Shown in pieces: positions 1-64,000 of a stretch of 64,000 nucleotides of DNA; positions within the stretch are counted from its first letter, which is position 1, and each line of letters opens with the position of its first letter. Under the pieces are notes generated by a model that saw only the letters and a program-made list of their open reading frames with translations, made no database searches and was not told the origin of the DNA. Source of the stretch: a virus; the IMG/VR virus record IMGVR_UViG_3300044632_002025, one strand, 5' to 3'. The position numbers and the translations under genes were made by a program.

Positions 1-358
1 AGTTAAAATCATATTCAAACAATAACAGATTGACTCGCCGGAAAAGAGAATCGTAACGGTCTGAACGAAGATGTAGGGAGTAGGATGTATAGTAGTATTG
101 GTCTGGGTCTGGGTCTTCTGGGTCTTCACTGGAAAACCAATTGCTTAAGTCGTTAGAACTGTTAGCGACAATCCCTAAACTGTGCGCTAATTTGATTAGA
201 TTATCCAAGCCTATTTCCGATATTTCTTGCCAGTAATCCTCAGAAGAATAATCAGATTCGTAGTGAGTACCCTTGAAATAATACCCTTGTTCCAAATATC
301 CCCAATCGAATGCTGACTCTGGTGTAACATACTGATAGACGATTCTAAATTGAGACAT
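1..358 (-). CDS. hypothetical early protein, N-terminal part (gene runs off the left edge)
   Basis: ATG at 358-356 follows an AAGGAAACCGATT Shine-Dalgarno. I checked the frame codon by codon and found no stop down to position 2. It is missing from the ORF track only because it has no stop in the window. Begins MSQFRIVYQYVTPESAFDWGYLEQGYYFKG. Confidence 0.5.
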   Translation of the reverse strand, partial: MSQFRIVYQYVTPESAFDWGYLEQGYYFKGTHYESDYSSEDYWQEISEIGLDNLIKLAHSLGIVANSSNDLSNWFSSEDPEDPDPDQYYYTSYSLHLRSDRYDSLFRRVNLLLFEYDFN

Positions 359-388
359 AATCGGTTTCCTTTTTGGTTGGTTGTTACT

Positions 389-447
389 ATTATAGCAGTT
401 TTTTTCTAGACTGTCAAGGGTTAACTTGGTTAAATTTTGGTTAACCC
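389..447 (-). promoter_or_regulatory. early promoter cassette, class A copy 1
   Basis: On the minus strand: GGGTTAACCAAAATTTAACCAAGTTAACCC (447-418), TTGACA (417-412), 17-nt spacer, TATAAT (394-389). Lies 30 nt upstream of the ATG at 358. Confidence 0.7.
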
Positions 448-457
448 TGAGTTGAGT

Positions 458-563
458 TTAGTCTAAGGAATCTTCATCCTCATCTTCATCTTCATCCTGC
501 TGGTCGGTTATTTCACGGGCTATTTCCTCACAGGCATACCAGACCTCTAACATATCAGCCCGT
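458..563 (-). pseudogene. decayed 3' remnant of the acidic-tail gene family (paralog of 966..1319)
   Basis: Minus strand reads ...RADMLEVWYACEEIAREITDQQDEDEDEDEDSLD-stop (stop at 460-458). It is a nucleotide-level copy of the 3' end of 966..1319 with a 27-nt in-frame deletion. The 5' two thirds of the gene are missing. Confidence 0.6.
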
Positions 564-872
564 TTAAAATTTAAATCTTCCGTAGGGGCTTAGATAGAAC
601 TCTGTAATATCCTCTTGGTTAGGTGGGAATGCCTCTACCCATTCACTTATAGCATCTATCAATAAATCTCGGTCGCCTGTCATTCGGGATAAATTCTGAT
701 AGAATACTTTGTCATCCCAGTAGAACAAGTGTACGTCTCCCAGTGGGTTTTCTAAGTCGGAAATTTCTAATCCATCTTCCGCTAGTAACTGCTCACAGGT
801 TCGGATTTGAGCAAAGATTTCTTGTAATTCACTGGTTGACAGTGTTTCTAGATACGAGAGGTAAGTAAACAT
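564..872 (-). CDS. hypothetical early protein, paralog family 1
   Basis: ORF track. SD AAGGAAACCGATT precedes the ATG. Clearly paralogous to the 1421..1723 product (MFTYLSYLETLSTSELQEIF vs MTTYLRYLETLSTSKLQEIF, shared LLAEDGLEISDLENPLGD). No function recognised. Confidence 0.65.
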   Translation of the reverse strand: MFTYLSYLETLSTSELQEIFAQIRTCEQLLAEDGLEISDLENPLGDVHLFYWDDKVFYQNLSRMTGDRDLLIDAISEWVEAFPPNQEDITEFYLSPYGRFKF

Positions 873-896
873 AATCGGTTTCCTTGTAATGTCACT

Positions 897-955
897 ATTA
901 CAGCAGTTTTTTTCGGGACTGTCAAGGGTTAACTTGGTTAAATTTTGGTTAACCC
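897..955 (-). promoter_or_regulatory. early promoter cassette, class A copy 2
   Basis: Minus strand: the same GGTTAACCAAAATTTAACCAAGTTAACCC box, TTGACA (925-920), 17 nt, TGTAAT (902-897). Confidence 0.65.
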
Positions 956-965
956 TGAGTTAAGG

Positions 966-1319
966 TTAGTCTAAGGAATCTTCATCTTCATCCTCATATT
1001 CATCTTCATCCTGCTGGTCGGTTATTTCACGGGCTATTTCCTCACAGGCATACCAGACCATGAGGTTATAAAACGAATCTAGACTTTCTAACATATCAGC
1101 CCGGCTAAAAGAGGAAATCATTTTAGCCACGTTGGTATAGCCCAATTGTTTCGCTTGTTCAACTGCATATTTCCAGATTGAAACCCCGTACTTTTCCCAT
1201 AACTTAACACAGTCCGATGTATAGGATATATAGGGAAAACCCATGTCTGCTCCGTAACTTGCAATATCTTTAGCATACTCGTAAAGATTTTCCTCAAACC
1301 ATTCTTTAAATTCTCTCAT
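966..1319 (-). CDS. hypothetical early protein with strongly acidic C-terminal tail
   Basis: Track ORF 966..1379 trimmed. Its first 20 codons (MTDPRKNAIMDT...) are the promoter -10 and leader read as protein. The real start is ATG 1319, behind GAGGAAAAAAAAAA. C-terminus is DQQDEDEYEDEDEDSLD. Confidence 0.6.
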   Translation of the reverse strand: MREFKEWFEENLYEYAKDIASYGADMGFPYISYTSDCVKLWEKYGVSIWKYAVEQAKQLGYTNVAKMISSFSRADMLESLDSFYNLMVWYACEEIAREITDQQDEDEYEDEDEDSLD

Positions 1320-1350
1320 TTTTTTTTTCCTCGTTGGTTGGTATGTGTCC

Positions 1351-1409
1351 ATTATGGCATTTTTTCGGGGGTCTGTCAAGGGTTAACTTGGTTAAATTTT
1401 GGTTAACCC
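1351..1409 (-). promoter_or_regulatory. early promoter cassette, class A copy 3
   Basis: Minus strand: GGTTAACC...GTTAACCC box (1409-1380), TTGACA (1379-1374), 17 nt, CATAAT (1356-1351). Confidence 0.7.
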
Positions 1410-1420
1410 TTGATTAAGTT

Positions 1421-1723
1421 TTAGCACTTAAATGTTCCGTAGGGTGTTAAAAAGAACTCGGCAGAACCCTTTCGGTTAGGTGGAAATGCCTCTACCCAAT
1501 CACTTATAGCATCTATCAAAAAATCTCGGTCGTCTTCCATTGTGGATAAATTCTGATAGAATATTTTTTCATCGTAGTACAAGTCGTCCCCCAGTGGGTT
1601 TTCTAAGTCGGAAATTTCTAATCCATCTTCTGCTAGTAATTGCTCACAAGTTAAGTTTTCAGCAAAGATTTCTTGTAATTTACTGGTTGACAGTGTTTCT
1701 AGATACCGGAGGTAAGTAGTCAT
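1421..1723 (-). CDS. hypothetical early protein, paralog family 1
   Basis: ORF track. SD AAGGAAACCGATT. Paralog of 564..872. Confidence 0.65.
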   Translation of the reverse strand: MTTYLRYLETLSTSKLQEIFAENLTCEQLLAEDGLEISDLENPLGDDLYYDEKIFYQNLSTMEDDRDFLIDAISDWVEAFPPNRKGSAEFFLTPYGTFKC

Positions 1724-1753
1724 AATCGGTTTCCTTTTTGGTTGGTTGTTACT

Positions 1754-1807
1754 ATTATGGCATTGTTTAAGGGGTAAAGTCTAGTGGACAGTTAAGGAAC
1801 TGTCACA
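1754..1807 (-). promoter_or_regulatory. early promoter cassette, class B copy 1 (weak -35, upstream inverted repeat)
   Basis: Minus strand: imperfect inverted repeat GTGACAG-TTCCTTAA-CTGTCCAC (1807-1784), TAGACT, 18 nt, CATAAT (1759-1754). Confidence 0.5.
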
Positions 1808-1830
1808 CTCCCTACTTAACTAGGTTAAGT

Positions 1831-2187
1831 TTATGCAGGTCTTTTATAGCCGTTTTGAAGCGGTGTGTCAAGGGCTAACCTGATTAAGTCTATGTGTGTT
1901 TTTCTGGTTTCTAGGAACTCCGGACGGTTACGGGTTATCACCTTGAGTTGATACCCGTAGTGTTCCTCTAGGTATTTTTTATCCCATGAATAATCATAAA
2001 AAGTGGCAGGGAAAGTATTGTTAATAACCTCACAGGGGTCACATGAACCATGCTCCCCTACATATTCCCATGATAGACATTTATAGGGGTTATCGCAACT
2101 GACGATTTCTGGAAAAATGGCGATAATACGCCAAGTGTATTTTTCCCATTTACGGAAGATTACTTTTGTGGGGTTTTCAGTGGTCAT
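1831..2187 (-). CDS. hypothetical early protein, paralog family 2 (Cys-containing)
   Basis: ORF track. SD GAGGAAACCAATT. Paralog of 2285..2611 (shared KVIFRKW.KY...IIAIFPEIVS.DNPY.CLSW.YVG.HGSCDP ... YGYQLKVITRNR.EFLE). Confidence 0.65.
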   Translation of the reverse strand: MTTENPTKVIFRKWEKYTWRIIAIFPEIVSCDNPYKCLSWEYVGEHGSCDPCEVINNTFPATFYDYSWDKKYLEEHYGYQLKVITRNRPEFLETRKTHIDLIRLALDTPLQNGYKRPA

Positions 2188-2211
2188 AATTGGTTTCCTC
2201 GTGATGTTTTC

Positions 2212-2269
2212 ATTATAGCACTTTTCGGGGGACTGTCAAGGGTTAACTTGGTTAAATTTTGGTTAACCC
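2212..2269 (-). promoter_or_regulatory. early promoter cassette, class A copy 4
   Basis: Minus strand: GGTTAACC...GTTAACCC box (2269-2240), TTGACA (2239-2234), 16 nt, TATAAT (2217-2212). Confidence 0.65.
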
Positions 2270-2284
2270 GTGATTAAGTTGAGG

Positions 2285-2611
2285 TTAGACTAGAAACTGT
2301 GCCATGCGAGCTATTTCAGCTTCTCTGATTTCTAGGAACTCCCGACGGTTTCGGGTTATTACCTTGAGTTGATAGCCGTATTGTTTTTCTAGGACTTCCT
2401 TATCCCAAGCATATTCATCGGGACTTGCCGGTACAGTATCGCTAATGACCCAATGGGGGTCACATGAACCATGCCCTCCTACATATACCCATGATAGACA
2501 TTCATAAGGGTTATCCGTACTGACGATTTCTGGAAAAATGGCGATAATACTATTTGAGTATTTTACCCATTTACGGAAGATTACTTTTGTCGGGGAGTTG
2601 TCAGTAGTCAT
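2285..2611 (-). CDS. hypothetical early protein, paralog family 2
   Basis: ORF track. SD AGAGGAAACATT. Paralog of 1831..2187. Confidence 0.65.
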   Translation of the reverse strand: MTTDNSPTKVIFRKWVKYSNSIIAIFPEIVSTDNPYECLSWVYVGGHGSCDPHWVISDTVPASPDEYAWDKEVLEKQYGYQLKVITRNRREFLEIREAEIARMAQFLV

Positions 2612-2640
2612 AATGTTTCCTCTTTGGTTGGTATGTTACT

Positions 2641-2692
2641 ATTATGGCATTGTCTAAGGGTAAAGTCTAGTGGACAGTTAAGGAACTGTCAC
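2641..2692 (-). promoter_or_regulatory. early promoter cassette, class B copy 2
   Basis: Near-identical to 1754..1807: CATAAT (2646-2641), TAGACT-like -35, and the inverted repeat GTGACAG..CTGTCCAC (2692-2669). Confidence 0.5.
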
Positions 2693-2737
2693 ACTCCCTA
2701 CTTAACTAGGTTGGATTGAGTTTAACTTAGTTGAACT

Positions 2738-3130
2738 CTATTCTAAGTAAATCCATCCACGAATGGCCATAGAGTCGCACTCACCAAAATTTTTTGAAGC
2801 TTCAGAAAGTCGGTCTAAGACCGCCTTATCACAACCTTTCTCATCCCAGAACCCAGAACCATAACGATTACGGTTTAGATAGAAGTTATGACCAACGTGG
2901 TCTTCGCTAAACCCAGACTCTAGAAAGATATTAATATCCTCTTGGTTTTCGCTTACGAATCGTTCTACATCATCCCGTGCGGACAGTAGTGATTTTTTGG
3001 TGAAACCGTGACCCATTTTAGGGAAATCCTCTCCATTTTCCCCCTGACAACACCATTCTGCGGCCGTTAAATAACCACTTATAAAGGGGAAAACATCATC
3101 AGGGACGTGGTTAGGGTTAAATTGGGGCAT
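2738..3130 (-). CDS. hypothetical early protein
   Basis: Track ORF 2738..3217 trimmed to ATG 3130 (MPQFNPNHV...), which has AGGAG 8 nt upstream. The longer version would overlap the upstream gene by 56 nt. Confidence 0.55.
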   Translation of the reverse strand: MPQFNPNHVPDDVFPFISGYLTAAEWCCQGENGEDFPKMGHGFTKKSLLSARDDVERFVSENQEDINIFLESGFSEDHVGHNFYLNRNRYGSGFWDEKGCDKAVLDRLSEASKNFGECDSMAIRGWIYLE

Positions 3131-3161
3131 ATTTTTGGCTCCTGTGCTTGGTTTTAAGGGT

Positions 3162-3434
3162 TTAAGTCTGTGTGTCAAGATTAAATTTCTTGCCAGAGTA
3201 GGTTTTTTTGCAATCATTACACTGGAACACGGAGTAAGGTTTTCCGTTTACATCCTTTTTAGTGGCTCGTTTCCGAACATTAAATGAACCGCAATGGGGG
3301 CATCGTTTTCCGACTAGGTATTCATAAAAACCTTTAGATTTTTTTAACCATTGTTCATCGGAAATAATTCCTTCTCCCCAATCTGATAAATCGGGCAAAA
3401 TTTTGGACAGAATTGGTAATCTTGAATGAGTCAT
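3162..3434 (-). CDS. small zinc-ribbon protein
   Basis: 90 aa with CPHC-x19-CNDC, a four-Cys ribbon pattern, and a basic C-terminal half. Confidence 0.55.
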   Translation of the reverse strand: MTHSRLPILSKILPDLSDWGEGIISDEQWLKKSKGFYEYLVGKRCPHCGSFNVRKRATKKDVNGKPYSVFQCNDCKKTYSGKKFNLDTQT

Positions 3435-3467
3435 ACGTTTTAATTGGTAAGGGTTAAATGGGGTTAG

Positions 3468-3527
3468 ATTGGGTTAGGAAGATTCACTACTTGTCAAGGG
3501 TTAACTAGGTTAAATTTTGGTTAACCC
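3468..3527 (-). promoter_or_regulatory. class A cassette copy 5 (poor -10)
   Basis: The GGTTAACCAAAATTTAACCTAGTTAACCC box and TTGACA (3497-3492) are present. The hexamer 17-18 nt downstream is only ACCCAA/CCCAAT. Confidence 0.35.
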
Positions 3528-3554
3528 TTGATTAAGGTTAGGACAGGGTTAATT

Positions 3555-4172
3555 CTAATTGGATACCGTCTTCCCAACGAGTAACATTAGTGCATCAAGT
3601 AAATCCGACCGTTGTGGTGTGCTTAAATCTTCAAATCCGAAACTACCATGTAAACCCTGATATACTTCACATATACTAACTGTTTCATCGTTTAGATAGT
3701 CTAAGAATGGATTTATGACCTTTAGTAAGTCTTCTGGGGATACCAATAGGTCTATTTCATGACGATACTTATAGGCTATTTTGTCCTCTAATTCTGGTAA
3801 TATCTCCAAAATTTCCTTAGCACACTCATTACATCCTGTCTCGTTCCAATATTCCATCCATTTTTCATTTAGTATTTCACCGTACACTTGTTCGTCTAGC
3901 AGGTAATAAACGGTCTTTGTCTTCTCAATAAGGTTGTCAATCTCTTCCACTAGGGGACTATCCTTTTTTAACAGGATGGCTGTAAACCGTCCGAAAAACC
4001 CACGAAAACTAGCTTCTATACAGTCCTCATTGTTAATAAAACGGGATAGCACTCGATAGTTCGCCATATCCATTAAATCCGACGCATCGGACTGTGAATA
4101 GACAACATAATATCCTTCGTAGTTTATGCCAAAGAAGTTATCTTGGCATAATTTCAGGTGTTTCGCTTTCAT
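3555..4172 (-). CDS. hypothetical early protein
   Basis: ORF track, 205 aa. SD AAGGAAGGAAAAA precedes the ATG. No family recognised. Confidence 0.55.
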   Translation of the reverse strand: MKAKHLKLCQDNFFGINYEGYYVVYSQSDASDLMDMANYRVLSRFINNEDCIEASFRGFFGRFTAILLKKDSPLVEEIDNLIEKTKTVYYLLDEQVYGEILNEKWMEYWNETGCNECAKEILEILPELEDKIAYKYRHEIDLLVSPEDLLKVINPFLDYLNDETVSICEVYQGLHGSFGFEDLSTPQRSDLLDALMLLVGKTVSN

Positions 4173-4185
4173 TTTTTCCTTCCTT

Positions 4186-4247
4186 GATTGGTTTAGATTG
4201 GTTTAGATTGGGTTAGATAGGGTTAGATTGGGTTAGATTGGGCTAGT
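4186..4247. repeat. six tandem 10-bp units (GATTGGKTTA)n
   Basis: The units gattggttta, gattggttta, gattgggtta, gatagggtta, gattgggtta and gattgggcta can be read directly. On the minus strand this is (CCAATCTAAC)n, directly upstream of the SD of 3555..4172. Confidence 0.8.
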
Positions 4248-4515
4248 AGGTATGAAATCCCTTGCTATCGAAGCAAAATAACTCCATATAAGTTCGAGAA
4301 ATTTTAGAATGAACAAAAGCCTTAATCTTTATTTGATTTTCTGGCATCCAAGCTTCTAAAGTAGTATAATATGACTTTAAGAAGCTTTTTAGTTGTGCAT
4401 TATTCTTGACTTCTAAATCAAAGCTTAATCGATTTTGAATCTCGCCAGTTGTATCCTTAATTAAGCGATTTTCAGAGTTGCGAACTTCAAAACAAATAAC
4501 AAATTTTTCCGACAT
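4243..4515 (-). CDS. hypothetical early protein
   Basis: ORF track, 90 aa. SD AGAGGGCAAA. No promoter of its own, so probably co-transcribed with 4573..4776. Confidence 0.5.
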   Translation of the reverse strand: MSEKFVICFEVRNSENRLIKDTTGEIQNRLSFDLEVKNNAQLKSFLKSYYTTLEAWMPENQIKIKAFVHSKISRTYMELFCFDSKGFHTY

Positions 4516-4572
4516 TTTGCCCTCTTTTGTGTTTCTACTGTTTACCGATAACTGATAACTGATGACTGATAA

Positions 4573-4776
4573 TTAATCCTCTAATTCCCAATCTACATAA
4601 TCGAGATTATCACGCCAGTCAAGCAGATTGGGCATCTCATTCTCATCCCCAAAACTAAGCGTGATAGCCGGGTAGATGTTTTCAAGCAATTCTAAGGCTT
4701 GTTTTTTGCTAGAAGCGGGCAAGGTTACTTCCAATTCAATGCGAAGTATTCCAGTAAATTCTTTAAGTTTTGTCAT
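4573..4776 (-). CDS. hypothetical small early protein
   Basis: Track ORF 4573..4824 trimmed. The N-terminal MTDQMKNAIMDT is promoter sequence. The real start is ATG 4776 (MTKLKEF), behind GAGGAAACA. Confidence 0.45.
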   Translation of the reverse strand: MTKLKEFTGILRIELEVTLPASSKKQALELLENIYPAITLSFGDENEMPNLLDWRDNLDYVDWELED

Positions 4777-4795
4777 TGTTTCCTCGTTGGTATCC

Positions 4796-4860
4796 ATTAT
4801 GGCATTTTTCATCTGGTCTGTCAAGTCTTTTTGGAGTGGACAGTTTAGGAAGTGTCCACT
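4796..4860 (-). promoter_or_regulatory. early promoter cassette, class B copy 3
   Basis: Minus strand: inverted repeat AGTGGACA-N10-TGTCCACT (4860-4835), TTGACA (4824-4819), 17 nt, CATAAT (4801-4796). Confidence 0.7.
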
Positions 4861-4886
4861 GTCTAAGCCCTTAGCTACGGGTTATA

Positions 4887-5189
4887 TTAGTCTTCATCGG
4901 AGTAACAATCCCTGAATTTATATTCACTTTCAGGGTCTGTCCAGTCTATAACTACATTCTCCGATTTAATTTCCAAGTCTGCCATAAAATCAGTTGGCAT
5001 TCCCTGAAAATCCCCAGTATTATACAGTAACCATTCCTCTATTCCTTCTTTAACATCTCCATTCTGTTTTATTTTTTCCTCAATGCCATCTAATTGATAG
5101 CTGTCTAGGAAAATCTCTTGACACTGTTCTTGACCGTACCAACCGTACCCGATTAGTCTTACGAAGCTTTTAACTACTATGTACTTCAT
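4887..5189 (-). CDS. hypothetical early protein
   Basis: Track ORF 4887..5255 trimmed to ATG 5189 (MKYIVVK), behind AGGAAACCAAAAATC. The longer N-terminus, MTVQKNNAIIDT, is again promoter sequence. Confidence 0.5.
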   Translation of the reverse strand: MKYIVVKSFVRLIGYGWYGQEQCQEIFLDSYQLDGIEEKIKQNGDVKEGIEEWLLYNTGDFQGMPTDFMADLEIKSENVVIDWTDPESEYKFRDCYSDED

Positions 5190-5226
5190 GATTTTTGGTT
5201 TCCTGTTTGTTTTGGTTGATGTGTCT

Positions 5227-5291
5227 ATTATGGCATTGTTTTTCTGGACTGTCAACCTTTTTTGGGGTGGACAGTTTAGGAAGTGTCCACT
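5227..5291 (-). promoter_or_regulatory. early promoter cassette, class B copy 4
   Basis: GTGGACA-N10-TGTCCAC (5290-5267), TTGACA (5255-5250), 17 nt, CATAAT (5232-5227). Confidence 0.7.
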
Positions 5292-5517
5292 AGGGGTTGA
5301 ATTGGGGATAACTGTCTCTCAAACGTCCCCTGTACTCTTGACAGTATTCACTAAAGTCAAAACTGTTACTTCCCATATAGATTGTATGCACCAATTGAGT
5401 ACCGTGCAAATGGTACACCCTGCGACTGAAAAATCCTACTCCCCGTTCTATATATCGGGGGAAAATTTCCCCATTGGGTTTAGGGAGATTACCTATAAAT
5501 ATTTTGCTCTCGTCCAC
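5290..5517 (-). CDS. hypothetical early protein (GTG start)
   Basis: ORF track. GTG start at 5517, behind CAGGAGTCAAACAA. 75 aa. Confidence 0.4.
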   Translation of the reverse strand: MDESKIFIGNLPKPNGEIFPRYIERGVGFFSRRVYHLHGTQLVHTIYMGSNSFDFSEYCQEYRGRLRDSYPQFNP

Positions 5518-5550
5518 TTGTTTGACTCCTGTTTTTCGGCTTATGTGTCT

Positions 5551-5615
5551 ATTATGGCATTGTTCATCTGGTCTGTCAAGTCTTTTTGGAGTGGACAGTT
5601 TAGGAAGTGTCCACT
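5551..5615 (-). promoter_or_regulatory. early promoter cassette, class B copy 5
   Basis: AGTGGACA-N10-TGTCCACT (5615-5590), TTGACA (5579-5574), 17 nt, CATAAT (5556-5551). Confidence 0.7.
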
Positions 5616-5658
5616 AGGGGTTTTACTAGGGATACTTCACATTGTTTTGATTGGTTCC

Positions 5659-5755
5659 CACTTGTTTGACTCCTGTTTTTCTTTCGATGTCACTACTATA
5701 GCAGTGTTTTCTATGGTAGTGCAACCCCTAGTGGACACTTTGATAATTGGCACAC
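5659..5755 (-). repeat. decayed sixth class B cassette with truncated leader
   Basis: 5659-5680 (cacttgtttgactcctgttttt) repeats the SD and GTG leader at 5513-5534. The ORF behind it is only 11 codons. The -10 is TATAGT, the -35 is lost and the inverted repeat is half degraded. Confidence 0.5.
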
Positions 5756-5786
5756 TGGGTAATATTTACCCCTCTTCCCTATGTTT

Positions 5787-5800
5787 AGTACAAGTGTACC
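5787..5800. promoter_or_regulatory. LexA-box-like palindrome AGTACAAGTGTACC
   Basis: Arms GTACA/TGTAC. Fits RGTACNNNDGTWCB, the cyanobacterial LexA consensus as I recall it. Copy 1 of 4. Confidence 0.45.
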
Positions 5801-5921
5801 AAAGGATGGGCTTCATCGGCTGACGTGAAAGCCTTATTTGTACCTGCAATTCATTTACCACAGGTTAAGATTTGGTTATGGTTGGCGGGAAAGCCTTATT
5901 CGTGCCTGCAATGTTTTTACA

Positions 5922-5975
5922 CTTAACCCAGTCTTAACCTCTCTTAACCCAGTCTTAACCCAGTCTTAACCCATC
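5922..5975. repeat. five tandem ~11-bp units (CTTAACCCAGT)n
   Basis: The units cttaacccagt, cttaacctct, cttaacccagt, cttaacccagt and cttaacccat can be read directly. Confidence 0.75.
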
Positions 5976-5987
5976 TTCCCTATGTCT

Positions 5988-6001
5988 AGTACAAGTGTAC
6001 C
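5988..6001. promoter_or_regulatory. LexA-box-like palindrome AGTACAAGTGTACC
   Basis: Copy 2. Lies in a ~75-bp direct repeat of the 5775-5850 segment. Confidence 0.45.
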
Positions 6002-6089
6002 AAAGGGTGGGCTTCATCGGCTGACGTGAGACTCAGATTTGTGCCTGCAATGTTTTTTACGCCCTAAACTCCCCTTTAACACTTGGGCT

Positions 6090-6103
6090 AGTACAAGTGT
6101 ACT
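6090..6103. promoter_or_regulatory. LexA-box-like palindrome AGTACAAGTGTACT
   Basis: Copy 3, with 6-bp arms AGTACA/TGTACT. Lies 20 nt upstream of the late-type motif at 6122. Confidence 0.45.
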
Positions 6104-6121
6104 AGGGGTGGAGGAGGTGTC

Positions 6122-6136
6122 CGCCCAAACTATATT
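6122..6136 (+). promoter_or_regulatory. late-type motif site L1
   Basis: CGCCCAAAC is immediately followed by TATATT. Lies 36 nt upstream of ATG 6172. Confidence 0.5.
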
Positions 6137-6171
6137 GGACAAGATAATTATTCCTAGCTAGGATAGAAAAT

Positions 6172-6456
6172 ATGGCTTTAACTTTTGCCCCCCCAGTCCC
6201 CGCAAGTGGACATTATCAACTAGACCCTTTATATGTTAACTCCGGTGTTGACATCGTTCGTGCTTCTTACGGTTATGATTTGAATGGTACTGCTGATGCT
6301 GACCAATTACTTCAACGTCAAGCCATCATTGCTCTTTTAGAGTTTGCTATCGAAGATACCGCTTTCGTTAATGCTATTCAGGCAATTGCCGCTACTGCTG
6401 GTGTTACTACCCCTGTTTCCTTCGTTTCGGCGTTGGTTACTAAATTAACTGCTTAA
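6172..6456 (+). CDS. hypothetical protein
   Basis: ORF track, 94 aa, Ala/Val-rich. No family recognised. Confidence 0.5.
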   Translation: MALTFAPPVPASGHYQLDPLYVNSGVDIVRASYGYDLNGTADADQLLQRQAIIALLEFAIEDTAFVNAIQAIAATAGVTTPVSFVSALVTKLTA

Positions 6457-6503
6457 TCCGTCCTAATCTGGGTCTGATTCAGCCTTAACCAAGCCCCCCA
6501 GTC

Positions 6504-6743
6504 ATGGGTGGGTATTTTTTTGTACCTATTCCCCTTATTGCAAGCATATTATTATTAAGTCCCAAACCCCTTTCCATAATGGTTTTTTTATTGCTTTTAG
6601 CTTCTTTAATGGTCTTTGCCATTACTATTGTAGCCATTGTTGGTTTACTGTTGGCTTACCGTCAACCTCCTGAACCTCAACGCTTTGATGATTTATCCGA
6701 TTTCGATTTATTAGACCCTAGGGAATTTGCTGACCGTAATTAA
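6504..6743 (+). CDS. small membrane protein (two predicted TM helices), holin candidate
   Basis: Two hydrophobic stretches, FFVPIPLIASILLLSPKPLSIMVFLLLLASLMVFAITIVAIVGLLLA, are followed by a charged tail. Confidence 0.45.
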   Translation: MGGYFFVPIPLIASILLLSPKPLSIMVFLLLLASLMVFAITIVAIVGLLLAYRQPPEPQRFDDLSDFDLLDPREFADRN

Positions 6744-6854
6744 ACCGTCAACAACCACACATTTTTGTTGTGTTCTAATGGGTGATAAGGGGTCATCCTT
6801 TTGGGTGATGGGTGTGGATAACTTTAACCCCCTTGAACAGTACAAATGAACTAA

Positions 6855-6876
6855 TATATAACTGTATAGTTATATA
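6855..6876. repeat. AT-rich inverted repeat TATATAACT-GTAT-AGTTATATA
   Basis: 9-bp perfect arms read directly. A near LexA-like box, AGTACAAATGAACT, sits at 6839-6852. Confidence 0.6.
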
Positions 6877-7033
6877 ATTATATGGTCAAAAAGTGCTTTT
6901 TGTGTGGCTGAAATCAGCCCCTAACCCTAAACCTTCCTAATTTCGCCTCCAAAATGATGTATAATGATGTATATCAAACTCCTGGTCGGTATTGGTTTTC
7001 TCTGGTCAACCTAAAGGATTGTGAGACAATTAT

Positions 7034-7166
7034 GAAAAAGAGTTATGGTGGATTTTACCATTATTTGGGGTTGAGGGGGAAAAAGAGTTATGGTGAATTT
7101 CACCATTATTATCTTAGGTGGAAAAAGAGTTATGGTAATTTTTACCATTATTATCTTGGGTTGGGG
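7034..7166. repeat. three tandem ~45-bp repeats, each carrying a palindrome (ATGGTGAA-T-TTCACCAT type)
   Basis: Each unit starts AAAAAGAGTT. The palindromes are ATGGTGGATTTTACCAT, ATGGTGAATTTCACCAT and ATGGTAATTTTTACCAT. Each unit ends in TTATT(AT)CTTRGGTTG(R)GGG. Confidence 0.8.
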
Positions 7167-7258
7167 GGGGTGGGGATTTGTTGAGAAATGTTTCTTCGGT
7201 TAAAGCTCTTTGAGTGTCTTATCATACCTAAGATTGGCTCAGGGTCAGCCTTTTAGAC

Positions 7259-7270
7259 TATACGCCCAAT
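7259..7270 (+). promoter_or_regulatory. late-type motif site L2
   Basis: TATACGCCCAAT, 37 nt upstream of ATG 7307. Confidence 0.45.
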
Positions 7271-7306
7271 CCAGAAATTGGATTCTAAAACTATTTATAG
7301 AGGGAT

Positions 7307-7798
7307 ATGAGAAAGAAAGACGTTAGAATGAGCAAAGAGGTCGTGGAACAAACCAAAAAATTGTTCCAAATCTATAAACTGGGAGGGGTGTCTGTTAGGA
7401 CTTTAGCAGAACGGTTCGATATTCCCTGGACTACTTTAAGAGATAGATTTCGTTCCCAATATGGAAAACAGTATACCAAACATAGAGCAGATGAAGGGAC
7501 TGTCCATGCTGTGATTAAAGAACATTTAAGTCGTCTAGAAGGTATTCACTTACGCAGGGCGGCTGAATGGTATCGGAAGAATCAAGCAGAACTCCTAATG
7601 CAAGCTCTTGAAGACCAAATGAATCCAGGGCAACGACCTAAAGTATATACCGAACGTCGTATGGATTCTGATACCAAAGCTATGTGTCGTTTGAACCATG
7701 ATATAGGGTCTTCTCCTTATTTATCCGATGGTAGGTATGAACCTAAAATCGATGGTGAAGATTCAGACGAACCTTTACCATCAGACTTTTGGGATTAA
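7307..7798 (+). CDS. helix-turn-helix DNA-binding protein (small-terminase or site-specific DNA-binding candidate)
   Basis: 163 aa. The N-terminal GGVSVRTLAERFDIPWTTLRDRF is HTH-like and the C-terminus is acidic. A late-type motif and the 3x palindromic repeat array lie upstream. Confidence 0.55.
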   Translation: MRKKDVRMSKEVVEQTKKLFQIYKLGGVSVRTLAERFDIPWTTLRDRFRSQYGKQYTKHRADEGTVHAVIKEHLSRLEGIHLRRAAEWYRKNQAELLMQALEDQMNPGQRPKVYTERRMDSDTKAMCRLNHDIGSSPYLSDGRYEPKIDGEDSDEPLPSDFWD

Positions 7799-7859
7799 TT
7801 GGGTCTAACGGGGTCTAACGGGGTCTGACCCATCCTCAACCCTACCTGACCCCTCCTGA

Positions 7860-7880
7860 CCCCTTTGGAAGGGGTTTTTT
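7860..7880 (+). terminator. rho-independent terminator after 7307..7798
   Basis: CCCCTT-tgg-AAGGGG followed by TTTTTT. Confidence 0.7.
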
Positions 7881-7971
7881 ATTGTCAACCCCCAGTCTGC
7901 CCCGGTTAAGCTGGGGGGTGGTTCAAATGTACTAGACAAAGATGAACTGGGGGGGGTAGGGGGGGGTTCTC

Positions 7972-8108
7972 TTTTTTCAGGGCGACCCTTCCTATTCCAT
8001 CCCCCCCAAGTTTGACAGGGCTTAACTGGGTTTGACCCCTAGACCCCCTTTTACCTTGGGTATGAGTATTTATACCTATCCCTAAAGACATAGTACGGGG
8101 TTTGACCC
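7972..8108 (+). repeat. ~137-bp direct repeat R1, copy a
   Basis: TTTTTCAGGGCGACCC...GGTATGAGTATTTATACCT...AGTACGGGGTTTGACCC. About 90% identical to 8312..8448. Confidence 0.85.
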
Positions 8109-8125
8109 GACCAGACCCCGTTTAA

Positions 8126-8189
8126 CCACTTCCACCCAACCTGACCCAGTTAGCTAAGGGTGGAAGTGGGGGGGTTCTTGGGTTTTTTT
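8126..8189 (+). other. 12-bp perfect stem-loop with distal T-run
   Basis: CCACTTCCACCC (8126-8137) pairs with GGGTGGAAGTGG (8158-8169) across a 20-nt loop. TTTTTTT follows at 8183-8189, 13 nt after the stem. Confidence 0.4.
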
Positions 8190-8311
8190 ATGGAGACCTC
8201 CTTGATTCCACTTGGTCGGATTGGGTTGAATCTGGTTTGACCCTGCCAGCCCCAGCCTAAGCCAACCAGCCCCAGCCATTCCTTACTAAGGGGGTAGGGG
8301 GGTTAGGTTGG

Positions 8312-8448
8312 TTTTTCAGGGCGACCCCCCTTATTTCATCCCTCCCAAGTTTAACAGGGCTTAACTGGGTTTGACCCCCCAGACCCCCTTTTACCTTGGG
8401 TATGAGTATTTATACCTATTTCTAAAGACATAGTACGGGGTTTGACCC
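8312..8448 (+). repeat. direct repeat R1, copy b
   Basis: See 7972..8108. A third, partial copy of the G-rich leader (GGTAGGGGGGGTTAGGTTGGTTTTT) is at 8497-8521. Confidence 0.85.
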
Positions 8449-8670
8449 TGCCAGACCAGTCTTAGCCAACCAGTCCCAACTATTCTATACTAGGGGGGTA
8501 GGGGGGGTTAGGTTGGTTTTTATAACGGACAGTTATAACTCCGCACCTGGTCTGACCTGTTTTAGCCCGGTTCAACCCCAGTTTAATACATTTGTACTAT
8601 ATAAATCCACAACTGGGGGGGTTCGAGGCATTTTTCACCCCCCTAGTTTCCCCTTTAGACTCAGATGAAA

Positions 8671-8750
8671 CCCAGTCTGGCCATGTTCAACCCAGTCTGG
8701 TCATGTTCAACCCCGTCTGGCCATGCTTAACCCAGTCTGGTACAAGTGTA
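8671..8750 (+). repeat. four tandem 20-bp iteron-like units
   Basis: The units cccagtctggccatgttcaa, cccagtctggtcatgttcaa, ccccgtctggccatgcttaa and cccagtctggtacaagtgta can be read directly. Confidence 0.8.
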
Positions 8751-8752
8751 CT
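8739..8752. promoter_or_regulatory. LexA-box-like palindrome GGTACAAGTGTACT
   Basis: Copy 4, fused to the last iteron unit. Confidence 0.4.
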
Positions 8753-8952
8753 AAGGGTCTAACAAGTAGGGGGGTTACTTGAATCTGAAATTCTCTCCGA
8801 ACCCCCCCACTTGCCCCCTTAGACCCAGGTGAAACCTAGACAGGACAAGGTTTCCAGGTTGCCCCCTGACTTCCCCTATTAGGACTTAATTGCCGTTGTT
8901 GATGATGGTTAGACCAAGTTTAAAATCTGTCAAAAGTTCAGTGTTTTAAGGG

Positions 8953-8981
8953 TTGCAAAATATTCACGCCCAAGTTATAAT
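8953..8981 (+). promoter_or_regulatory. orphan near-consensus promoter inside the island
   Basis: TTGCAA (8953-8958), 17 nt, TATAAT (8976-8981). The spacer contains CGCCCAAG (8967-8974). No credible ORF lies downstream. Confidence 0.5.
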
Positions 8982-9280
8982 AGGGAAAGAGTCTTGAGGT
9001 CAAATTATACTCTAGGACAAACATTTAACCTAACCATTTTTAGGAAATGTATAAATGGATACATTTTGGGTCAAACTGGGGCTTAAGGGACACCAACATC
9101 GTCAAACCATTCCAGCATGGGGTTTGCGGGGGATTTGCCAAGTCGAAACTGGAGTAGATAGGGCTAACTGGGAAATTGATGCCCTGGACATAAAAAACCA
9201 AAGCAACCCCCCCACTTGATGGGTTAAAACAGGGCTATATCTTTAGAGGTAGGTATAAATACTCATACCTTGTACATAAC

Positions 9281-9437
9281 GGTTAGTCGAGGGCAGTGCG
9301 GGGAGAATTAGTCCTCCCCTGTAGAAAAAACTGACCTACCCCCCCCCACCCCCCCTAGGAGATGAGAGACTGGTTAGTCGAAGGCAGTGCGGGGGGAATT
9401 AGGTCTCCCCCGTAGAAAAAAACTTATCCACCCCCCT
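9281..9437 (+). repeat. two ~65-bp direct repeats R2, each with a G/C hairpin
   Basis: 9281-9345 and 9372-9437 share GGTTAGTCGA(G/A)GGCAGTGCGGGG...CTCCCC..GTAGAAAAAA. Just upstream, AGGTATAAATACTCATACC (9251-9269) is the inverted copy of the 19-mer inside R1 (8059-8077, 8399-8417). Confidence 0.8.
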
Positions 9438-9616
9438 ACCTACCCCGTTGACGGGTTAACCTAGAAACTCTACGGGGTCGGGACTTCAGTAACAACTAGG
9501 GGGGTTATTTTAGGATTCAGACCCCCCCTAGTTGGGAATTTAATACCTAAAACAAATAGGGTTTTATCAACTCTAAACAGGTTAGACATTGATAAAACCT
9601 ATTCGCTATGTTAGCC

Positions 9617-10354
9617 TTACTCTAAACCAATTTGTTTGATTTTGCCAATTTCACAAGCCTTTTTGACAGCTTCAAATGGTTCTAAACCATCTTCAACAAT
9701 AAATCTGGAAGCTAATTCTTCTGCAAACTTTAGCTCTCTTAAGGCTTCAGTAGGAATATGGTCACGGATAGCTCCTGATTCCTTAAGTTGATAGTGGTCT
9801 TTGGCTTGTTTTGATTTAACGCCTAAGACTAGCCCATTGAGATAGTCTGTAGAATTAGGATAGATGAACTTTTTGTAATTAGAACTTAGTTCTGGGTTAT
9901 TTTCCAAATAATATTTGAAAGAGTCAGTTAGGGTGCGACGGGCGATTTTGCTTTCAACTCTGGTTTGGAGACGGTCATTGCGTTCTTCTTCAGTACGTTG
10001 AATATTGAAAGCATGGTCTAAGCGACGTTCTAAAGATTCTACCAAACAGGAAAAAGCTACGGCTTGGCATTTTTTGTTGCCCAGTTGAGCATAAGCACTT
10101 ACTATAGTACAAAAGGTCTCCATACCCATAAGTCTAGCTAATGCGTTAGTACCCTCTACATGAACCTTCTCAACAGAAAGATTGTCCAGTGCCAGTAAGG
10201 GTTTGGCGTATTTTTTACCGGTTGAGTCACCTATAAGAATATCTAATGCTTTGCAACCATTTTGGGACATAGCATAGCTACCATCAGGTAATTGATACCC
10301 TTCAAGTTGGATGCCGCCTAATTTAATTGTGGCTTTTTTGGCTTTGTTGTTCAT
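9617..10354 (-). CDS. hypothetical DNA-binding-like protein
   Basis: Track ORF trimmed to ATG 10354 (MNNKAKKATIKLGG...). The N-terminal DGSYAMSQNG resembles DGKTCGMSQSA in 45987..46826. No firm family call. Confidence 0.5.
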   Translation of the reverse strand: MNNKAKKATIKLGGIQLEGYQLPDGSYAMSQNGCKALDILIGDSTGKKYAKPLLALDNLSVEKVHVEGTNALARLMGMETFCTIVSAYAQLGNKKCQAVAFSCLVESLERRLDHAFNIQRTEEERNDRLQTRVESKIARRTLTDSFKYYLENNPELSSNYKKFIYPNSTDYLNGLVLGVKSKQAKDHYQLKESGAIRDHIPTEALRELKFAEELASRFIVEDGLEPFEAVKKACEIGKIKQIGLE

Positions 10355-10398
10355 AGCTAAATTCCAGTCTGTGAAAAAGAATAACAGACCATAAATCA

Positions 10399-10427
10399 AT
10401 TATAGCAATTTGTCAATGTTCAGACAA
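10399..10427 (-). promoter_or_regulatory. early-type promoter for 9617..10354
   Basis: Minus strand: TTGTCT (10427-10422), 17 nt, TATAAT (10404-10399). Confidence 0.55.
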
Positions 10428-10460
10428 TGTGAAAAATACGGAAATCCTGACCCCTGTTAG

Positions 10461-10476
10461 ACAATAACGCCCAAAG
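10461..10476 (+). promoter_or_regulatory. late-type motif site L3
   Basis: ACAATAACGCCCAAAG, 38 nt upstream of ATG 10514. Confidence 0.5.
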
Positions 10477-10513
10477 CAGAAAATGTAAACCCAAGTGTAC
10501 AATTAAAAGAGAT

Positions 10514-11131
10514 ATGACACCGGAAGAAATTAAACTATTATTAGAGGAATCGCAACAGGCGTTTCTATCCCAACTACAAGGGGAATTGGGAACGCTAAAG
10601 GCAGGCATCTTAAGCGAGGTAGACCGAAAAAACAGTGGATTGGCGAGTAGTCTACAAAAATCCTGGGATAAAAAAACCACTAAAGCACCCGAACCTGAGC
10701 CAGAATTAGAAGTGGAAGTGGAGACACCCAAACAGAAACTAAGTCTTCAAGCCCTACAGAAACAGATTGAAGATTTGAAAAAACAGTCAGAGGAAAAAGA
10801 CAGAAAAATAGTTGCCAAAGAATTAGAATCCACATTAAATGCAACAATCTCCAAATTTAAACCGCTAGACTTAGGAATTGCGACCAAAGCCTTTAAGCTA
10901 CAGTACGAGGATAACTTAGTTTACGAGGATGGTGTAGCCTTTGTCAAAAATGGGGATAATGTGGAAAGTCTGGATGAGGCGTTAGGAAAATTCCTAGAAA
11001 CTGATTTCGGTAAAAGTCTATTACCCCCGACATCCAAAGCTCGTGGTGCTGGATTAAAACCCCAAAACAGTAGCCCTGCCCCCACAGAGGGGAAACGGGA
11101 CATTCTGGAAGATTTGTTTATTGAGGATTAA
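10514..11131 (+). CDS. putative scaffolding protein
   Basis: 205 aa, highly charged and coiled-coil-like (E/K/L/Q rich). Sits just upstream of the major capsid gene. This is a positional inference. Confidence 0.5.
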   Translation: MTPEEIKLLLEESQQAFLSQLQGELGTLKAGILSEVDRKNSGLASSLQKSWDKKTTKAPEPEPELEVEVETPKQKLSLQALQKQIEDLKKQSEEKDRKIVAKELESTLNATISKFKPLDLGIATKAFKLQYEDNLVYEDGVAFVKNGDNVESLDEALGKFLETDFGKSLLPPTSKARGAGLKPQNSSPAPTEGKRDILEDLFIED

Positions 11132-11142
11132 GTTAAGGTTAA

Positions 11143-11165
11143 GAGGGTTCTAAAACAGAACCCTC
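11143..11165. terminator. stem-loop between convergent genes (no U-run)
   Basis: GAGGGTTC-taaaaca-GAACCCTC, an 8-bp stem. Confidence 0.3.
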
Positions 11166-11170
11166 CCCCC

Positions 11171-11488
11171 CTACCCCAAATTACCCCAAACGAGTCCATC
11201 ATGGGTAGTCAGGCAATATAGAGCCTCGACTACCTTAATTAGTTTTAAAGTCAGAAACGGGGTAAGTTCGGGTAGTTTAGAGAGGGCAAACAAATCACGA
11301 ATGATACCATCAAAAGCATTACAACGGATAACAGAAAGACTAACACAGATAGGGTTGTTATAGTCAGAAGAACCTAGTAGGGCAAGGCGTTCAGCCAATT
11401 CATAGGGGGCGGAGTCGAGACCAGAGATAAGGAAAGAAATATTGCAATGGGTCTCAAACTTTTCCAATTCCAACTGAAATATACGCAT
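11171..11488 (-). CDS. hypothetical protein, reverse-oriented insert between scaffold and capsid genes
   Basis: Track ORF trimmed to ATG 11488 (MRIFQLELEKF), behind GGTAGGTG. It has its own TTCAAT-17-TATAAT on the minus strand at about 11540-11575. Confidence 0.45.
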   Translation of the reverse strand: MRIFQLELEKFETHCNISFLISGLDSAPYELAERLALLGSSDYNNPICVSLSVIRCNAFDGIIRDLFALSKLPELTPFLTLKLIKVVEALYCLTTHDGLVWGNLG

Positions 11489-11645
11489 CTTAACACCTAC
11501 CAATATTTAGACTTAGATTGAGCGGAGTAAAAAGGGGTTCGCCCATTTCCTATTATAGAGGCGAACTACGGCCTATTGAACAGTAGAAACCCTGTGTGGG
11601 ATAAAACACAAAAGAATCTACTGAAAATAATAGGAAAATTAGAAA

Positions 11646-12692
11646 ATGGCAAAGCTTAATTTAGCAGTAGTCAACACGATTTTTTCGGAATTGTTGACCA
11701 AAGAGGTAAACCGTGAAGCAACCTTCTTGTCGTTGCTGTCGAAGTTACCCGAACGTAAGTCCAATATCCAGTGGTCTGTAGGAGTTGGTGGAACGCAAGC
11801 AACGGGAGTAGCAATTACTGGTTCAGCACCTGCGGCCAGCCAAGACGTAACTATTCCGGCACAGTTACCCATCAATAGTTCTTCGTTACAATCTACTTTC
11901 ACCTTGAACTTGAAAGAGATTGAGGAAGCTAAAGAAATGGTTTCCAATGCAGAATTACGTCAGTTGCTGTCTGCACAAATGCGTAATGCAGTAGACGAAC
12001 AAGCTACTACTTTAAACCGTAAATTATACAATGGAACCGGTGCGATTTCTGATGGAGGAATCATCGGTCTATCCATTGCGGCTGGTACTGGAGATTATGC
12101 GGGTATTCCTTCAGCGACCTACCCTTTATGGCAAGGACAGGTCGTAGATTGCTGGGATGCCGCCGCCGCCGCCGCCGACAAACGCCAAGCCTTAAAAACC
12201 GACTTTATGCTGGAATTAGACCGTAAAATCCGCTACCGTCCTGGTCGGTATGACCTAATCCTAACTACCCCTAAAGTCGTTGAACAATACAAGAAAGTCT
12301 TTGAAGCCAATCGTAGCTTCCAAATCATGACTTTTGACGGCAACCGAGTTCCTTTGGTGGACTTAGGATTCAACGTGGCTGGTTACATGGGAACCCCAAT
12401 CATCGATGATGTGTATTGTAACCGTACCCGTACTGCGGCTGAATCGGCCATTACCACTGCTCTCGGTACTGATGTTGACGAAGGTGTAATGTATTTCTTA
12501 CGTCGTGAAGACTTAACGTTCTATTCCGCACCCGTACAGAACTCGTTTTCGGCTAACGGTGTTTATACCTTAATGCGTCAACTGGCTCAAACTAGCTTGT
12601 ATGTGGACAACTTCGTAGTTGGTTGTATTGCCCAGTTGCAATTAGCCACTCGGAAAAACGTTGGAGTTATCCGTAATATTAAAGTCGCCTAA
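11646..12692 (+). CDS. major capsid protein (HK97-fold type, inferred)
   Basis: 348 aa. Follows the scaffold-like gene, shows strong codon bias (cgt/ggt/acc) and is followed by a strong terminator. No sequence-family check was possible. Confidence 0.65.
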   Translation: MAKLNLAVVNTIFSELLTKEVNREATFLSLLSKLPERKSNIQWSVGVGGTQATGVAITGSAPAASQDVTIPAQLPINSSSLQSTFTLNLKEIEEAKEMVSNAELRQLLSAQMRNAVDEQATTLNRKLYNGTGAISDGGIIGLSIAAGTGDYAGIPSATYPLWQGQVVDCWDAAAAAADKRQALKTDFMLELDRKIRYRPGRYDLILTTPKVVEQYKKVFEANRSFQIMTFDGNRVPLVDLGFNVAGYMGTPIIDDVYCNRTRTAAESAITTALGTDVDEGVMYFLRREDLTFYSAPVQNSFSANGVYTLMRQLAQTSLYVDNFVVGCIAQLQLATRKNVGVIRNIKVA

Positions 12693-12711
12693 GACTTAAT
12701 AAACCCTAAAT

Positions 12712-12739
12712 CACCCCTTTAACGGGGGGTGGTTTTTTG
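12712..12739 (+). terminator. rho-independent terminator after the capsid gene
   Basis: CACCCC-tttaac-GGGGGGTG followed by GTTTTTTG. Confidence 0.75.
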
Positions 12740-12813
12740 TCCTTACCCCACGCCTAAGTGTACGGGAATCCCTACTGAAAGACCGTAGATAATGCTGGAA
12801 AAATTGGCATATA

Positions 12814-13521
12814 ATGGAAGGGAACATACATTATAGGTCAAATATGGCTATCATTCCAAGCAATCAGACTGAATTACTCGCTTTCGTTTCCCAAGATGCC
12901 AGTGAACAAGGGAATTTGTCAATCCGTGGCGTGGCGAAAATGGTGGGAGTAGACGATATGTCTATCATCCGAGCCTGTAAATTTCTAGAGATATACATGG
13001 AGGATGAAACTATAAAGCCGTCCGATACCGTTCTACTATTGGATTATTTATCTGAAACAGATAGTACATTATTATCCGAAAGTTTTGTTAGACGCTTTGG
13101 CTTACTGGGTATTTATGCTTCGACAATCCATTTGTTTGATGGGGTGAGTTTAGGACAAGCTTATAAGACAGCCGCACTAAGTTCTGAGGATTGCCTCAAA
13201 GGATTATTTCAGCAAACTAACAAGGGGAAAAGTAAGGTTACAGGCTATATTTATTGGATACAGCAAGCTACAACAGGTTACACAAAGATAGGGGTTAGTG
13301 TAGACCCCTATAAAAGACTAAGTTCATTACAAGTGGCATCGCCTACCCGTTTAACCTTAATACATAAAAAGCGGTATAATAATTGTGATTTATATGAAAT
13401 AGAGAAACGTATTCACAGACAATATAAAGAATATCATGTCTTAGGCGAATGGTTTGCGCTACCTCAAGATGTGGTCACTAATTTAACTAAGTCCAATAGT
13501 AAGTCTAACGGATTAGGCTAA
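12814..13521 (+). CDS. T5orf172 / GIY-YIG-superfamily domain protein (free-standing homing-endonuclease-like)
   Basis: The C-terminal half, GYIYWIQQATTGYTKIGVSVDPYKRLSSLQVASPTRLTLIH...EIEKRIHRQYKEYHVLGEWF, matches the T5orf172 pattern I know. The N-terminal LSIRGVAKMVGVDDMSIIRA is HTH-like. Confidence 0.6.
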   Translation: MEGNIHYRSNMAIIPSNQTELLAFVSQDASEQGNLSIRGVAKMVGVDDMSIIRACKFLEIYMEDETIKPSDTVLLLDYLSETDSTLLSESFVRRFGLLGIYASTIHLFDGVSLGQAYKTAALSSEDCLKGLFQQTNKGKSKVTGYIYWIQQATTGYTKIGVSVDPYKRLSSLQVASPTRLTLIHKKRYNNCDLYEIEKRIHRQYKEYHVLGEWFALPQDVVTNLTKSNSKSNGLG

Positions 13522-13536
13522 ACTAAACAAAATGGG

Positions 13537-13562
13537 GAGGGTCTAAAAGCCCTCTTTTTTTT
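13537..13562 (+). terminator. rho-independent terminator
   Basis: GAGGG-tctaaaag-CCCTC followed by TTTTTTTT. Confidence 0.75.
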
Positions 13563-13602
13563 GTCCTTACCAGTCTTAACAAAACTTAACATGGGTAAAA
13601 CC

Positions 13603-13621
13603 ACAACGCTCAAACTAAATA
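13603..13621 (+). promoter_or_regulatory. late-type motif site L4
   Basis: ACAACGCTCAAAC followed by TAAATA. Lies 23 nt upstream of ATG 13644. Confidence 0.45.
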
Positions 13622-13643
13622 AAACACCTGCCAAGAGATAAAA

Positions 13644-14003
13644 ATGCTGTTCACACCAGATGAAATATCTAGAATTAAAATAGCACTTGGGTATGAAGAA
13701 TTTCCTAAGTATGAAGCTGATGTGCAGTTCATGCTAGAAGTGATTGAAGACGAAGTGCGCTATAACAGAATCTTATTTCTACTGGACAAAGTGGAAGAAA
13801 TAGATAGTAAAATACAACAATATGTAGAGAAACTCTATGTAGAACAGGTAGAGGGTATAACTTTGAACTATGAAAAAGTGGTACTGGGATTGAAAAAAGA
13901 AGGTCTGCGGAGACTAAAAGAATTGTCTTGGCAGACCAACTTAGATATAAGAAACTCCCCGTTCAAAGGCGGGGAGTCAGGGTTTAGCTTTGTCGCCTAT
14001 TGA
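13644..14003 (+). CDS. hypothetical protein (late)
   Basis: ORF track, 119 aa. A late-type motif lies upstream. Confidence 0.5.
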   Translation: MLFTPDEISRIKIALGYEEFPKYEADVQFMLEVIEDEVRYNRILFLLDKVEEIDSKIQQYVEKLYVEQVEGITLNYEKVVLGLKKEGLRRLKELSWQTNLDIRNSPFKGGESGFSFVAY

Positions 14004-14446
14004 GAAAAGGGAGGTAGTTTACAGGTTTCTGTTGTTTTGATTAGGAACTGGAGTTGCTCGGCTTTCATCAAGACATCAGAGTAGTCTACCCCATCTTGAA
14101 TATGCCAAGACCAATATTTTAGGTCATCCATGACTTCTTCCAATTCCAATCGGGTAGCGATTTCTGCTTGACGTGCCATGTCTTTGTCTTCTGGGGGTAG
14201 AAATTGTACAGTACCGCCTTTGAAGGGGGGATTCTCGGTAATTAACCAAATTACTTGAGGTACGATACCTGTTTTTATTTTAGTCCAAGCAAGGTAATAC
14301 TTTCCTCGGCAAAAAACAACTGCCATATCCCCATTTTGCTTTAACTCAGTCACTTCAAAAATCGCCCCCCCACAAGGTTCTCCCTCAAAACAATCTTGAC
14401 CCCGTAGGATGAAGACATCGCCTAATTCGAGAAATCCCTTAGTCAT
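13997..14446 (-). CDS. hypothetical protein (early-type promoter)
   Basis: ORF track, 149 aa. SD AAGGAG precedes the ATG. Confidence 0.5.
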   Translation of the reverse strand: MTKGFLELGDVFILRGQDCFEGEPCGGAIFEVTELKQNGDMAVVFCRGKYYLAWTKIKTGIVPQVIWLITENPPFKGGTVQFLPPEDKDMARQAEIATRLELEEVMDDLKYWSWHIQDGVDYSDVLMKAEQLQFLIKTTETCKLPPFSQ

Positions 14447-14470
14447 ATAAACTCCTTGTTAGTTGTGTTC

Positions 14471-14499
14471 AGTTTAACAGATTACAATACCGTTGTCAA
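14471..14499 (-). promoter_or_regulatory. early-type promoter
   Basis: Minus strand: TTGACA (14499-14494), 17 nt, TAAACT (14476-14471). Confidence 0.65.
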
Positions 14500-14675
14500 C
14501 CCTGGGATGAGGTGAAAAGACAACCCCATCCTTCAGAATCTTTGATGTGCTGTTCTAACCAGTGGTCGAGCAAATCCTCTGCATCATCCGTTTCCGTCTC
14601 AGCCAGAGTAGTCAGGATGTCAAGGTTTTCAATGAAAGTCCTAGTTTTCCGTGGTCAAAGGGACGGGTTTTACTC

Positions 14676-15632
14676 CTAAAGATGAGAATCTTGGTCAGAA
14701 TCAAAAAAGTCCTTTGCTTCTAAATCGGAGTTAAATGGCTTAACCCATTGGGTAATTTTTTGGCGGATTTCAGTCCCATTAAGAATCCTGGTATCTTTTT
14801 CCATAGCAGAGTCACCAGACTCACCTGTAAAAAATTTACGGGCAGGAACCCAACCAATAAACCCGCCACACATCACAGATGCGTCGATGGCTACGGCAGT
14901 ATGCTCTAAAGCTGACCAATGCTTTGAGCTAACTAGACGTAAAAATAGTTTAACATCCTTTTCCACATCCATATTCCCTTCGTGGTTTAGGTAAGACACT
15001 CTCGCACAACGAGAGGCTGACAGAGCAATGAGTAAAAGAGTATTACCTTTGTACAGTTCTCTTTCCTCATGGGTTACATAGGGCAGATGCAAACCACCAT
15101 CTGATAGGATATAAGCAGAACATTTGTGGTAAGCCTCAAGCATTAAGCGGGCTACTTTTCTAATCTCTGGCTGGGCTTTTTCAGAAGTACGAAGTTCAAA
15201 AAAGTTGAACCATTGAGTGCCGGTCAGCACCACATCCACCATTTGAAAAGGCTCAGTAAGTCGGTTCACAATTTCTTTATGAACCCCAAGCAGGTTCAAT
15301 AAATTAGCCCAAAACCGTTGGGAGTGCATGGAGCAGAACCATACAAGGTCAGCTAATTTAGCCTTTAGACCCGTCAGGGGCTTACCAGCTTGCATTCCTG
15401 ACTTATTCGTACCCCATTGGTCAGGGTGATAGGGATTCTCTACTAATTTTCGGTCTTTTTTCTTAATCGGAACAGCCCGATTCGACTCGGTATTAGAGGA
15501 CAAAATACGGTGTTTATTGAGTTGAGCTAAGACAAATCGGGGAATACGAATTTGAAAAGTGGTAATAGTGTCGCCTGTGATGGAATTGACACTTTGTTCG
15601 ATGACCTTAGCGTGGTATTGGGTAGGTTTCAA
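14676..15632 (-). CDS. thyX: FAD-dependent thymidylate synthase (ThyX-like)
   Basis: Carries a ThyX signature variant, KHRILSSNTESNRA (canonical RHRxxSxxxxSxR). Also has downstream ...SASRCARVSY... and ...HWSALEHTAV. The TTG start overlaps the sigma gene stop (TTGA). Confidence 0.65.
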   Translation of the reverse strand: MKPTQYHAKVIEQSVNSITGDTITTFQIRIPRFVLAQLNKHRILSSNTESNRAVPIKKKDRKLVENPYHPDQWGTNKSGMQAGKPLTGLKAKLADLVWFCSMHSQRFWANLLNLLGVHKEIVNRLTEPFQMVDVVLTGTQWFNFFELRTSEKAQPEIRKVARLMLEAYHKCSAYILSDGGLHLPYVTHEERELYKGNTLLLIALSASRCARVSYLNHEGNMDVEKDVKLFLRLVSSKHWSALEHTAVAIDASVMCGGFIGWVPARKFFTGESGDSAMEKDTRILNGTEIRQKITQWVKPFNSDLEAKDFFDSDQDSHL

Positions 15633-16156
15633 GAATTTGCTCCTAATTTCTTAATTTTTCTGACTTCTGACTTATAAGTTCGCAGGGTAAGACCCAGAGT
15701 TTTAGCTATTACCTCTTGGGTAAGACCCATTAGACGTTTGCGGACAATTTGCTTTTGGAGGGGGGTGAGTTTTGACCAGAAGAGGTTCAGGGTCATTTGG
15801 TATTCAGTGGAATCGACTAGGGATGCCATATTGTCTAGGGGAAAATCTCGAAGTTGGCATTCCATGACATAGGTTTTGTGCCGAATAAGGCGGAACCTTT
15901 TGCGAATATCCAACCAGCAATAGCTGGTGAGCGTTCCTTTGTTGGGGTTCCAAGTCTTAAGTTTTTCTAGAACCAGACAAAGACCTTCCTGAAAGTAATC
16001 CTCTCCTTTGACTGACGTATCACGCATAGCACGACGGATAGCGGGGATTTGGGATTTAACCAAATTTAGTTTAGACGTTTCACAGGCTTGTTGTTCGATG
16101 GTTAGATGACAGTATTCCATGACAGAGGTTTTGAATTTTAGACGGCTTAACCCCAC
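15629..16156 (-). CDS. sigma-70-family RNA polymerase sigma factor (phage-encoded)
   Basis: The region 2-like segment is GTLTSYCWLDIRKRF. The region 4 HTH-like segment is LTPLQKQIVRKRLMGLTQEVIAKTLGLTLRTYKSEVRKI. The start is uncertain: GTG 16156 or ATG 16120. Confidence 0.6.
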   Translation of the reverse strand: MGLSRLKFKTSVMEYCHLTIEQQACETSKLNLVKSQIPAIRRAMRDTSVKGEDYFQEGLCLVLEKLKTWNPNKGTLTSYCWLDIRKRFRLIRHKTYVMECQLRDFPLDNMASLVDSTEYQMTLNLFWSKLTPLQKQIVRKRLMGLTQEVIAKTLGLTLRTYKSEVRKIKKLGANS

Positions 16157-16164
16157 TCCACAAG

Positions 16165-16290
16165 CTAACTGCTCGTTTTACCCTAGTTAAAGGGGGTTTT
16201 AACCCTGATTGATTAAGCTTGGTTCTCACTTAACCAGTTTTTTGTTGGGTTAACCCCAGTATAACAGAGAGTAGATTAGGTGTCAAGGGG
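16165..16290 (-). promoter_or_regulatory. early promoter plus ~95-nt conserved leader of the sigma gene (copy A)
   Basis: Minus strand: CCCCTTGACACCTAATCTACTCTCTGTTATACTGGGGTTAACCCAACAAAAAACTGGTTAAGTGAGAACCAAGCTTAATCAATCAGGGTTAAAACCCCCTTTAACTAGGGTAAAACG. About 93% identical to 52543..52662 on the plus strand. Confidence 0.75.
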
Positions 16291-16300
16291 TTTGAGAAAA

Positions 16301-16319
16301 AATCGCCCAAAGCTAAGTT
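16301..16319 (+). promoter_or_regulatory. late-type motif site L5
   Basis: AATCGCCCAAAG-C-TAAGTT, 27 nt upstream of ATG 16346. Confidence 0.5.
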
Positions 16320-16345
16320 AGACCCCGCTTGGAGTATAACTGAGG

Positions 16346-19300
16346 ATGCCAGAACAGCAAGGATACAATGTATCGTCACTATTTGTTTCGATAGGATTAG
16401 ATACAAGTCCAGCAGAAAGAACTTTAAACCAATTTGAGAACTTATTGCAAAGTTCTGTAAATCGGTTAATCTTCACATTTACAGAAGACGTATCGCAAAG
16501 ATTCGCCAGAAGTTTTGAAGGTCTAGGTCGTGGCATTGGTAACTCTGTCCAAAGAAGTCTGAACGAGGCTATGGGGCAAACCAAGAGAATTGAGAAAGAA
16601 GCCACAGAATCCTTAGCAAATATAAATAAAGCGGCTCAAACAGGTTTAAGTGAAGTATCAAGTGCCACAACTGGGGCTTTAAGTGAGGTCAACAAAGCCT
16701 TAAAAGATTTAGAAGCCAATTCCAAAAAAACCTTAGAAAACACTCAAAAAGAAGTAAAACGACAATTAGACGGTATAAGAAATTTAGCGGCATCCTCCAA
16801 TCTAGACCAAGATAAGGTAATAGGGGCGATGGCCGGTAGTCTTTCTAGGCAACTAAAAGCGATGGACTTTTCGCAAATAGAGGGGAGTTTACAAGCTATT
16901 CAAAGAAAAGCTTTAGATTTAGGGTCTACACTGGAAAAACAGGTAGGAGACATAAGAAATAGCCTAGCCCAACCTGCGGAAGAATTAGAAAAGGCATTAA
17001 ATAACTCGTTAAAAAAGACCCAAGAAGCAGTAGGAATAGCTGACAAAGCCTTAGAAGAATCTGGGGTAAAATTTGCTGAAAAAGTAGGTTCAGCCTACAA
17101 ACAAGCATCGGAAACTTTTGCTAAAGAAGGAGTAGGTTCAGCAGAGAAAGCGATAAATAGTCTATCAAAAGGTGTAGAATCCGCAATTAAAGAATATGAG
17201 AGAGCGGTAGAAAGTACAGCCAACGATTTGTCTAAAAAAGCGCAACAGTTTCAAGTCTTGGGTACAACTGTGGCCATGGCTGAAGCCGAAAGACTTTATG
17301 CTTTAGCCAATAGTGTTCGTTTAACGTCAGTGAACACCATAGCATCAGTGAGAGAAAGTGCTACCCAAGCAACCCAAAGCATATCCAAAGAAATGGGTAA
17401 AGCGGGGAGTGAAGCGGGGTCTGCATTCGGAGGTGGATTTGGAGCGGCTTTAGGGGGGGTCGTTGGTGGCCCGGTGGGAAGTCTTCTAGGTGCGGCAATA
17501 GCAGAAGCCCTGGCCAACGGACTTCAGTTAGCTTTAAACTCCAGAATGGAGGTCATTAAAGCTACTCTCGGCGGTTATATGAACACGGTAGCCCGTGGGA
17601 TGATGAACTTTGCCGAAGAAGAAAGGCGTATAAACATGGGTTTATATGTTACGGGGAAAAGGGAAGGCTTTGGACAAGATAGTGAGGAATTTAACACAAA
17701 ATCTAAGGACGTACAGAGGGCAGTTACCTTGACTGCATCTGACCTGTCTTATGGACGGGTAGAAATTGCGGAACTATTCAAACAATTGGTAAAAGCCGGG
17801 TTTAATTATAATGAGATTATAGGTGGAACAACCCCCGAAGAAATGAGACGGGGGGCATTGTATCAAACTGCTGGTTTAGGGGAAGCAGTAGAGTTACCAG
17901 GAGACCAATTAGATGAAACCAGCATCTTAGTAAAACAATTTAAAATGGCATTCCCTGAAAATAGTATAAAAACTATTGTTAGAGAAATCGCCGCATTGGG
18001 ACTGTCCACTCCTGCCCAATTTGATAGATTTAAATATGCAACTCAGGATTCGCTATCTGCGGCGGCCGTAGCTGGAATCCCGATGAGAGATGTGATGCAA
18101 GGGTTTGCAACGATGTTTAACTTAAGTACCCCTGAAGTAGCGGGTACAATGTTAAAAACCATCTACAACGGTATAAGTGGGGGTAATGTAAACCGCCAGA
18201 TGTACGGGGTAGTGTCCAAGTATTATCAGGGAGAGGATGGGCAAGGAGATTTACTAACAGCATTAAGAAATCCTGGAGACTTTGCCGCAGAATTTGCTAG
18301 ATTAGACACTGTGATGGATTCAATCCTGAAAAAGGGTGAGGCAGTGGGAATTGCGGGGATGGAGAATGTAACAGGAGACTATTACAAAAGTCTAGGGTTA
18401 CAAGAACAAGCAGATATGAGGGCTAGAGGGGTATCTAATCTGTTCGGTGGTGGAGACACCTTCCAAATTGGTTATAGAAACTTAACTCTTGAAGGACGTG
18501 AAAAAGCAGAAGAACAAAAACGAGAGTTTGCCAACTTTAATAATGAGAAAGACGGGGAATTACTACCCGACTTCATTCGACTGCGCCAAAAGGGATTAAA
18601 GGGGGCAATGGAGTTAATCGAATCCACCAAAGAAAACGTGGAATCGTTTGCCGCTAAATTGGCTCCTGGTTTTACTCAAATGGTGCTATTTTTCAACAAA
18701 GTAGCCAACGAGTTAACTGCTGGTATGGAGAAGTTTTCCGGGCCACTGGAGAGAATATCTGAAAAATTAGGCGAAGTATTTGGCAATCTATCAGAGAATA
18801 AACTCATTGATAAATTTGTGGATGGAATTTCCAGTACAATGGGTAATGTTGGTAGAATCTTTGAGAACTGGTTAAACTCAGCAATAGAATTTGTATCTAA
18901 AGGGGAAAACGTAGATACAGTATTTTTAAATCTTAACAATCTGTTATCGGATTTTGCGGGGTTAATGCAAAACCTAGCAGTAGCATTTAAGTCATTTCTA
19001 CCTTTGATAAACGAAGCCACTGGTGCATTATCTAAAGCGGGGGTAGAGTCCGAAGTAAGACAAGTTTCAGAAGAACTAAAAATCAGGGGAGTAGGAGAGG
19101 TTAGTGAAAGAGTATTTAACTATGGGAGTCAAGTAGGCAATGTAGAGGGAATTAAAATTACAAACTCCGAGGCACTAGGGACAGTATCGGAGGAAGAAGC
19201 TAAACAAATAGCAAAATCCATTAAGGGTAAAAGCTCTACTGCCACACAAAGTTATATAAGAACTGGGAGAGAACGGTCTCATGCTGGAATGTTTGGGGCA

Positions 19301-22300
19301 GTAACAGCCCCAGAAAGTTTTGCGGATGTGGATGAATCTACCAGTGTTGGGTTAATCCAACAAGGAATGAAAAGGGTAGAAGCTAACGGTAGAACCTACT
19401 ATATAACCGGAGGTACAGGGGAGGGTCAGAGTCAGTTTTACGAATTAATAGATGGTGATTTTAGAAAGGCCACAGGAACAATCGACTCAGACCCTAAAAC
19501 CCGTGAAAATCTGATAGAAACTCTAATGCCTAGGGAGGGGAATAATCCCCCCCCAATGGATTTATCAACGGCTGGTATGGGGTCATTCCTAAATCCTAAA
19601 ATACTGGCAGAAATCGCTAAGGAAAATGGGAATCTTAAAAACCGTCAAGCCGCCACATTAGAAGCCCAACAATCAAGAGTTCGGGACTTATTTGGTAATA
19701 ATGCAGTTTTTGATGAGAAAACAGGGAAAGTAAGAGAACAGGATAGTGAGGGTAACAGAGCAGATTTATCTTCTAGTAGTTTCGGTACAGAGGCATTATC
19801 CAAAACCCCTGAACGTCTGAATGCCTTAATCCGTACTGGGGCAGGTCTAGAGGGAAGTTCTGCGGAGCAAGCCCTAAGAGAAACGGCAAGCAGAAGCAAA
19901 ATCACCAATCTACAAACAATTACTGGTCTATCTTCTGGTAAAACCAAAGGTAAAGAGGGGGAAGCCTTCTTATTAAGTCAAGCAGATGTCTTAGAAACGG
20001 TAAGGAGAAATGAGAAAGAAGGGGCGGACATAGCCAAAACTGCTTCGGAGTTAACACAAGACACAACCAAAGAATTAGAGGAAGCCCTACGGAAAAAGGG
20101 ACAATTAAAACCTGCGTGGGATAGAATTAAGAAACAGATTGAGTCTGGAGAAATTGTAGGGGACAGCACAACGTTCCTAGAACAATTTATCACAAAAGCC
20201 CGTGAAAAGGTAAGCGACAATAAAACCCCGTTTGCCGAAAGAAATGCAATGAATGAGAATTTAATTGCATTGACTAAAGATTTAAACACGGATAAACCAA
20301 AACCTTTAGAAAAACCTGGGGCAGTTAAAGAAGGTGTTCCTGCTGACCTAGAAAAGTACCGTCGTCTTATTGACGATATGAACCGGAGCAGAATTGAGCA
20401 AGAAAACCAGATTCTCCAACTAAGGCAAAAATCTTTAGAATTGGAGCGTCAATCTTTTGTGTTGGCTACGGCATTTAAAGGACAAGTAAATGCTAATTTG
20501 GAGCAATTCTTTGGTATCTTAAGTCAGGCAGAAAATACCCTGTTAGGGAATCAGACAAAACTAAGACAAATAGACCAATTCTTTGTTGACCGTCGGAACA
20601 ATCTTGCTAATCAGTTTAAAGATGTAAACCCGCAGGTAGGTGGGGGCATCCAGGACAACTATGAGGGTACGGGGCAACCAGTATTTGTACCTAAAGCATC
20701 CCCTGATAAAAATGTTAATGCACTATCTAAAGACTTGATAAAAGGGCAATTAGATGCTATCAAAGAGAAACAGAATGAAAGGGCTGAGATTGCTAAACAG
20801 AATGAGCTAATTCAGCGTAATCTTACCCAACAAATAAGAAATGCTGTAGCCCAAACGTTCCAACAAGCCACAAACACAGCAACTGGGTTAGCCTCATCTT
20901 TCGGGGGTAACAGTGAGTTTATGGTAAAAACCACTCAACTCTTTGATGGGGTAAGAACTCAAGGGGTACAATTAGCTCAACAAATACAAGCCTTAAAAGT
21001 TATTCAACAGACAAATCCTAGTGGTTTTGGGGCGCAGGATGCTAAAGCCCTCTCAGGATTAGAAGGTGTATTTAAGCAAATTCCCAGGATGCTGAAGGAA
21101 GCGTTAGGAGACGCACTTGCTTCCCTACTCCGTCAGGTAAATACTTTCTTCCAAGACCTATCAGAACGGTCTAGACAAAGAAGTAATGAATTGATGGGTA
21201 TGGTGATGCCTGGTGGAGCTTCTTCGGGTTTATTGACGATTGTGGGGGACTTACAAAATAGTCTGTTCAAAAATCAACAAGAGAGTTTAGAACTACAACA
21301 AGAATCTTCACAGATAAGAAGACAAGTAGAGCTAAACCGTTCACTGGGGGCTGTGTTCCCTGACCAATTCTTTGCCCAAAAAGTATCGATGGGTGAGGCA
21401 TCTATAGGTGTGAATGATGCAAAAAGAGGGGGGTTAGAGTTAGAAGCTAAAAATCTCCTAGAGACTTCCAAAATTAAAGCCAATATAACCTACTTCAACA
21501 GCTTTATTGAGTTATTTCAAGGAGCTAGAGGTCTTAGCAGAGGATTCAGTAGTGTCTCAGATGCTGTAACAGAAGTAGAGCAAAGACGAGAAGCAATTAC
21601 TAAATCTATCTTCGACTTAGAAACTCAAATACAGCTAATGGAATCTCAACTTGAGACCATGAATAGTGTATTTGGTTCTCTGAGTTTAGTTGACCGTGAG
21701 AGACTAGAAGAAGGTAAGAAATATTTAGAGCAACAAAAACAAGCCACAATAGCCCTTCAAAAAATCAATGATGCACTAAGAGGGGAATTAGGGAAATTGG
21801 CAATAGCTAAAGTCCAAGAGGATGCTAGGGGTAATGCTCAAAGTGCATTGATGGAATCTAATTCTGCCCGGTCACAAATTCTCGGAATGTCAGATTCCCG
21901 GTCTACTCGTAGGGAAGCCGCTTCTATAGATTTAGAAAATTCCCGTATTGATGCAATAAAAAGAGTAACAGAAGCTACTCTCAAAAGTGCTGAAGAAAGA
22001 GCTAATATAGTTGCAGAATTAGCCAACATGGACTCAAATGCGGCTAAGGGTATGTATAACACACCTGAAGCTCAAGCGGAAATAGCTAGAAAATATGTTG
22101 AGTACCAATCTCGACTCATAGCAATAGACAATGAAGTTGGGAATGCCCGTGTGATGGCGTACAACAACTTAAAAGTCCAAGTTGAAAAATCTGCCTTAGA
22201 GTTGGATGAAGGCTATCGTGCAAACGTTCAAATAGCCAATACTGTTGATGGGGCTTTCTCCAATCTTTATGATATTCTCACCGACTCCAGTAAATCTTTT

Positions 22301-24184
22301 GCTGATAGAATGAGAGATTTTTCCCAGAGTTTAATCAAAGACTTTGGACGGATAGGTTGGGAACAATTGAGGGATGTGATTGTATCCCCCTTCAAGGATA
22401 TGCTAACTAAAAGAGACACATCTGGGATATTAAACCCAAGTATGCCTGATTTTAGTAGGGTGGGGGCTAATTTAAACTTCCAGTCCGCCGCAATGTCCAA
22501 CCCTGACGACCCGAAATCGAAGGAAAAACTCAGAGAGCAAATTTTAGCTGTAGATGCCCAACAACAAACAGCATTAAAAGAGTTAAACGAGAGAATGCGT
22601 CGTCAAATAGTTTCCTCTGCCAACATAGATGATGCGGGCAAAGCGGCTTCTACGATGTATTCAACTTTGGCCAAGGAAATTGCTAACAACACTAAGGACG
22701 CTGAATTATCTAAATTAATCTCAATAGGTTCTGCGAATGGTCAAGAAGGTATGGCAACAAATATTGCCTTACAAACTTCCATTCAAGAAAACATCAAAAA
22801 CACGCTGTTGCAAAGTCAGACTACACTGAAAGAGATTTTAGTTAAGTTAAGCTCTAATACTGTACAAAACCCAACAGCTAATCCTCAATATTCTTCAACC
22901 GCTAACACCCAGTATCCTAGTAACTTTGGTGCTGAGATTCTACCCCCGCCTCCTAACGTAAAACCTGGTACAAAGCCCCAAACTGGCTCCCAGTCTAATG
23001 TTTTACCTGCTCCCCCCAGTGTTGGGCAAACTCCGGTTAAACCCCAACCTAAACCTAAACCAGTTGTCAATGAACAAGCAGTAGATTACCAATTGAATAA
23101 CAACCCTGCCAACGCAGAGTTTAATCGTTTGTTCAAAGAGAGAAAGAGACAAGGATTGACAGGGGGAACCCTAGAGAGAACTGGGAAACCAGAAGTACCA
23201 CAACCGCTTAAGGATGAGGACACCCGGAGGATTCTGGATGACCAGTTAAGAAGGGGGATGTTTAAAAATGAGAAGAATCGCACTCGTAGAAATCTACAGA
23301 ATCAGTTAAGAAGTTCTACCCCTAATGAAACTCTTGTTTCAGGGTTAATGGGGGATATGCCGGTAGATTGGTTTGGGGCTTCAACCCCCACTTCTAACTT
23401 CCAATCCCTAACTAATCTCCAAATGGGTACAGGATTAGACCGACTTATCCTTGACAATCTTCAAACGGGTTCAGGATTAAACCCTGGCAATTTCTTAATG
23501 GGTTTAGGGCTACAACAAGGGCAAGGGCAAGGATTTGGTGCTACCCCAGCTTTCTCATTGGAAAATTTAGATATGCTCAGTGTCGCCTCCCAACAAGGGG
23601 GTGGAGGTTGGTTATCTAAATTTCTAGGGGGAATGGGGGGTATGAACTGGATGAGCATGGGTATGATGGCATTACCCTTTATCATGTCCCTATTTAATTC
23701 TGGGAAGCGTAAAAGATACAACTCCGGAGGGGTTGTCCCCGGTGCTGGTACTACCGATACTGTACCTGCCATGTTAACTCCTGGTGAGGGGATTTTAACC
23801 AACGCTGGTATGTCCAGAATTGGTGGTGAGAAAAATCTTTATGCCTTGAACTCTGGCAGTCTGAAAATGGGGGCGATTCAACCCCCCAAAAACTTAGGGA
23901 TGCCCAATCTACCTACCGCAGAAGCCAACAAGAGTAAGAGTGCAATACCCGTTCCAGTTAAAACGGAGGCTGAAAAAACGATAGCCCAATATATGGGTGG
24001 TAATGAGGAATACAGCTTACCACCAATTGAACTATCGTACACCAGCACTACCATAGCTGGTCAAAATTATGTTACCGAACAAATGTTCAAGTCGGCCATT
24101 GAGCAATCAGTGGAACGGGCTAAAATGGAAGTTTTCGGTACATTAAAAAATTCCCCCAACACTAGGCGTAAATTGGGGCTTTGA
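16346..24184 (+). CDS. tail tape measure protein
   Basis: 2612 aa, mostly K/E/Q/A/L-rich and helical-looking. A Gly/Met-rich hydrophobic segment (GGGGWLSKFLGGMGGMNWMSMGMMALPFIMSLF) is followed by YNSGGVVPGAGTTDTVPAMLTPGEGILT near the C-terminus. Lies directly upstream of the tail-tip genes. Confidence 0.85.
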   Translation: MPEQQGYNVSSLFVSIGLDTSPAERTLNQFENLLQSSVNRLIFTFTEDVSQRFARSFEGLGRGIGNSVQRSLNEAMGQTKRIEKEATESLANINKAAQTGLSEVSSATTGALSEVNKALKDLEANSKKTLENTQKEVKRQLDGIRNLAASSNLDQDKVIGAMAGSLSRQLKAMDFSQIEGSLQAIQRKALDLGSTLEKQVGDIRNSLAQPAEELEKALNNSLKKTQEAVGIADKALEESGVKFAEKVGSAYKQASETFAKEGVGSAEKAINSLSKGVESAIKEYERAVESTANDLSKKAQQFQVLGTTVAMAEAERLYALANSVRLTSVNTIASVRESATQATQSISKEMGKAGSEAGSAFGGGFGAALGGVVGGPVGSLLGAAIAEALANGLQLALNSRMEVIKATLGGYMNTVARGMMNFAEEERRINMGLYVTGKREGFGQDSEEFNTKSKDVQRAVTLTASDLSYGRVEIAELFKQLVKAGFNYNEIIGGTTPEEMRRGALYQTAGLGEAVELPGDQLDETSILVKQFKMAFPENSIKTIVREIAALGLSTPAQFDRFKYATQDSLSAAAVAGIPMRDVMQGFATMFNLSTPEVAGTMLKTIYNGISGGNVNRQMYGVVSKYYQGEDGQGDLLTALRNPGDFAAEFARLDTVMDSILKKGEAVGIAGMENVTGDYYKSLGLQEQADMRARGVSNLFGGGDTFQIGYRNLTLEGREKAEEQKREFANFNNEKDGELLPDFIRLRQKGLKGAMELIESTKENVESFAAKLAPGFTQMVLFFNKVANELTAGMEKFSGPLERISEKLGEVFGNLSENKLIDKFVDGISSTMGNVGRIFENWLNSAIEFVSKGENVDTVFLNLNNLLSDFAGLMQNLAVAFKSFLPLINEATGALSKAGVESEVRQVSEELKIRGVGEVSERVFNYGSQVGNVEGIKITNSEALGTVSEEEAKQIAKSIKGKSSTATQSYIRTGRERSHAGMFGAVTAPESFADVDESTSVGLIQQGMKRVEANGRTYYITGGTGEGQSQFYELIDGDFRKATGTIDSDPKTRENLIETLMPREGNNPPPMDLSTAGMGSFLNPKILAEIAKENGNLKNRQAATLEAQQSRVRDLFGNNAVFDEKTGKVREQDSEGNRADLSSSSFGTEALSKTPERLNALIRTGAGLEGSSAEQALRETASRSKITNLQTITGLSSGKTKGKEGEAFLLSQADVLETVRRNEKEGADIAKTASELTQDTTKELEEALRKKGQLKPAWDRIKKQIESGEIVGDSTTFLEQFITKAREKVSDNKTPFAERNAMNENLIALTKDLNTDKPKPLEKPGAVKEGVPADLEKYRRLIDDMNRSRIEQENQILQLRQKSLELERQSFVLATAFKGQVNANLEQFFGILSQAENTLLGNQTKLRQIDQFFVDRRNNLANQFKDVNPQVGGGIQDNYEGTGQPVFVPKASPDKNVNALSKDLIKGQLDAIKEKQNERAEIAKQNELIQRNLTQQIRNAVAQTFQQATNTATGLASSFGGNSEFMVKTTQLFDGVRTQGVQLAQQIQALKVIQQTNPSGFGAQDAKALSGLEGVFKQIPRMLKEALGDALASLLRQVNTFFQDLSERSRQRSNELMGMVMPGGASSGLLTIVGDLQNSLFKNQQESLELQQESSQIRRQVELNRSLGAVFPDQFFAQKVSMGEASIGVNDAKRGGLELEAKNLLETSKIKANITYFNSFIELFQGARGLSRGFSSVSDAVTEVEQRREAITKSIFDLETQIQLMESQLETMNSVFGSLSLVDRERLEEGKKYLEQQKQATIALQKINDALRGELGKLAIAKVQEDARGNAQSALMESNSARSQILGMSDSRSTRREAASIDLENSRIDAIKRVTEATLKSAEERANIVAELANMDSNAAKGMYNTPEAQAEIARKYVEYQSRLIAIDNEVGNARVMAYNNLKVQVEKSALELDEGYRANVQIANTVDGAFSNLYDILTDSSKSFADRMRDFSQSLIKDFGRIGWEQLRDVIVSPFKDMLTKRDTSGILNPSMPDFSRVGANLNFQSAAMSNPDDPKSKEKLREQILAVDAQQQTALKELNERMRRQIVSSANIDDAGKAASTMYSTLAKEIANNTKDAELSKLISIGSANGQEGMATNIALQTSIQENIKNTLLQSQTTLKEILVKLSSNTVQNPTANPQYSSTANTQYPSNFGAEILPPPPNVKPGTKPQTGSQSNVLPAPPSVGQTPVKPQPKPKPVVNEQAVDYQLNNNPANAEFNRLFKERKRQGLTGGTLERTGKPEVPQPLKDEDTRRILDDQLRRGMFKNEKNRTRRNLQNQLRSSTPNETLVSGLMGDMPVDWFGASTPTSNFQSLTNLQMGTGLDRLILDNLQTGSGLNPGNFLMGLGLQQGQGQGFGATPAFSLENLDMLSVASQQGGGGWLSKFLGGMGGMNWMSMGMMALPFIMSLFNSGKRKRYNSGGVVPGAGTTDTVPAMLTPGEGILTNAGMSRIGGEKNLYALNSGSLKMGAIQPPKNLGMPNLPTAEANKSKSAIPVPVKTEAEKTIAQYMGGNEEYSLPPIELSYTSTTIAGQNYVTEQMFKSAIEQSVERAKMEVFGTLKNSPNTRRKLGL

Positions 24185-24248
24185 CCAGGTTTAGGGGTTT
24201 AATTGAAATTCCCTAACAGAATCTTTCTTCGTCTCTTAAGTCAAACTG

Positions 24249-24266
24249 TATCGCTCAAACTAAAAG
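24249..24266 (+). promoter_or_regulatory. late-type motif site L6
   Basis: TATCGCTCAAAC followed by TAAAAG. Lies 20 nt upstream of ATG 24286. Confidence 0.45.
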
Positions 24267-24285
24267 AAACCTGCCTTAATTTCGG

Positions 24286-26058
24286 ATGCCTTTAGAATTT
24301 CCGTCAAATCTAGCCCCCAACTTCTTTCATGTGGATAAACTACCCGATTACGGGCTAAAACTACATGAAAACGAATTAGGACGGGAAATTAGACGTTTTA
24401 CAGAGACTACAGGGAATGAAACAGAGTTAAGAGTTCTTTATACGGGGATGAGGGCTACGGAGGTAAATACTCTTTTATCCTTTTTCAGGGATACAAAGGG
24501 GACATTTGAAGCTTTTACCCTGCCAACAAGTTTTTACTTAAGTCCTGATGAAATCACTAACTCTTTGGCAGGATTAGACGACACAGAAACTTGGCGTTTC
24601 CTAAGACAACCAATAATAAAAACAATTATAAGTGATATTTACCAGACCGAAATAAACCTTATTTCGCTGAAAGAACCACCATCCCAAAGTTCAGGAAATG
24701 TAGTGGGGTTTGTGGAATCAGTGGTTTTAAGTTTAACACCTTCAAAAATAACACTAGCCCCCCTTCTTGTTAGTAGGGTTTTTGATTCAATCCAGTTGGA
24801 TTTTAGCGAGGGGGGTTCAACAGTTATTCCTAGAACTACCGCCCTACTCACTAATTTAAACTTTAGTCTAGCTAGTCTGACTACTTTGGCTAATGCGGGG
24901 GCGGGGGCATCATCTGGCAGTCTAAACTTTAGTCTACCCATAGTGATTCCCAGAATACCGGTGCTTATGGGTTTTGAATCTATAACACTAGAGTTAACAC
25001 AAGGTAGTACAGGTTACTATGAATTAGCAGGATGGGATGAAATGCAAAGCATAATAGTTTCTGGGACTTTTACATCGACATTAAGAACAATCCATCTGGT
25101 GAATACAGGTAGTGGTGTGGCATCCACAACTTTACCCTCAAATGCCCCTGATAATTCAATAATCATCTACTCGGATTATGCCGGTACAAGTAGCCAAAGC
25201 CCCACGGGGTTTGGGTTAAATAGTTTTACCCTGAACGCTCCTGCGGGTCAAACAATTCAGGGGCAAAATAGTAGGGTTTTTAACGTTGAAAACACTTCTA
25301 TTCAGTTGATAAAGAAAGGAACCCGTTGGAATATAGTAGGGACAGAATTGGCTACTGGAAATTCTAGTGGTGGTAATAATTTGCCAGTGGAGTCCCTTCA
25401 AACTCAGAACGGAGGTAACTTAGATTTAAATACTAATCAAGCTGGGAAAATTCTTGCAAATAGTGTCAACACCAGTAACTTTAATTTAACTTTAACTCAA
25501 AATACTTTATTTATTAACGGTTGGTACTGCTATGTAAGAAATGATAGTAATTGTATCATCACTGTAAATCCCTCATCGGGTGTAACAATAAACCATAGTA
25601 ACGGTTTAACACTAGGTCAAAATGAGTTAGGATTACTAATATGTAATGGAAGTAACAATTGGTATTTCCAAAAGCTATCTAACTTTATAAAATCGATTGG
25701 GAACGGGCTTAACTTATCTGGAGCGGGGGCATTAGCAACGACACCCCTTACAGAATCCATGGATGGGCAAATTGACTCCCCATCAAACAAAACATACACT
25801 TTAATAGCCAGTGCTAGATATGGTTTCACTATTGAAAACTTAACAGTCTTTACTACCAGTGGAACTTGTACTGTTGCCGTCCAAATTAATGGGGTAAATG
25901 TAGGGGCATTAAGTGGTATTAACGTGACTAGCTCTAGTCAAACTGTTAATAGTACGACGGCCAAGACAGTAACCACGGGACAACGAGTAACCTTCGTGGT
26001 ATCTAGTAACAGTAGTGCTAGTGAATTGGTTTTCTCTCTAGGAACCCTGAGAACTTAG
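24286..26058 (+). CDS. tail protein with gpM-like N-terminal module fused to a ~460-aa extension
   Basis: The first ~130 aa (FPSNLAPNF...LPDYGLKL...GREIRRF...LRVLYTGMRATEVNTLLSFFRDTKGTFEAFTLP...WRF...IYQTEINLISL) are paralogous to 26527, 31356 and the N-terminus of 31787. Confidence 0.55.
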   Translation: MPLEFPSNLAPNFFHVDKLPDYGLKLHENELGREIRRFTETTGNETELRVLYTGMRATEVNTLLSFFRDTKGTFEAFTLPTSFYLSPDEITNSLAGLDDTETWRFLRQPIIKTIISDIYQTEINLISLKEPPSQSSGNVVGFVESVVLSLTPSKITLAPLLVSRVFDSIQLDFSEGGSTVIPRTTALLTNLNFSLASLTTLANAGAGASSGSLNFSLPIVIPRIPVLMGFESITLELTQGSTGYYELAGWDEMQSIIVSGTFTSTLRTIHLVNTGSGVASTTLPSNAPDNSIIIYSDYAGTSSQSPTGFGLNSFTLNAPAGQTIQGQNSRVFNVENTSIQLIKKGTRWNIVGTELATGNSSGGNNLPVESLQTQNGGNLDLNTNQAGKILANSVNTSNFNLTLTQNTLFINGWYCYVRNDSNCIITVNPSSGVTINHSNGLTLGQNELGLLICNGSNNWYFQKLSNFIKSIGNGLNLSGAGALATTPLTESMDGQIDSPSNKTYTLIASARYGFTIENLTVFTTSGTCTVAVQINGVNVGALSGINVTSSSQTVNSTTAKTVTTGQRVTFVVSSNSSASELVFSLGTLRT

Positions 26059-26080
26059 ACAATAACGCCCAAACTAAGTC
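26059..26080 (+). promoter_or_regulatory. late-type motif site L7
   Basis: ACAATAACGCCCAAAC followed by TAAGTC. Lies 22 nt upstream of ATG 26102. Confidence 0.5.
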
Positions 26081-26101
26081 TAGTAAACCCGATAAAAACC
26101 T

Positions 26102-26524
26102 ATGCCATCATTTTTATTCAACGATGCTAAAACTAAAATTCTACAAGCGTTACTAGACCTTGATGGGGATACGTTTTATGCGTGTTTAGTAACAGCCAGT
26201 CCTGCGGCCACTGTAACCCAAAGAACCGGGTTGACCGAAGCTACAGGGGGTAATTATGCAATACAGGCTTTAACTGGAAGAATACTGGACAACCCGACGG
26301 CTTCGACTGTCAGATGGACATTCTCAAATCCTATTTGGAACAATTTGACTACTGCAAACTCCGCCCCAATAGTTGGGATGGTGATTGTGAAACAAGCTAG
26401 TGGAAGTCCTGCTACATCCGACCAACCAGTATGTTTTTTAGAGTTTAACACTGCTTTTACCCCAAGTGGAGCCACGTTCCAAGTGGATATTCCAGTTAAC
26501 ACCGGTATCCTAACCGCAACCTAA
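26102..26524 (+). CDS. hypothetical tail-module protein
   Basis: ORF track, 140 aa. Sits within the tail-tip operon. Confidence 0.5.
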   Translation: MPSFLFNDAKTKILQALLDLDGDTFYACLVTASPAATVTQRTGLTEATGGNYAIQALTGRILDNPTASTVRWTFSNPIWNNLTTANSAPIVGMVIVKQASGSPATSDQPVCFLEFNTAFTPSGATFQVDIPVNTGILTAT

Positions 26525-26526
26525 TC

Positions 26527-26919
26527 ATGTCTGGATTTACTTATCCCTCCCTAGTTCCCAACGTTATCGACAACTTAGAGTTGCCAGATTTCGGTGTAAA
26601 GATATACGACAATGATGACGGGTCTGAGACTCGGAGATTCGTTCATCAAACAGGGAACCATACCAAAATATTGTTAAAATATGAGGGGAGAAGTGAAATT
26701 GAAGTTTCGTCTCTAATCAATTTTTGGGGTCTGGTTAAGGGTATGAAGGAGGCCTTCATACTCCCTGAAGGAATTAATCGTCACCCTAGTGCTTACCAAT
26801 CCGGTATTAGCTTATTAGGGGATACAACTCTTTGGCGATTTGAAGCCCCCATTAAAATTGTTACAGTCTTTACAAAAATTTATAATTTTGATGTACCCCT
26901 AATTTCAGTAATTCAGTAA
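26527..26919 (+). CDS. minor tail protein, lambda gpM-like
   Basis: 130 aa. The pattern F.YP...P....LPDFG.......G.E.RRF.......LKYEG....EV..L..FW....G...AF.LP......WRF..PI......IY.F.V.LISV resembles lambda gpM as I recall it. Its position before the gpL/K/J-like genes fits. Confidence 0.5.
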   Translation: MSGFTYPSLVPNVIDNLELPDFGVKIYDNDDGSETRRFVHQTGNHTKILLKYEGRSEIEVSSLINFWGLVKGMKEAFILPEGINRHPSAYQSGISLLGDTTLWRFEAPIKIVTVFTKIYNFDVPLISVIQ

Positions 26920-26920
26920 C

Positions 26921-26940
26921 GATAACGCCCAGACTATAGA
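26921..26940 (+). promoter_or_regulatory. late-type motif site L8
   Basis: GATAACGCCCAGAC followed by TATAGA. Confidence 0.4.
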
Positions 26941-26948
26941 AAAGTTGA

Positions 26949-27449
26949 GTGATAAAACTGATGACAGCCCAAGCCCCACACTTATCACCTGAACATTTCT
27001 ATGGAAGATTGGTGTATCTGAAAACAAAGGAAGGTACAGAATACTACTTTCAGAATTTTCAGACAGCCCCCTACAGCTTTGAAGGGGAGAATTATCTCTA
27101 TCTTCCTTTCAGTATGTTATCTAGTAAAGAAGATTTGGAGATAAGTTCGTCTTCAGTGGAGATAATGTTGGCCAACACTGAAACACTCAGAAACTTATTA
27201 AGGGAGACTGATATTAGAGGGTGTAGGCTTAGAGTATACACAATCTTTCCCGAAGAAGAAGGGGCTATTTATGAAACACAAAATACCCGAATATCTTCCT
27301 ACTCTTTTCAAAAGGGAGTAGTCAGTGTCAGTTGTCGTTCCCCTGTAGATGCCATTTCTAATCAAATACCCTCTAAAGTATTTGACCCAGAAGTGTTCCC
27401 AGAGCTACCGTATGTGAACAGTGTAAAAACTAACTATAGACCCTTATAA
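26949..27449 (+). CDS. minor tail protein, lambda gpL-like
   Basis: 166 aa, placed between the gpM-like and NlpC/P60 genes. Start is GTG 26949 or ATG 26961. The call rests on synteny plus loose motif memory. Confidence 0.45.
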   Translation: MIKLMTAQAPHLSPEHFYGRLVYLKTKEGTEYYFQNFQTAPYSFEGENYLYLPFSMLSSKEDLEISSSSVEIMLANTETLRNLLRETDIRGCRLRVYTIFPEEEGAIYETQNTRISSYSFQKGVVSVSCRSPVDAISNQIPSKVFDPEVFPELPYVNSVKTNYRPL

Positions 27450-27452
27450 ATC

Positions 27453-27896
27453 ATGGAAACACCATATACACCCACTCCCTCAGTATTTGACTTTCAAGGT
27501 ATCCCCTATGCTTGGGGTGGTAAATCCTATAAAGAAGGACTGGATTGTTTTGGATTAACGAACCAAGTCTATAGAAAATTTAATTGTGAGCAGATTAATG
27601 GTTATGATTGGGTCTATGGGGAGTATGGCTCTGATTCTGATTTACCTACTGGTAAATTGGCGGAACTTTGTGATACTCTGGAACGAGAAGAAAGCCAAGT
27701 AATATCAACTTTAGACCTGGTTCTTATTGATTGGTGGGGTAAACACGGTTTAGGAGTTATTGTAGAACACATGAACCAAAAATATGTGGTATATACAGGG
27801 AGTGCTGGTACTGGAACTAGCGCATTTATCCCCCTTAGAAGAATTAAACAACGAATAGTTAAATCTTGGAAATGTGTTAAGGGGGGCGGAAAGTGA
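27453..27896 (+). CDS. NlpC/P60-family tail protein (lambda gpK-like)
   Basis: GIPYAWGGKSYKEGLDCFGLTNQVY contains the NlpC/P60 catalytic-Cys motif context (xDCSG-like). Confidence 0.65.
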   Translation: METPYTPTPSVFDFQGIPYAWGGKSYKEGLDCFGLTNQVYRKFNCEQINGYDWVYGEYGSDSDLPTGKLAELCDTLEREESQVISTLDLVLIDWWGKHGLGVIVEHMNQKYVVYTGSAGTGTSAFIPLRRIKQRIVKSWKCVKGGGK

Positions 27897-29506
27897 TTAA
27901 CCCTGAGAAAAATTTTCAAGACTTCTTTTTTAGTCTAAGTTTAAAAACAGAGTCTAAACTTGCCAATGTTCCCGTGTCCGTGGTTAGTGAAGATTTAAAA
28001 ATTTATAATGGGAGAATGGGTGGAGCAATTGCTCTGGGTATTGTAGGGGGGGCAATCGGGTTTTTCACGGGGGGTACAAGTTTCCTTTTCACCGGTTTAA
28101 CTCTAGGATTTGCTCTGGGTTCTGCCTTATTTGGCTCAGAGCCTAAAAAGAAGAAAAAACCCCGTGCGCCTAGTTCTTCTTTTTCCTCCATGTCTGGGGA
28201 TGATATAGCAATACAAGGCTCCGCTATTCCAATTATTTATGCTAGTAGAAGCAAAAACCCTAAAGGGGGAGTTAGGGCTACTGGGAAACTAATTGCTTGT
28301 AAAGTGGAAAATCTTGGTGATTCAGCTTATCAGTACAATATTATTGCCCTTAGCTTAGGGGAAATAGGCACAATAGATTCCAGTCTAATGCTTATCGATG
28401 GCCAAACAATAGAGAGATTCTATGCTGAAGATTTAACCTTTAATTATTTAATTGGGACTCCTACTTACTATAATGATGCGGCACAGGGTAGTTTACCTAC
28501 CGAATTTAACTTCTTTGGTCAGTGTATAACTCCTAACACCTATAATCTACTTGGTTCGTCCAGAAGGGCGCAATCTAAATCTACCTCCCAACAAGGGACA
28601 ACGGTAGCAATTAATACTTGGCAAACCTCTAATTGTTATGTTTCTGGGCGCAATGGTAATTCAGTCCTAATAACAAAAAATGCGGGTTCAACAAGTAACC
28701 CCGATGCCTACGCCCAGTCTAATGAAAATGTTAGGGATGGGGGCGGTAGTATAGGTTGGAGTCTAACAAACAATCGTAGGGTAGCGGTAGGTTACGGTAC
28801 TAGGGGTAGTAGCAATATTACTTATGGCATCCTTAACGACATTGTAGTTACCCCCCAGCCTGTCCCCCCGTCTCCCCCTCCCCCCGCCGAACCCCTTACT
28901 GTTACTACTTATCCCGTCGTTTTAATCCATAACGGTTCACCAGTAGCTATCTCCGGTGCAACTTGGTCAGTAAATGACACCTTTCAAGTTGAGTTGGGTA
29001 ATGACGGGGGTAATAAAGTGGTTAAATATAGCCAAAATGGAAATCTCCTAGTGGCGTACTCCGGTGTGAATTGGGGTAGTCTTCCAGCTAAGGGGGTAAT
29101 TTATGATATAGGGACATCCATAAACATAACTTCTTCTGTGGGTATAAGTTTCCCCACTGGTAATTTTGGGGTAGATGTTGTAAACTCTACTCAAGATACT
29201 GCCACACTGGTAGTCTATGAAGATGAGCAAGATTCTATTGAAAATTGGAGTCGCTTCACACCTGCTGAAATTTATGAGGTTAACTCTGCTAGATTTAGGG
29301 TACTAAAGAAAAACGATGCAAGCCGTCAAATCACTATTACCCCCTCAGTCAATATATCAGAAGATGATGACATTTATTGTGTTTGGGAATCTTATTATCA
29401 AACCAGTAAAAAAGTGACCAATATTGTGATAAATTTTGAAGGTATGTTTTTCTCTCGTAGAAAACCGGTTAATGCTGATTCTGGGAAAGCAGGAGGTAAA
29501 AAGTAA
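27893..29506 (+). CDS. tail tip protein: gpI-like glycine-zipper membrane segment plus gpJ-like N-terminal region
   Basis: The GTGA overlap indicates coupling to the upstream gene. GGAIALGIVGGAIGFFTGGTSFLFTGLTLGFALGSALFG is followed by a KKKKKP linker. Then comes GSAIPIIYASR...GGVRATGKLI, typical of host-specificity protein N-termini. Confidence 0.5.
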   Translation: MINPEKNFQDFFFSLSLKTESKLANVPVSVVSEDLKIYNGRMGGAIALGIVGGAIGFFTGGTSFLFTGLTLGFALGSALFGSEPKKKKKPRAPSSSFSSMSGDDIAIQGSAIPIIYASRSKNPKGGVRATGKLIACKVENLGDSAYQYNIIALSLGEIGTIDSSLMLIDGQTIERFYAEDLTFNYLIGTPTYYNDAAQGSLPTEFNFFGQCITPNTYNLLGSSRRAQSKSTSQQGTTVAINTWQTSNCYVSGRNGNSVLITKNAGSTSNPDAYAQSNENVRDGGGSIGWSLTNNRRVAVGYGTRGSSNITYGILNDIVVTPQPVPPSPPPPAEPLTVTTYPVVLIHNGSPVAISGATWSVNDTFQVELGNDGGNKVVKYSQNGNLLVAYSGVNWGSLPAKGVIYDIGTSINITSSVGISFPTGNFGVDVVNSTQDTATLVVYEDEQDSIENWSRFTPAEIYEVNSARFRVLKKNDASRQITITPSVNISEDDDIYCVWESYYQTSKKVTNIVINFEGMFFSRRKPVNADSGKAGGKK

Positions 29507-31359
29507 TGGGTGGTAAGACGCAAGCTGACGCATCCAATTTTGAAGATATTTATCCCTATGGGGTAGCCTTTGATGTATACATACAACCTCTGACTAATGA
29601 GGAAGGTGAACCAATAGCTTTTTCTGAGGGAAATTGGCAATTCTTAAAGACAATTTTTATTAGGGAGAAATCTGAGAATGCTAAACAGTTTAAGTTTGAG
29701 ATTCGTAATCTCCCTTATGGTCGCTACTATGTTAAGTTAAAACCGTATACTACTGCCCCTAGTAGCACATCAAATACCATAAAATTAAGTTGTACGGGGG
29801 AAAATGCGGAAATAACTACCCCTTACACTCTAAGAGGAAAAAATGTAGGCTTAAGGGGGGAGTTCTCATCGCAACCTTCTAACCAAGATATGGCAAAAAC
29901 CATTAACTATGATGAGGAAAAGAGAATAGTATCGTCAGAAAGTGGTGCGCCCATCCGAATTACCACTGTTTCAGAAGTTGTCATACCCTCTGAAATAAGT
30001 AAAATTGCTAACTACAAGGGTGTAGCAATAGTGGGAGTGAAAATAAAGGCCTCTGACCGTATAAGTTCATCACCTGAAGTATCCTTCTTTGTCTCAGAAG
30101 GGAGAAAGATTCGTAATCATCTTCACTATGGGACTCAACAATCTCTGACCCCTTCAAATCAAATTACTGATACTACCGTAGACTATTCAGAAATCCCTGA
30201 GTTAACCATTGGTCAAACCAAAGTAAGAAACTTAGATACTAAACAAGAGGGTGGTGTTACAGCTTTATCTAATAACCGTATCACGGCGGGTATTACCCTA
30301 AACCCAAAAGACCGCTATATTGTTTTTAATTATGCGGCTTCTAATTATTTCCCAGATATTTATGTGGATTGGCTAATTAACCCCGAAGGTGGTTTAGGTG
30401 CTGTTATTGATGGGGATGAGGACATTGATTACTCCTCAATTGTAGAGACTAGAAAATTTGTCCGAGAGAATGGATTCTTTTGGGACGGGGTTATCTCGGA
30501 AACAGAAAGTTTATCTTCTAAAGTAACTCAAGAAGCTGGTCTATCCTTACTCTACCCTTATTCACCTAATGGGTTATTCGGATTGACTATGGAGAACGAG
30601 GATAGATTACCAATAGCAGTTTTTAACTCATCTAACATCCTTAAAGATTCCTTTGAAGAAAGTGTTCTACCTTGGCAAGATACCAGCGTTAACCAAGTGA
30701 TTGTGGTCTATACGGATGGTACTGATAATCAACGCCCTGCTACCGCCGTTATAGCCCGTACACAAGAATTAGATAATGGCTGGGAAAAGTTAAACTCCAT
30801 CACTATCCAAGCTCCTTCGATTACCAATCCTGAACAGGCTAAAACCGTGGCAGGGGTAACTCTTAACTCTAAACGATTACAAGACCGTAACATTCGATTT
30901 AGAACTGCCACTCAGGGTTTATTCTTATCCCCTGGTGAAGCCATTTTAGTTCAACATCAGACCACTGAATTTAGTTATGAACTGTCTGGTTATGTGACTG
31001 AGACGGAGGATTATGATACCTTGGGGCAAACACAAAGAGTTCTTTTATCTCGTTACCCTTCACCATTTATAACTTCCGATTACCGTGCCACAATCCAACT
31101 CCAGACTACCGGTGAAGTTATCACTGATTTGCCATTTACTCTGGAACAAGTGGGTGGTAAAACTTATATGAATCTTAGTGAACTACCGTCGCCCGTATCC
31201 CTGTATGACCCTGTGGTTGTTGGTAGAGATATGATTGAAAATAAAGTTTATCGTATACAATCTCTTTCCATAAGTGAATCAGGAGAAATAAGTATCGATG
31301 CCGTAATTTGGTCGGATAAGCTTTTCGATTTCACTAATCTGGAGTTTATTTTCCAATGA
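29506..31359 (+). CDS. host-specificity (gpJ-like) central tail tip protein
   Basis: The TAATG overlap indicates coupling to the upstream gene. 617 aa. The call rests on synteny after the M/L/K/I-like genes. Confidence 0.55.
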   Translation: MGGKTQADASNFEDIYPYGVAFDVYIQPLTNEEGEPIAFSEGNWQFLKTIFIREKSENAKQFKFEIRNLPYGRYYVKLKPYTTAPSSTSNTIKLSCTGENAEITTPYTLRGKNVGLRGEFSSQPSNQDMAKTINYDEEKRIVSSESGAPIRITTVSEVVIPSEISKIANYKGVAIVGVKIKASDRISSSPEVSFFVSEGRKIRNHLHYGTQQSLTPSNQITDTTVDYSEIPELTIGQTKVRNLDTKQEGGVTALSNNRITAGITLNPKDRYIVFNYAASNYFPDIYVDWLINPEGGLGAVIDGDEDIDYSSIVETRKFVRENGFFWDGVISETESLSSKVTQEAGLSLLYPYSPNGLFGLTMENEDRLPIAVFNSSNILKDSFEESVLPWQDTSVNQVIVVYTDGTDNQRPATAVIARTQELDNGWEKLNSITIQAPSITNPEQAKTVAGVTLNSKRLQDRNIRFRTATQGLFLSPGEAILVQHQTTEFSYELSGYVTETEDYDTLGQTQRVLLSRYPSPFITSDYRATIQLQTTGEVITDLPFTLEQVGGKTYMNLSELPSPVSLYDPVVVGRDMIENKVYRIQSLSISESGEISIDAVIWSDKLFDFTNLEFIFQ

Positions 31360-31790
31360 GCAATCTTTCTTTTCCTGCTATAACTCCTGATTTTATGCGA
31401 GAGATTGAATTACCTCCTTATGGTATCCATATAGTGACATTCCCTGATGGGGGGGAAGTTCGACAAGTCCTATCAGAGCAAAGCACAAAGTCCAAAGTCA
31501 AACTAGAGTTTATTAACCGTAATGCTGTTGAAGTAGGAAATGTGTTAAACTTTTATAAGAATACCAGAGGTGTTTTTGGTAGTTTTACACTACCCCTATC
31601 TATTTGGCGACACCCTCTAGTATTGACAAATGCCTATTCCAATCTCCTGAAAAATATTGTCTGGCGTTTTGACCGTCCAATTAGTATAAAAACCATTAGA
31701 CAAGATGTATACTCTTTTGATACCTACCTAATATCCGTATCGCCTGTAACACCGCCTAACCCCAATAGTTTCCCTGACCAAATTCTATGA
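31356..31790 (+). CDS. gpM-like module protein (third copy)
   Basis: ATGA overlap with the upstream gene. Shares the module signature FPAITPDF...LPPYGIHI...GGEVRQV...KLEFINRNAVEVGNVLNFYKNTRGVFGSFTLP...WRFDRPI...VYSFDTYLISV. Confidence 0.5.
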   Translation: MSNLSFPAITPDFMREIELPPYGIHIVTFPDGGEVRQVLSEQSTKSKVKLEFINRNAVEVGNVLNFYKNTRGVFGSFTLPLSIWRHPLVLTNAYSNLLKNIVWRFDRPISIKTIRQDVYSFDTYLISVSPVTPPNPNSFPDQIL

Positions 31791-33097
31791 GTTTCCCTAA
31801 CTTTCACCCTACAAGAATTGAGGGCTTTACTCTCCCTGATTTCGGACTTCTAACCATTGAAGACCAAGCAGGGGAAGAGCGTAGAGCTATGCAATACACT
31901 GGTGGTAGGGATGCTAAGTTGGACGTTTTTTTTGAAGGGCTTAATGAGTCTCAAATTCTTGAACTATTAGATTTCTATAAAAATATTTATAGCTCTGGGA
32001 GGGGGTTCGGTTTCCCCTCTAACTTTTTTGTCGGGCAAGAAATTTACTATGAGGCTTTGAAAAAATCTCTAGGTAAATTTTTACTTTATTTTACAAGCCC
32101 CCCCACTGTAAAAACTCTATACAGTGGTATCTACAGCATAAGAACACAACTAAAGGCCAGTAATGCCTTCATTTCTGCCCCCTCCAAAATATATGTCACG
32201 TTACAAACTCAAACTTCTGTTAGTGCTATAGCCTCCACAACTTTTGTTGTTTGGAGTCAAGTGTCGGGTTCCCCTGTAACTTTCTCTGAACCTAACAGCT
32301 TAAACACTCTTGTGACTTCTCAAGGTGGTGTTTTTAACACTGTCAACGGACGGATTTTCTTAAAAATAGCATTGGTTGATAACCTTGATGTCTTCAGTCT
32401 TGTGGAGATAGTACCTTCCCCAACCAGTTTCGATGTTTTAGGTGGTCTTAGCTTGTACCCCTCTGTCCCTGAACACCCCTCTAGCTTAAAGGTTTCCCCC
32501 CCTTTAATCTTTTCCCCCGCAGACTCCGAGGAAGCTTACTTCAAACGCAAAATAAATATTGACTCTGTTAGTTTTAGATGGTCTTTACCCGCTCAACCAG
32601 CTTTCTTAACCCACTTTAATATTGAGGTTTATAACAAGCCTAATTGGGAATCTGTAGCTACTACCGAATCTAACTCTTATACTCTCCCCCCTAAAACTAC
32701 TTTTCGTATAGTTTCTAGTTACAATATTGGCGGGCGTATCTTTTCCGTCCCCTCTGATATTTTCTATGTAGACCCCTTGATTCATCTTGATAGCTATGGT
32801 TATGGTTCAGATACAGTTAGCGAAATAAAAGTTATCCCTTCTTTCCTAGAGAGCCGAGTTTTAGATTTATTTAATACTCAAAAGTTTCCAGAGAGTTTTT
32901 GGGATACCACTATAGGCTTTGTAGGCTCAAACCCTAATGAAAACCCTTTGCCTCTTTCCAACAGTTTCATCTTTGCTTATTCTCTTTCCAGTACCAACGA
33001 CTCCCCCACTCAAAGTTCGTGGCACGCCCAAGTTTCTGTTATAGGCGGAATTAAATCTGTAACTGACTTAAATCTAGGTGGGGTAGTAATTGGCTAA
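31787..33097 (+). CDS. tail fibre-like protein with gpM-like N-terminal module (fourth copy)
   Basis: ATGA overlap with the upstream gene. The N-terminus, FPNFHP...LPDFGLLT...GEERRAM...LDVFFEGLNESQILELLDFYKN...GFGFP, is followed by a ~310-aa extension. Confidence 0.5.
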   Translation: MSFPNFHPTRIEGFTLPDFGLLTIEDQAGEERRAMQYTGGRDAKLDVFFEGLNESQILELLDFYKNIYSSGRGFGFPSNFFVGQEIYYEALKKSLGKFLLYFTSPPTVKTLYSGIYSIRTQLKASNAFISAPSKIYVTLQTQTSVSAIASTTFVVWSQVSGSPVTFSEPNSLNTLVTSQGGVFNTVNGRIFLKIALVDNLDVFSLVEIVPSPTSFDVLGGLSLYPSVPEHPSSLKVSPPLIFSPADSEEAYFKRKINIDSVSFRWSLPAQPAFLTHFNIEVYNKPNWESVATTESNSYTLPPKTTFRIVSSYNIGGRIFSVPSDIFYVDPLIHLDSYGYGSDTVSEIKVIPSFLESRVLDLFNTQKFPESFWDTTIGFVGSNPNENPLPLSNSFIFAYSLSSTNDSPTQSSWHAQVSVIGGIKSVTDLNLGGVVIG

Positions 33098-35766
33098 TGT
33101 TTAAAGCTATTGGTGAAGTAAGACTCGTTATTACAGACACTCAAACGGGTCAACAAAAAGAAATTATAAAGAATAATACCTTCACTGAACGAGGGTATCA
33201 GGCGGCCATGAACTTGAATGGGTCTGTTTCAGGTCTAAAACAATCCCCATTTTCTAACCCCCAGAATATGGTAATTTCTACTTCCAGTGCTACCCCTAAT
33301 CGGTATACTATTTCTGTTCCAGATATTATTGATGAGTGTCAAGACCCTTCTGGTGCTTCCGGGACAACCTGGGTAGAAGCTACAGAAGATACACCGATGT
33401 ACGGTGAATTAAGGGGTAGATTAACCTTTACAGGGGCAAATCGTACTTTTCAAACTGTCGCTATAGTAGATAAGGGTTCGGGTGCGGCGGGTGTTGGTTT
33501 TACGACTGCCAATGCCTACGCTTACGTTAGATTTGAGTCCCCAGTCACTCAAGCCTCCTTTGAAACCATCGACATTTTTTATCGGGTCTACTTTATTAAC
33601 AGCCCTGGGTTTGGTCTACCACTAGGGGGAGACTTTGTAAGACATCTCGGACGGCGTTTATTCGGTTTTGAGTCTATTGCCGAATTGATTGGAAGTAGCT
33701 CAGGCTCAGAGGAAAAACCTGGTCAGTATCCTAGTCTTACTAGCGTCCCTAATCCTGATAGTTATAACTTTTTTGCCGTAAGAGATACACTAGAAACCAA
33801 CGTCTCAGCACAACCTATTAATAACGGTAGTTCTGGTTTGGCCACTTGGAGATATAATGAAAGCACTTCCCCTAGCCTTAGTTTTACCTTTGGTGGAACT
33901 TCCATAGGTCTAGATGCTTTCACTGGACGGGTTCTCAATTCTTTAGCTTTCGGGGTTATTCCTAGTAATAATAATCGGTGTATATCTGCTTTCCGCTTTG
34001 CTGACCCTAATCGAAGCCCTATTCAAACCTCTTGGGGTAAAAGAAATGGCGCACCTTCAGCTTTTTACGATGCTTCCTGGAGTGCCAACGGGACTGGTAG
34101 GGTTATCCCTTCTGGTTCTTGGACGGGTTTTTACCCAGATATGTACCGTGTTCGCATTGTGGATTCTGGTAATGTGGGTTCAGCAACTTATAAGTTAGAA
34201 CGTCAAAGATTTACTCACTACAACGGAAATTCTTGGGGACAAATTACTGACACCCCGCCCCATCTCTCACGGGGTAATACTGCTATCCCCTTTCCAGATT
34301 CACACGGACATCAAGATTTTCTTAATTACAAGGCTTTTTCAGAACGTAAGCTAATACGTTGGGATGCTACAGGTGTAGTCCTAATTGATATTTTCAATGG
34401 GGAATATAAGGTTTTTGATGCTGATAATGACCTGACAGTTTCCAACGCTAATTTGCCAGTTACAAATATCAAACAGGTAGAAGTTGTTAATGGTCTCATC
34501 TATGTTGCTTGCTCTAACACGGGACTTTGGAGAATTAACCCTGCTGGTGGTACAAATTCTATAACTTTACTATTGAATGAATCCGTCCACGGAGTTACCA
34601 GTATTTATTACCAAACTGGTTTAATTATTGTTGCTGTCACATCTAACGGATTTAGATGTTCCGATAATTGGTCTACTCTGTTCACCCCTTCTTCTACTTG
34701 GATTACTGATTTAGGTTTCTTTAGAGCTAAAGTAATTGTAGGTTGTAAGTCGGCTAATCGTCCTAATGGTGAATTGGCTCTCTACCTTACTAATGGTTCC
34801 GACCGTAGGATTGTTTGGTGGTCACGGACTATTGCTAATGGTAACGCTATTGACGCATTTTCTTCAGGGGGTTTATTTGATTTAGAAAATACTATTCAAT
34901 GCTCTACTTTTGGTGATTTTTGGCTTGCATCTTCCGCTAATAACAATACCAGGACTATGACGTTTGGTTCTACCAATAATCCTGTACTAGGTGGAGTTAA
35001 TATTCATTACATGGACAATAATATCCCTGTTTTAGGGTTTTTTGATGAAAAAAATTCATATTATTTTTCTGCCCATTACAGTAATGCTTATGATGTTTTA
35101 ATAAACGGTTCGGTTACGAGAGTTGAGGCTGTCAGTCCTTCCTACCCAAGCAATTCACCCCGTCCCCCTGGTACTCTTGTTTATCTGGGTAGAAATTTAG
35201 TATTTTCTTTTGGTAGTATTTATACTTGCTCGTATGGGTGGGAAGAATGGGGCTGGGACGGCTCTACCTGGGTTGAGGGTCATTCAGGCTCTAAACTTAC
35301 CCATAGCGGCTCTCAAGCCATTTTAGATGGTCTTTCTGTTCGATTTGAGAATGGTTCGGCTGGTACTGCTTTTACCACCACTGATTTCTACACAGTTCCC
35401 GTTTGTTACGGGGTTTTAGGGGATAACGCCCGCTATGTGGACAGTTTCATCACAATTACTGCCTCTAATGTAACCTATCAGTCCAACATAGGAAGTTTAA
35501 CTGTACCATCTTCCCCCCCATATAGTCTCCCTTTACCAGCCTCTACAAATTCAAATTTTGCTGGTTTAATCGGTTCTGATGTAAATTCCATTTCCGTTTC
35601 TCTTAATGGTACACCCGTTCCTAATTCTAACTTACTTTTTAATGGGGCTACCCCTCCTGAAGGCGGTTTAATCTCCTTCAACAACACCACTGGGACTGCC
35701 TTTTTCCATCCTTCCGATGCTGGAAAAACTTTCTCTGGTTATTACTCGTATTTGACCTCTGGTTAG
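33097..35766 (+). CDS. large tail fibre / receptor-binding protein candidate
   Basis: 889 aa, TAATG-coupled, rich in G/S/T/N/W. It is the last large gene of the tip operon. Confidence 0.5.
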   Translation: MFKAIGEVRLVITDTQTGQQKEIIKNNTFTERGYQAAMNLNGSVSGLKQSPFSNPQNMVISTSSATPNRYTISVPDIIDECQDPSGASGTTWVEATEDTPMYGELRGRLTFTGANRTFQTVAIVDKGSGAAGVGFTTANAYAYVRFESPVTQASFETIDIFYRVYFINSPGFGLPLGGDFVRHLGRRLFGFESIAELIGSSSGSEEKPGQYPSLTSVPNPDSYNFFAVRDTLETNVSAQPINNGSSGLATWRYNESTSPSLSFTFGGTSIGLDAFTGRVLNSLAFGVIPSNNNRCISAFRFADPNRSPIQTSWGKRNGAPSAFYDASWSANGTGRVIPSGSWTGFYPDMYRVRIVDSGNVGSATYKLERQRFTHYNGNSWGQITDTPPHLSRGNTAIPFPDSHGHQDFLNYKAFSERKLIRWDATGVVLIDIFNGEYKVFDADNDLTVSNANLPVTNIKQVEVVNGLIYVACSNTGLWRINPAGGTNSITLLLNESVHGVTSIYYQTGLIIVAVTSNGFRCSDNWSTLFTPSSTWITDLGFFRAKVIVGCKSANRPNGELALYLTNGSDRRIVWWSRTIANGNAIDAFSSGGLFDLENTIQCSTFGDFWLASSANNNTRTMTFGSTNNPVLGGVNIHYMDNNIPVLGFFDEKNSYYFSAHYSNAYDVLINGSVTRVEAVSPSYPSNSPRPPGTLVYLGRNLVFSFGSIYTCSYGWEEWGWDGSTWVEGHSGSKLTHSGSQAILDGLSVRFENGSAGTAFTTTDFYTVPVCYGVLGDNARYVDSFITITASNVTYQSNIGSLTVPSSPPYSLPLPASTNSNFAGLIGSDVNSISVSLNGTPVPNSNLLFNGATPPEGGLISFNNTTGTAFFHPSDAGKTFSGYYSYLTSG

Positions 35767-35781
35767 ACAATAACGCCCAAT
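35767..35781 (+). promoter_or_regulatory. late-type motif site L9
   Basis: ACAATAACGCCCAAT, 23 nt upstream of ATG 35804. Confidence 0.5.
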
Positions 35782-35803
35782 CTGATGACAGCAGGAGGTT
35801 TTT

Positions 35804-36235
35804 ATGAGTTTAAATTTAAATGACTTAGGATTAGTTGATGTAGTTAGAGAAATTGTCGATAGTTTACAGGCGGGTGTGGTACACATTGTTCGTCCTTCGA
35901 GTATTGCCTCTAACCCCTTTGAGAGTTCGGATAACACTCCCCTTTTAGTAGGGTCTTTCCCTTTAATATCTTTTAAGGATGGTACAATCCATGAAAGACT
36001 TCAATTTAGCTCCAATGCTTCTGGTATTTTCAGGTTTAAAATGGCTATTCCTAATGCAGAGGTCTTAGTTGGGGATTACGCATTTATTAATTGGTCTGAA
36101 GGTGTCCGTATTATTCCTGCTGTTGTAAAAGAAGTTAATTACAATTTATCTGCATTATCTCCAGTTACGGTTAATTCTAATGAGGGTGTTCCTTATACTT
36201 GGACACAGGTTCAGGAGTTATTAGCCGATGATTAG
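35804..36235 (+). CDS. hypothetical virion-module protein
   Basis: ORF track, 143 aa. SD AGGAGG. A late motif lies upstream. Confidence 0.5.
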   Translation: MSLNLNDLGLVDVVREIVDSLQAGVVHIVRPSSIASNPFESSDNTPLLVGSFPLISFKDGTIHERLQFSSNASGIFRFKMAIPNAEVLVGDYAFINWSEGVRIIPAVVKEVNYNLSALSPVTVNSNEGVPYTWTQVQELLADD

Positions 36236-36452
36236 AAGAAATAATTCAGAACTTAATAGGTTTAAACAAGATGTGCGTGTTAATCTCTTGGAAAAAGCCG
36301 AAATGGTTGCCCAAAGAACTGAGGGCGTTACTGTTTCTGTATCAAATGATACTATCTTTCTTTCTAGCGAGACTTCTATTCCGGAAGAAATTCTAGACCC
36401 AAAAATGCGCCCCCTTTCAGATGAACTTAAGAAGGAAATTGGAGGCTTTTAA
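36228..36452 (+). CDS. hypothetical small protein
   Basis: ORF track, 74 aa. Overlaps its neighbours, which suggests translational coupling. Confidence 0.45.
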   Translation: MIRRNNSELNRFKQDVRVNLLEKAEMVAQRTEGVTVSVSNDTIFLSSETSIPEEILDPKMRPLSDELKKEIGGF

Positions 36453-36931
36453 TGTTAAGTATTGTTAAGCTAGAATCGGCTATTTTCACCCTATTAACCT
36501 CCAAATTTCCTCCTTCTTCAGGGATTACTTTTTCTAGTAATTATCCTCGAAGCCAAAAAGAACTCACACAAAATAAAACAATTGTCTGTATTAGTTCTAT
36601 TTCCGATTCTGTGGAAGGTAAGATTATTACCAGAGAATTACTTCATCCTTTAGTTTCTTTAGCCATCTTTAGTATCGATTATTTCCGAAATAGACAAGTC
36701 CAAGAACTACTTATTTCTACTTTAGACTCTAGTAGTCCTTTTGAACTTATAATGCCCAATCAACAGGCTTTTCACTGGTTTTGTGAGAGACGTTTACCCC
36801 CCACGTTTACTCCTTCCTTAGAAATTTACTCTGGGGCTGTAGATTATCGGATTTTGCTTAGAGACTCCCCACCCCTGAACCGTAATTTCCAACCGTTGAG
36901 CATTAATTTAAGCTTGCCAATCGTTCAATAA
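36452..36931 (+). CDS. hypothetical neck/tail-completion candidate
   Basis: 159 aa, TAATG-coupled. The call rests on position only. Confidence 0.4.
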   Translation: MLSIVKLESAIFTLLTSKFPPSSGITFSSNYPRSQKELTQNKTIVCISSISDSVEGKIITRELLHPLVSLAIFSIDYFRNRQVQELLISTLDSSSPFELIMPNQQAFHWFCERRLPPTFTPSLEIYSGAVDYRILLRDSPPLNRNFQPLSINLSLPIVQ

Positions 36932-36946
36932 ATTCCCTAACGCCCA

Positions 36947-36958
36947 ATTTCATACTTG
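36947..36958 (+). promoter_or_regulatory. late-type motif site L10
   Basis: CTAACGCCCAAT, then CATACT 3 nt later. Lies 27 nt upstream of ATG 36985. Confidence 0.5.
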
Positions 36959-36984
36959 AAATCTCTATATTTGAGGCTACTTTA

Positions 36985-37626
36985 ATGGCAAAACGTGCCG
37001 GCCCTGCGCTAATCGAAATCGGTGAAGGTGCTTCCAAGATTACTTTGACTAATGATGACCAGCTTAATGATGCGGTTATCATGATTGAACGGGATGAGTT
37101 CCAACTTAAATCTCAAATTTCCTCCAAACCAGTTGGATACATTAAGGTGGGTATCGAAACAAAGCTAGAAATCTCGATTGCGGAGATTGATGCCGCTCAA
37201 ATCGCTTTACTATTCGGCACTCCCCTTGTTACTGCTACTGACACGGTTAACTCTGTTAACTACACTATGACCAAAACGGAAGTTACTGACCAAGCTGGTC
37301 AGCTTATCACCGGTCAAAAAGTAGTTATCAAACCCTACCCTATTGTAGCTGACCCTGGCACTACTGCTCCTACTACCACTACCTATAACGGTAAAACTTA
37401 TGCGACGATTCAGTTAGCTGAAGACGCTTTTGATGCTGATGTTGCTCTTTTTAAAGCATGGGAAAATACAGTAATTACTTTCCCCAACGGTGCGCTCACA
37501 TCTATTAATGGGTCTCGTTTATCGATGGGTTTACAGACGCAACAAGAATTAAAAATTACAATCACCGGACTCCCTGACCCATTAACAGGGGTGAGAATGA
37601 TTTACGGTGACGCAAGTATCGTATAA
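36985..37626 (+). CDS. putative major tail (tube) protein
   Basis: 213 aa with strongly biased codons. It has its own late motif and a strong terminator. No sequence-family check was possible. Confidence 0.4.
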   Translation: MAKRAGPALIEIGEGASKITLTNDDQLNDAVIMIERDEFQLKSQISSKPVGYIKVGIETKLEISIAEIDAAQIALLFGTPLVTATDTVNSVNYTMTKTEVTDQAGQLITGQKVVIKPYPIVADPGTTAPTTTTYNGKTYATIQLAEDAFDADVALFKAWENTVITFPNGALTSINGSRLSMGLQTQQELKITITGLPDPLTGVRMIYGDASIV

Positions 37627-37657
37627 ATACTTAGCCGCTTAGAGCTAATTGCAACCA

Positions 37658-38806
37658 CTAAACCCCCTGCTCTGCGGGGGGTTTTTGTTTTGGCTGTTCC
37701 CCCACTGGAATAGTCAAAGCATCTTCCACACTCCAGCCTTTTTTAAGCCTGTGTCTTAATGTGTGCGGTTTCATACCTAACTCTCTCGCCCAGCAAGAAA
37801 CAGTCTGAATCTTCCCATTAAATTCTACCATGTTTAGGTGGTCATTTACGGGGGTTTCAAAGGCTTTCTCTACTGACCAACCGTACTTGTTTAATCTAAC
37901 ACTGAGGGTTGATGATTGCAAACCTAATTCTTTAGCCCATTCCCCTAAACTTTGACTTCTACCCTGATATTCAATCTGGGGGATATAATCACCAGACGGG
38001 GTAGTTAATGCTTTATCCACGCTCCAACCCAAGTCTATTATGCGTGAACGAACACAACCTTCATCGAGTCCCATTCGTTCTGCCCAATGTCTTAGCGGCA
38101 AAATCTCCCCCCTGAAAGTTAGTAGACGATTGTTTCTTTTGTTAGCGGCTTGTTCTTCTAGCGGAATCCATTTGCAATTTTCAGGACAATAATCACCGTT
38201 AACATCAATTCTTTCAATAGAGTATCCTTCAGGACATTCACCCATATCTTCTAGGAAGTTTTCAAAAGAATTTAACCAACGGTCACACACTTTAATCCCT
38301 CTTTTCACATAACCCCCATTAGGGTCTTGATTAGAATTAGTGCATCTGGCTTTCATTGAACGCCATTTAATATATGTCGGGGACTCCCCAATTTTAGGAC
38401 TATGCCCATGCTTGGTTTTAGTTTCTATAACTCTTTCTAAGTTGTAGCAACCGCAGGAAGTAGTTTGACCCTTTCTCAAGTTACTACCTCTAACTGTAGT
38501 TTTATTTCCACAATCACAAACGCAATCCCACATAACCTGTCTGAAGTTATCTCTTTCCGGGTTCTCGCCCGTGACTGTTAATCTACCAAATTTCTGCCCT
38601 AACAAATCCTTTTTGCTAATTACTTCTTGTAGTTTGCACCCGCAGGAATTAGTGTGTCCACCTGTCAAACAGCTACTTACTGTAGTTTTGGTTCCGCCAC
38701 AGTCACAAACACAGTCCCATTGAATTTGACTATTTTTTCTAACTGGGTTTTCTCCCACTACCGTCAGTTTTCCAAATCTTTGTCCCAGTAAATCTCTCTT
38801 AGGCAT
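37658..38806 (-). CDS. Cys-rich repeat protein with three C-terminal HTH-like repeats
   Basis: Two N-terminal copies of LLGQ.FG.LTV.GENP....W.CVCDCG..TTV....L..G.T.SCGC. A central W..M..RC...RGI.VCDRW..F..FL.DMG. Three ~45-aa repeats of (F.G....L..WA.E.G.....L..R....GWSV..A...P). Confidence 0.55.
   Translation of the reverse strand: MPKRDLLGQRFGKLTVVGENPVRKNSQIQWDCVCDCGGTKTTVSSCLTGGHTNSCGCKLQEVISKKDLLGQKFGRLTVTGENPERDNFRQVMWDCVCDCGNKTTVRGSNLRKGQTTSCGCYNLERVIETKTKHGHSPKIGESPTYIKWRSMKARCTNSNQDPNGGYVKRGIKVCDRWLNSFENFLEDMGECPEGYSIERIDVNGDYCPENCKWIPLEEQAANKRNNRLLTFRGEILPLRHWAERMGLDEGCVRSRIIDLGWSVDKALTTPSGDYIPQIEYQGRSQSLGEWAKELGLQSSTLSVRLNKYGWSVEKAFETPVNDHLNMVEFNGKIQTVSCWARELGMKPHTLRHRLKKGWSVEDALTIPVGEQPKQKPPAEQGV
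37663..37691 (+). terminator. rho-independent terminator after the tail tube gene
   Basis: CCCCC-tgctctgc-GGGGG(G) followed by TTTTTGTTTT. Overlaps the 3' end of the convergent gene. Confidence 0.7.
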
Positions 38807-38832
38807 AAAAGCTCCTTTAACTCTATTTCTAC

Positions 38833-38861
38833 ATCATAAACCCTTACCCGTCTTTTGTCAA
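38833..38861 (-). promoter_or_regulatory. early-type promoter for 37658..38806
   Basis: Minus strand: TTGACA (38861-38856), 17 nt, TATGAT (38838-38833). SD AAAGGAG precedes ATG 38806. Confidence 0.65.
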
Positions 38862-38879
38862 TAACGCTCAAACTAAAAT
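38859..38879 (+). promoter_or_regulatory. late-type motif site L11
   Basis: CAATAACGCTCAAAC followed by TAAAAT. Back to back with the minus-strand promoter. Confidence 0.4.
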
Positions 38880-38905
38880 AGGACACTTTTATATTTTAAC
38901 TTGGC

Positions 38906-38977
38906 ATGAAAAAAAGTTCTGGCTGTAAGAAACCCAAAATGCCTAAGCCCAAACCCCTAAAACCTAAAAAGGCTTAG
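38906..38977 (+). CDS. candidate 23-aa lysine/proline-rich micro-protein
   Basis: ATG..TAG reads MKKSSGCKKPKMPKPKPLKPKKA. Late motif L11 is 27 nt upstream and a terminator follows immediately downstream. Too short for the ORF track. Confidence 0.3.
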   Translation: MKKSSGCKKPKMPKPKPLKPKKA

Positions 38978-38983
38978 TCTCCC

Positions 38984-39010
38984 CAAAAAAACCCCATTAA
39001 CTGGGGTTTT
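38984..39010. terminator. bidirectional terminator
   Basis: AAAAAAA-CCCCA-ttaac-TGGGG-TTTT, between the micro-ORF (+) and 39018..39281 (-). Confidence 0.65.
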
Positions 39011-39017
39011 GCAGTAT

Positions 39018-39281
39018 CTAGGCTTGGTCTCCCAATCTGCCAAATTTAATTGCTTTCCCTTTTGACTGGGGTTTACTGGTGTTTTCACTATACTTGGGGG
39101 TATAGGCTTTTGAGGCTCCTTTGTCTCTAAAAGTCCCGTCCTCGTTACGAAGGACTAACCATTCTTTAAACGTCCTCCAAACACTAAATTTCCCAAAGGC
39201 TTTTTGTTTATACGCCCCCCCTACAGTTTTTACTTTGTCTTGAACTGCTGACCCCTTTCTTTTATTATTTCGTTTCTTCAT
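39018..39281 (-). CDS. small basic protein (late)
   Basis: 87 aa, K/R-rich (MKKRNNKRKGS...). Late motif L12 lies upstream. Confidence 0.5.
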   Translation of the reverse strand: MKKRNNKRKGSAVQDKVKTVGGAYKQKAFGKFSVWRTFKEWLVLRNEDGTFRDKGASKAYTPKYSENTSKPQSKGKAIKFGRLGDQA

Positions 39282-39311
39282 TAAAAGTTTTAACCCAAGC
39301 TCTAATTTGGG

Positions 39312-39329
39312 CTTGGGCGTTATTGTCTA
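39312..39329 (-). promoter_or_regulatory. late-type motif site L12
   Basis: Minus strand: TAGACAATAACGCCCAAG, 31 nt upstream of ATG 39281. Confidence 0.5.
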
Positions 39330-39358
39330 AGTACATATTTGTTTAAAAACGCTCATAT

Positions 39359-39982
39359 TTGTTTATGAACACTGATAACTGGTTTATGCTCGTTCCTTCT
39401 AGAATAGCCTCCTCCAAATTAGGGCTTCACCCCCATACCCTTAGAAAATATTTTGATGACGGTTTGATTAAGGGGATTAAAAACCCCGCAGGTCAACGAT
39501 ATTACGATGTTGAATCCTATTTAGCCGACCCTCTTGACAAACCCTCAGTTATCTGTTATGCTAGGGTTAGTTCAAGAAAACAGTCTGCTGATTTGGCTAG
39601 ACAGGTCGATTTCTTGAAATCAGTTTACCCCGATTCGGAGATTATTACAGATGTCGGTTCTGGACTTAACTTCAAAAGAAAAGGTATTCAAACCCTATTG
39701 GACAGATTACTCTCAGGAGATTAGTTCACTCTTGCTATCTCCCACCGAGATAGACTCTGCCGATTCGGATTTGAATTGTTCCAATACCTTTTCCTCAAGA
39801 ACGGTGGAACAATCGTGGTTCTCAACAATACTCAAACAAGTCCCGAACAAGAACTTACCCCCTACTTACTATCAATCCTCCATATTTTCAGTTGCAGAGT
39901 CTACGGACTTAGAAAAAACAACAAAAATATCGAGGAAGATAAGACTTTACCCCGACAAAACTCAACAAAATCTACTGAATGA
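39359..39982 (+). pseudogene. tnpA: IS607-type serine recombinase TnpA interrupted by an in-frame TAG
   Basis: MerR-like HTH (LGLHPHTLRKYFDDGLIKG..AGQRYY) and the catalytic-Ser motif VICYARVSSRKQ. A TAG at 39722-39724 is followed, in the same frame, by FTLAISHRDRLCRFGFELFQYLF...SPEQELTPYLLSILHIFSCRVYGLR. Track ORFs 39359..39724 and 39776..39982 share the frame. Confidence 0.8.
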
Positions 39983-41081
39983 GCTAATCTCTCAATATCG
40001 GTTTGTTTACAATAAAACTGTAGATTTGCTGATAAACGGTAAAATTGGGGCTAATTGTGATTTAAAGACTAAGAAAGAAAGAAAAGGTTTGTCAAGCTAT
40101 GACATCCGTGACACATTCTTTCAATTTTGGTTGGAGAAACACACTTGGTTAACCAATTGCATAAACATAAATACAGTAAAGGAGGCTATCACCGAAGCTA
40201 TCAATGCCCAACAAGTAGGGTTTGCCCAATTAAAAGCGGGGTTAGTTGAAAGGTTTGAGTTAAAATTCAAATCTAGAAAAAAGCCCCGACAAACTATCAA
40301 CCTAAAAAAGGAAATACTCTCAGCTAAGGGAGTGTTAGCCCCCCGAAACCTAAAACTAGAAACCCCCCTAAAATCAGACACAAGGGGTAGTTTTGATGGT
40401 CTAACCCTCACAACTACTGGGGGATTGTTCTACCTAATTTATACTGAAGATATTGCTAATAATCCAGAAGTCGAAAACCAAGACCTAAAGATTGTAGCAT
40501 TAGACCCTGGTGTTAGAACTTTCCAAACTATTTTCTCGTCTAATGGGGTTTTCGGTAAATTTGGTCAAGAAGCCATTAAAAGATTGGCTAAACTATGCCA
40601 TAAAGCAGACAAAATCCAATCTAAAATAGCTAAAACCAAAAACCAAAGTCGGATTAATTATCTAAGAATGTGGCAACAACGAACCACATTAAAGATAAGA
40701 AATCTGAGGAAAGAACTCCACCACAAAATTAGTAGATTTCTAGTAGATAACTTTGATGTAATCCTGCTACCCTGCTTTAACACCGGTGAAATGGTTAAAA
40801 AGAAGGACAGAAAAATCAATAAATCTACTACCCGTTCAATGTTAAATTTTGGACATTATGAGTTTAAGGAATTATTAAAGTTCAAAGCCAATAAATTTGG
40901 TAAAAAACTAATAATAGTTTCTGAGGCTTATACCTCCAAAACCGTATCATGGACAGGGGAAATAATAGCTAATCTAGGTGGGAGGAAAGTAATCAAATCT
41001 CAGAGTAACGAAAGTTTAGACAGAGATTTAAATGGAGCCAGAGGAATCCTAATAAAATTCTTAACTGAGCTACCCCAATAG
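39651..41081 (+). CDS. tnpB: TnpB (OrfB) RuvC-like nuclease of the IS607 element; start uncertain
   Basis: Contains KIRLYPDKTQQNLLNELISQYRFVYN (typical TnpB N-terminus), LDPGVRT (RuvC-I Asp), SEAYTSKT (Glu) and DRDLNGARGI (Asp). The conserved core begins near 39925. The first ATG, at 39651, would overlap tnpA by about 330 nt. Confidence 0.75.
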   Translation: MSVLDLTSKEKVFKPYWTDYSQEISSLLLSPTEIDSADSDLNCSNTFSSRTVEQSWFSTILKQVPNKNLPPTYYQSSIFSVAESTDLEKTTKISRKIRLYPDKTQQNLLNELISQYRFVYNKTVDLLINGKIGANCDLKTKKERKGLSSYDIRDTFFQFWLEKHTWLTNCININTVKEAITEAINAQQVGFAQLKAGLVERFELKFKSRKKPRQTINLKKEILSAKGVLAPRNLKLETPLKSDTRGSFDGLTLTTTGGLFYLIYTEDIANNPEVENQDLKIVALDPGVRTFQTIFSSNGVFGKFGQEAIKRLAKLCHKADKIQSKIAKTKNQSRINYLRMWQQRTTLKIRNLRKELHHKISRFLVDNFDVILLPCFNTGEMVKKKDRKINKSTTRSMLNFGHYEFKELLKFKANKFGKKLIIVSEAYTSKTVSWTGEIIANLGGRKVIKSQSNESLDRDLNGARGILIKFLTELPQ

Positions 41082-41153
41082 GGAGTTACTACCCTTACAT
41101 ATTAACGAATGTTAATGTTTTAGTAACCGTGTTAATGGGCTAGACCCCAGATA

Positions 41154-41318
41154 CTAGAATAATATCTGAAATAGCCATATAATAGAAGCTACACAAATTA
41201 ATGCCAAAACCCCATAGACTATATAATTAAGCAAAATTAGTCTGGAAATCACATTCAAGTTTTCCCAAACCAGCCAAGATACTACAAGGGTTAGTGCGAT
41301 GAAACCTAAAGCCAACAT
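41154..41318 (-). CDS. candidate 54-aa two-TM membrane protein
   Basis: ATG 41318 follows GAGGTTATCTAT. Reads MLALGFIALTLVVSWLVWENLNVISRLILLNYIVYGVLALICVASIIWLFQILF. Falls below the ORF-track size cutoff. Confidence 0.4.
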   Translation of the reverse strand: MLALGFIALTLVVSWLVWENLNVISRLILLNYIVYGVLALICVASIIWLFQILF

Positions 41319-41412
41319 ATAGATAACCTCAAAGTCTAAATTGTTTAGGGGTTATTGCCCCTGTTTATAGGGTATACGGTTTATCAGAGTTTGTCAAGGG
41401 TTTTGCAAAACT

Positions 41413-43293
41413 TTATTCCATCCCCGAAACCATAGATTTAACTTCCTCTAGGGGGATTTCCAACTTCTGCGATAATTCAGCCATTAAGGTATCTAAAATC
41501 CCTTGTAGGTTATCTCCTCCCTCAACATACCCTACACCGTTTAGAACCTCAACTACAGTAGCATCAGTAGCCATAGCTAAAGCACTTGCCACTTCCTGGA
41601 TTTGCATATCAAGGTCAACTGCTACCGTGGCTCCTGTTTCACCTTCAGCTTCAGCTTCTGGTTCTGCTTCTGCCTGAATCTCTTGCATATTTCGCATTTG
41701 TTCAGATATGTTTTCCCATTCTGCTTCAGGGTCAAATCCTAACAATTCTTGTGCTGTCTTAACTGATACAATCTGATTCAGGACTAAAGAACTTAATTCC
41801 TCCATAGATAGTTCAAAATGTTCTTCTGGTTTGAAAGATTCCTTAGTTTCATTTTGAATAGTATTTTGTTCATCAATAGAAGCATTAGGAGTTAAAGCTC
41901 GTTGTAAATCTTCAGTTACCAATCTCATCGCAGTGTCAGCGATTGGTGTTTCTAGTTTCTCCAATCGGGCAAGGCGGTCTACCTTAGCATCAACAGAATC
42001 TAGAACGAACTCATTCAACCCTGAAACTGAAATCATTTCGGCTTTATCAGGGGGTAAACCGTGGGCTAAGGCTACCAACTTATAACAGTTCTCTAGGAAT
42101 CTTAACAATTCCTCACCATAGGCGGTCAAAGCTTGTTCTTGGCTGATAAAGTCCATACTTTTGGCCACACCCGACTCTTGCATTGGTCTATCAGTACCAG
42201 CAGAAATACCGTTACTAAATACTAAATCTTTGATTCTAGATTCAATACCTTGTAAATAGCCTGTAATAGTGGAAATCGCTGAACCAGTAGTCTCATTAAA
42301 GCTAAATCCTGACCCAATCAAAACTCTATGATTACCAGTTTGTTGTTTGGCTTCTTCAATGTCCACCATTTTATCAACAGTTTCCGCCATCGGAGTAAAT
42401 AGTCTTTGAATCTGTCCAGCCAAATTAGCAGTATAGGAAAGATTATTGTGAACTCGGATGTGTTCTAGAACCAAATAAATGGCTTCTTTGACTACCCATA
42501 GATTCTCTGGGGCTTGAATCTTAACTACCGGAATACTATCTCTACCATGTTCAATAGTTGATTTCTTACTGACCATGTATTCTTTAGTTTCTAAGTCTAA
42601 ACCCATGACAGGACTAGGTGTACCATCTTTTGCTAATTCTACTGGACACGAATAAATATTTATTTCTTTATCATCAATAAAAGTCCAGTTTAGGTATACT
42701 CTAGGAATACCCACTGGGTCATATTCAGTCATTAACTCTCTAATTTTTATCCATTGTAACCGTCCATCCTTTTCGTCATAGTGGACTACTTTACAGGGGT
42801 CATATAGGGCAATATAAGGCATTAAACCTTGTTCATCTTGTTCCTTACGGTTTTTAGGTAGGTTCTCAGTATATTCAATATCAATTACTGCATAAACTCG
42901 TTCATACTTCAAAAGTCTGTAAAATACTTCTTTAATAAAGTTCTTTTCTTTTTGGTTATTTCCATTTACGGATTCCCTAAATTTAGCCCAGAACTTCCCC
43001 TCGTCTCCCTGAGTTCCCAAACCATTAATAACATGATTTGAAGCAGTCATCCGATTCATTAATTGGGCTAAACATTGCCCTAAAATAGGTGTGTAGGTAA
43101 AAATCTTTTTGCGGTACTTATAGACTTCTGCATCCTCATCTGGCTTTTTGCAGAGGTATTTCTCCAGATTTTCCCTAATCTGATTACCCCCCGCTAACAA
43201 ATCGTCAGCAGTCTCATAGATGTATTTTTTAGCCAGTACATCGGGGTGATAAGTTTCTAACTGATTAAACGGGACTTTCTCAGGGTATCGCAT
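41413..43293 (-). CDS. portal protein (inferred)
   Basis: 626 aa, immediately downstream of the large terminase in the same operon. It has an acidic C-terminal region. The call rests on position and size. Confidence 0.6.
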   Translation of the reverse strand: MRYPEKVPFNQLETYHPDVLAKKYIYETADDLLAGGNQIRENLEKYLCKKPDEDAEVYKYRKKIFTYTPILGQCLAQLMNRMTASNHVINGLGTQGDEGKFWAKFRESVNGNNQKEKNFIKEVFYRLLKYERVYAVIDIEYTENLPKNRKEQDEQGLMPYIALYDPCKVVHYDEKDGRLQWIKIRELMTEYDPVGIPRVYLNWTFIDDKEINIYSCPVELAKDGTPSPVMGLDLETKEYMVSKKSTIEHGRDSIPVVKIQAPENLWVVKEAIYLVLEHIRVHNNLSYTANLAGQIQRLFTPMAETVDKMVDIEEAKQQTGNHRVLIGSGFSFNETTGSAISTITGYLQGIESRIKDLVFSNGISAGTDRPMQESGVAKSMDFISQEQALTAYGEELLRFLENCYKLVALAHGLPPDKAEMISVSGLNEFVLDSVDAKVDRLARLEKLETPIADTAMRLVTEDLQRALTPNASIDEQNTIQNETKESFKPEEHFELSMEELSSLVLNQIVSVKTAQELLGFDPEAEWENISEQMRNMQEIQAEAEPEAEAEGETGATVAVDLDMQIQEVASALAMATDATVVEVLNGVGYVEGGDNLQGILDTLMAELSQKLEIPLEEVKSMVSGME

Positions 43294-43349
43294 AGGGTGG
43301 GCGGGGTTAGGTCTTCTACTTAGGTCATGAGCGTCCCTACCCTCGCCCC

Positions 43350-45110
43350 TTAATAGCCAGAATTATAATTTCCGTAGAGACTATCATCTTGGGGGACACT
43401 GGGTATTAGGGTATTTGCACCCATACTATCGATGATATTCTCAATATTCCGATGCTCCAAAGTAGCCAAAACGTAACGTAAAGCATCGCAAAAATGGTCT
43501 CTTTGCCCTTCAGCCACTTTCTCGGTAACATTCCCTTCTTTAGACTCTCGGTGATATGCAGTCATGTCCTCAAAAACCCTTTTACAGGATTTGGCAATAA
43601 AAAGTTTATCTTGGTGTAATAAAGTGTTAACCACCCCATTACCTTCTGATACCCTATTATAGCCCTCCATTAACTTGGGAACACCCGCTTTTCTCATGGT
43701 TAAAATTCTTCCCGGTTGTGACGGGTCAGCATATCCACGGTTGACACCATGCGTTCTGGCTAACTCAATGGCTTTCTCATTGTGGACTCGTTGTTCAATG
43801 GCCGCTTTAGGGTTGGGATTTTCCCAACAATCAATCACAAAATAAGCGGCTCCCCGTCTTCCCACCACTACTAGGGCAGGATTCACATCTCCCCAGTCCA
43901 CTCCGATATATACTTGGTCAAATTTTGTCGGTAAATCGTCATCATCCAGTAAGTGTCTCTTATCTAAATCTGAGAATATCTGACCATCAAAAGATTCCCA
44001 AGATGCTAAAAATTCTTGTCTAAAGATTTTTTCGGGTAATGACTCTTTGGTTCTTTGGATTTCATCAAGGGGAATAAAGGGATTATCATAAACTGTTTTT
44101 AAAAAACTAGCCCAATTAGGAACTTCACCACCTTGTAGGTAAAGACTATGGAAAAATGTACCTGCCCCCTTGGGCGTACCAATAATTAGAGATGTACTAT
44201 TTTTAGTATCAACTAAAGCAGGGCGAATCACTTCCGTCCATACAATAGGTTTTATATCTTGCATCTCATCTAATCCAGCAAAATATATCTTCAACCCCCG
44301 CATATTGTCGCCGTTATCTTCATTGGCTCCTCTGAGGATGATGTCTGGTTTATTTCCTTTAAAAACGATTCTGCATTCAGACTTAAAAATTCTTTTAACT
44401 GCTGGGTGTCCATCTAGAATATTTACAAGTGGTTCCCAGTGGATTTGTTTAGCCTGTTTTAAGCTAGGCATAACGAGCAAAACGACGGGGGGTGAAGCTT
44501 TATCATAGTTGCCGTTGTAATTAATAGCCCTTTCGATTAAAGTAGTTAATAGTAGCCTGGAATTATGGGTAGGGATGTTACTTTTACTACATAGGAAAAT
44601 CCCTCCTTCTACTTGAATACACTTAGTTCGATGTCTTCCAACAGGGATTACATCGGCTATAAAAAAGCTTTCCCACGGATGCAAAATTTTACGAGGAACA
44701 GATAAATTAAGTTTTTTACTTCCCTTTTGAATGTTTTGATGGTAATAGAATATTTCCTCAGTAGTCCATGTGTTAGACTCTAACTTACGGTTTAGCTCCA
44801 AAACCCACTCATGGTTTTTCCCTGCTCTGATAACCTGTCCATTTTCAAAGACAATATCGTAGCAATCATCTTCAAATACCTCGGTAGCCGCTAAAACTTT
44901 TACAGGTAAACCCTGTTCATTATATACAGTGTCCCCAGTGAAAATTTTCTTAATCGGTTTATAACCATTTTTGGTCAAAATAGGGGTGTTTTCTTCTAAA
45001 TTTTTCCCAAATCTCCTCGATGAAACCAAAACCTTGAATCTGGCAGGGTCTCCGAATACTTCTTGTTGTCCCGGGTGTAAATATAATTTTAATTTTCCAG
45101 GTTTTGCCAT
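43350..45110 (-). CDS. terL: terminase large subunit, intein-containing
   Basis: Split Walker A (SSRRFGK...S), Walker B YFAGLDEMQD, IGTPKG, and nuclease-domain motifs VYIGVDWGDVNP and HFCDALRYV. ATG 45110 is preferred over the track's TTG 45125 because late motif L13 sits at 45141-45152. Confidence 0.9.
   Translation of the reverse strand: MAKPGKLKLYLHPGQQEVFGDPARFKVLVSSRRFGKNLEENTPILTKNGYKPIKKIFTGDTVYNEQGLPVKVLAATEVFEDDCYDIVFENGQVIRAGKNHEWVLELNRKLESNTWTTEEIFYYHQNIQKGSKKLNLSVPRKILHPWESFFIADVIPVGRHRTKCIQVEGGIFLCSKSNIPTHNSRLLLTTLIERAINYNGNYDKASPPVVLLVMPSLKQAKQIHWEPLVNILDGHPAVKRIFKSECRIVFKGNKPDIILRGANEDNGDNMRGLKIYFAGLDEMQDIKPIVWTEVIRPALVDTKNSTSLIIGTPKGAGTFFHSLYLQGGEVPNWASFLKTVYDNPFIPLDEIQRTKESLPEKIFRQEFLASWESFDGQIFSDLDKRHLLDDDDLPTKFDQVYIGVDWGDVNPALVVVGRRGAAYFVIDCWENPNPKAAIEQRVHNEKAIELARTHGVNRGYADPSQPGRILTMRKAGVPKLMEGYNRVSEGNGVVNTLLHQDKLFIAKSCKRVFEDMTAYHRESKEGNVTEKVAEGQRDHFCDALRYVLATLEHRNIENIIDSMGANTLIPSVPQDDSLYGNYNSGY
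44562..45002 (-). other. 147-codon mini-intein (class-3-like) inside the TerL P-loop
   Basis: The insert runs NLEENTPILTKNGYKPIKKIF...AGKNHEW...RTKCIQVEGGIFLCSKSNIPTHN and is followed by Ser. Removing it gives RRFGK-S. Codon boundaries were checked against the DNA: AAT at 45002-45000, AAA (Lys) at 45005-45003. Confidence 0.7.
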
Positions 45111-45140
45111 TATCTCTACGCTCAATCGCTTCTGTCTTAG

Positions 45141-45152
45141 ATTGGGCGATGG
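45141..45152 (-). promoter_or_regulatory. late-type motif site L13
   Basis: Minus strand: CCATCGCCCAAT, then C-TAAGAC. Lies 31 nt upstream of ATG 45110. Confidence 0.45.
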
Positions 45153-45218
45153 GGGCTTACCCTAGCGATAAGATTTACTTATACTTCATTGATAGCTTTT
45201 TCTTACGGATAAAATATG

Positions 45219-45247
45219 TTGACAAACCAATAAGCGGTATGTTATGT
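45219..45247 (+). promoter_or_regulatory. early-type promoter for the MazG-like gene
   Basis: TTGACA (45219-45224), 17 nt, TTATGT. Confidence 0.55.
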
Positions 45248-45281
45248 TGGGAACATACAGACCTTAAAGACCTAAAAACCT

Positions 45282-45863
45282 ATGCGATTTGAATTAACAC
45301 CAGAAAATTTGGCTTACCTAGACTCATATATGGAGTTTACGGACTCTACAGCAGTTTACCCCGATGAAGTAGCCCTGACTTATTCCATTCTGGGTTTGGT
45401 TAATGAGTTAGCTGAAACCATCGAGTGCTATAATGACCAAATAGCTCAAGATGACACTAACCTTAAGGCAATCGCCCTAGAACTGGGGGACGTAGTTTAC
45501 TACTTGTGTCGAATAGTTAAGCACCTGGGACTCCCCCCACTGTCCACCTTATTTTCACAATACTCTTTGGGCAAACCAGATTCGGTTTCTTCATTGAGAT
45601 TGAGTAAAGTGTTTGAAAGAGCGGTAATTTTTGCTGGCTCCCTCGCTAGTATTCACAAAAAACAACTACGGGGTGATGAAGCATACCAATCCCCAGCTAT
45701 CTTACAGTCTAAGATGCGGGTAATGCCCCTGTTCGTCATTCTTGATGAGTTATCCTGCCTGTTCGGGTTTAACAACCTTCTCAGTGTAATGAACATGAAC
45801 ATGGCAAAGCTATCTGCCCGAAAATTGGCAGGTACTATTAAAGGGGATGGAGATTATCGCTAA
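45282..45863 (+). CDS. mazG: MazG-like nucleoside triphosphate pyrophosphohydrolase
   Basis: Helical NTP-PPase pattern: LGLVNELAETIE ... ALELGDVVYYLCRI. Confidence 0.55.
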   Translation: MRFELTPENLAYLDSYMEFTDSTAVYPDEVALTYSILGLVNELAETIECYNDQIAQDDTNLKAIALELGDVVYYLCRIVKHLGLPPLSTLFSQYSLGKPDSVSSLRLSKVFERAVIFAGSLASIHKKQLRGDEAYQSPAILQSKMRVMPLFVILDELSCLFGFNNLLSVMNMNMAKLSARKLAGTIKGDGDYR

Positions 45864-45886
45864 TTAAACTGACTCAACTTTAATAA

Positions 45887-45914
45887 CCCTAGCCTAGCTA
45901 GGGATTTTTTTTTT
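45887..45914 (+). terminator. rho-independent terminator
   Basis: CCCTAGC-cta-GCTAGGG followed by ATTTTTTTTTT. Confidence 0.75.
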
Positions 45915-45922
45915 GTTGGGGG

Positions 45923-45952
45923 TTGACAAACCCATAAAGGCTAAGTTATACT
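45923..45952 (+). promoter_or_regulatory. early-type promoter
   Basis: TTGACA, 18 nt, TATACT. Thirty of 31 nt are identical to the promoter at 46812. Confidence 0.65.
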
Positions 45953-45986
45953 GTTAAAGTAATCAGAAAACACTAAAGAGGTAAAT

Positions 45987-46826
45987 ATGGAAATCGTAAA
46001 ACCCACAACTGTTAAAGTCCCCGAATTAGATATGGAATTGCAATTTTTTGTCAGTGCAGACGGGAAAACCTGTGGCATGAGTCAGTCTGCGTTAGCCCGA
46101 TTATGTGGAGTTCAACGTGGGAGTATGTTCTCAGAGGGTCGGGTTATCGCAAATCTTTCTCAAGAAACCCCCGAATCAAAAACAGTCCCAGAATGCTTGA
46201 AACCCTTCCAAGGTAAGGTTTTCTCCCAGACGCTGAAAGGGGATTGCGACAGTGTTAATCTTGCGAACATTGTCAACAGTAAAGCCGCCGCCGCTATCAT
46301 TTCCTATTACGGTTTTGAATCAAAAGCCGCTAATCCAGTGGCTCGAAAAAGTCTTTTAGCTTTTGCTTCAATCGGAATCGACACATGGATTAAATCTGTC
46401 ACTGGTTATGTCTCTGACTCAGACCGTCTGGCTAACATTGAAATGGTCATGACGGGTTTAGTTGGTGAAGTACGGGAAATGCGAGAAGAAATCCGTGACT
46501 TCAAAAAAGTAGTCACGGTCTATCCTAAAATCGATGGGTGGAAAAATGGACTAAAAGGTTTGCCCTTTTATCTGCCGGAAGATTTCTCCCTAAAAGATTA
46601 CCTAGAAGCAAAGGCTTTAGACTTCACTAACACAGAGTTCCGCAAAATCCGCCTTCAAGTTGCTCAAGCATGGGAAACCTTAATGGGTGAAAAACCCCCA
46701 AAACGCCATGTCTACGGGTTAAAAAACGGCAAGAAAAAACGAATCAGCACTGAGTATTTCTACCGACGGGAAGACATCCCGATGATTGAGGAAATTCTTT
46801 TGGGTTTAGACTTGACAAACCCATAA
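45987..46826 (+). CDS. hypothetical DNA-binding-like protein
   Basis: 279 aa. MSQSALARLCGVQRGSMF is HTH-like. Confidence 0.5.
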   Translation: MEIVKPTTVKVPELDMELQFFVSADGKTCGMSQSALARLCGVQRGSMFSEGRVIANLSQETPESKTVPECLKPFQGKVFSQTLKGDCDSVNLANIVNSKAAAAIISYYGFESKAANPVARKSLLAFASIGIDTWIKSVTGYVSDSDRLANIEMVMTGLVGEVREMREEIRDFKKVVTVYPKIDGWKNGLKGLPFYLPEDFSLKDYLEAKALDFTNTEFRKIRLQVAQAWETLMGEKPPKRHVYGLKNGKKKRISTEYFYRREDIPMIEEILLGLDLTNP

Positions 46827-46841
46827 CGGCTAAGTTATAAT
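46812..46841 (+). promoter_or_regulatory. dedicated promoter of the tRNA gene
   Basis: TTGACA (46812-46817), 18 nt, TATAAT (46836-46841). Overlaps the 3' end of the preceding gene. Confidence 0.65.
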
Positions 46842-46866
46842 AAAGAGGTCTGGAGCAAAAGACCTT

Positions 46867-46938
46867 CTGGGTTTAGCTTATCGGATAAGCACCGTCCTCA
46901 TAAGACGGCATAGGTGGGTTCGACTCCCACAACCCAGA
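46867..46938 (+). tRNA. tRNA with anticodon CAT (Met, or Ile2 if lysidine-modified); no encoded CCA
   Basis: Folded by hand. Acceptor CTGGGTT/AACCCAG. D arm GCTT-ATCGGAT-AAGC. Anticodon arm CCGTC-CTCATAA-GACGG. Variable loop CATAG. T arm GTGGG-TTCGACT-CCCAC. Discriminator A. 72 nt. Confidence 0.85.
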
Positions 46939-46963
46939 TTTGTTCCTTGTTTGGTTTATTTAA

Positions 46964-46988
46964 CCCCCTAGAGTATAGGGGGTTTTTT
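46964..46988. terminator. rho-independent terminator after the tRNA
   Basis: CCCCCTA-gagta-TAGGGGG followed by TTTTTT. Confidence 0.75.
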
Positions 46989-46996
46989 CTTGCCTG

Positions 46997-47839
46997 TTAA
47001 TAGTTACTGAACCATATATCCTTAAATTCTTCTAAAGCCTTTTCTAATTGTTCCCACACTCCTAAGACCGACTCTCCCCCTTGTTCCCACAGTTCTAAGA
47101 CAGACTCTCCTCCTTGTTCTGGAATTACTCTAGACTTAAAGGGGGGGGTTTTCCGTCCGTTCCAGTTAACCCCTAGATTTCCATGTTCTGACTCTAAATG
47201 GATTCCTACAGCATTAGCGATTAATTTGCGCTTCTGTCCTCCCCATCGCATAGCAAATAGCATATCGGCTCTAGCGGCATTTTGATGGACTGTAGGGTAG
47301 GAATTTTCACTATTGGGAGCATACCAAGCTTGAAAGAATCCAATGGGGACATAATACCCATCCTTAAAGACACGGGGCATAATCGGGAAACGGTCTAATC
47401 TGAGCCAGACTTCCTGTTCATAAAATACGTTAGGGTCGCTAACATAATCTGTCCATTTATCAAAACCTACTGCACTAACTCGGTCAATACCGTAAATACA
47501 ATCGGTTTCTATAAGCTCTTTTCGGATATGATTCATTGAGCGAGGGGGTAGAACAATATCAGAGTCAAAGTGGACTAGCCAACCGCTTTTAGATAAAATA
47601 TTAGACTTCAAAAATTCATCGATTGCCTGGGATTTACCGAAAGTTTGACCCTCAGCAAAAAAAGCTTCAGTAGCATAACACTGAACATGGTGAAAGGAAC
47701 ATACCTCTTGGGTCTTCAGGTCTTGGGGTGTAGTGAGGACTACCAGATTGTCGAACTGCGGACGATTGAAAAGTAAAGACCAAGACAAAAAATCCGAATA
47801 ACCAACACAAGTGGTAAAAGCTTCAACGGGAGAGTACAT
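46997..47839 (-). CDS. putative glycosyltransferase-like protein (DxD)
   Basis: 280 aa. WLVHFDSDIVLPP is DxD-like. The C-terminus has a tandem 11-aa repeat, EQGGESVLELW/EQGGESVLGVW. A G8 tract lies at 47141-47148. The family call is weak. Confidence 0.35.
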   Translation of the reverse strand: MYSPVEAFTTCVGYSDFLSWSLLFNRPQFDNLVVLTTPQDLKTQEVCSFHHVQCYATEAFFAEGQTFGKSQAIDEFLKSNILSKSGWLVHFDSDIVLPPRSMNHIRKELIETDCIYGIDRVSAVGFDKWTDYVSDPNVFYEQEVWLRLDRFPIMPRVFKDGYYVPIGFFQAWYAPNSENSYPTVHQNAARADMLFAMRWGGQKRKLIANAVGIHLESEHGNLGVNWNGRKTPPFKSRVIPEQGGESVLELWEQGGESVLGVWEQLEKALEEFKDIWFSNY

Positions 47840-47871
47840 ATTTTCTCAGTGGGCAGGGGGATTCAAGAATA

Positions 47872-47885
47872 TTTTGGGCGCATAC
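47872..47885 (-). promoter_or_regulatory. late-type motif site L14
   Basis: Minus strand: GTATGCGCCCAAAA, 33 nt upstream of ATG 47839. Confidence 0.45.
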
Positions 47886-47920
47886 TTTTAGGCACAAAAA
47901 AACCACCGGTTAAGGTGGTT
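47885..47920 (-). terminator. terminator hairpin with weak embedded promoter (cassette 1)
   Basis: Minus strand: AACCACC-TTAACC-GGTGGTT followed by TTTTTTT. The loop TTAACC, 17 nt and TAAAAG form a weak promoter. Confidence 0.6.
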
Positions 47921-47943
47921 AAATTTACCGACATCCAAAATCA

Positions 47944-48270
47944 TTACCACACATCAAGCGGCAATCCAGGGTAACGTATTTGAATCCCTAGAGCGTCGCA
48001 AGTGAACTGCAAACTATCAGATAATGGATGACTTTCTCCAAACAAATAAATGACTTTATGTGTCAGTGGGAAGTATATGTGCAAAATACTGATTAGTCTA
48101 ATGGCTTTTTCGGCATTGTAATCTTCTGAGACTATTACCAATTCCTCATCTGTTAAAAAGTCAATAACACCCTCTGGAAGTTTGATAGTTCTTGGGGGAG
48201 TTATATACTCTAGTGCCAAAAAGTCGCAACAATCCTGCTTACTTTTAAACTGTGGGGGTTTGATATTCAT
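47944..48270 (-). CDS. hypothetical protein
   Basis: ORF track, 108 aa. Confidence 0.5.
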   Translation of the reverse strand: MNIKPPQFKSKQDCCDFLALEYITPPRTIKLPEGVIDFLTDEELVIVSEDYNAEKAIRLISILHIYFPLTHKVIYLFGESHPLSDSLQFTCDALGIQIRYPGLPLDVW

Positions 48271-48297
48271 GGCTACATGGGTTAAATGTACTTTCTT

Positions 48298-48333
48298 ATT
48301 ATAGCAACAAAAAAACCACCCGTCAAGGTGGTT
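48298..48333 (-). promoter_or_regulatory. fused terminator-promoter cassette 2
   Basis: Minus strand: AACCACC-TTGACG-GGTGGTT-TTTTTTT-GTTGC-TATAAT. The hairpin loop is the -35 (48326-48321). The stem 3' arm plus the U-run make up the 17-nt spacer. The -10 is at 48303-48298. Confidence 0.65.
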
Positions 48334-48352
48334 AATGTTTTATTTTGTATCG

Positions 48353-49084
48353 TTAACCGTTTATAGTGCTGAAAAATCCTTCTATTGCCTCTCTCACTTC
48401 TGGGTGATTTGCCGGATAAACTGCTATCTCTCGCATTGCCCCGTTGACTAACCGTTTCTCTTGTTGACTTAGTTGACGACAACTCTTTTTAACGTATTTT
48501 CCAAGTTGAGACCGATTATCATGGGAAGGGTTAAATCCCATTTCTAGTGCAATCTCAACAACTCCTTGCAAGGAATCCCCAGTTAAAGTAGCCTGACTTG
48601 GCATTAAATCGGAAATAGCATGGTCAATTAGAAATTGGGCTAATCGGGGGTTATTTCGAGAAATCAATCCCTCAATTTCCACAACTGCCTTAGCTGTTTC
48701 AACAGCAACCTGACGAGATGTTAATTTAGGCTGTTCTACATGGTGCAGACTAACTGTGCCAGTTGTGACTAGCGTTTTGATTTGCTGTAGCATCCAGATT
48801 TTGAACTTCACCGAACACCAACCAGCAAACTCTAAAGCGACTTCTTCAATTGCCCATGTTCCAGTAGTTGCAGGTAAGCCCCCAACGTTAGACACCATTA
48901 CGGGAATCCCCGCAATGCCCTCAAACTCAGTCAGGAACTCGGTTGTAGCATTTAGTCGATTCCAATCATTAATCCGTTTCCCACTAGCCTTAGCCATATC
49001 GGTTAGACAAACCCAGACCCGACCTTCACGATTTTCAAAGCGAATGTTGTTGGAGTTGAAATCAAAAACAGATAAATTAGACAT
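48353..49084 (-). CDS. KilA-N domain protein
   Basis: The N-terminus, FDFNSNNIRFENREGRVWVCLTDMAKASGKRINDWNRLNATTEFL, fits the KilA-N pattern. Confidence 0.6.
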   Translation of the reverse strand: MSNLSVFDFNSNNIRFENREGRVWVCLTDMAKASGKRINDWNRLNATTEFLTEFEGIAGIPVMVSNVGGLPATTGTWAIEEVALEFAGWCSVKFKIWMLQQIKTLVTTGTVSLHHVEQPKLTSRQVAVETAKAVVEIEGLISRNNPRLAQFLIDHAISDLMPSQATLTGDSLQGVVEIALEMGFNPSHDNRSQLGKYVKKSCRQLSQQEKRLVNGAMREIAVYPANHPEVREAIEGFFSTING

Positions 49085-49113
49085 AGTTTAGTCCAGAAAT
49101 AGGTATCCCGTTT

Positions 49114-49149
49114 ATTATAGCAACAAAAAAACCACCCGTCAAGGTGGTT
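49114..49149 (-). promoter_or_regulatory. fused terminator-promoter cassette 3
   Basis: Same architecture as cassette 2: loop TTGACG (49142-49137), 17 nt, TATAAT (49119-49114). Sits between phoH and the KilA-N gene. Confidence 0.65.
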
Positions 49150-49177
49150 TAATATTTAATTCAGAAGTAACTTTAGA

Positions 49178-49813
49178 TTAACCTAGTGCTTCTAAAATTT
49201 TGGCCAGAATTGGATGGCGAACCGACGTACCCTTCGGAAAGAAAGTTACCCCAACACCTTCCACATCATTCAACCGGTTTGCGGCAATTGGTAAATAGGC
49301 TTCAGTTTTCAAACTACATTGGGTGGGGTCTCCGATAATACAGAGCTTTGAACCGTGTGCAATTCTAGTTACCACGGCTTTAAACAGACGTTCAGTAGCG
49401 TCCTCAGCCTCATCAAAAATAATAAAGGTATTAGACAAACTAGCTCCTTTAATATTACCGATGTGGCTAATTTCTATAGTAGAACGGAGCTTCTGGAAAT
49501 CTTTAGGGTGGGCAATTTCAGAAAGATTAGTCCATAGGGGAGTTCCCAATGAATCTACTTTTTCCCCATAATCACCTGGCATAGCCCCAATATCAACCTC
49601 ATCCCTGTCTCTTACAAACGGTCTTACATATAAAACACTATTAATGGGGTCATCTGGATTATTAAGAGCTAAAAGGGCGGAATACATCGCAATCAGAGTC
49701 TTACCAGTACCAGCCTCACCAACACCAATAGAAATGGTATTTGTCCGTAAAGACCGTAGAAACTGTTCTTGATAGCGGTTCTTGGGTTTCAATCCGTGGG
49801 CAATATTGACCAT
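49178..49813 (-). CDS. phoH: PhoH-like ATPase
   Basis: Walker A GEAGTGKT, Walker B IIFDEAED, and downstream CIIGDPTQC, as in PhoH family proteins. Confidence 0.8.
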   Translation of the reverse strand: MVNIAHGLKPKNRYQEQFLRSLRTNTISIGVGEAGTGKTLIAMYSALLALNNPDDPINSVLYVRPFVRDRDEVDIGAMPGDYGEKVDSLGTPLWTNLSEIAHPKDFQKLRSTIEISHIGNIKGASLSNTFIIFDEAEDATERLFKAVVTRIAHGSKLCIIGDPTQCSLKTEAYLPIAANRLNDVEGVGVTFFPKGTSVRHPILAKILEALG

Positions 49814-49836
49814 GTTGTTTTTATGGTTGTTAGTGA

Positions 49837-50409
49837 CTAAATGTTTTCAACGGAATCGGGGGCTAATTCAGCACTAGCCTCAATCTGATTTGGGGCGGGT
49901 TCTAGGAATTGAGGGTAAACAGCGACATCAACATAGTCTTCTTCACTGACTACTTCAGTAGCACCCTCTACCATAAACATGATGGCAGTAAGTTGTTTAT
50001 GTGCTTCCAAAGAGGCAGAAAGATTTTTAGAAACTAATTCGATAACATCACCCCGACCAGTAACTTTTTGGTCACTGTAGCCAGACTTACCCATATCCAT
50101 TACCTCGGCCAAGAACTGAACCCGGGAATATAAAGTAGCATACTTTAACTCCTTTAATTCCATGCCCATTTTGACGGCTTCAGCCCCGCCCTTCCGGTAT
50201 TTAGCAACCAAATTAGGTTCAGCCTCAATAACTCTGACTACTAAATCCTCATTAATATCCAAAGGAGTTATCTTCCGATTTACCCTTCGACAGATTTCCG
50301 AGAATGAGTATTCAGGGTAGCAACCCTTATAGAAACAAATAGCCTCCTTTACTAAATCTGGTAGACTTCCCTCCGTATTTACCACAATATCTTTTTTAGA
50401 CCTGGACAT
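49837..50409 (-). CDS. hypothetical protein
   Basis: ORF track, 190 aa. Abuts the upstream gene (ATG overlaps its stop). Confidence 0.5.
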   Translation of the reverse strand: MSRSKKDIVVNTEGSLPDLVKEAICFYKGCYPEYSFSEICRRVNRKITPLDINEDLVVRVIEAEPNLVAKYRKGGAEAVKMGMELKELKYATLYSRVQFLAEVMDMGKSGYSDQKVTGRGDVIELVSKNLSASLEAHKQLTAIMFMVEGATEVVSEEDYVDVAVYPQFLEPAPNQIEASAELAPDSVENI

Positions 50410-50711
50410 TAAATAGCCCCCATTAAATCAGAAGTCCAAGATTTACCCGTAAATTTCTTGGGGACTTTGGTTTTAATCCGGGGGAAACCTGCTCTACCAG
50501 CAATCATATTGCGGAGATTTTCTTTTTCCTCTGGTTCACCAAATCCAGAACCTAACGCAACAGCATCGGTCATGTCAAGAATGTCCCTAGCCCGATGTTT
50601 ATAATGACCAGCTAAAGCATTCATGACTTCCCAATGTGGCATAGATAGTAATTGTTTACGGCTAATTCCCATTTTGTAAAATACGGGTAAAACATCGATT
50701 AGAGTTTCCAC
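50409..50711 (-). CDS. hypothetical protein
   Basis: ORF track, 100 aa. Confidence 0.5.
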   Translation of the reverse strand: METLIDVLPVFYKMGISRKQLLSMPHWEVMNALAGHYKHRARDILDMTDAVALGSGFGEPEEKENLRNMIAGRAGFPRIKTKVPKKFTGKSWTSDLMGAI

Positions 50712-50719
50712 ATAGAGAT

Positions 50720-51283
50720 TTACTCTTGCTCGATTTTGGAATCCAAAGGGACATCTAATTCCTCCTGTTGAACGGGGGTAACACCATCCTGTTCTGGTGT
50801 TTGCCCAATTTCATCCAGTAGTGTTTGTAAATGGTTATAAATACCCATGATGGTTTTAGAGCGTAATCTTTTAAAGGTTCCTACTGGTTGGCCAAGCAGT
50901 GCCTCAATCATTTTTCGAGCGGGGGCTAACATCTGGGCTTCCAATTTAGCTTTCCGTACAGCATCTTTGGCATCTTTGGTCTGTACTAGCACCACAGTAC
51001 CATTTTCATCTTCTTGTCCAAAAATATTAATGTAGGCATCCATAGCCTCGCTCCGTCCAGCAAAATAGGCAATATACTGTTCTTCTAAAAGATTCTCTGG
51101 GCTAGTTACCTGATAGGTCTTACCATTTACAGTTACTTCACCCAAAGGCTCAGTGTCATCTAAGAACTGGGGGATAATCTTTTCGTCAATAAGGGTCATA
51201 AACTTTTTTATTTGTGTGACTACACTCTCAAATTGGGCGTATTTGTCTGGATAGACTGCGAGATTATGAAGATTAAGTTTCAT
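50720..51283 (-). CDS. hypothetical protein
   Basis: ORF track, 187 aa. First gene of the minus-strand operon that ends with phoH. Confidence 0.5.
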   Translation of the reverse strand: MKLNLHNLAVYPDKYAQFESVVTQIKKFMTLIDEKIIPQFLDDTEPLGEVTVNGKTYQVTSPENLLEEQYIAYFAGRSEAMDAYINIFGQEDENGTVVLVQTKDAKDAVRKAKLEAQMLAPARKMIEALLGQPVGTFKRLRSKTIMGIYNHLQTLLDEIGQTPEQDGVTPVQQEELDVPLDSKIEQE

Positions 51284-51390
51284 GAAGTTAACGAGAATTT
51301 AATCGTAAAACCCAGTGGTTGATTTTTTATTTGTACCTAAAGTCGGGATTGCAGGCATATTATATGTGAGACCTATAAGGACTAAAAACT

Positions 51391-52296
51391 ATGTCTGAAT
51401 TTACCAACGCCCCTATTATTGTTAACGACTTTAGGGTAGCAGTGTACCAGATTTACCATCAGTACCAGTTTATTAAAGCCAATCTTCCTGCCGCTACTGC
51501 CTCAACTTGGTTAAAGGCTACATGGGCTATTACATTGAATCGGGGGTTTACTGGTCTTCCTTATTTCCCCCATACAGTGGTGGTAGTAGATGATAGTAGC
51601 CCTTACTGGAGAGAAGCCTACCTTAGAGAGAGAGGATTCCCAGAGTATAAAGGTGGTAGACCCTCTAAAACCGATGAATGGTATGAGGTCAACCAAGCTG
51701 GGTTAGATTATGTAACTGCCCCTAACAGCCCTATTCACTATTTAAGATTCCCCCAATTTGAGGCAGATGATATAGCCTCTGCCATTGTAAGAAGCAAAAG
51801 TAATAGACTGGTTTTTCTCCACACGATAGACTCTGACTGGATGGGTTTGGTTAACAATGGTGTCCTCAACAGTATGACCTTAGACCAAGCCCTATTGGAA
51901 CCCTTTGTGGAACCCACCTCTCTCTGGGTCAGTATGGCGCAATGGACTCCTCGGTTCCGTGATGAGGCGGGTGTATTTGCTCACACCTTAAAACGGGAAA
52001 AACGTAAAATTGACTCTCCCCCCCAAATTTGGGATATAAAAGTTGAAAAAGGCGATAAGAGTGATAATCTCATCAAAGGTAGTCCTATCGAAGTGATTAA
52101 TCTACTCAATCCCCCTCCTGAATTTGATATTTTACAAAGAGCTAACTACGCACCACAGGTACGTCAAGTGGTTAACTCCGGTGAACCCAATTCTAGTTTT
52201 AAGCACCTGAAGAAAGCCCACGACTGGTTTGTTGAATCTGGTCAAAGAGTAACAGTACATGGGTACTATGACTTTTTAAGTCCAGAGTTGACTTGA
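51391..52296 (+). CDS. 5'-3' exonuclease / flap endonuclease (PIN-like, T5 D15 / RNase H type)
   Basis: VVVVDDSSPYWREAYL...PEYKGGRPSK, FEADDIASAIV and HTIDSDWMGLV match the FEN acidic clusters. Confidence 0.6.
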   Translation: MSEFTNAPIIVNDFRVAVYQIYHQYQFIKANLPAATASTWLKATWAITLNRGFTGLPYFPHTVVVVDDSSPYWREAYLRERGFPEYKGGRPSKTDEWYEVNQAGLDYVTAPNSPIHYLRFPQFEADDIASAIVRSKSNRLVFLHTIDSDWMGLVNNGVLNSMTLDQALLEPFVEPTSLWVSMAQWTPRFRDEAGVFAHTLKREKRKIDSPPQIWDIKVEKGDKSDNLIKGSPIEVINLLNPPPEFDILQRANYAPQVRQVVNSGEPNSSFKHLKKAHDWFVESGQRVTVHGYYDFLSPELT

Positions 52297-52321
52297 CAGA
52301 CTTCGCTCAAACTGTTATACT
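52293..52321 (+). promoter_or_regulatory. early-type promoter (also carries a CGCTCAAAC box in the spacer)
   Basis: TTGACA-GACTTCGCTCAAACTGT-TATACT. Confidence 0.65.
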
Positions 52322-52345
52322 GGAGTTAACCTTCAGGATTCAACC

Positions 52346-52609
52346 ATGTACATTATAATTACACCGTGCGAAACATATCAAACCCCAGTTTTGACAGAGG
52401 TTGAGCAACAAGGTCTGGAAAGTGGTGAGTACACCATACTCAAGGTAATCTTCGATGGCTCTGATGAAGTAGTCCATCTAGATTGGACGGTACTCCAGGA
52501 TTGGATTGAACAGAAAAAACAGGAAAAAAGAAATAACCTAAACCCCTTGACATCTAATCTACTCTCTGTTATACTGGGGTTATTAACCCAACAAAAACTG
52601 GTTAAGTGA
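52346..52609 (+). CDS. hypothetical small protein
   Basis: 87 aa. SD AGGA. The C-terminal 20 codons run into the next promoter cassette. Confidence 0.45.
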   Translation: MYIIITPCETYQTPVLTEVEQQGLESGEYTILKVIFDGSDEVVHLDWTVLQDWIEQKKQEKRNNLNPLTSNLLSVILGLLTQQKLVK

Positions 52610-52662
52610 GAACCAAGCTTAATCAATCAGGGTTAAACCCCCTTTAACTAGGGTAAAGCGGC
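52543..52662 (+). promoter_or_regulatory. promoter plus conserved leader, copy B (no ORF behind it)
   Basis: TTGACA (52547-52552), 17 nt, TATACT (52570-52575). About 90 nt nearly identical to the sigma-gene leader follows. It ends just before the next promoter at 52697. Confidence 0.75.
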
Positions 52663-52696
52663 AGAGAAAAGCCTAAAAAGAATTTTCTCAAACCCC

Positions 52697-52725
52697 TTGA
52701 CACCTAATATACCTTCTGTTATACT
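52697..52725 (+). promoter_or_regulatory. early-type promoter
   Basis: TTGACA-CCTAATATACCTTCTGT-TATACT, preceded by TTTTCTCAAACCCC, which is shared with the promoters at 57406 and 16286. Confidence 0.7.
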
Positions 52726-52772
52726 AGGGTTAACCCAACAAAAACCAAATCTAAACAAAACCCAACAAATTT

Positions 52773-53687
52773 ATGACAACCTCAACTGCACAAGTACCCT
52801 CCGTAGTTTCCTTTGATGAAGTAATTTCCTTATACTCTGGTAAGCTTTGGGACAAGGTTTATACCAATGTTCCAAACTCTAAGATTGGACGTACCTTAAC
52901 CACCCAACTCAGTTACATTTTAAACCAAGTTGGTGAAAAGTTCGACCCAGATGGCTCCATTCTGACAGTAAAAGCGGAAAATGGGGTGTTCAAAGCACTC
53001 TATAGCCCCACCCTTTATAAAGTTTCTAACACATTATTGCGGGGTTCGGCATACGCAAAAGCAAACCCCAGCTTGTTTGAAGACGAACCTGCTGAAAACG
53101 GTGAAACTGGTTACAACCTAGGAGTTCGTTTCAGTCAAACCTTGTTCGTACCCTACATGGCTTTCGCCAATATCGAAGGCATCGCATCCATGCCTTCCGA
53201 CAGTGGCATCACCATTGTCCTTCCCGAAAGCGAAGCGTTCCCCGAAGGTTTGACCTTTGACTTGACCGCACGTTTTACTGAAGCCGACATGGAAAAACGT
53301 AAAAACGATTCCATAAAAATGCGTCGGGCATTCACAAAAGGTACTTTCTTTACTTATTTGGCTGAACCCCCGACTGGTGGTGGTTCTGCTACACCCCTCC
53401 GTGATTTGGAAGACGGTACAGAATACACTATCGTAGGGTATGAATTTAAAGAAAGTGACAATGGTGGATTTTTCACCCTCACCACTGAAGATGGTATGAA
53501 GATTATGTCCAACAAAGCCATTGCCCGTACTCTTGAGGCTGGCCCGGTAGTCACCCCTACTAAAACCTGCTTACTCCGAGTAGTAAACAAAACAAAAATG
53601 GCAAATGGAAATACTAAGGTTAATGCGTCTCTAGTCGTACCCTCTGAGAATTTCCCCAGCCGTGGAGACATCGACCTAGATTGGTAG
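52773..53687 (+). CDS. hypothetical, abundant early protein (single-stranded DNA-binding candidate)
   Basis: 304 aa with strong codon bias and two consensus promoters upstream. The C-terminal region looks beta-rich and ends in the acidic-aromatic tip GDIDLDW. The SSB idea is inference only. Confidence 0.45.
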   Translation: MTTSTAQVPSVVSFDEVISLYSGKLWDKVYTNVPNSKIGRTLTTQLSYILNQVGEKFDPDGSILTVKAENGVFKALYSPTLYKVSNTLLRGSAYAKANPSLFEDEPAENGETGYNLGVRFSQTLFVPYMAFANIEGIASMPSDSGITIVLPESEAFPEGLTFDLTARFTEADMEKRKNDSIKMRRAFTKGTFFTYLAEPPTGGGSATPLRDLEDGTEYTIVGYEFKESDNGGFFTLTTEDGMKIMSNKAIARTLEAGPVVTPTKTCLLRVVNKTKMANGNTKVNASLVVPSENFPSRGDIDLDW

Positions 53688-53740
53688 GCATTTTTACCTA
53701 ATCCGAAGGGGGGTACAAAGCCCCCTTCACCATCTCTTTA

Positions 53741-54007
53741 ATGGAAATACTGGAGTCTAAAATGTCTGAGAATTTGATGCGGAAAGCTTTAGAAATTGTA
53801 AAGAGTTTCGACACGGAAGCCGAACGTTCCCAAGGGTTAGTGGCGTTAGCCCCTAATTTACCCCCAGAACTAATACCCGAAGCCATAGAACTTGCTGAGG
53901 GTATCAAAAAAGAGGACTTACGATTTCATGCTTTGGTAGCTTTAAGAGTCACTCTACCTTTGAAAGCATTAGCCCCTTACTTGGCTTTGGCTAAAGTAAC
54001 CCCTTGA
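53741..54007 (+). CDS. hypothetical HEAT-like repeat protein
   Basis: 88 aa. LVALAPNLPPELIPEAIELAEGI resembles the short HEAT-like repeats common in cyanobacteria. Confidence 0.4.
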   Translation: MEILESKMSENLMRKALEIVKSFDTEAERSQGLVALAPNLPPELIPEAIELAEGIKKEDLRFHALVALRVTLPLKALAPYLALAKVTP

Positions 54008-54032
54008 CATCTAATCTACTCTCTGTCATACA
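54004..54032 (+). promoter_or_regulatory. early-type promoter
   Basis: TTGACA-TCTAATCTACTCTCTGT-CATACA. Confidence 0.55.
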
Positions 54033-54095
54033 GGGAGTAACCGTCCAACACAAAGTTGACCCGTTAAAACAAACACTTTACCCTTGGGGAACATT

Positions 54096-54371
54096 ATGGT
54101 ATCAGAAATGAATGAACTCCTTCCCACCGATTGCGGTGACTGTGAGTGCGATGATTTGGGATGTGATTTTAAGGATGACGAAGAATCTGACTTCGAGTGT
54201 AAGTTTCCTACCGAGTTTGACCTAAATACAGGTCTGCTTTATGATAATGTTCAAAACACTATTGACTCATTAACCACCGTACTCCGTAATCATCAGCTAG
54301 AATATGAGGAGGTTGATGTATATTCTGAATTGTTACGTCAACTTTATGTAGTTTTCCAAACTTTAGGCTAG
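54096..54371 (+). CDS. small acidic Cys-containing protein
   Basis: Track ORF (TTG 54084) trimmed to ATG 54096. Reads MVSEMNELLPTDCGDCECDDLGCDFKDDEESDFEC... Confidence 0.45.
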   Translation: MVSEMNELLPTDCGDCECDDLGCDFKDDEESDFECKFPTEFDLNTGLLYDNVQNTIDSLTTVLRNHQLEYEEVDVYSELLRQLYVVFQTLG

Positions 54372-54383
54372 AACTCTAACCAC

Positions 54384-54395
54384 TTAACGCCCAAG
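54384..54395 (+). promoter_or_regulatory. late-type motif site L15
   Basis: TTAACGCCCAAG, 41 nt upstream of ATG 54436. Confidence 0.45.
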
Positions 54396-54435
54396 TCCAG
54401 ATTTAGACCCTTGTTTAATCTGGACTTGATTTTTT
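54393..54435 (+). terminator. 10-bp stem-loop plus U-run abutting the endolysin start codon
   Basis: AAGTCCAGAT (54393-54402), 15-nt loop, ATCTGGACTT (54418-54427), then GATTTTTT and the ATG. Confidence 0.55.
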
Positions 54436-55278
54436 ATGACCTTGAATCCTGCTAAAACCGTTACCTTTGACCAGCTAAAAGCTGATTCAGAGACTTTAAA
54501 AGACTTACAGACAGAACTAGCCAGAATAGGCTTTTATAAATTAGAAATTGACGGTATTTGGGGGGAAGGGACAGAACTAGCCCTTAAACAAGCCTCTGAG
54601 AAATATAAACTTAATAATTTTGAAAAACAAGTTATCGGTAAGAGTTTCATCACAAAACTGTTGGCAGATACTGCTAAACCGGCGGATACCCTTAAATACG
54701 ATTTGAGTCCAGTGGCGGAGGCAGATTTTCAAGCCTTGGCTAAAAGTCTTAATCTAGAGGTCGCCCTATTGAAAGCAGTTGCCGAAGTTGAATCTTCTGG
54801 TCGAGGACTTCAGGATGATGGCAGACCCGTCGTTAGATTTGAATCCCACGTTTTCTCTAGTATGACTAACCGTAAATTTGATTCTTCCCATCCTAAACTC
54901 TCTACTCGCAAATACTCTCCCTTATTGAACTCCCGTAGTTCTGAGGGGGAATACCTACGCTTAGAGGCGGCTATGCTTTTAGACCGGGAAGCGGCATTAC
55001 AATCAGCATCCTTTGGGGCTTTCCAGATTATGGGATTCAACTATGAAGTGGTTGGCTACCCTACAGTTGAAGAATTTTTCCAAGCCATGCACAGCCCTAA
55101 AGACCAGTTAAAAGCTTTAGGGCAGTTTTTAGTTCGTAATGCTTTGGTGGTTTCCCTAAGACGAAAAGATTTTAAAGGGTTTGCTCGTTCTTATAATGGC
55201 CCGGCTTACAACCAACATCGCCCACCTTATGATGAGCGTATCCGTACTGCATACGAAAAACATTTGAAAAACATTTGA
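54436..55278 (+). CDS. endolysin: peptidoglycan-binding domain + N-acetylmuramidase (DUF3380-type)
   Basis: LARIGFYKLEIDGIWGEGTELALKQ is PG_binding_1-like. LLKAVAEVESSGRG...RFESHVF...ASFGAFQIMGFNY...FARSYNGPAY is a muramidase-family pattern. Confidence 0.8.
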   Translation: MTLNPAKTVTFDQLKADSETLKDLQTELARIGFYKLEIDGIWGEGTELALKQASEKYKLNNFEKQVIGKSFITKLLADTAKPADTLKYDLSPVAEADFQALAKSLNLEVALLKAVAEVESSGRGLQDDGRPVVRFESHVFSSMTNRKFDSSHPKLSTRKYSPLLNSRSSEGEYLRLEAAMLLDREAALQSASFGAFQIMGFNYEVVGYPTVEEFFQAMHSPKDQLKALGQFLVRNALVVSLRRKDFKGFARSYNGPAYNQHRPPYDERIRTAYEKHLKNI

Positions 55279-55309
55279 AAACTAAAGTAAAACCACTTTA
55301 AATCAGCCC

Positions 55310-55338
55310 TTGACAATTCTGGGGGGGTCTGTTACACT
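55310..55338 (+). promoter_or_regulatory. early-type promoter with a G7 tract in the spacer
   Basis: TTGACA-ATTCTGGGGGGGTCTGT-TACACT. Confidence 0.6.
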
Positions 55339-55372
55339 GGGTTCAACAAGGACAAGTAATCTGCGGCCAGTG

Positions 55373-57355
55373 ATGACGAGAAAGTTAACTGCAAGAGAAA
55401 AAAATAGCGTGGACAAATTCAACCATGAGGGTTGTGACCCCCATGAAAACCGATTTGAGAACCAGCAAGAACAAAAAACCCCTAGAGATTCTGATGATGA
55501 GGGTCAGTTTATGGGGGATTTCACCCGTTATCGGGAGGGAATGCGAGTTCTGGCTCAACATGGGCTAGAGCTTATCCCCCATCCAAAGGGTGATTTAGCT
55601 GGACACAAAATTTATATTGACTGTCCCTACACGGTAGCTCCCACTGGGGATGGCTACAAACCACCTTCGGATTTCCATTGGAAAAAGAAAATTGTGCCAA
55701 TGGAACACCAGGACACCCTGGAGGACGCAGTAAACATGATTAAGTCCCATTGTAGCAAGCAAGTTTGGGAATACTGGAAACCTTTAGTGTTTCACAATGG
55801 GGACAATCGTAGACCAGTTTTTAATACTGCTCTTTTAATGTTGGCTGGTGAGCAAACCAAACGATACAATTCTGGCATTAGTTTAAGGGGTGGTACTGGT
55901 GGGAAATATATAGTTCCCCAGAAATCTTGGTTTGACCCCCGCATTCAGGAGGTTACAGCCCAAGATTTGTTGTCCATCTTTCCCGAAGCAGAACGTCAAA
56001 TGTTCCTCTTATTAGTCGGGAGAATTGTGGTTGGAAGTGGTGATTCCACAACTGTTGAGGGAATCGACATTAACCATAAGTTTCGCTCTATGGGCATTGT
56101 CTTGGGTGAACCAGGCTTGGGTAAATCGGCTCTAATGACCTTTGTAATGGACGCTCTGAAAAATTGCGGCTATGACATCCAAACCATGGCTGATAACTTT
56201 GGCAGATTTGGTTGGGGGGAAATTGCTGTCTCCCATCTGGCTTATCTGGATGACCTCACCAAATCCACCCAACAAAAAATGTTACACTCCGGGCTGACTA
56301 AGCAATTGGTTAGTAACGGTGTACTACGCACCGAAAATAAAGGAGTTGACGCAATAAACGTTAAGTCTCGAACTGTCATAATTGCTTGTTCTAACGAGTG
56401 GAATGCTCGTGACTTGTATAATGCTGATGACGGTATTAAGGACAGGGTAAATATGCTCTCTATTTACCAGGAGACAGAATTAAAGAAAATGGTGGGTACT
56501 GGGTTATCCTCTGGTAGCCCTGATTTCCGAACTTGGCATCATTGGAATTATCTGGCTAAAAAACTTAATACCACTACCGATGTTTTGGGGTTTTGGCTAC
56601 TCCACTTGTCCTCCGAAGAGTTCCTCAAAGTGGCAGGTTACACTGAGTCCGTATTGCCCCGTGACCCCAAAAAATTTCCTTCGCTATCAGATGAAACTTA
56701 TAATCAGATGCTGAGGATGACTGGGGCTACTATGGCTCAAACCAATCCTAACCGTCTGGAAGAAACCATTGTAGCCCTCCATAAAGAACTGAGAATCCGT
56801 ACAGTTCAAAATGCTACAAAGGATATGGTTCACTTCTGGAGATTCTGTATGGTTTTTTCGGGAATTGACTCCAAGAGTGGGATTGGTGAATACTACGAGT
56901 CTAGTGCTAACTTTGATGACCAACTCGCAGTGTTCTTTCTCGAAGCTCAAAGAGCCTTTATGGGAAATAAAGGTATTGATTTATGTCGCTATTTAAAGTC
57001 TGATTTTGAGAAAAGGGGGAAACCTAAAGGTCATCCCTACGCCATAGTAGAATCCGTGTCCGCTACAGGATTAAATAATGCAATACTAAAAGGCTTGGAG
57101 TTAGCTTCCCAACACAATAGCCCCGCTAACATCATAGAAAATATGCTTAAGGGGTTAACCACTACTGGAGGTTACGAACTTCGTAGGGACTTATCCGTAA
57201 TCGTGAGCTACTACGAAGGCAGTAAAAGCTATGACCCCCTATATAACCAAATTATCTCAGATGTCCAAGACTTAGACGATGAGGACGTATATCTAGGGTT
57301 TCACAAAGTCCTAACTAACCTTGCTAAGGGGTTTTTAAAACTGATGGTGGATTAG
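55373..57355 (+). CDS. P4/D5-type primase-helicase (SF3 NTPase)
   Basis: The track start, 55310, is the promoter's own TTG, so the ORF is trimmed to ATG 55373. Walker A is VLGEPGLGKSAL and Walker B is LAYLDDLT. The overall layout resembles the phage/plasmid P4-family primase C-terminal domain. Confidence 0.6.
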   Translation: MTRKLTAREKNSVDKFNHEGCDPHENRFENQQEQKTPRDSDDEGQFMGDFTRYREGMRVLAQHGLELIPHPKGDLAGHKIYIDCPYTVAPTGDGYKPPSDFHWKKKIVPMEHQDTLEDAVNMIKSHCSKQVWEYWKPLVFHNGDNRRPVFNTALLMLAGEQTKRYNSGISLRGGTGGKYIVPQKSWFDPRIQEVTAQDLLSIFPEAERQMFLLLVGRIVVGSGDSTTVEGIDINHKFRSMGIVLGEPGLGKSALMTFVMDALKNCGYDIQTMADNFGRFGWGEIAVSHLAYLDDLTKSTQQKMLHSGLTKQLVSNGVLRTENKGVDAINVKSRTVIIACSNEWNARDLYNADDGIKDRVNMLSIYQETELKKMVGTGLSSGSPDFRTWHHWNYLAKKLNTTTDVLGFWLLHLSSEEFLKVAGYTESVLPRDPKKFPSLSDETYNQMLRMTGATMAQTNPNRLEETIVALHKELRIRTVQNATKDMVHFWRFCMVFSGIDSKSGIGEYYESSANFDDQLAVFFLEAQRAFMGNKGIDLCRYLKSDFEKRGKPKGHPYAIVESVSATGLNNAILKGLELASQHNSPANIIENMLKGLTTTGGYELRRDLSVIVSYYEGSKSYDPLYNQIISDVQDLDDEDVYLGFHKVLTNLAKGFLKLMVD

Positions 57356-57405
57356 TTTTAGACCTACGGGGGTGGCTAAAACCTAAAAAATTTTTCTCAA
57401 CCCCC

Positions 57406-57434
57406 TTGACACCTGCCATACCCTCTGTTATACT
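57406..57434 (+). promoter_or_regulatory. early-type promoter
   Basis: TTGACA-CCTGCCATACCCTCTGT-TATACT. Confidence 0.7.
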
Positions 57435-57461
57435 TTAGTTATTGCTACCCCAAAGACACCT

Positions 57462-58769
57462 ATGTTAGGAACAGCCAACAAAATATTAAAAACTTCCACA
57501 GTAGAAGTCGAAATGGACTTCAGAGACTTTAATAACGTCTCTATCGAAGCTTTAGAGGCGGAAATTGTGGATACCGACACTTTTATCGCCGTTCACGAAG
57601 AATTTAAACTTTTTGTAGAGAAAGTTGTCACACCCACTGGCTATACCAGCCGTCATTTCGTGGACATCTATAAACTCCTAAAAAAACTTTTACCCGTTTA
57701 TAACCCCCCGAAAACTAAGGCTACTTCCAATAAGGGTCTACAAGCCGCTTACAACGCCGCTATGGGTTCCGTATTAACCACTATGGTTAACACTCCCTTC
57801 AAAAAGAAAACAGAAGCCGTAAAACTAACTGGCTCTCAGACTGTTGCGGCGGGTAGTGCTGTCCTATTACAATTACAAATTGCAATGGATTTTACCCACG
57901 AAATTTTTCATGATTTAGTTAGAAGTGTTGAGAAAGGAGAGCCTAGACTTAGACCTAAAGAGGTTCGTAGTGCGGATGATTTAATCCGTAATGAGGATTT
58001 TTTTGCTTACTCTTGCATCCCCCCTGAAGATGTAGATGGGAGAAAGGCCTATATTGACCAGACTATGGCTCACTGGCGTGAACACACCAACACCTATCTT
58101 GACTATATGTTCTCCATTCTAGAGTTCAGCGAAAATAAATTTAACCGCCCCTGTGGTGAACTTGCCGAGGCTCTCCATACGTTTAAGGCTGAACTTGATA
58201 AGAAGGGTATCTTTAGAGCTTGGGTTAATTTCTATGATAACGTAGGAGCCGTTAAAACCTACTCTAGTATGGGCATACCAATTGAACACGAGGGTTGTTG
58301 GGGCAATCAATTGGGGAGAGACCTTGATAACAATCCCCTTTCCATTACTATGCTTTTAGAAAAGATGTTCCCATGGCAAGTAGGAAAATCCTACAGTAGA
58401 AGGCAAATAAATGCTTGGAACAAAGGCAAATGTGAGGTTCTTTTTTACGAGTGGGTTTCCCAATTCGTTTATTCTGACGACCCATTAAACTACGCTCCTT
58501 ACTCTTTAAAGCTTAGAAAACCCCCCAAATCTGATAAGGATATTTTTAAAGCCGCTTGGCAGAATCTTTATAATATCCAGAGACAAGTCCTAAACAAGAT
58601 GGAGCAAAAAGTAAAAGCCACTTACGTCCGTGTTTCTGCTGACTTCTCTAATCTCACTTCCTCAGTCAAAGAAGGGTTCGCTAAATTCTGCGGTGGTCAA
58701 GTGGTAAATTTCTCCGTCCTAGAAACAGAAGACTCAGGACTAGAACCAAACTTCACCATGTCAACGTGA
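57462..58769 (+). CDS. hypothetical protein
   Basis: ORF track, 435 aa. No family recognised. Confidence 0.5.
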   Translation: MLGTANKILKTSTVEVEMDFRDFNNVSIEALEAEIVDTDTFIAVHEEFKLFVEKVVTPTGYTSRHFVDIYKLLKKLLPVYNPPKTKATSNKGLQAAYNAAMGSVLTTMVNTPFKKKTEAVKLTGSQTVAAGSAVLLQLQIAMDFTHEIFHDLVRSVEKGEPRLRPKEVRSADDLIRNEDFFAYSCIPPEDVDGRKAYIDQTMAHWREHTNTYLDYMFSILEFSENKFNRPCGELAEALHTFKAELDKKGIFRAWVNFYDNVGAVKTYSSMGIPIEHEGCWGNQLGRDLDNNPLSITMLLEKMFPWQVGKSYSRRQINAWNKGKCEVLFYEWVSQFVYSDDPLNYAPYSLKLRKPPKSDKDIFKAAWQNLYNIQRQVLNKMEQKVKATYVRVSADFSNLTSSVKEGFAKFCGGQVVNFSVLETEDSGLEPNFTMST

Positions 58770-58794
58770 CATCTAATCTACTCTCTGTTATACT
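58766..58794 (+). promoter_or_regulatory. promoter-cassette copy with no gene behind it
   Basis: GTGACA-TCTAATCTACTCTCTGT-TATACT, then GGGTTTAACCCGACAAAAACTG. The next 135 nt have no ORF and face the 3' end of a minus-strand gene. Confidence 0.45.
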
Positions 58795-58929
58795 GGGTTT
58801 AACCCGACAAAAACTGTTGTCACATAGAAGACATTATTTGTGGATGTTATTGTTTGAACTAAAGTCTCAGGGGTGGTAACTACATACACCCCGTTAGTCT
58901 CATTAGAAAATAATATTTCTCCATTCAGT

Positions 58930-59328
58930 TCAATTGCCATCGGGAATTACCTCCGTAGTCACTTCCGGGCTTACATTAGCCAATCCTTCAAAAAATCTGT
59001 GTACAATTAGCCCATCGGGGGACTTCATTTCACAGTCATATACCCAAGCATCCCTCCCAACTATATTCCCCATTGCCGCCGGTAATAAGGTTGTGGTCTG
59101 ATAAACCATAATTGGAGTTATTAATGTGTGGTTCTCATAGGTAATATCCCCTATTACGAAATCATCATTAACTATTTCAAAGTCTCCTTCTGCCAATAGA
59201 GTTCCCTTATGTTTTCTCTTAATTTGCCAAGCGAACTCCCAGTCACTATAGTTACCCGCTAATAGTAAAGATTTACCCCTATAGCTGGCTCCTTGTCTTA
59301 TTAATATGTTAACTTTTATTGGTTCCAT
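58930..59328 (-). CDS. hypothetical late protein
   Basis: ORF track, 132 aa. Late motif L16 lies upstream. Confidence 0.5.
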   Translation of the reverse strand: MEPIKVNILIRQGASYRGKSLLLAGNYSDWEFAWQIKRKHKGTLLAEGDFEIVNDDFVIGDITYENHTLITPIMVYQTTTLLPAAMGNIVGRDAWVYDCEMKSPDGLIVHRFFEGLANVSPEVTTEVIPDGN

Positions 59329-59357
59329 ACTGGTTTTCCCGCAATCCCTACCTTAAT

Positions 59358-59371
59358 CTTTGGGCGCATAG
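59358..59371 (-). promoter_or_regulatory. late-type motif site L16
   Basis: Minus strand: CTATGCGCCCAAAG, 30 nt upstream of ATG 59328. Confidence 0.45.
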
Positions 59372-59412
59372 GATTTTATCAATCTTAAACAGGGTGGGTA
59401 TTGAGAAAAATC

Positions 59413-59424
59413 TATACGCCCAAT
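59413..59424 (+). promoter_or_regulatory. late-type motif site L17
   Basis: TATACGCCCAAT, 35 nt upstream of ATG 59459. Confidence 0.45.
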
Positions 59425-59458
59425 GTCCTGTACAGAAGCATCATTCCCCCAATTTATA

Positions 59459-62400
59459 ATGGCCAGACGCAAAGGTAGAAAATTATACTCCCCTAATTCC
59501 CCCCAAGACCCCAGGAAATCCCGTGGCGGTAATATTAAAGATGGTATGGGGGTTGTTAAAGGTACTAATGTTAAAGGGGAAGCTTTTTCCTTTGACCCGT
59601 CTAAGCACAAACGAGACCCCTTGACTGGTAAATGGGCTACTAAACCTGATGTGGTTAAGCCCCAAAAAGATAAGAAAAAAGCCACTAAACCCACTTCTTC
59701 CGAGGCTAAAAAAACTAAACCATCCTCCCCCTTCGCCAAATTTAGACAAAGGGTTCGTGATGCTTTAAAACAACAATTAATTAATTACGCAAAAAATAAA
59801 TCAGATAAGTCTAAATCCACACCGTCTAAACCTGATTCTGTGTCAACTGTGCCAGTTAATGCTAAACCTATTGAGAAAAAGAATTTTACCCTGGATGACT
59901 ATACTCAAAGAGGACAAGAAATTAGCTCTAAATATGGGTTGAGTGATAATAAGTTCTTAGGCAGACTGGCGAAGTTAATAGACAAATTACTCAGTTTCCA
60001 AGAAAAACCGTCATTAACGCCTTCTGACATGGAGGAACTAAAAAAAATTAATGACGATATATTGGAGACACAAAAGAAGGCCTATGAAGACTTTGAGAAA
60101 AAAGTTGAACAACTTTTAGACGACTATAGAGAAAATGCTTCAGATTTAGACATGGATAAAGTAATTTTAAAGACTAGATTTGTAAGAAATGGTTTTCCAA
60201 GAGATTTAAATGAGGACGTTGATATGGTGAGGGAAGCCTATAAAGATTTTCACTATCTCACTAACGGCAATATTATAGGCTTTCCCAATTTGTTGGATGT
60301 TAACAATGAAGGTAATAGCTATGCCGTTTACCCTAATAAACCCGCACAAAGTTCAATAGTCAGCATTGGGACATCTGGACAGGGGGAAGTTCCTCTGAGG
60401 CAGGCGACCTTCCATGAATTGGCGCACCTAGTTGAGCTTCATGTTCCTGGTCTCAAAGAAGCGTCTCTAGAGTTCCTGAAAAAACATAGTTACACTGGAA
60501 CTCTAGAGAATTTTGATTACCTGGGTGTACCTATCTCAGGATATAAGGGGGACTTTATAGATGAATATGTGGGTAGATTTTACGTCCAAAATTCAGCCAC
60601 AGAGGTTTTATCTACGGGATTTGAACGTTTAAGTAATCCAGATAGCGCATTTAAACTTTTTGTAAATTCTAATCATCACTTTAATTATATTCTTGGTGCG
60701 CTTGACCGTGTTAACTCTACTAGAAATTCTGAATCTTACCGGCTACCAAATAAATCTGTTAGGAAAATACCAAATAAATCTGCTGAGGAAATACCAAATA
60801 AATCTGCTGAGGAAATACCAAATAAATCTGCTGAGGCAAAGAATTTGACCCTAGATAACTACACTCAAAGAGGACAAGAAATTAGCTCTAAATATGGGTT
60901 GAACGATACTAAAACACTAGGAAAACTCCAAGAACTAAGTGGTATACTAAGAGAATTTAACACTAAAATAATGGGTATGTATGACGACCCTACTTTAACC
61001 GACTCCGACAGAGAAGAAGTTATACGTCAATTTGACGAGGTTTTCAAAAAACACAAAAATCTTGAAAAGAAATTTAGGGCAAAATTCGAGAAAAATGTTC
61101 AAAATCTTCTAGAATCCTACAAAGAAGCTAGTAAAGATTTAGACTTAGAGAAACTTTTGGAAAATTCTAAATTCACATTGTATGGGCAAGAACTAGATAA
61201 ATCAGATAGGAACGTGGATTTAGTGAAAGAAAGTGTTAAAGATTTCCACTCTCTTACTAAGGGGTTTCTGGGAGAATTGGTTCCTATGATTGACGTAGAC
61301 AGAAATGGTTCTAGTTACGTCCGCTACCATCCAGATAAGCCAGAAAAATTGACACATATTAGAATCGGGGCTATTGGACTCGGTGATGAAGTATTTAAAC
61401 TTCAGACCTTCCATCAAATGGCTCACATTCTGGAATCCCACATACCTGGACTCCTAAAAGCATCTATGGAGTTCCTGAAAAAACATAGTTATTCGGGGCA
61501 AGAGGAAGACATCGAACACAGGGGTATGACCTACAGAGGGTATAAAGGTGATTTTATAAATAATTATGTGGGTAGAACATACAACAAAGGGGTATCAGCC
61601 ACAGAGGTTATATCTACAGGTTTTGAAAGACTTCGTAACCCTACAGACGCATTTACTCTCTACACAGAATCAAACCATCACTTTAATTTTATTCTTGGGG
61701 TTCTAGATAGTATTAACCAGACTGAGCCGCCTAAAACAAAATTAATGAGTAGCTTAACTCAAAAAAACTTAGACCCTAAACCAGAACCCGCAGAGCCAAA
61801 ACCAACTACTCCTAAACAGGTTTCCAAAGAGTACACTGATACTATTAATTCTGCAAAATCTAAAATCTCCCAGTATAAACTGGATAGACTTGTCAAAGTT
61901 TTTGAAACTCAAGATGCCCAAATCAATGCGGAGCTAAAATCTTTAGACCCTAAAAACCCTGAAGACGTTGAAAAAGCCCAAAAACTTTTTGCTAGAAAAC
62001 GTAAACTGAAGCAGTCTCTTGATACTTACCTTGAGAAACAGATGAACTTATTGTATCAAGAACTGCTTGATAATAATAATTCTGTAAACTCTGACCTCCT
62101 AGTGGGACAAACTAATTTTCAAATAGGTGAATACACTAAAAATCTTAAACCAGCCAATACTGAAGACCCTATCTATAAAACTCACACTCCTGTAATTAGT
62201 AAGGCTTTGGCTGAATTTCATAAACTTACAGGGGGGATTCTGAACAACTTAGTCCCCCGTATAGGACTCAGCGAAAAAAAAAGAAGTTGGGCTGGATTCG
62301 ATGCAAAAGAACCCCAAAAAAATAATTATCTTTCTATATCTGTAACCCGTTCCAATGATGTTAAACCCTCAGTTTTTCATGAAGCGGCACACCTGTTGGA

Positions 62401-62722
62401 AGGGTCTGACCCTAAATTTGCCAACTTAGCTAAGGAATTTTTAGCTAAAAATAGAACTTCAGATGAACTTAAGCAAATAAAGGGTTATCCTGCTGGCGAA
62501 GTGGCTTACCCTGGAAACTGGGTTCACCCCTATGTGGGTAAAAATTATGAAAATGCCCCCTCCACAGAAGTAATTTCAATGGGTATAGAACGATTTGCTA
62601 GTCCTAGAGATATGGCGGAATTTTATTTTAAAGATAAGGAACATTTTGCTCTAACTTTGGGGATTATAGAATCCCTTAAAGTCCCTGAACATCTAAAACC
62701 AAAACCTGCTACAATATATTAG
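59459..62722 (+). CDS. large late protein: basic N-terminus plus three tandem ~320-aa HExxH (zincin-like) modules
   Basis: Track ORF trimmed to ATG 59459, because motif L17 overlaps the earlier start. Modules start near 59879, 60839 and 61800. Metal-site motifs are FHELAHLVE (HELAH 60413-60427), FHQMAHILE (61412-61426) and FHEAAHLLE (62378-62392). Each is followed by ..YVGR.Y...(S/A)TEV(L/I)S.G.ER. Confidence 0.6.
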   Translation: MARRKGRKLYSPNSPQDPRKSRGGNIKDGMGVVKGTNVKGEAFSFDPSKHKRDPLTGKWATKPDVVKPQKDKKKATKPTSSEAKKTKPSSPFAKFRQRVRDALKQQLINYAKNKSDKSKSTPSKPDSVSTVPVNAKPIEKKNFTLDDYTQRGQEISSKYGLSDNKFLGRLAKLIDKLLSFQEKPSLTPSDMEELKKINDDILETQKKAYEDFEKKVEQLLDDYRENASDLDMDKVILKTRFVRNGFPRDLNEDVDMVREAYKDFHYLTNGNIIGFPNLLDVNNEGNSYAVYPNKPAQSSIVSIGTSGQGEVPLRQATFHELAHLVELHVPGLKEASLEFLKKHSYTGTLENFDYLGVPISGYKGDFIDEYVGRFYVQNSATEVLSTGFERLSNPDSAFKLFVNSNHHFNYILGALDRVNSTRNSESYRLPNKSVRKIPNKSAEEIPNKSAEEIPNKSAEAKNLTLDNYTQRGQEISSKYGLNDTKTLGKLQELSGILREFNTKIMGMYDDPTLTDSDREEVIRQFDEVFKKHKNLEKKFRAKFEKNVQNLLESYKEASKDLDLEKLLENSKFTLYGQELDKSDRNVDLVKESVKDFHSLTKGFLGELVPMIDVDRNGSSYVRYHPDKPEKLTHIRIGAIGLGDEVFKLQTFHQMAHILESHIPGLLKASMEFLKKHSYSGQEEDIEHRGMTYRGYKGDFINNYVGRTYNKGVSATEVISTGFERLRNPTDAFTLYTESNHHFNFILGVLDSINQTEPPKTKLMSSLTQKNLDPKPEPAEPKPTTPKQVSKEYTDTINSAKSKISQYKLDRLVKVFETQDAQINAELKSLDPKNPEDVEKAQKLFARKRKLKQSLDTYLEKQMNLLYQELLDNNNSVNSDLLVGQTNFQIGEYTKNLKPANTEDPIYKTHTPVISKALAEFHKLTGGILNNLVPRIGLSEKKRSWAGFDAKEPQKNNYLSISVTRSNDVKPSVFHEAAHLLEGSDPKFANLAKEFLAKNRTSDELKQIKGYPAGEVAYPGNWVHPYVGKNYENAPSTEVISMGIERFASPRDMAEFYFKDKEHFALTLGIIESLKVPEHLKPKPATIY
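60746..60841 (+). repeat. four tandem 24-nt repeats (PNKSAEEI)n in the linker between modules 1 and 2
   Basis: ccaaataaatctg(t/c)t(a/g)agg(a/c)aa(a/t)a is repeated four times. It encodes PNKSVRKI, PNKSAEEI, PNKSAEEI, PNKSAEAK. Confidence 0.85.
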
Positions 62723-62730
62723 TAGTCTCG

Positions 62731-62741
62731 AACGACCAAAT
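62731..62741 (+). promoter_or_regulatory. variant late-type motif (AACGACCAAAT)
   Basis: One mismatch in the core (A for C). Lies 23 nt upstream of TTG 62764. Confidence 0.25.
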
Positions 62742-62763
62742 TTTAATTCGGAGGATTAATTTC

Positions 62764-63090
62764 TTGAAAGCTACCCTATCCCATTTTTTAGGTACAGTGA
62801 GTATTTCTACCAACGTGGACACACACCCTGACAAACCAGTTGTTGCTGAATATAAGGTGGATTCCACTGTCCCAGAGGCTATCCCTGTCCTAAAATCCAT
62901 CTTTGTTCGTGAACTAGACCGGGCTACTGGTCTTTATGGTCATATCGGCGTGTTTTACGACAAAGAGAATGATACCTTTGACTCCACTAATATGGATTTA
63001 TACGTCGCTTTACAAGGTCTTGACGGCTTTTCCGTAGATGAACTCACTGAAATTAAAGCCAGCAAAATGCCTGAAGGAGTTTTGACTTAG
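62764..63090 (+). CDS. hypothetical protein (TTG start)
   Basis: ORF track, 108 aa. GGAGG lies 10 nt upstream of the TTG. Confidence 0.4.
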   Translation: MKATLSHFLGTVSISTNVDTHPDKPVVAEYKVDSTVPEAIPVLKSIFVRELDRATGLYGHIGVFYDKENDTFDSTNMDLYVALQGLDGFSVDELTEIKASKMPEGVLT

Positions 63091-63093
63091 GAC

Positions 63094-63122
63094 TTGACAA
63101 ATCTTTTAAGGTTTGTTATATT
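63094..63122 (+). promoter_or_regulatory. early-type promoter
   Basis: TTGACA-AATCTTTTAAGGTTTGT-TATATT. Confidence 0.6.
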
Positions 63123-63128
63123 AGAGAA

Positions 63129-63192
63129 AAGGTTTCCTTGTTAGTTATTTTTTCTAGGTCGTCTACACTGTTCCGTGGGCGAATTTTTTTTT
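63129..63192 (+). ncRNA. candidate ~64-nt small RNA (promoter to terminator, no ORF)
   Basis: Starts about 7 nt after the -10 at 63117-63122. Ends with the hairpin TCGTCTAC-actgttcc-GTGGGCGA (63159-63182, two G-U pairs) followed by A+T9. There is no ATG in between. Confidence 0.3.
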
Positions 63193-63314
63193 GTCCTAAC
63201 TCATGTTGGTAGGGGGGGAGGTAGGTACATGGGTTTTTATAACGGCTACCCCTAACTTCACCACTTGTCCCCGCACTTCGCTTAGTTACCAGTAGTACAC
63301 TTGTTCAAAAAAAG

Positions 63315-63357
63315 ATTCTCCCAGACAGTTGACATTTCTGGGAGAATATCATAGGAT
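63315..63357 (+). promoter_or_regulatory. 11-bp hairpin with TTGACA in the loop, followed by TAGGAT
   Basis: ATTCTCCCAGA-cagTTGACAtt-TCTGGGAGAAT. There are 17 nt from TTGACA (63329-63334) to TAGGAT (63352-63357). An A-run sits on the 5' side, so on the minus strand it reads as a terminator. Confidence 0.4.
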
Positions 63358-63492
63358 AGAATCAAGCAAACAAACACGGAAAACAGGATGACGGGTAACG
63401 CTAAACAACCAATCGAAACAACACAAATTCCTGTATCCGACGCTATAATTAGTTATCAGTTATCAACTATTTGGGACTAACAAAAAAAAAAA

Positions 63493-64000
63493 ATGAACCA
63501 ATTTACCGAAAAACTACCCAATCAAGTCACACTAGAGATGGTAAGCTTACCAGCAGGTGAGTTTCTCATGGGTTCTGCTGAAAGCGAGGATGAAAAGCCT
63601 CCACACCAAGTTAAAGTCAACAGTTTTGCTATTGGGAAATATCCCATTACTCAAGCACAATATCAAGCGGTAATGGGAACCAATCCCTCTTATTTTTATA
63701 ATAATCCCCAAAATCCGGTAGAAAGGATTAGTTGGAATGACGCTCAAGCCTTTTGTCAGAAATTGAGTCAAATAACCGGCAAAACCTATCGCCTACCCAC
63801 AGAAGCGGAATGGGAATATGCTTGTCGTGCGGATACAACTACTCGCTATTATTTTGGTGATGTTGCCAATCAGTTAGGAAATTACGCTTGGTATGAAGGA
63901 AATTCTCAAAATACAACTCATCCTGTGGGTCAGAAAAAGCCCAATGCTTGGGGACTATATGACATGAGTGGTAATGTTTGGGAGTGGTGCGAGGACTATT
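63493..64000 (+). CDS. FGE-sulfatase (SUMF1/formylglycine-generating-enzyme family) domain protein, 5' part
   Basis: ATG 63493. Reads MNQFTEKLPNQVTLEMVSLPAGEFLMGS...VNSFAIGKYPITQAQYQAVMG...NPVERISWNDAQAFC...YRLPTEAEWEYACRA...KKPNAWGLYDMSGNVWEWCEDY. Open to the window edge, so it is absent from the ORF track. Confidence 0.8.
   Translation, partial: MNQFTEKLPNQVTLEMVSLPAGEFLMGSAESEDEKPPHQVKVNSFAIGKYPITQAQYQAVMGTNPSYFYNNPQNPVERISWNDAQAFCQKLSQITGKTYRLPTEAEWEYACRADTTTRYYFGDVANQLGNYAWYEGNSQNTTHPVGQKKPNAWGLYDMSGNVWEWCEDY

Follow-up and report, generated by a model that had tools for sequence, protein, structure and literature searches.

Three tandem zincin-like modules in a 1087-residue phage protein, the middle one carrying HQxxH

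The window analysed here, a 64-kb stretch of viral DNA, contains a gene for a protein with a basic 140-aa N-terminus followed by three ~300-aa modules (M1, M2, and M3). The features of the gene and of the region just upstream are:

59360-59371, minus strand: mirror copy of the late-class motif, serving a divergent 132-aa gene.
59412-59423, plus strand: promoter-like late-class motif CTATACGCCCAA, 36 nt 5' of the start codon.
59459-62722, plus strand: coding sequence, 1087 aa plus stop, taken from the list of open reading frames, its start backed by comparison with the relatives L001 and L002.
59459-59878, plus strand: basic Lys/Pro/Ser-rich N-terminal region (aa 1-140), recognised by composition, with HKRDPLTGKW at 59606-59635.
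59879-60766, plus strand: module 1 (aa 141-436), with HELAHLVE at 60413-60436 and the predicted metal-binding Glu382 at 60602-60604.
59903-59942, plus strand: 40-nt stretch at the start of module 1, encoding TQRGQEISSKYGL, with an exact copy (60863-60902) at the start of module 2.
60744-60836, plus strand: 24-nt tandem repeat in the M1-M2 linker, at the duplication junction (3.9 copies, 95% match, TRF score 163).
60839-61768, plus strand: module 2 (aa 461-770), with HQMAHILE at 61412-61435 (Glu replaced by Gln) and Glu716 kept at 61604-61606.
61769-61828, plus strand: Pro/Lys-rich linker LDPKPEPAEPKPTTPKQVSK (aa 771-790), recognised by composition.
61829-62719, plus strand: module 3 (aa 791-1087), with HEAAHLLE at 62378-62401 and Glu1037 at 62567-62569.

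With its upstream extension the open reading frame spans 59423-62722 on the plus strand. The start at 59459 (MARRK...), picked in an earlier note made from the DNA letters, is the conserved one, the upstream ATG of L001 being out of frame and leading to a stop. Five near-identical copies of the gene are present in metagenomes. Head, tail, and lysis genes are dispersed along the genome, and the head genes of the 64-kb window include no recognisable prohead protease. The neighbours of the three-module gene include a primase and other DNA-metabolism genes, and a muramidase gene adjoins it.

The gene shares its TAACGCCCAA-type motif with the scaffold, tape-measure, and endolysin genes. The core of this motif, WNNCGCCCAR, is found 16 times in the window where 3.8 would be expected, a count matched in none of 100 shuffles. 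Copies lie 20-50 nt 5' of the scaffold, tape-measure, tail, and endolysin genes as well as of the three-module gene, while nearby early-type genes carry TTGACA-N17-TATACT in its place. The copy at 59412-59423 is invariant in L001 and L002. The phage also has a sigma factor gene (15629-16156, minus strand). The late-type motif first ascribed to the gene is thus borne out, both by its overrepresentation and by its position 5' of virion and lysis genes.

In the first 140 residues Lys makes up 20% and Pro 10%, for a pI of 10.6, in agreement with the lysine-rich N-terminus noted before; the region is probably disordered. No family match for this region was obtained in Pfam or PHROGs, and a word-indexed protein search was also unhelpful. 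Five copies of its HKRDPLTGKW motif are present in P0045, a member of the family. Compared with L001 the region is a mosaic, with 72% nucleotide identity over 59460-59609 and 97% after. Further along the protein, the linker LDPKPEPAEPKPTTPKQVSK precedes module 3 in all relatives. The 24-nt array is in frame, encodes (I/L)PNKS(A/V)(E/R)(E/K), and is not present in one- and two-module relatives. It had been taken to be VNTR-like: the array itself is real, but its copy number is constant across the five three-module copies examined, in which it thus showed no variability.

Modules 1 and 2 are 48% identical (E 5e-91), whereas each is only 24% identical to module 3 (E 2e-20 and 8e-28), as anticipated from the description of three tandem modules with a more diverged third. 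Module 3 is the nearest of the three to the family consensus (29-38% identity). Pfam revealed no domain in the 1087-aa protein, which consists of one domain type repeated three times, with no cell-wall-binding domain. The metal-site motifs are where they had been placed (HELAH at aa 319, HQMAH at aa 652, HEAAH at aa 974), each followed ~60 residues later by (S/A)TEV(L/I)S.G.ER. The 40-nt stretch reported as shared by modules 1 and 2 occurs exactly twice, at 59903 and 60863, when none would be expected by chance. The exact 960-nt spacing of these modules holds at their starts, but further in the register shifts to 996-1002 nt because module 2 has small insertions.

Confident AF2 models of the whole of module 1 (pLDDT 91.9, pTM 0.90) and of the catalytic subdomain of module 3 (pLDDT 91.5, pTM 0.87) agree with the zincin-like character proposed for the modules. 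Each is a compact unit of a helical subdomain and a zincin core, the latter with HExxHxxE on one helix and the invariant Glu of TEVxSxG on a later one. The earlier note had spoken of a coiled N-part; this part is helical, but instead of forming a free coiled coil it packs onto the catalytic part as one globular unit (pTM 0.90). In the module 3 core a helix (residues 5-18) is followed by three strands (29-33, 39-41, and 52-56), the HExxH helix (64-78), and a last helix (133-142) preceded by Glu132. Module 1 has the identical order of elements, and by homology module 2 is expected to adopt the fold of module 1. The downstream Glu, a candidate third metal ligand judging from the sequence, is found in all three modules ~60 residues past HExxH. 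The core fold in the AF2 models is thus zincin-like, with HExxH in modules 1 and 3 and HQxxH in module 2, and the order of elements agrees with the zincin core described for polyvalent proteins (PMC5512222).

Foldseek comparison with the PDB gave nearly exclusively zincins as top matches, the best E values being 0.07 with the core as query and 0.04 with the entire module. Since no PDB match reached E 1e-3 for either query, the family assignment rests on motifs and fold class. The weak matches comprise Certhrax (probability 0.91), lethal factor (up to 0.89), M32, M3, the minigluzincins selecase and abylysin, MATCAP, and CapP; those of module 1 include M32 carboxypeptidase, lethal factor, and Certhrax. 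Anthrax lethal factor recurs throughout (probability 0.44-0.89, TM 0.34-0.46, E 0.15-1.2, weak values), and together with Certhrax it is the best recurring match of known structure. We take lethal factor to have an HExxHxx(D/E) helix and then a Y-G-(R/K)...E segment with the third ligand, as in the module. The similarity to the two toxins is nevertheless weak (E 0.07-0.7, TM 0.3-0.46, 10-14% identity), their helical subdomain is another one, and there is no match at the sequence level, PDB chain searches having returned none to lethal factor (M34).

The protein and a 32-sequence profile likewise yielded nothing significant that would name the family in Pfam, NCBIfam, or PDB chains, and the three PHROGs families that match are all of unknown function. 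Sub-threshold Pfam matches are mostly to zincin families. The ImmA/IrrE (M78) and SprT-like profiles pointed to in the earlier note gave sub-threshold matches only, each in 1 of the 32 members (E 0.0017 for M78, 0.014 for SprT-like), and in BFVD these families were matched with probabilities of 0.28-0.91 at E values of at least 0.09. Taken with the motifs, the models suggest that each module has a gluzincin-type metallopeptidase core.

Conservation of the HExxH histidines among homologues had been singled out beforehand as a check on the zincin reading. Both His and both Glu are invariant there, and the series H, E, H, E plus the later E is invariant in alignments of 148, 74, and 32 sequences. 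The catalytic position is Glu in 158 of 158 other complete homologous domains and Gln in none (0/158). The Glu-to-Gln change of module 2, correctly recognised at the outset, is thus unique in this sample; it is also fixed in all five three-module copies. It predicts a module that binds metal but is inactive. In modules 1 and 2, furthermore, the Glu in the ExAYP segment and the Asp in DPEHF, both conserved in >90% of the family, are missing, so module 1 may be catalytically impaired too.

Whereas the word-indexed protein search reached near relatives only, an exhaustive representative search revealed a family of 1453 representative clusters at 50% identity. There is no Pfam or NCBIfam model for it; it is large and unnamed, on a comparison with the clades of Iyer et al. 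2017 by description and PF18818 only. Conservation of the helical subdomain is not significant beyond the immediate clade. Pfam Phage_Mu_F is present in 18 of 74 family members, and portal fusions involve three separate portal Pfam families with one member each. LPD3, ART-PolyVal, and InPase are also fused to family members, and homologues with these or MuF domains qualify as polyvalent proteins. BFVD matches include proteins with a "phage head morphogenesis domain", and genes of cultured phages that encode the module bear the deposited names "virion structural protein" (PaV-LD ORF081R), "minor capsid/head protein", "head morphogenesis", or "structural protein". Typically, a family member rides at the C-terminus of a phage head protein (MuF, portal) as its cargo or belongs to a polyvalent protein, and the proposed link to ejected, polyvalent proteins holds at the level of the family. 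The 1087-aa protein itself has no MuF or portal domain in Pfam, and a local MuF profile from 24 family members found no MuF gene among open reading frames of at least 60 aa in the 64-kb window. While polyvalent proteins combine several distinct domains, this one has a single type in triplicate.

The tandem arrangement is less novel than was first supposed. Polyvalent proteins with anything from one to five zincin-like domains, in 12 MPTase clades, were described by Iyer, Burroughs, Anand, de Souza, and Aravind 2017 (PMC5512222), and the five closest distant relatives have two module copies each. In one relative of 2799 aa three stretches match, the first two of them weakly or in part. The polyvalent MPTase domains resemble our modules in their N-terminal helix, three-strand sheet, HExxH helix, and Glu-bearing helix, in a remote link to lethal factor, in MuF, ART, and LPD partners, and in several copies per polypeptide; one phage clade has an acidic residue three positions past HExxH (PMC5512222). 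They differ in that one copy here would be a pseudo-enzyme. Moreover, MPTase-PolyVal (PF18818), the Pfam model derived from that study, matches neither the module family nor the 1087-aa protein, its best hit being sub-threshold (E 0.006, in 1 of 32 members). MuF polymorphic toxins offer a second parallel. Of the MuF toxins that Jamet et al. 2017 studied in temperate phages (PMC5576092), 20% have a metallopeptidase domain; the Ct_MAD of that study comes from MuF C-terminal extensions matching the C-terminal region of COG2369. Many module homologues are MuF fusions, and cassette-like variation of the cargo is common to both; unlike these toxins, the 1087-aa protein is without a MuF domain and the window shows no sign of lysogeny. 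A third case is PaV-LD, a phage of the filamentous cyanobacterium Planktothrix, in which ORF080R and ORF081R are tandem duplicates with the same C-terminal module (VHELAHWLD... STEILSMG) and the latter carries the label of a virion structural protein. In contrast to the present locus, the PaV-LD copies are encoded by two distinct genes, both carry a Cys-rich motif in their N-terminal part, and both keep HExxH.

The comparison of copy number across related phages that had been proposed revealed one-, two-, and three-module versions among near-identical phages, with M3 kept in all. DNA identity falls to 59-76% in the region of M1/M2-type modules (hereafter A modules), against 97-100% in the flanks, and in the one-module relative L007 the deletion junction lies directly past ...SSKYG. 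A diversity-generating retroelement was rejected as the source of this hypervariability, which spreads over ~2 kb (59-76% identity) and includes indels and a whole-module difference. Module 3 is 96% identical to that of L001, with 14 nonsynonymous and 0 synonymous differences; neighbouring genes have pN/pS values of 0.05-0.57. Over seven module 3 alleles there are 19 nonsynonymous and 3 synonymous codons, a ratio that is elevated without exceeding neutrality significantly and that may also reflect relaxed constraint. For M1 and M2, dN/dS is 0.22-0.37, to which we give little weight because dS (~1.1-1.3) is near saturation. In the history that we envisage, the ancestral protein would have paired a divergent A module with the canonical module 3; tandem duplication of the former would have followed, with the 24-nt repeat expanding at the junction, and A modules would since have been gained, lost, and replaced among near-identical phages, as expected in an arms race.

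As to function, we lean slightly towards a late protease effector packaged in the capsid, and infer both its packaging and its catalysis. The protein would be synthesized late, alongside virion and lysis proteins, packaged in the capsid, perhaps via its basic disordered N-terminus, and ejected into the cell along with the DNA, where modules 1 and 3 would cut host or competitor proteins. Module 2, with metal ligands kept and the general base lost, might bind without cutting, as an adaptor, substrate trap, or decoy. We know of no family member with a demonstrated substrate. The delivery vehicle would be the phage capsid, unlike that of lethal factor, which enters via protective antigen. The late motif and the annotation of relatives favour packaging indirectly. 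Against it, the protein is without a MuF or portal domain and its gene lies next to primase and DNA-metabolism genes, although head, tail, and lysis genes are dispersed along the genome.

In an alternative scenario, the protein is a late intracellular protease that is never packaged and either processes phage proteins, for example in head maturation, or degrades host proteins late. We regard this as unlikely, if worth serious thought: it would account for the lack of a recognised prohead protease among the head genes of the window and of a MuF or portal anchor in the protein, and late expression suits a morphogenetic role equally. However, the partners of the family are carriers of head-internal or ejected cargo rather than scaffold or capsid fusions, hypervariable and copy-number-variable modules are unexpected in a housekeeping maturation enzyme, and known prohead proteases (HK97- and herpesvirus-type serine proteases, ClpP-like) have other folds. 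Distinctly improbable, in our view, is a non-enzymatic structural or ejection protein, in which the zincin fold would be a scaffold for encapsidation or a conduit and the metal would confer stability only. The N4 virion RNA polymerase provides a parallel, its HExxH region being needed for encapsidation and the protein being packaged unprocessed (PMC5512222), and the N4 C1 domain has HExxH (PMC13434306); retention of module 2 despite the lost base, and the loss of other conserved residues from modules 1 and 2, fit as well. Nevertheless, a general-base Glu in all 158 other domains argues for selection on chemistry, not on metal binding alone, and a purely structural role leaves the dispensability of A modules unexplained. 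A cell-wall-degrading metallopeptidase aiding passage of the tail through peptidoglycan, a role proposed in a 2026 preprint for the metallopeptidase domain of phage phi24B gp47, a packaged polyvalent protein (10.64898/2026.04.10.717836), is very improbable here, given a fold and motif like those of protein-cleaving zincins (lethal factor, M32, M3) with no peptidoglycan peptidase such as M15 or M23 among the listed fold matches, a muramidase already encoded next door, and the lack of a cell-wall-binding domain in the protein.

Returning to the packaged effector, a bolder version, quite unlikely as we judge it, gives the dead middle module a job of its own: it would bind a host target, an inhibitor, or a protease-sensing defence protein without cutting it, as decoy or adaptor for its active neighbours, the array being one of quickly exchangeable protease "warheads". 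A possible precedent, by analogy, is lethal factor: Pannifer et al. in 2001 reportedly found in it a duplicated, catalytically dead zincin-like domain reused for binding. If this were true, the gain, loss, and replacement of modules would record an arms race still in progress, and the protein would be the first case in which a pseudoprotease delivered by a phage acts together with its active paralogues.

Multi-zincin proteins having already been described, the locus is not a new kind of system. Its value is that of a natural experiment, with one canonical copy, two divergent ones of which one is without the catalytic base, and relatives with one to three copies; it offers ready constructs for finding the substrates of these proteases and for asking if the inactive copy binds them too. 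In many phage groups the family of 1453 clusters travels with head and portal proteins, and it is probably among the commoner enzymes injected by phages.

The arrangement described in the earlier note, a lysine-rich start followed by three tandem zincin-like modules, is confirmed with small corrections: the feature is real and was correctly described. Its elements are the following.

59423-62722, +: open reading frame in the ORF list of the window
Residue 319: HELAH, first module (M1)
Residue 652: HQMAH, second module (M2)
Residue 974: HEAAH, third module (M3)
60744-60836, +: in-frame 24-nt array, 3.9 copies, from the tandem-repeat search

In L001, a related contig with fewer modules, a stop and a frame change lie between the first and second ATG. 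This makes 59459, the start originally picked, the conserved one, and the product 1087 aa long. Residues 1-140 contain 20% Lys (pI 10.6), in agreement with the reported N-terminus. This probably disordered stretch also holds HKRDPLTGKW (59606-59635; aa 50-59), a short H-x-R-D-x3-G-(K/R)-(F/W) motif, of which the 1625-aa family member P0045 has five HPRDENGRF-like copies. In pairwise BLASTP of the protein parts, M1 and M2 share 48% identity over 295 columns (E 5e-91), while M3 shares 24% with each (E 2e-20 for M1, 8e-28 for M2), which bears out three modules with a more diverged third. The proposed motif pair recurs in all of them, (S/A)TEV(L/I)S.G.ER following the HExxH or HQxxH motif by ~60 residues. 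The claimed M1-M2 spacing of 960 nt stands for the 40-mer at the module start, present in exactly two copies in the window, but not deeper in the modules, where the register becomes 996-1002 nt because M2 has short insertions. The 24-nt repeat linker needed only a small coordinate correction.

The window protein matched no Pfam or NCBIfam model and, by sequence, no PDB chain; the three PHROG families that match it are all function-unknown. An exhaustive HMMER search with M3 (E <= 0.001) retrieved 1453 representative clusters, which share with it the last ~165 residues of the module. The H, E, H and E of HExxHxxE and the Glu of TEVxSxG do not vary in any of three alignments (148, 74 and 32 sequences); the histidine conservation on which the earlier note had made its reading depend is thus seen in all three. 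The AlphaFold2 model of the core (32 sequences; pLDDT 91.5, pTM 0.87) runs helix, three strands, HExxH helix, further helix, insert and Glu-bearing helix, the order of the zincin core described by Iyer et al. (PMC5512222). In the whole-M1 model (49 sequences; pLDDT 91.9, pTM 0.90), the N-terminal ~110 residues form three helices, one of 39 residues, packed on the core as a single globular unit; this helical part has no significant conservation beyond the immediate clade. Foldseek against the PDB placed almost only zincins at the top of the lists for both models (Certhrax, anthrax lethal factor, M32 and M3 peptidases, MATCAP, astacin, CapP, and the minigluzincins selecase and abylysin), with zero matches at E <= 0.001 for either. 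Sub-threshold Pfam matches of family members are also mostly to zincin families. From the models, the Foldseek lists, these Pfam matches and the lack of a curated match, we assign the fold to the zincin class and regard the family as separate from all curated models searched. By predicted fold order and by motifs, the protein belongs to the zincin superfamily. Functionally, its nearest counterparts would be the zincin domains found in polyvalent and MuF-cargo proteins. By the tests run, it falls outside Pfam MPTase-PolyVal, MuF toxins, M78 and SprT; ImmA/IrrE (M78) and SprT-like profiles were among those suggested for comparison at the outset.

Each of the five closest distant relatives has two copies, with HExxH in both. 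Copies within a protein are more alike than copies between proteins (39-47% in three of the five), which points to independent duplications. In one relative of 2799 aa, three stretches match, of which the first two are weak or partial, and polyvalent proteins with between one and five zincin domains have been reported (Iyer et al., PMC5512222). The multi-copy layout is thus a recurrent theme, and the triple tandem, of which the earlier note knew no other case, falls in a category already known from the literature. What is unusual here is a protein that is nothing but three such modules, one of them without the catalytic base.

The suggested comparison of copy number across related phages yielded one, two and three modules. 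The same three-module gene occurs in four metagenome contigs at 99% identity. L001 has two modules, one divergent M1/M2-type (A) module with HEAAH and M3; a further relative, L007, has M3 only, and there 21 residues from the start of an A module run straight into the pre-M3 linker. The L001 A module ends in ...RLPSKP-DKTKLMSS..., the first half matching the M1 end (...RLPNKS) and the second the M2 end (...PKTKLMSS), which therefore places the duplication junction exactly at the present 24-nt repeat. Window and L001 DNA are 97-100% identical in the flanks and M3 and 59-76% in the A-module region, and M1, M2 and the L001 A module are roughly equidistant (48-56% protein identity). This points to replacement of the A-module region by recombination with divergent alleles, not to point mutation in place. 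Between the window and L001, M3 shows 14 nonsynonymous differences and 0 synonymous ones; in neighbouring genes pS is 0.04-0.12 and pN/pS 0.05-0.57. Over seven alleles, M3 has 19 nonsynonymous versus 3 synonymous codons, with one cluster at residues 1029-1033 (window 62543-62557), in the loop that immediately precedes the Glu ligand. This elevation is compatible with positive or relaxed selection, numbers of this size not being decisive. Upstream, a function-unknown 435-aa ORF (57462-58769, +) is patchily diverged against L001 (77-99% identity per 150 nt), and no other flanking gene has a pN/pS as high as its 0.57.

A search with WNNCGCCCAR for the promoter-like motif of consensus TAACGCCCAA gave 16 occurrences in the window against 3.8 expected, a count reached in 0 of 100 shuffles. 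Sites upstream of genes, and the divergent neighbour of the studied gene, are as follows.

7260, 10465, 16301, 26063, 26923, 35771, 36938, 54385, 59414, +: TAACGCCCAA
39322, 47883, 51242, 59369, -: TAACGCCCAA
58930-59328, -: 132-aa divergent gene, PHROG 1084

The scaffold, tape-measure, endolysin and 132-aa genes, several genes of the tail region and the studied gene each have the motif 20-50 nt upstream, as do several function-unknown genes. Early-type genes nearby have TTGACA-N17-TATACT instead. The enrichment, the siting before structural and lysis genes and the other promoter type at early-type genes therefore support a shared regulatory class, as the term late-type motif had implied, and we infer late expression. 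A phage sigma factor (15629-16156, -) may read the motif. The studied gene and the 132-aa gene share a 130-nt divergent control region with two mirror-oriented late-motif copies ~40 nt apart (59360-59423), and look co-regulated. Elsewhere, a ~125-nt repeat (16174-16302, -; 52540-52664, +; three further copies in L001; 93-94% identical) consists of a near-perfect TTGACA-N17-TATACT promoter and a ~90-nt conserved transcribed leader that matches no Rfam family; one copy faces the sigma-factor gene, the other a 304-aa ORF at 52773.

The window is a siphovirus-like genome of scattered gene order, with a 2612-aa tape measure, tail genes, major head protein, scaffold, portal, large terminase, muramidase and the sigma factor; a primase gene and then the 435-aa ORF precede the studied gene. 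A 476-aa transposase gene (39651-41081, +) lies immediately downstream of the portal gene (41413-43293, -), a position often taken by a MuF-type gene. Almost all relatives of the transposase come from filamentous cyanobacteria (Calothrix, Nostoc, Stigonema, Plectonema; 30-40% identity), which hints at the host; the studied gene lacks a Shine-Dalgarno sequence. A cyanobacterium is the probable host, at low confidence. Downstream of the studied gene (window 63434-64000; L001 13141-14595) lies a pair of paralogous genes with FGE-sulfatase domains; in L001 a nucleoside deoxyribosyltransferase gene comes next. Both kinds of gene are unusual as phage cargo.

Among 74 full-length homologues scanned with Pfam, 18 carry Phage_Mu_F and three separate portal families match one member each, other partners being LPD3, ART-PolyVal, polyvalent-protein pyrophosphatase and inteins; a local profile finds MuF in 24 of 150. 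The zincin domain is C-terminal in 121 of 151 sequences. Of eight BFVD matches at E <= 0.001, mostly uncharacterised phage proteins, one is labelled a phage head morphogenesis protein, as is the next match just past the cut-off. Other homologues bear these labels as deposited.

Planktothrix phage PaV-LD ORF081R: virion structural protein
Lactococcus phages: minor capsid/head protein
Bacillus phages: head morphogenesis
A Flavobacterium phage: structural protein

PaV-LD has two adjacent paralogous genes with this domain (ORF080R/ORF081R; 4112-6357 of L029) that, unlike the window protein, start with a Cys-rich motif, C-x8-C-x3-C-x6-C. Many single-module members have such a start (consensus G-x2-C-G-x2-I-x3-K-x-C in alignment A5), which may be a small zinc-binding head. 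With slightly better than even confidence, we favour a candidate late multi-module zincin protease effector, probably packaged in the capsid and ejected; a late protease that is not packaged is a rather unlikely alternative.

HExxHxx(E/D) is present in 158 of 159 domain instances (150 other representatives), the last being a fragment without the region. M2 alone has Gln at the general-base position, as first read from HQMAH; its two His, the Glu after them and the downstream Glu are intact, and every one of the five three-module copies found carries the Gln. In zincins such as thermolysin, neprilysin, lethal factor and clostridial neurotoxins, Glu-to-Gln here abolishes catalysis and leaves metal and substrate binding largely intact. 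M1, M2 and the single L001 A module lack two residues >90% conserved in the family, so M1 may not be fully canonical either. In the ejected-effector reading M3 would be the conserved active unit, M1 a divergent, probably active one, and M2 a metal-binding but inactive one. A non-enzymatic structural or ejection role seems improbable, and a cell-wall peptidase more so. The family is large and uncharacterised, and the series of one, two and three copies, which includes a natural active-site knockout, is attractive for experiments.
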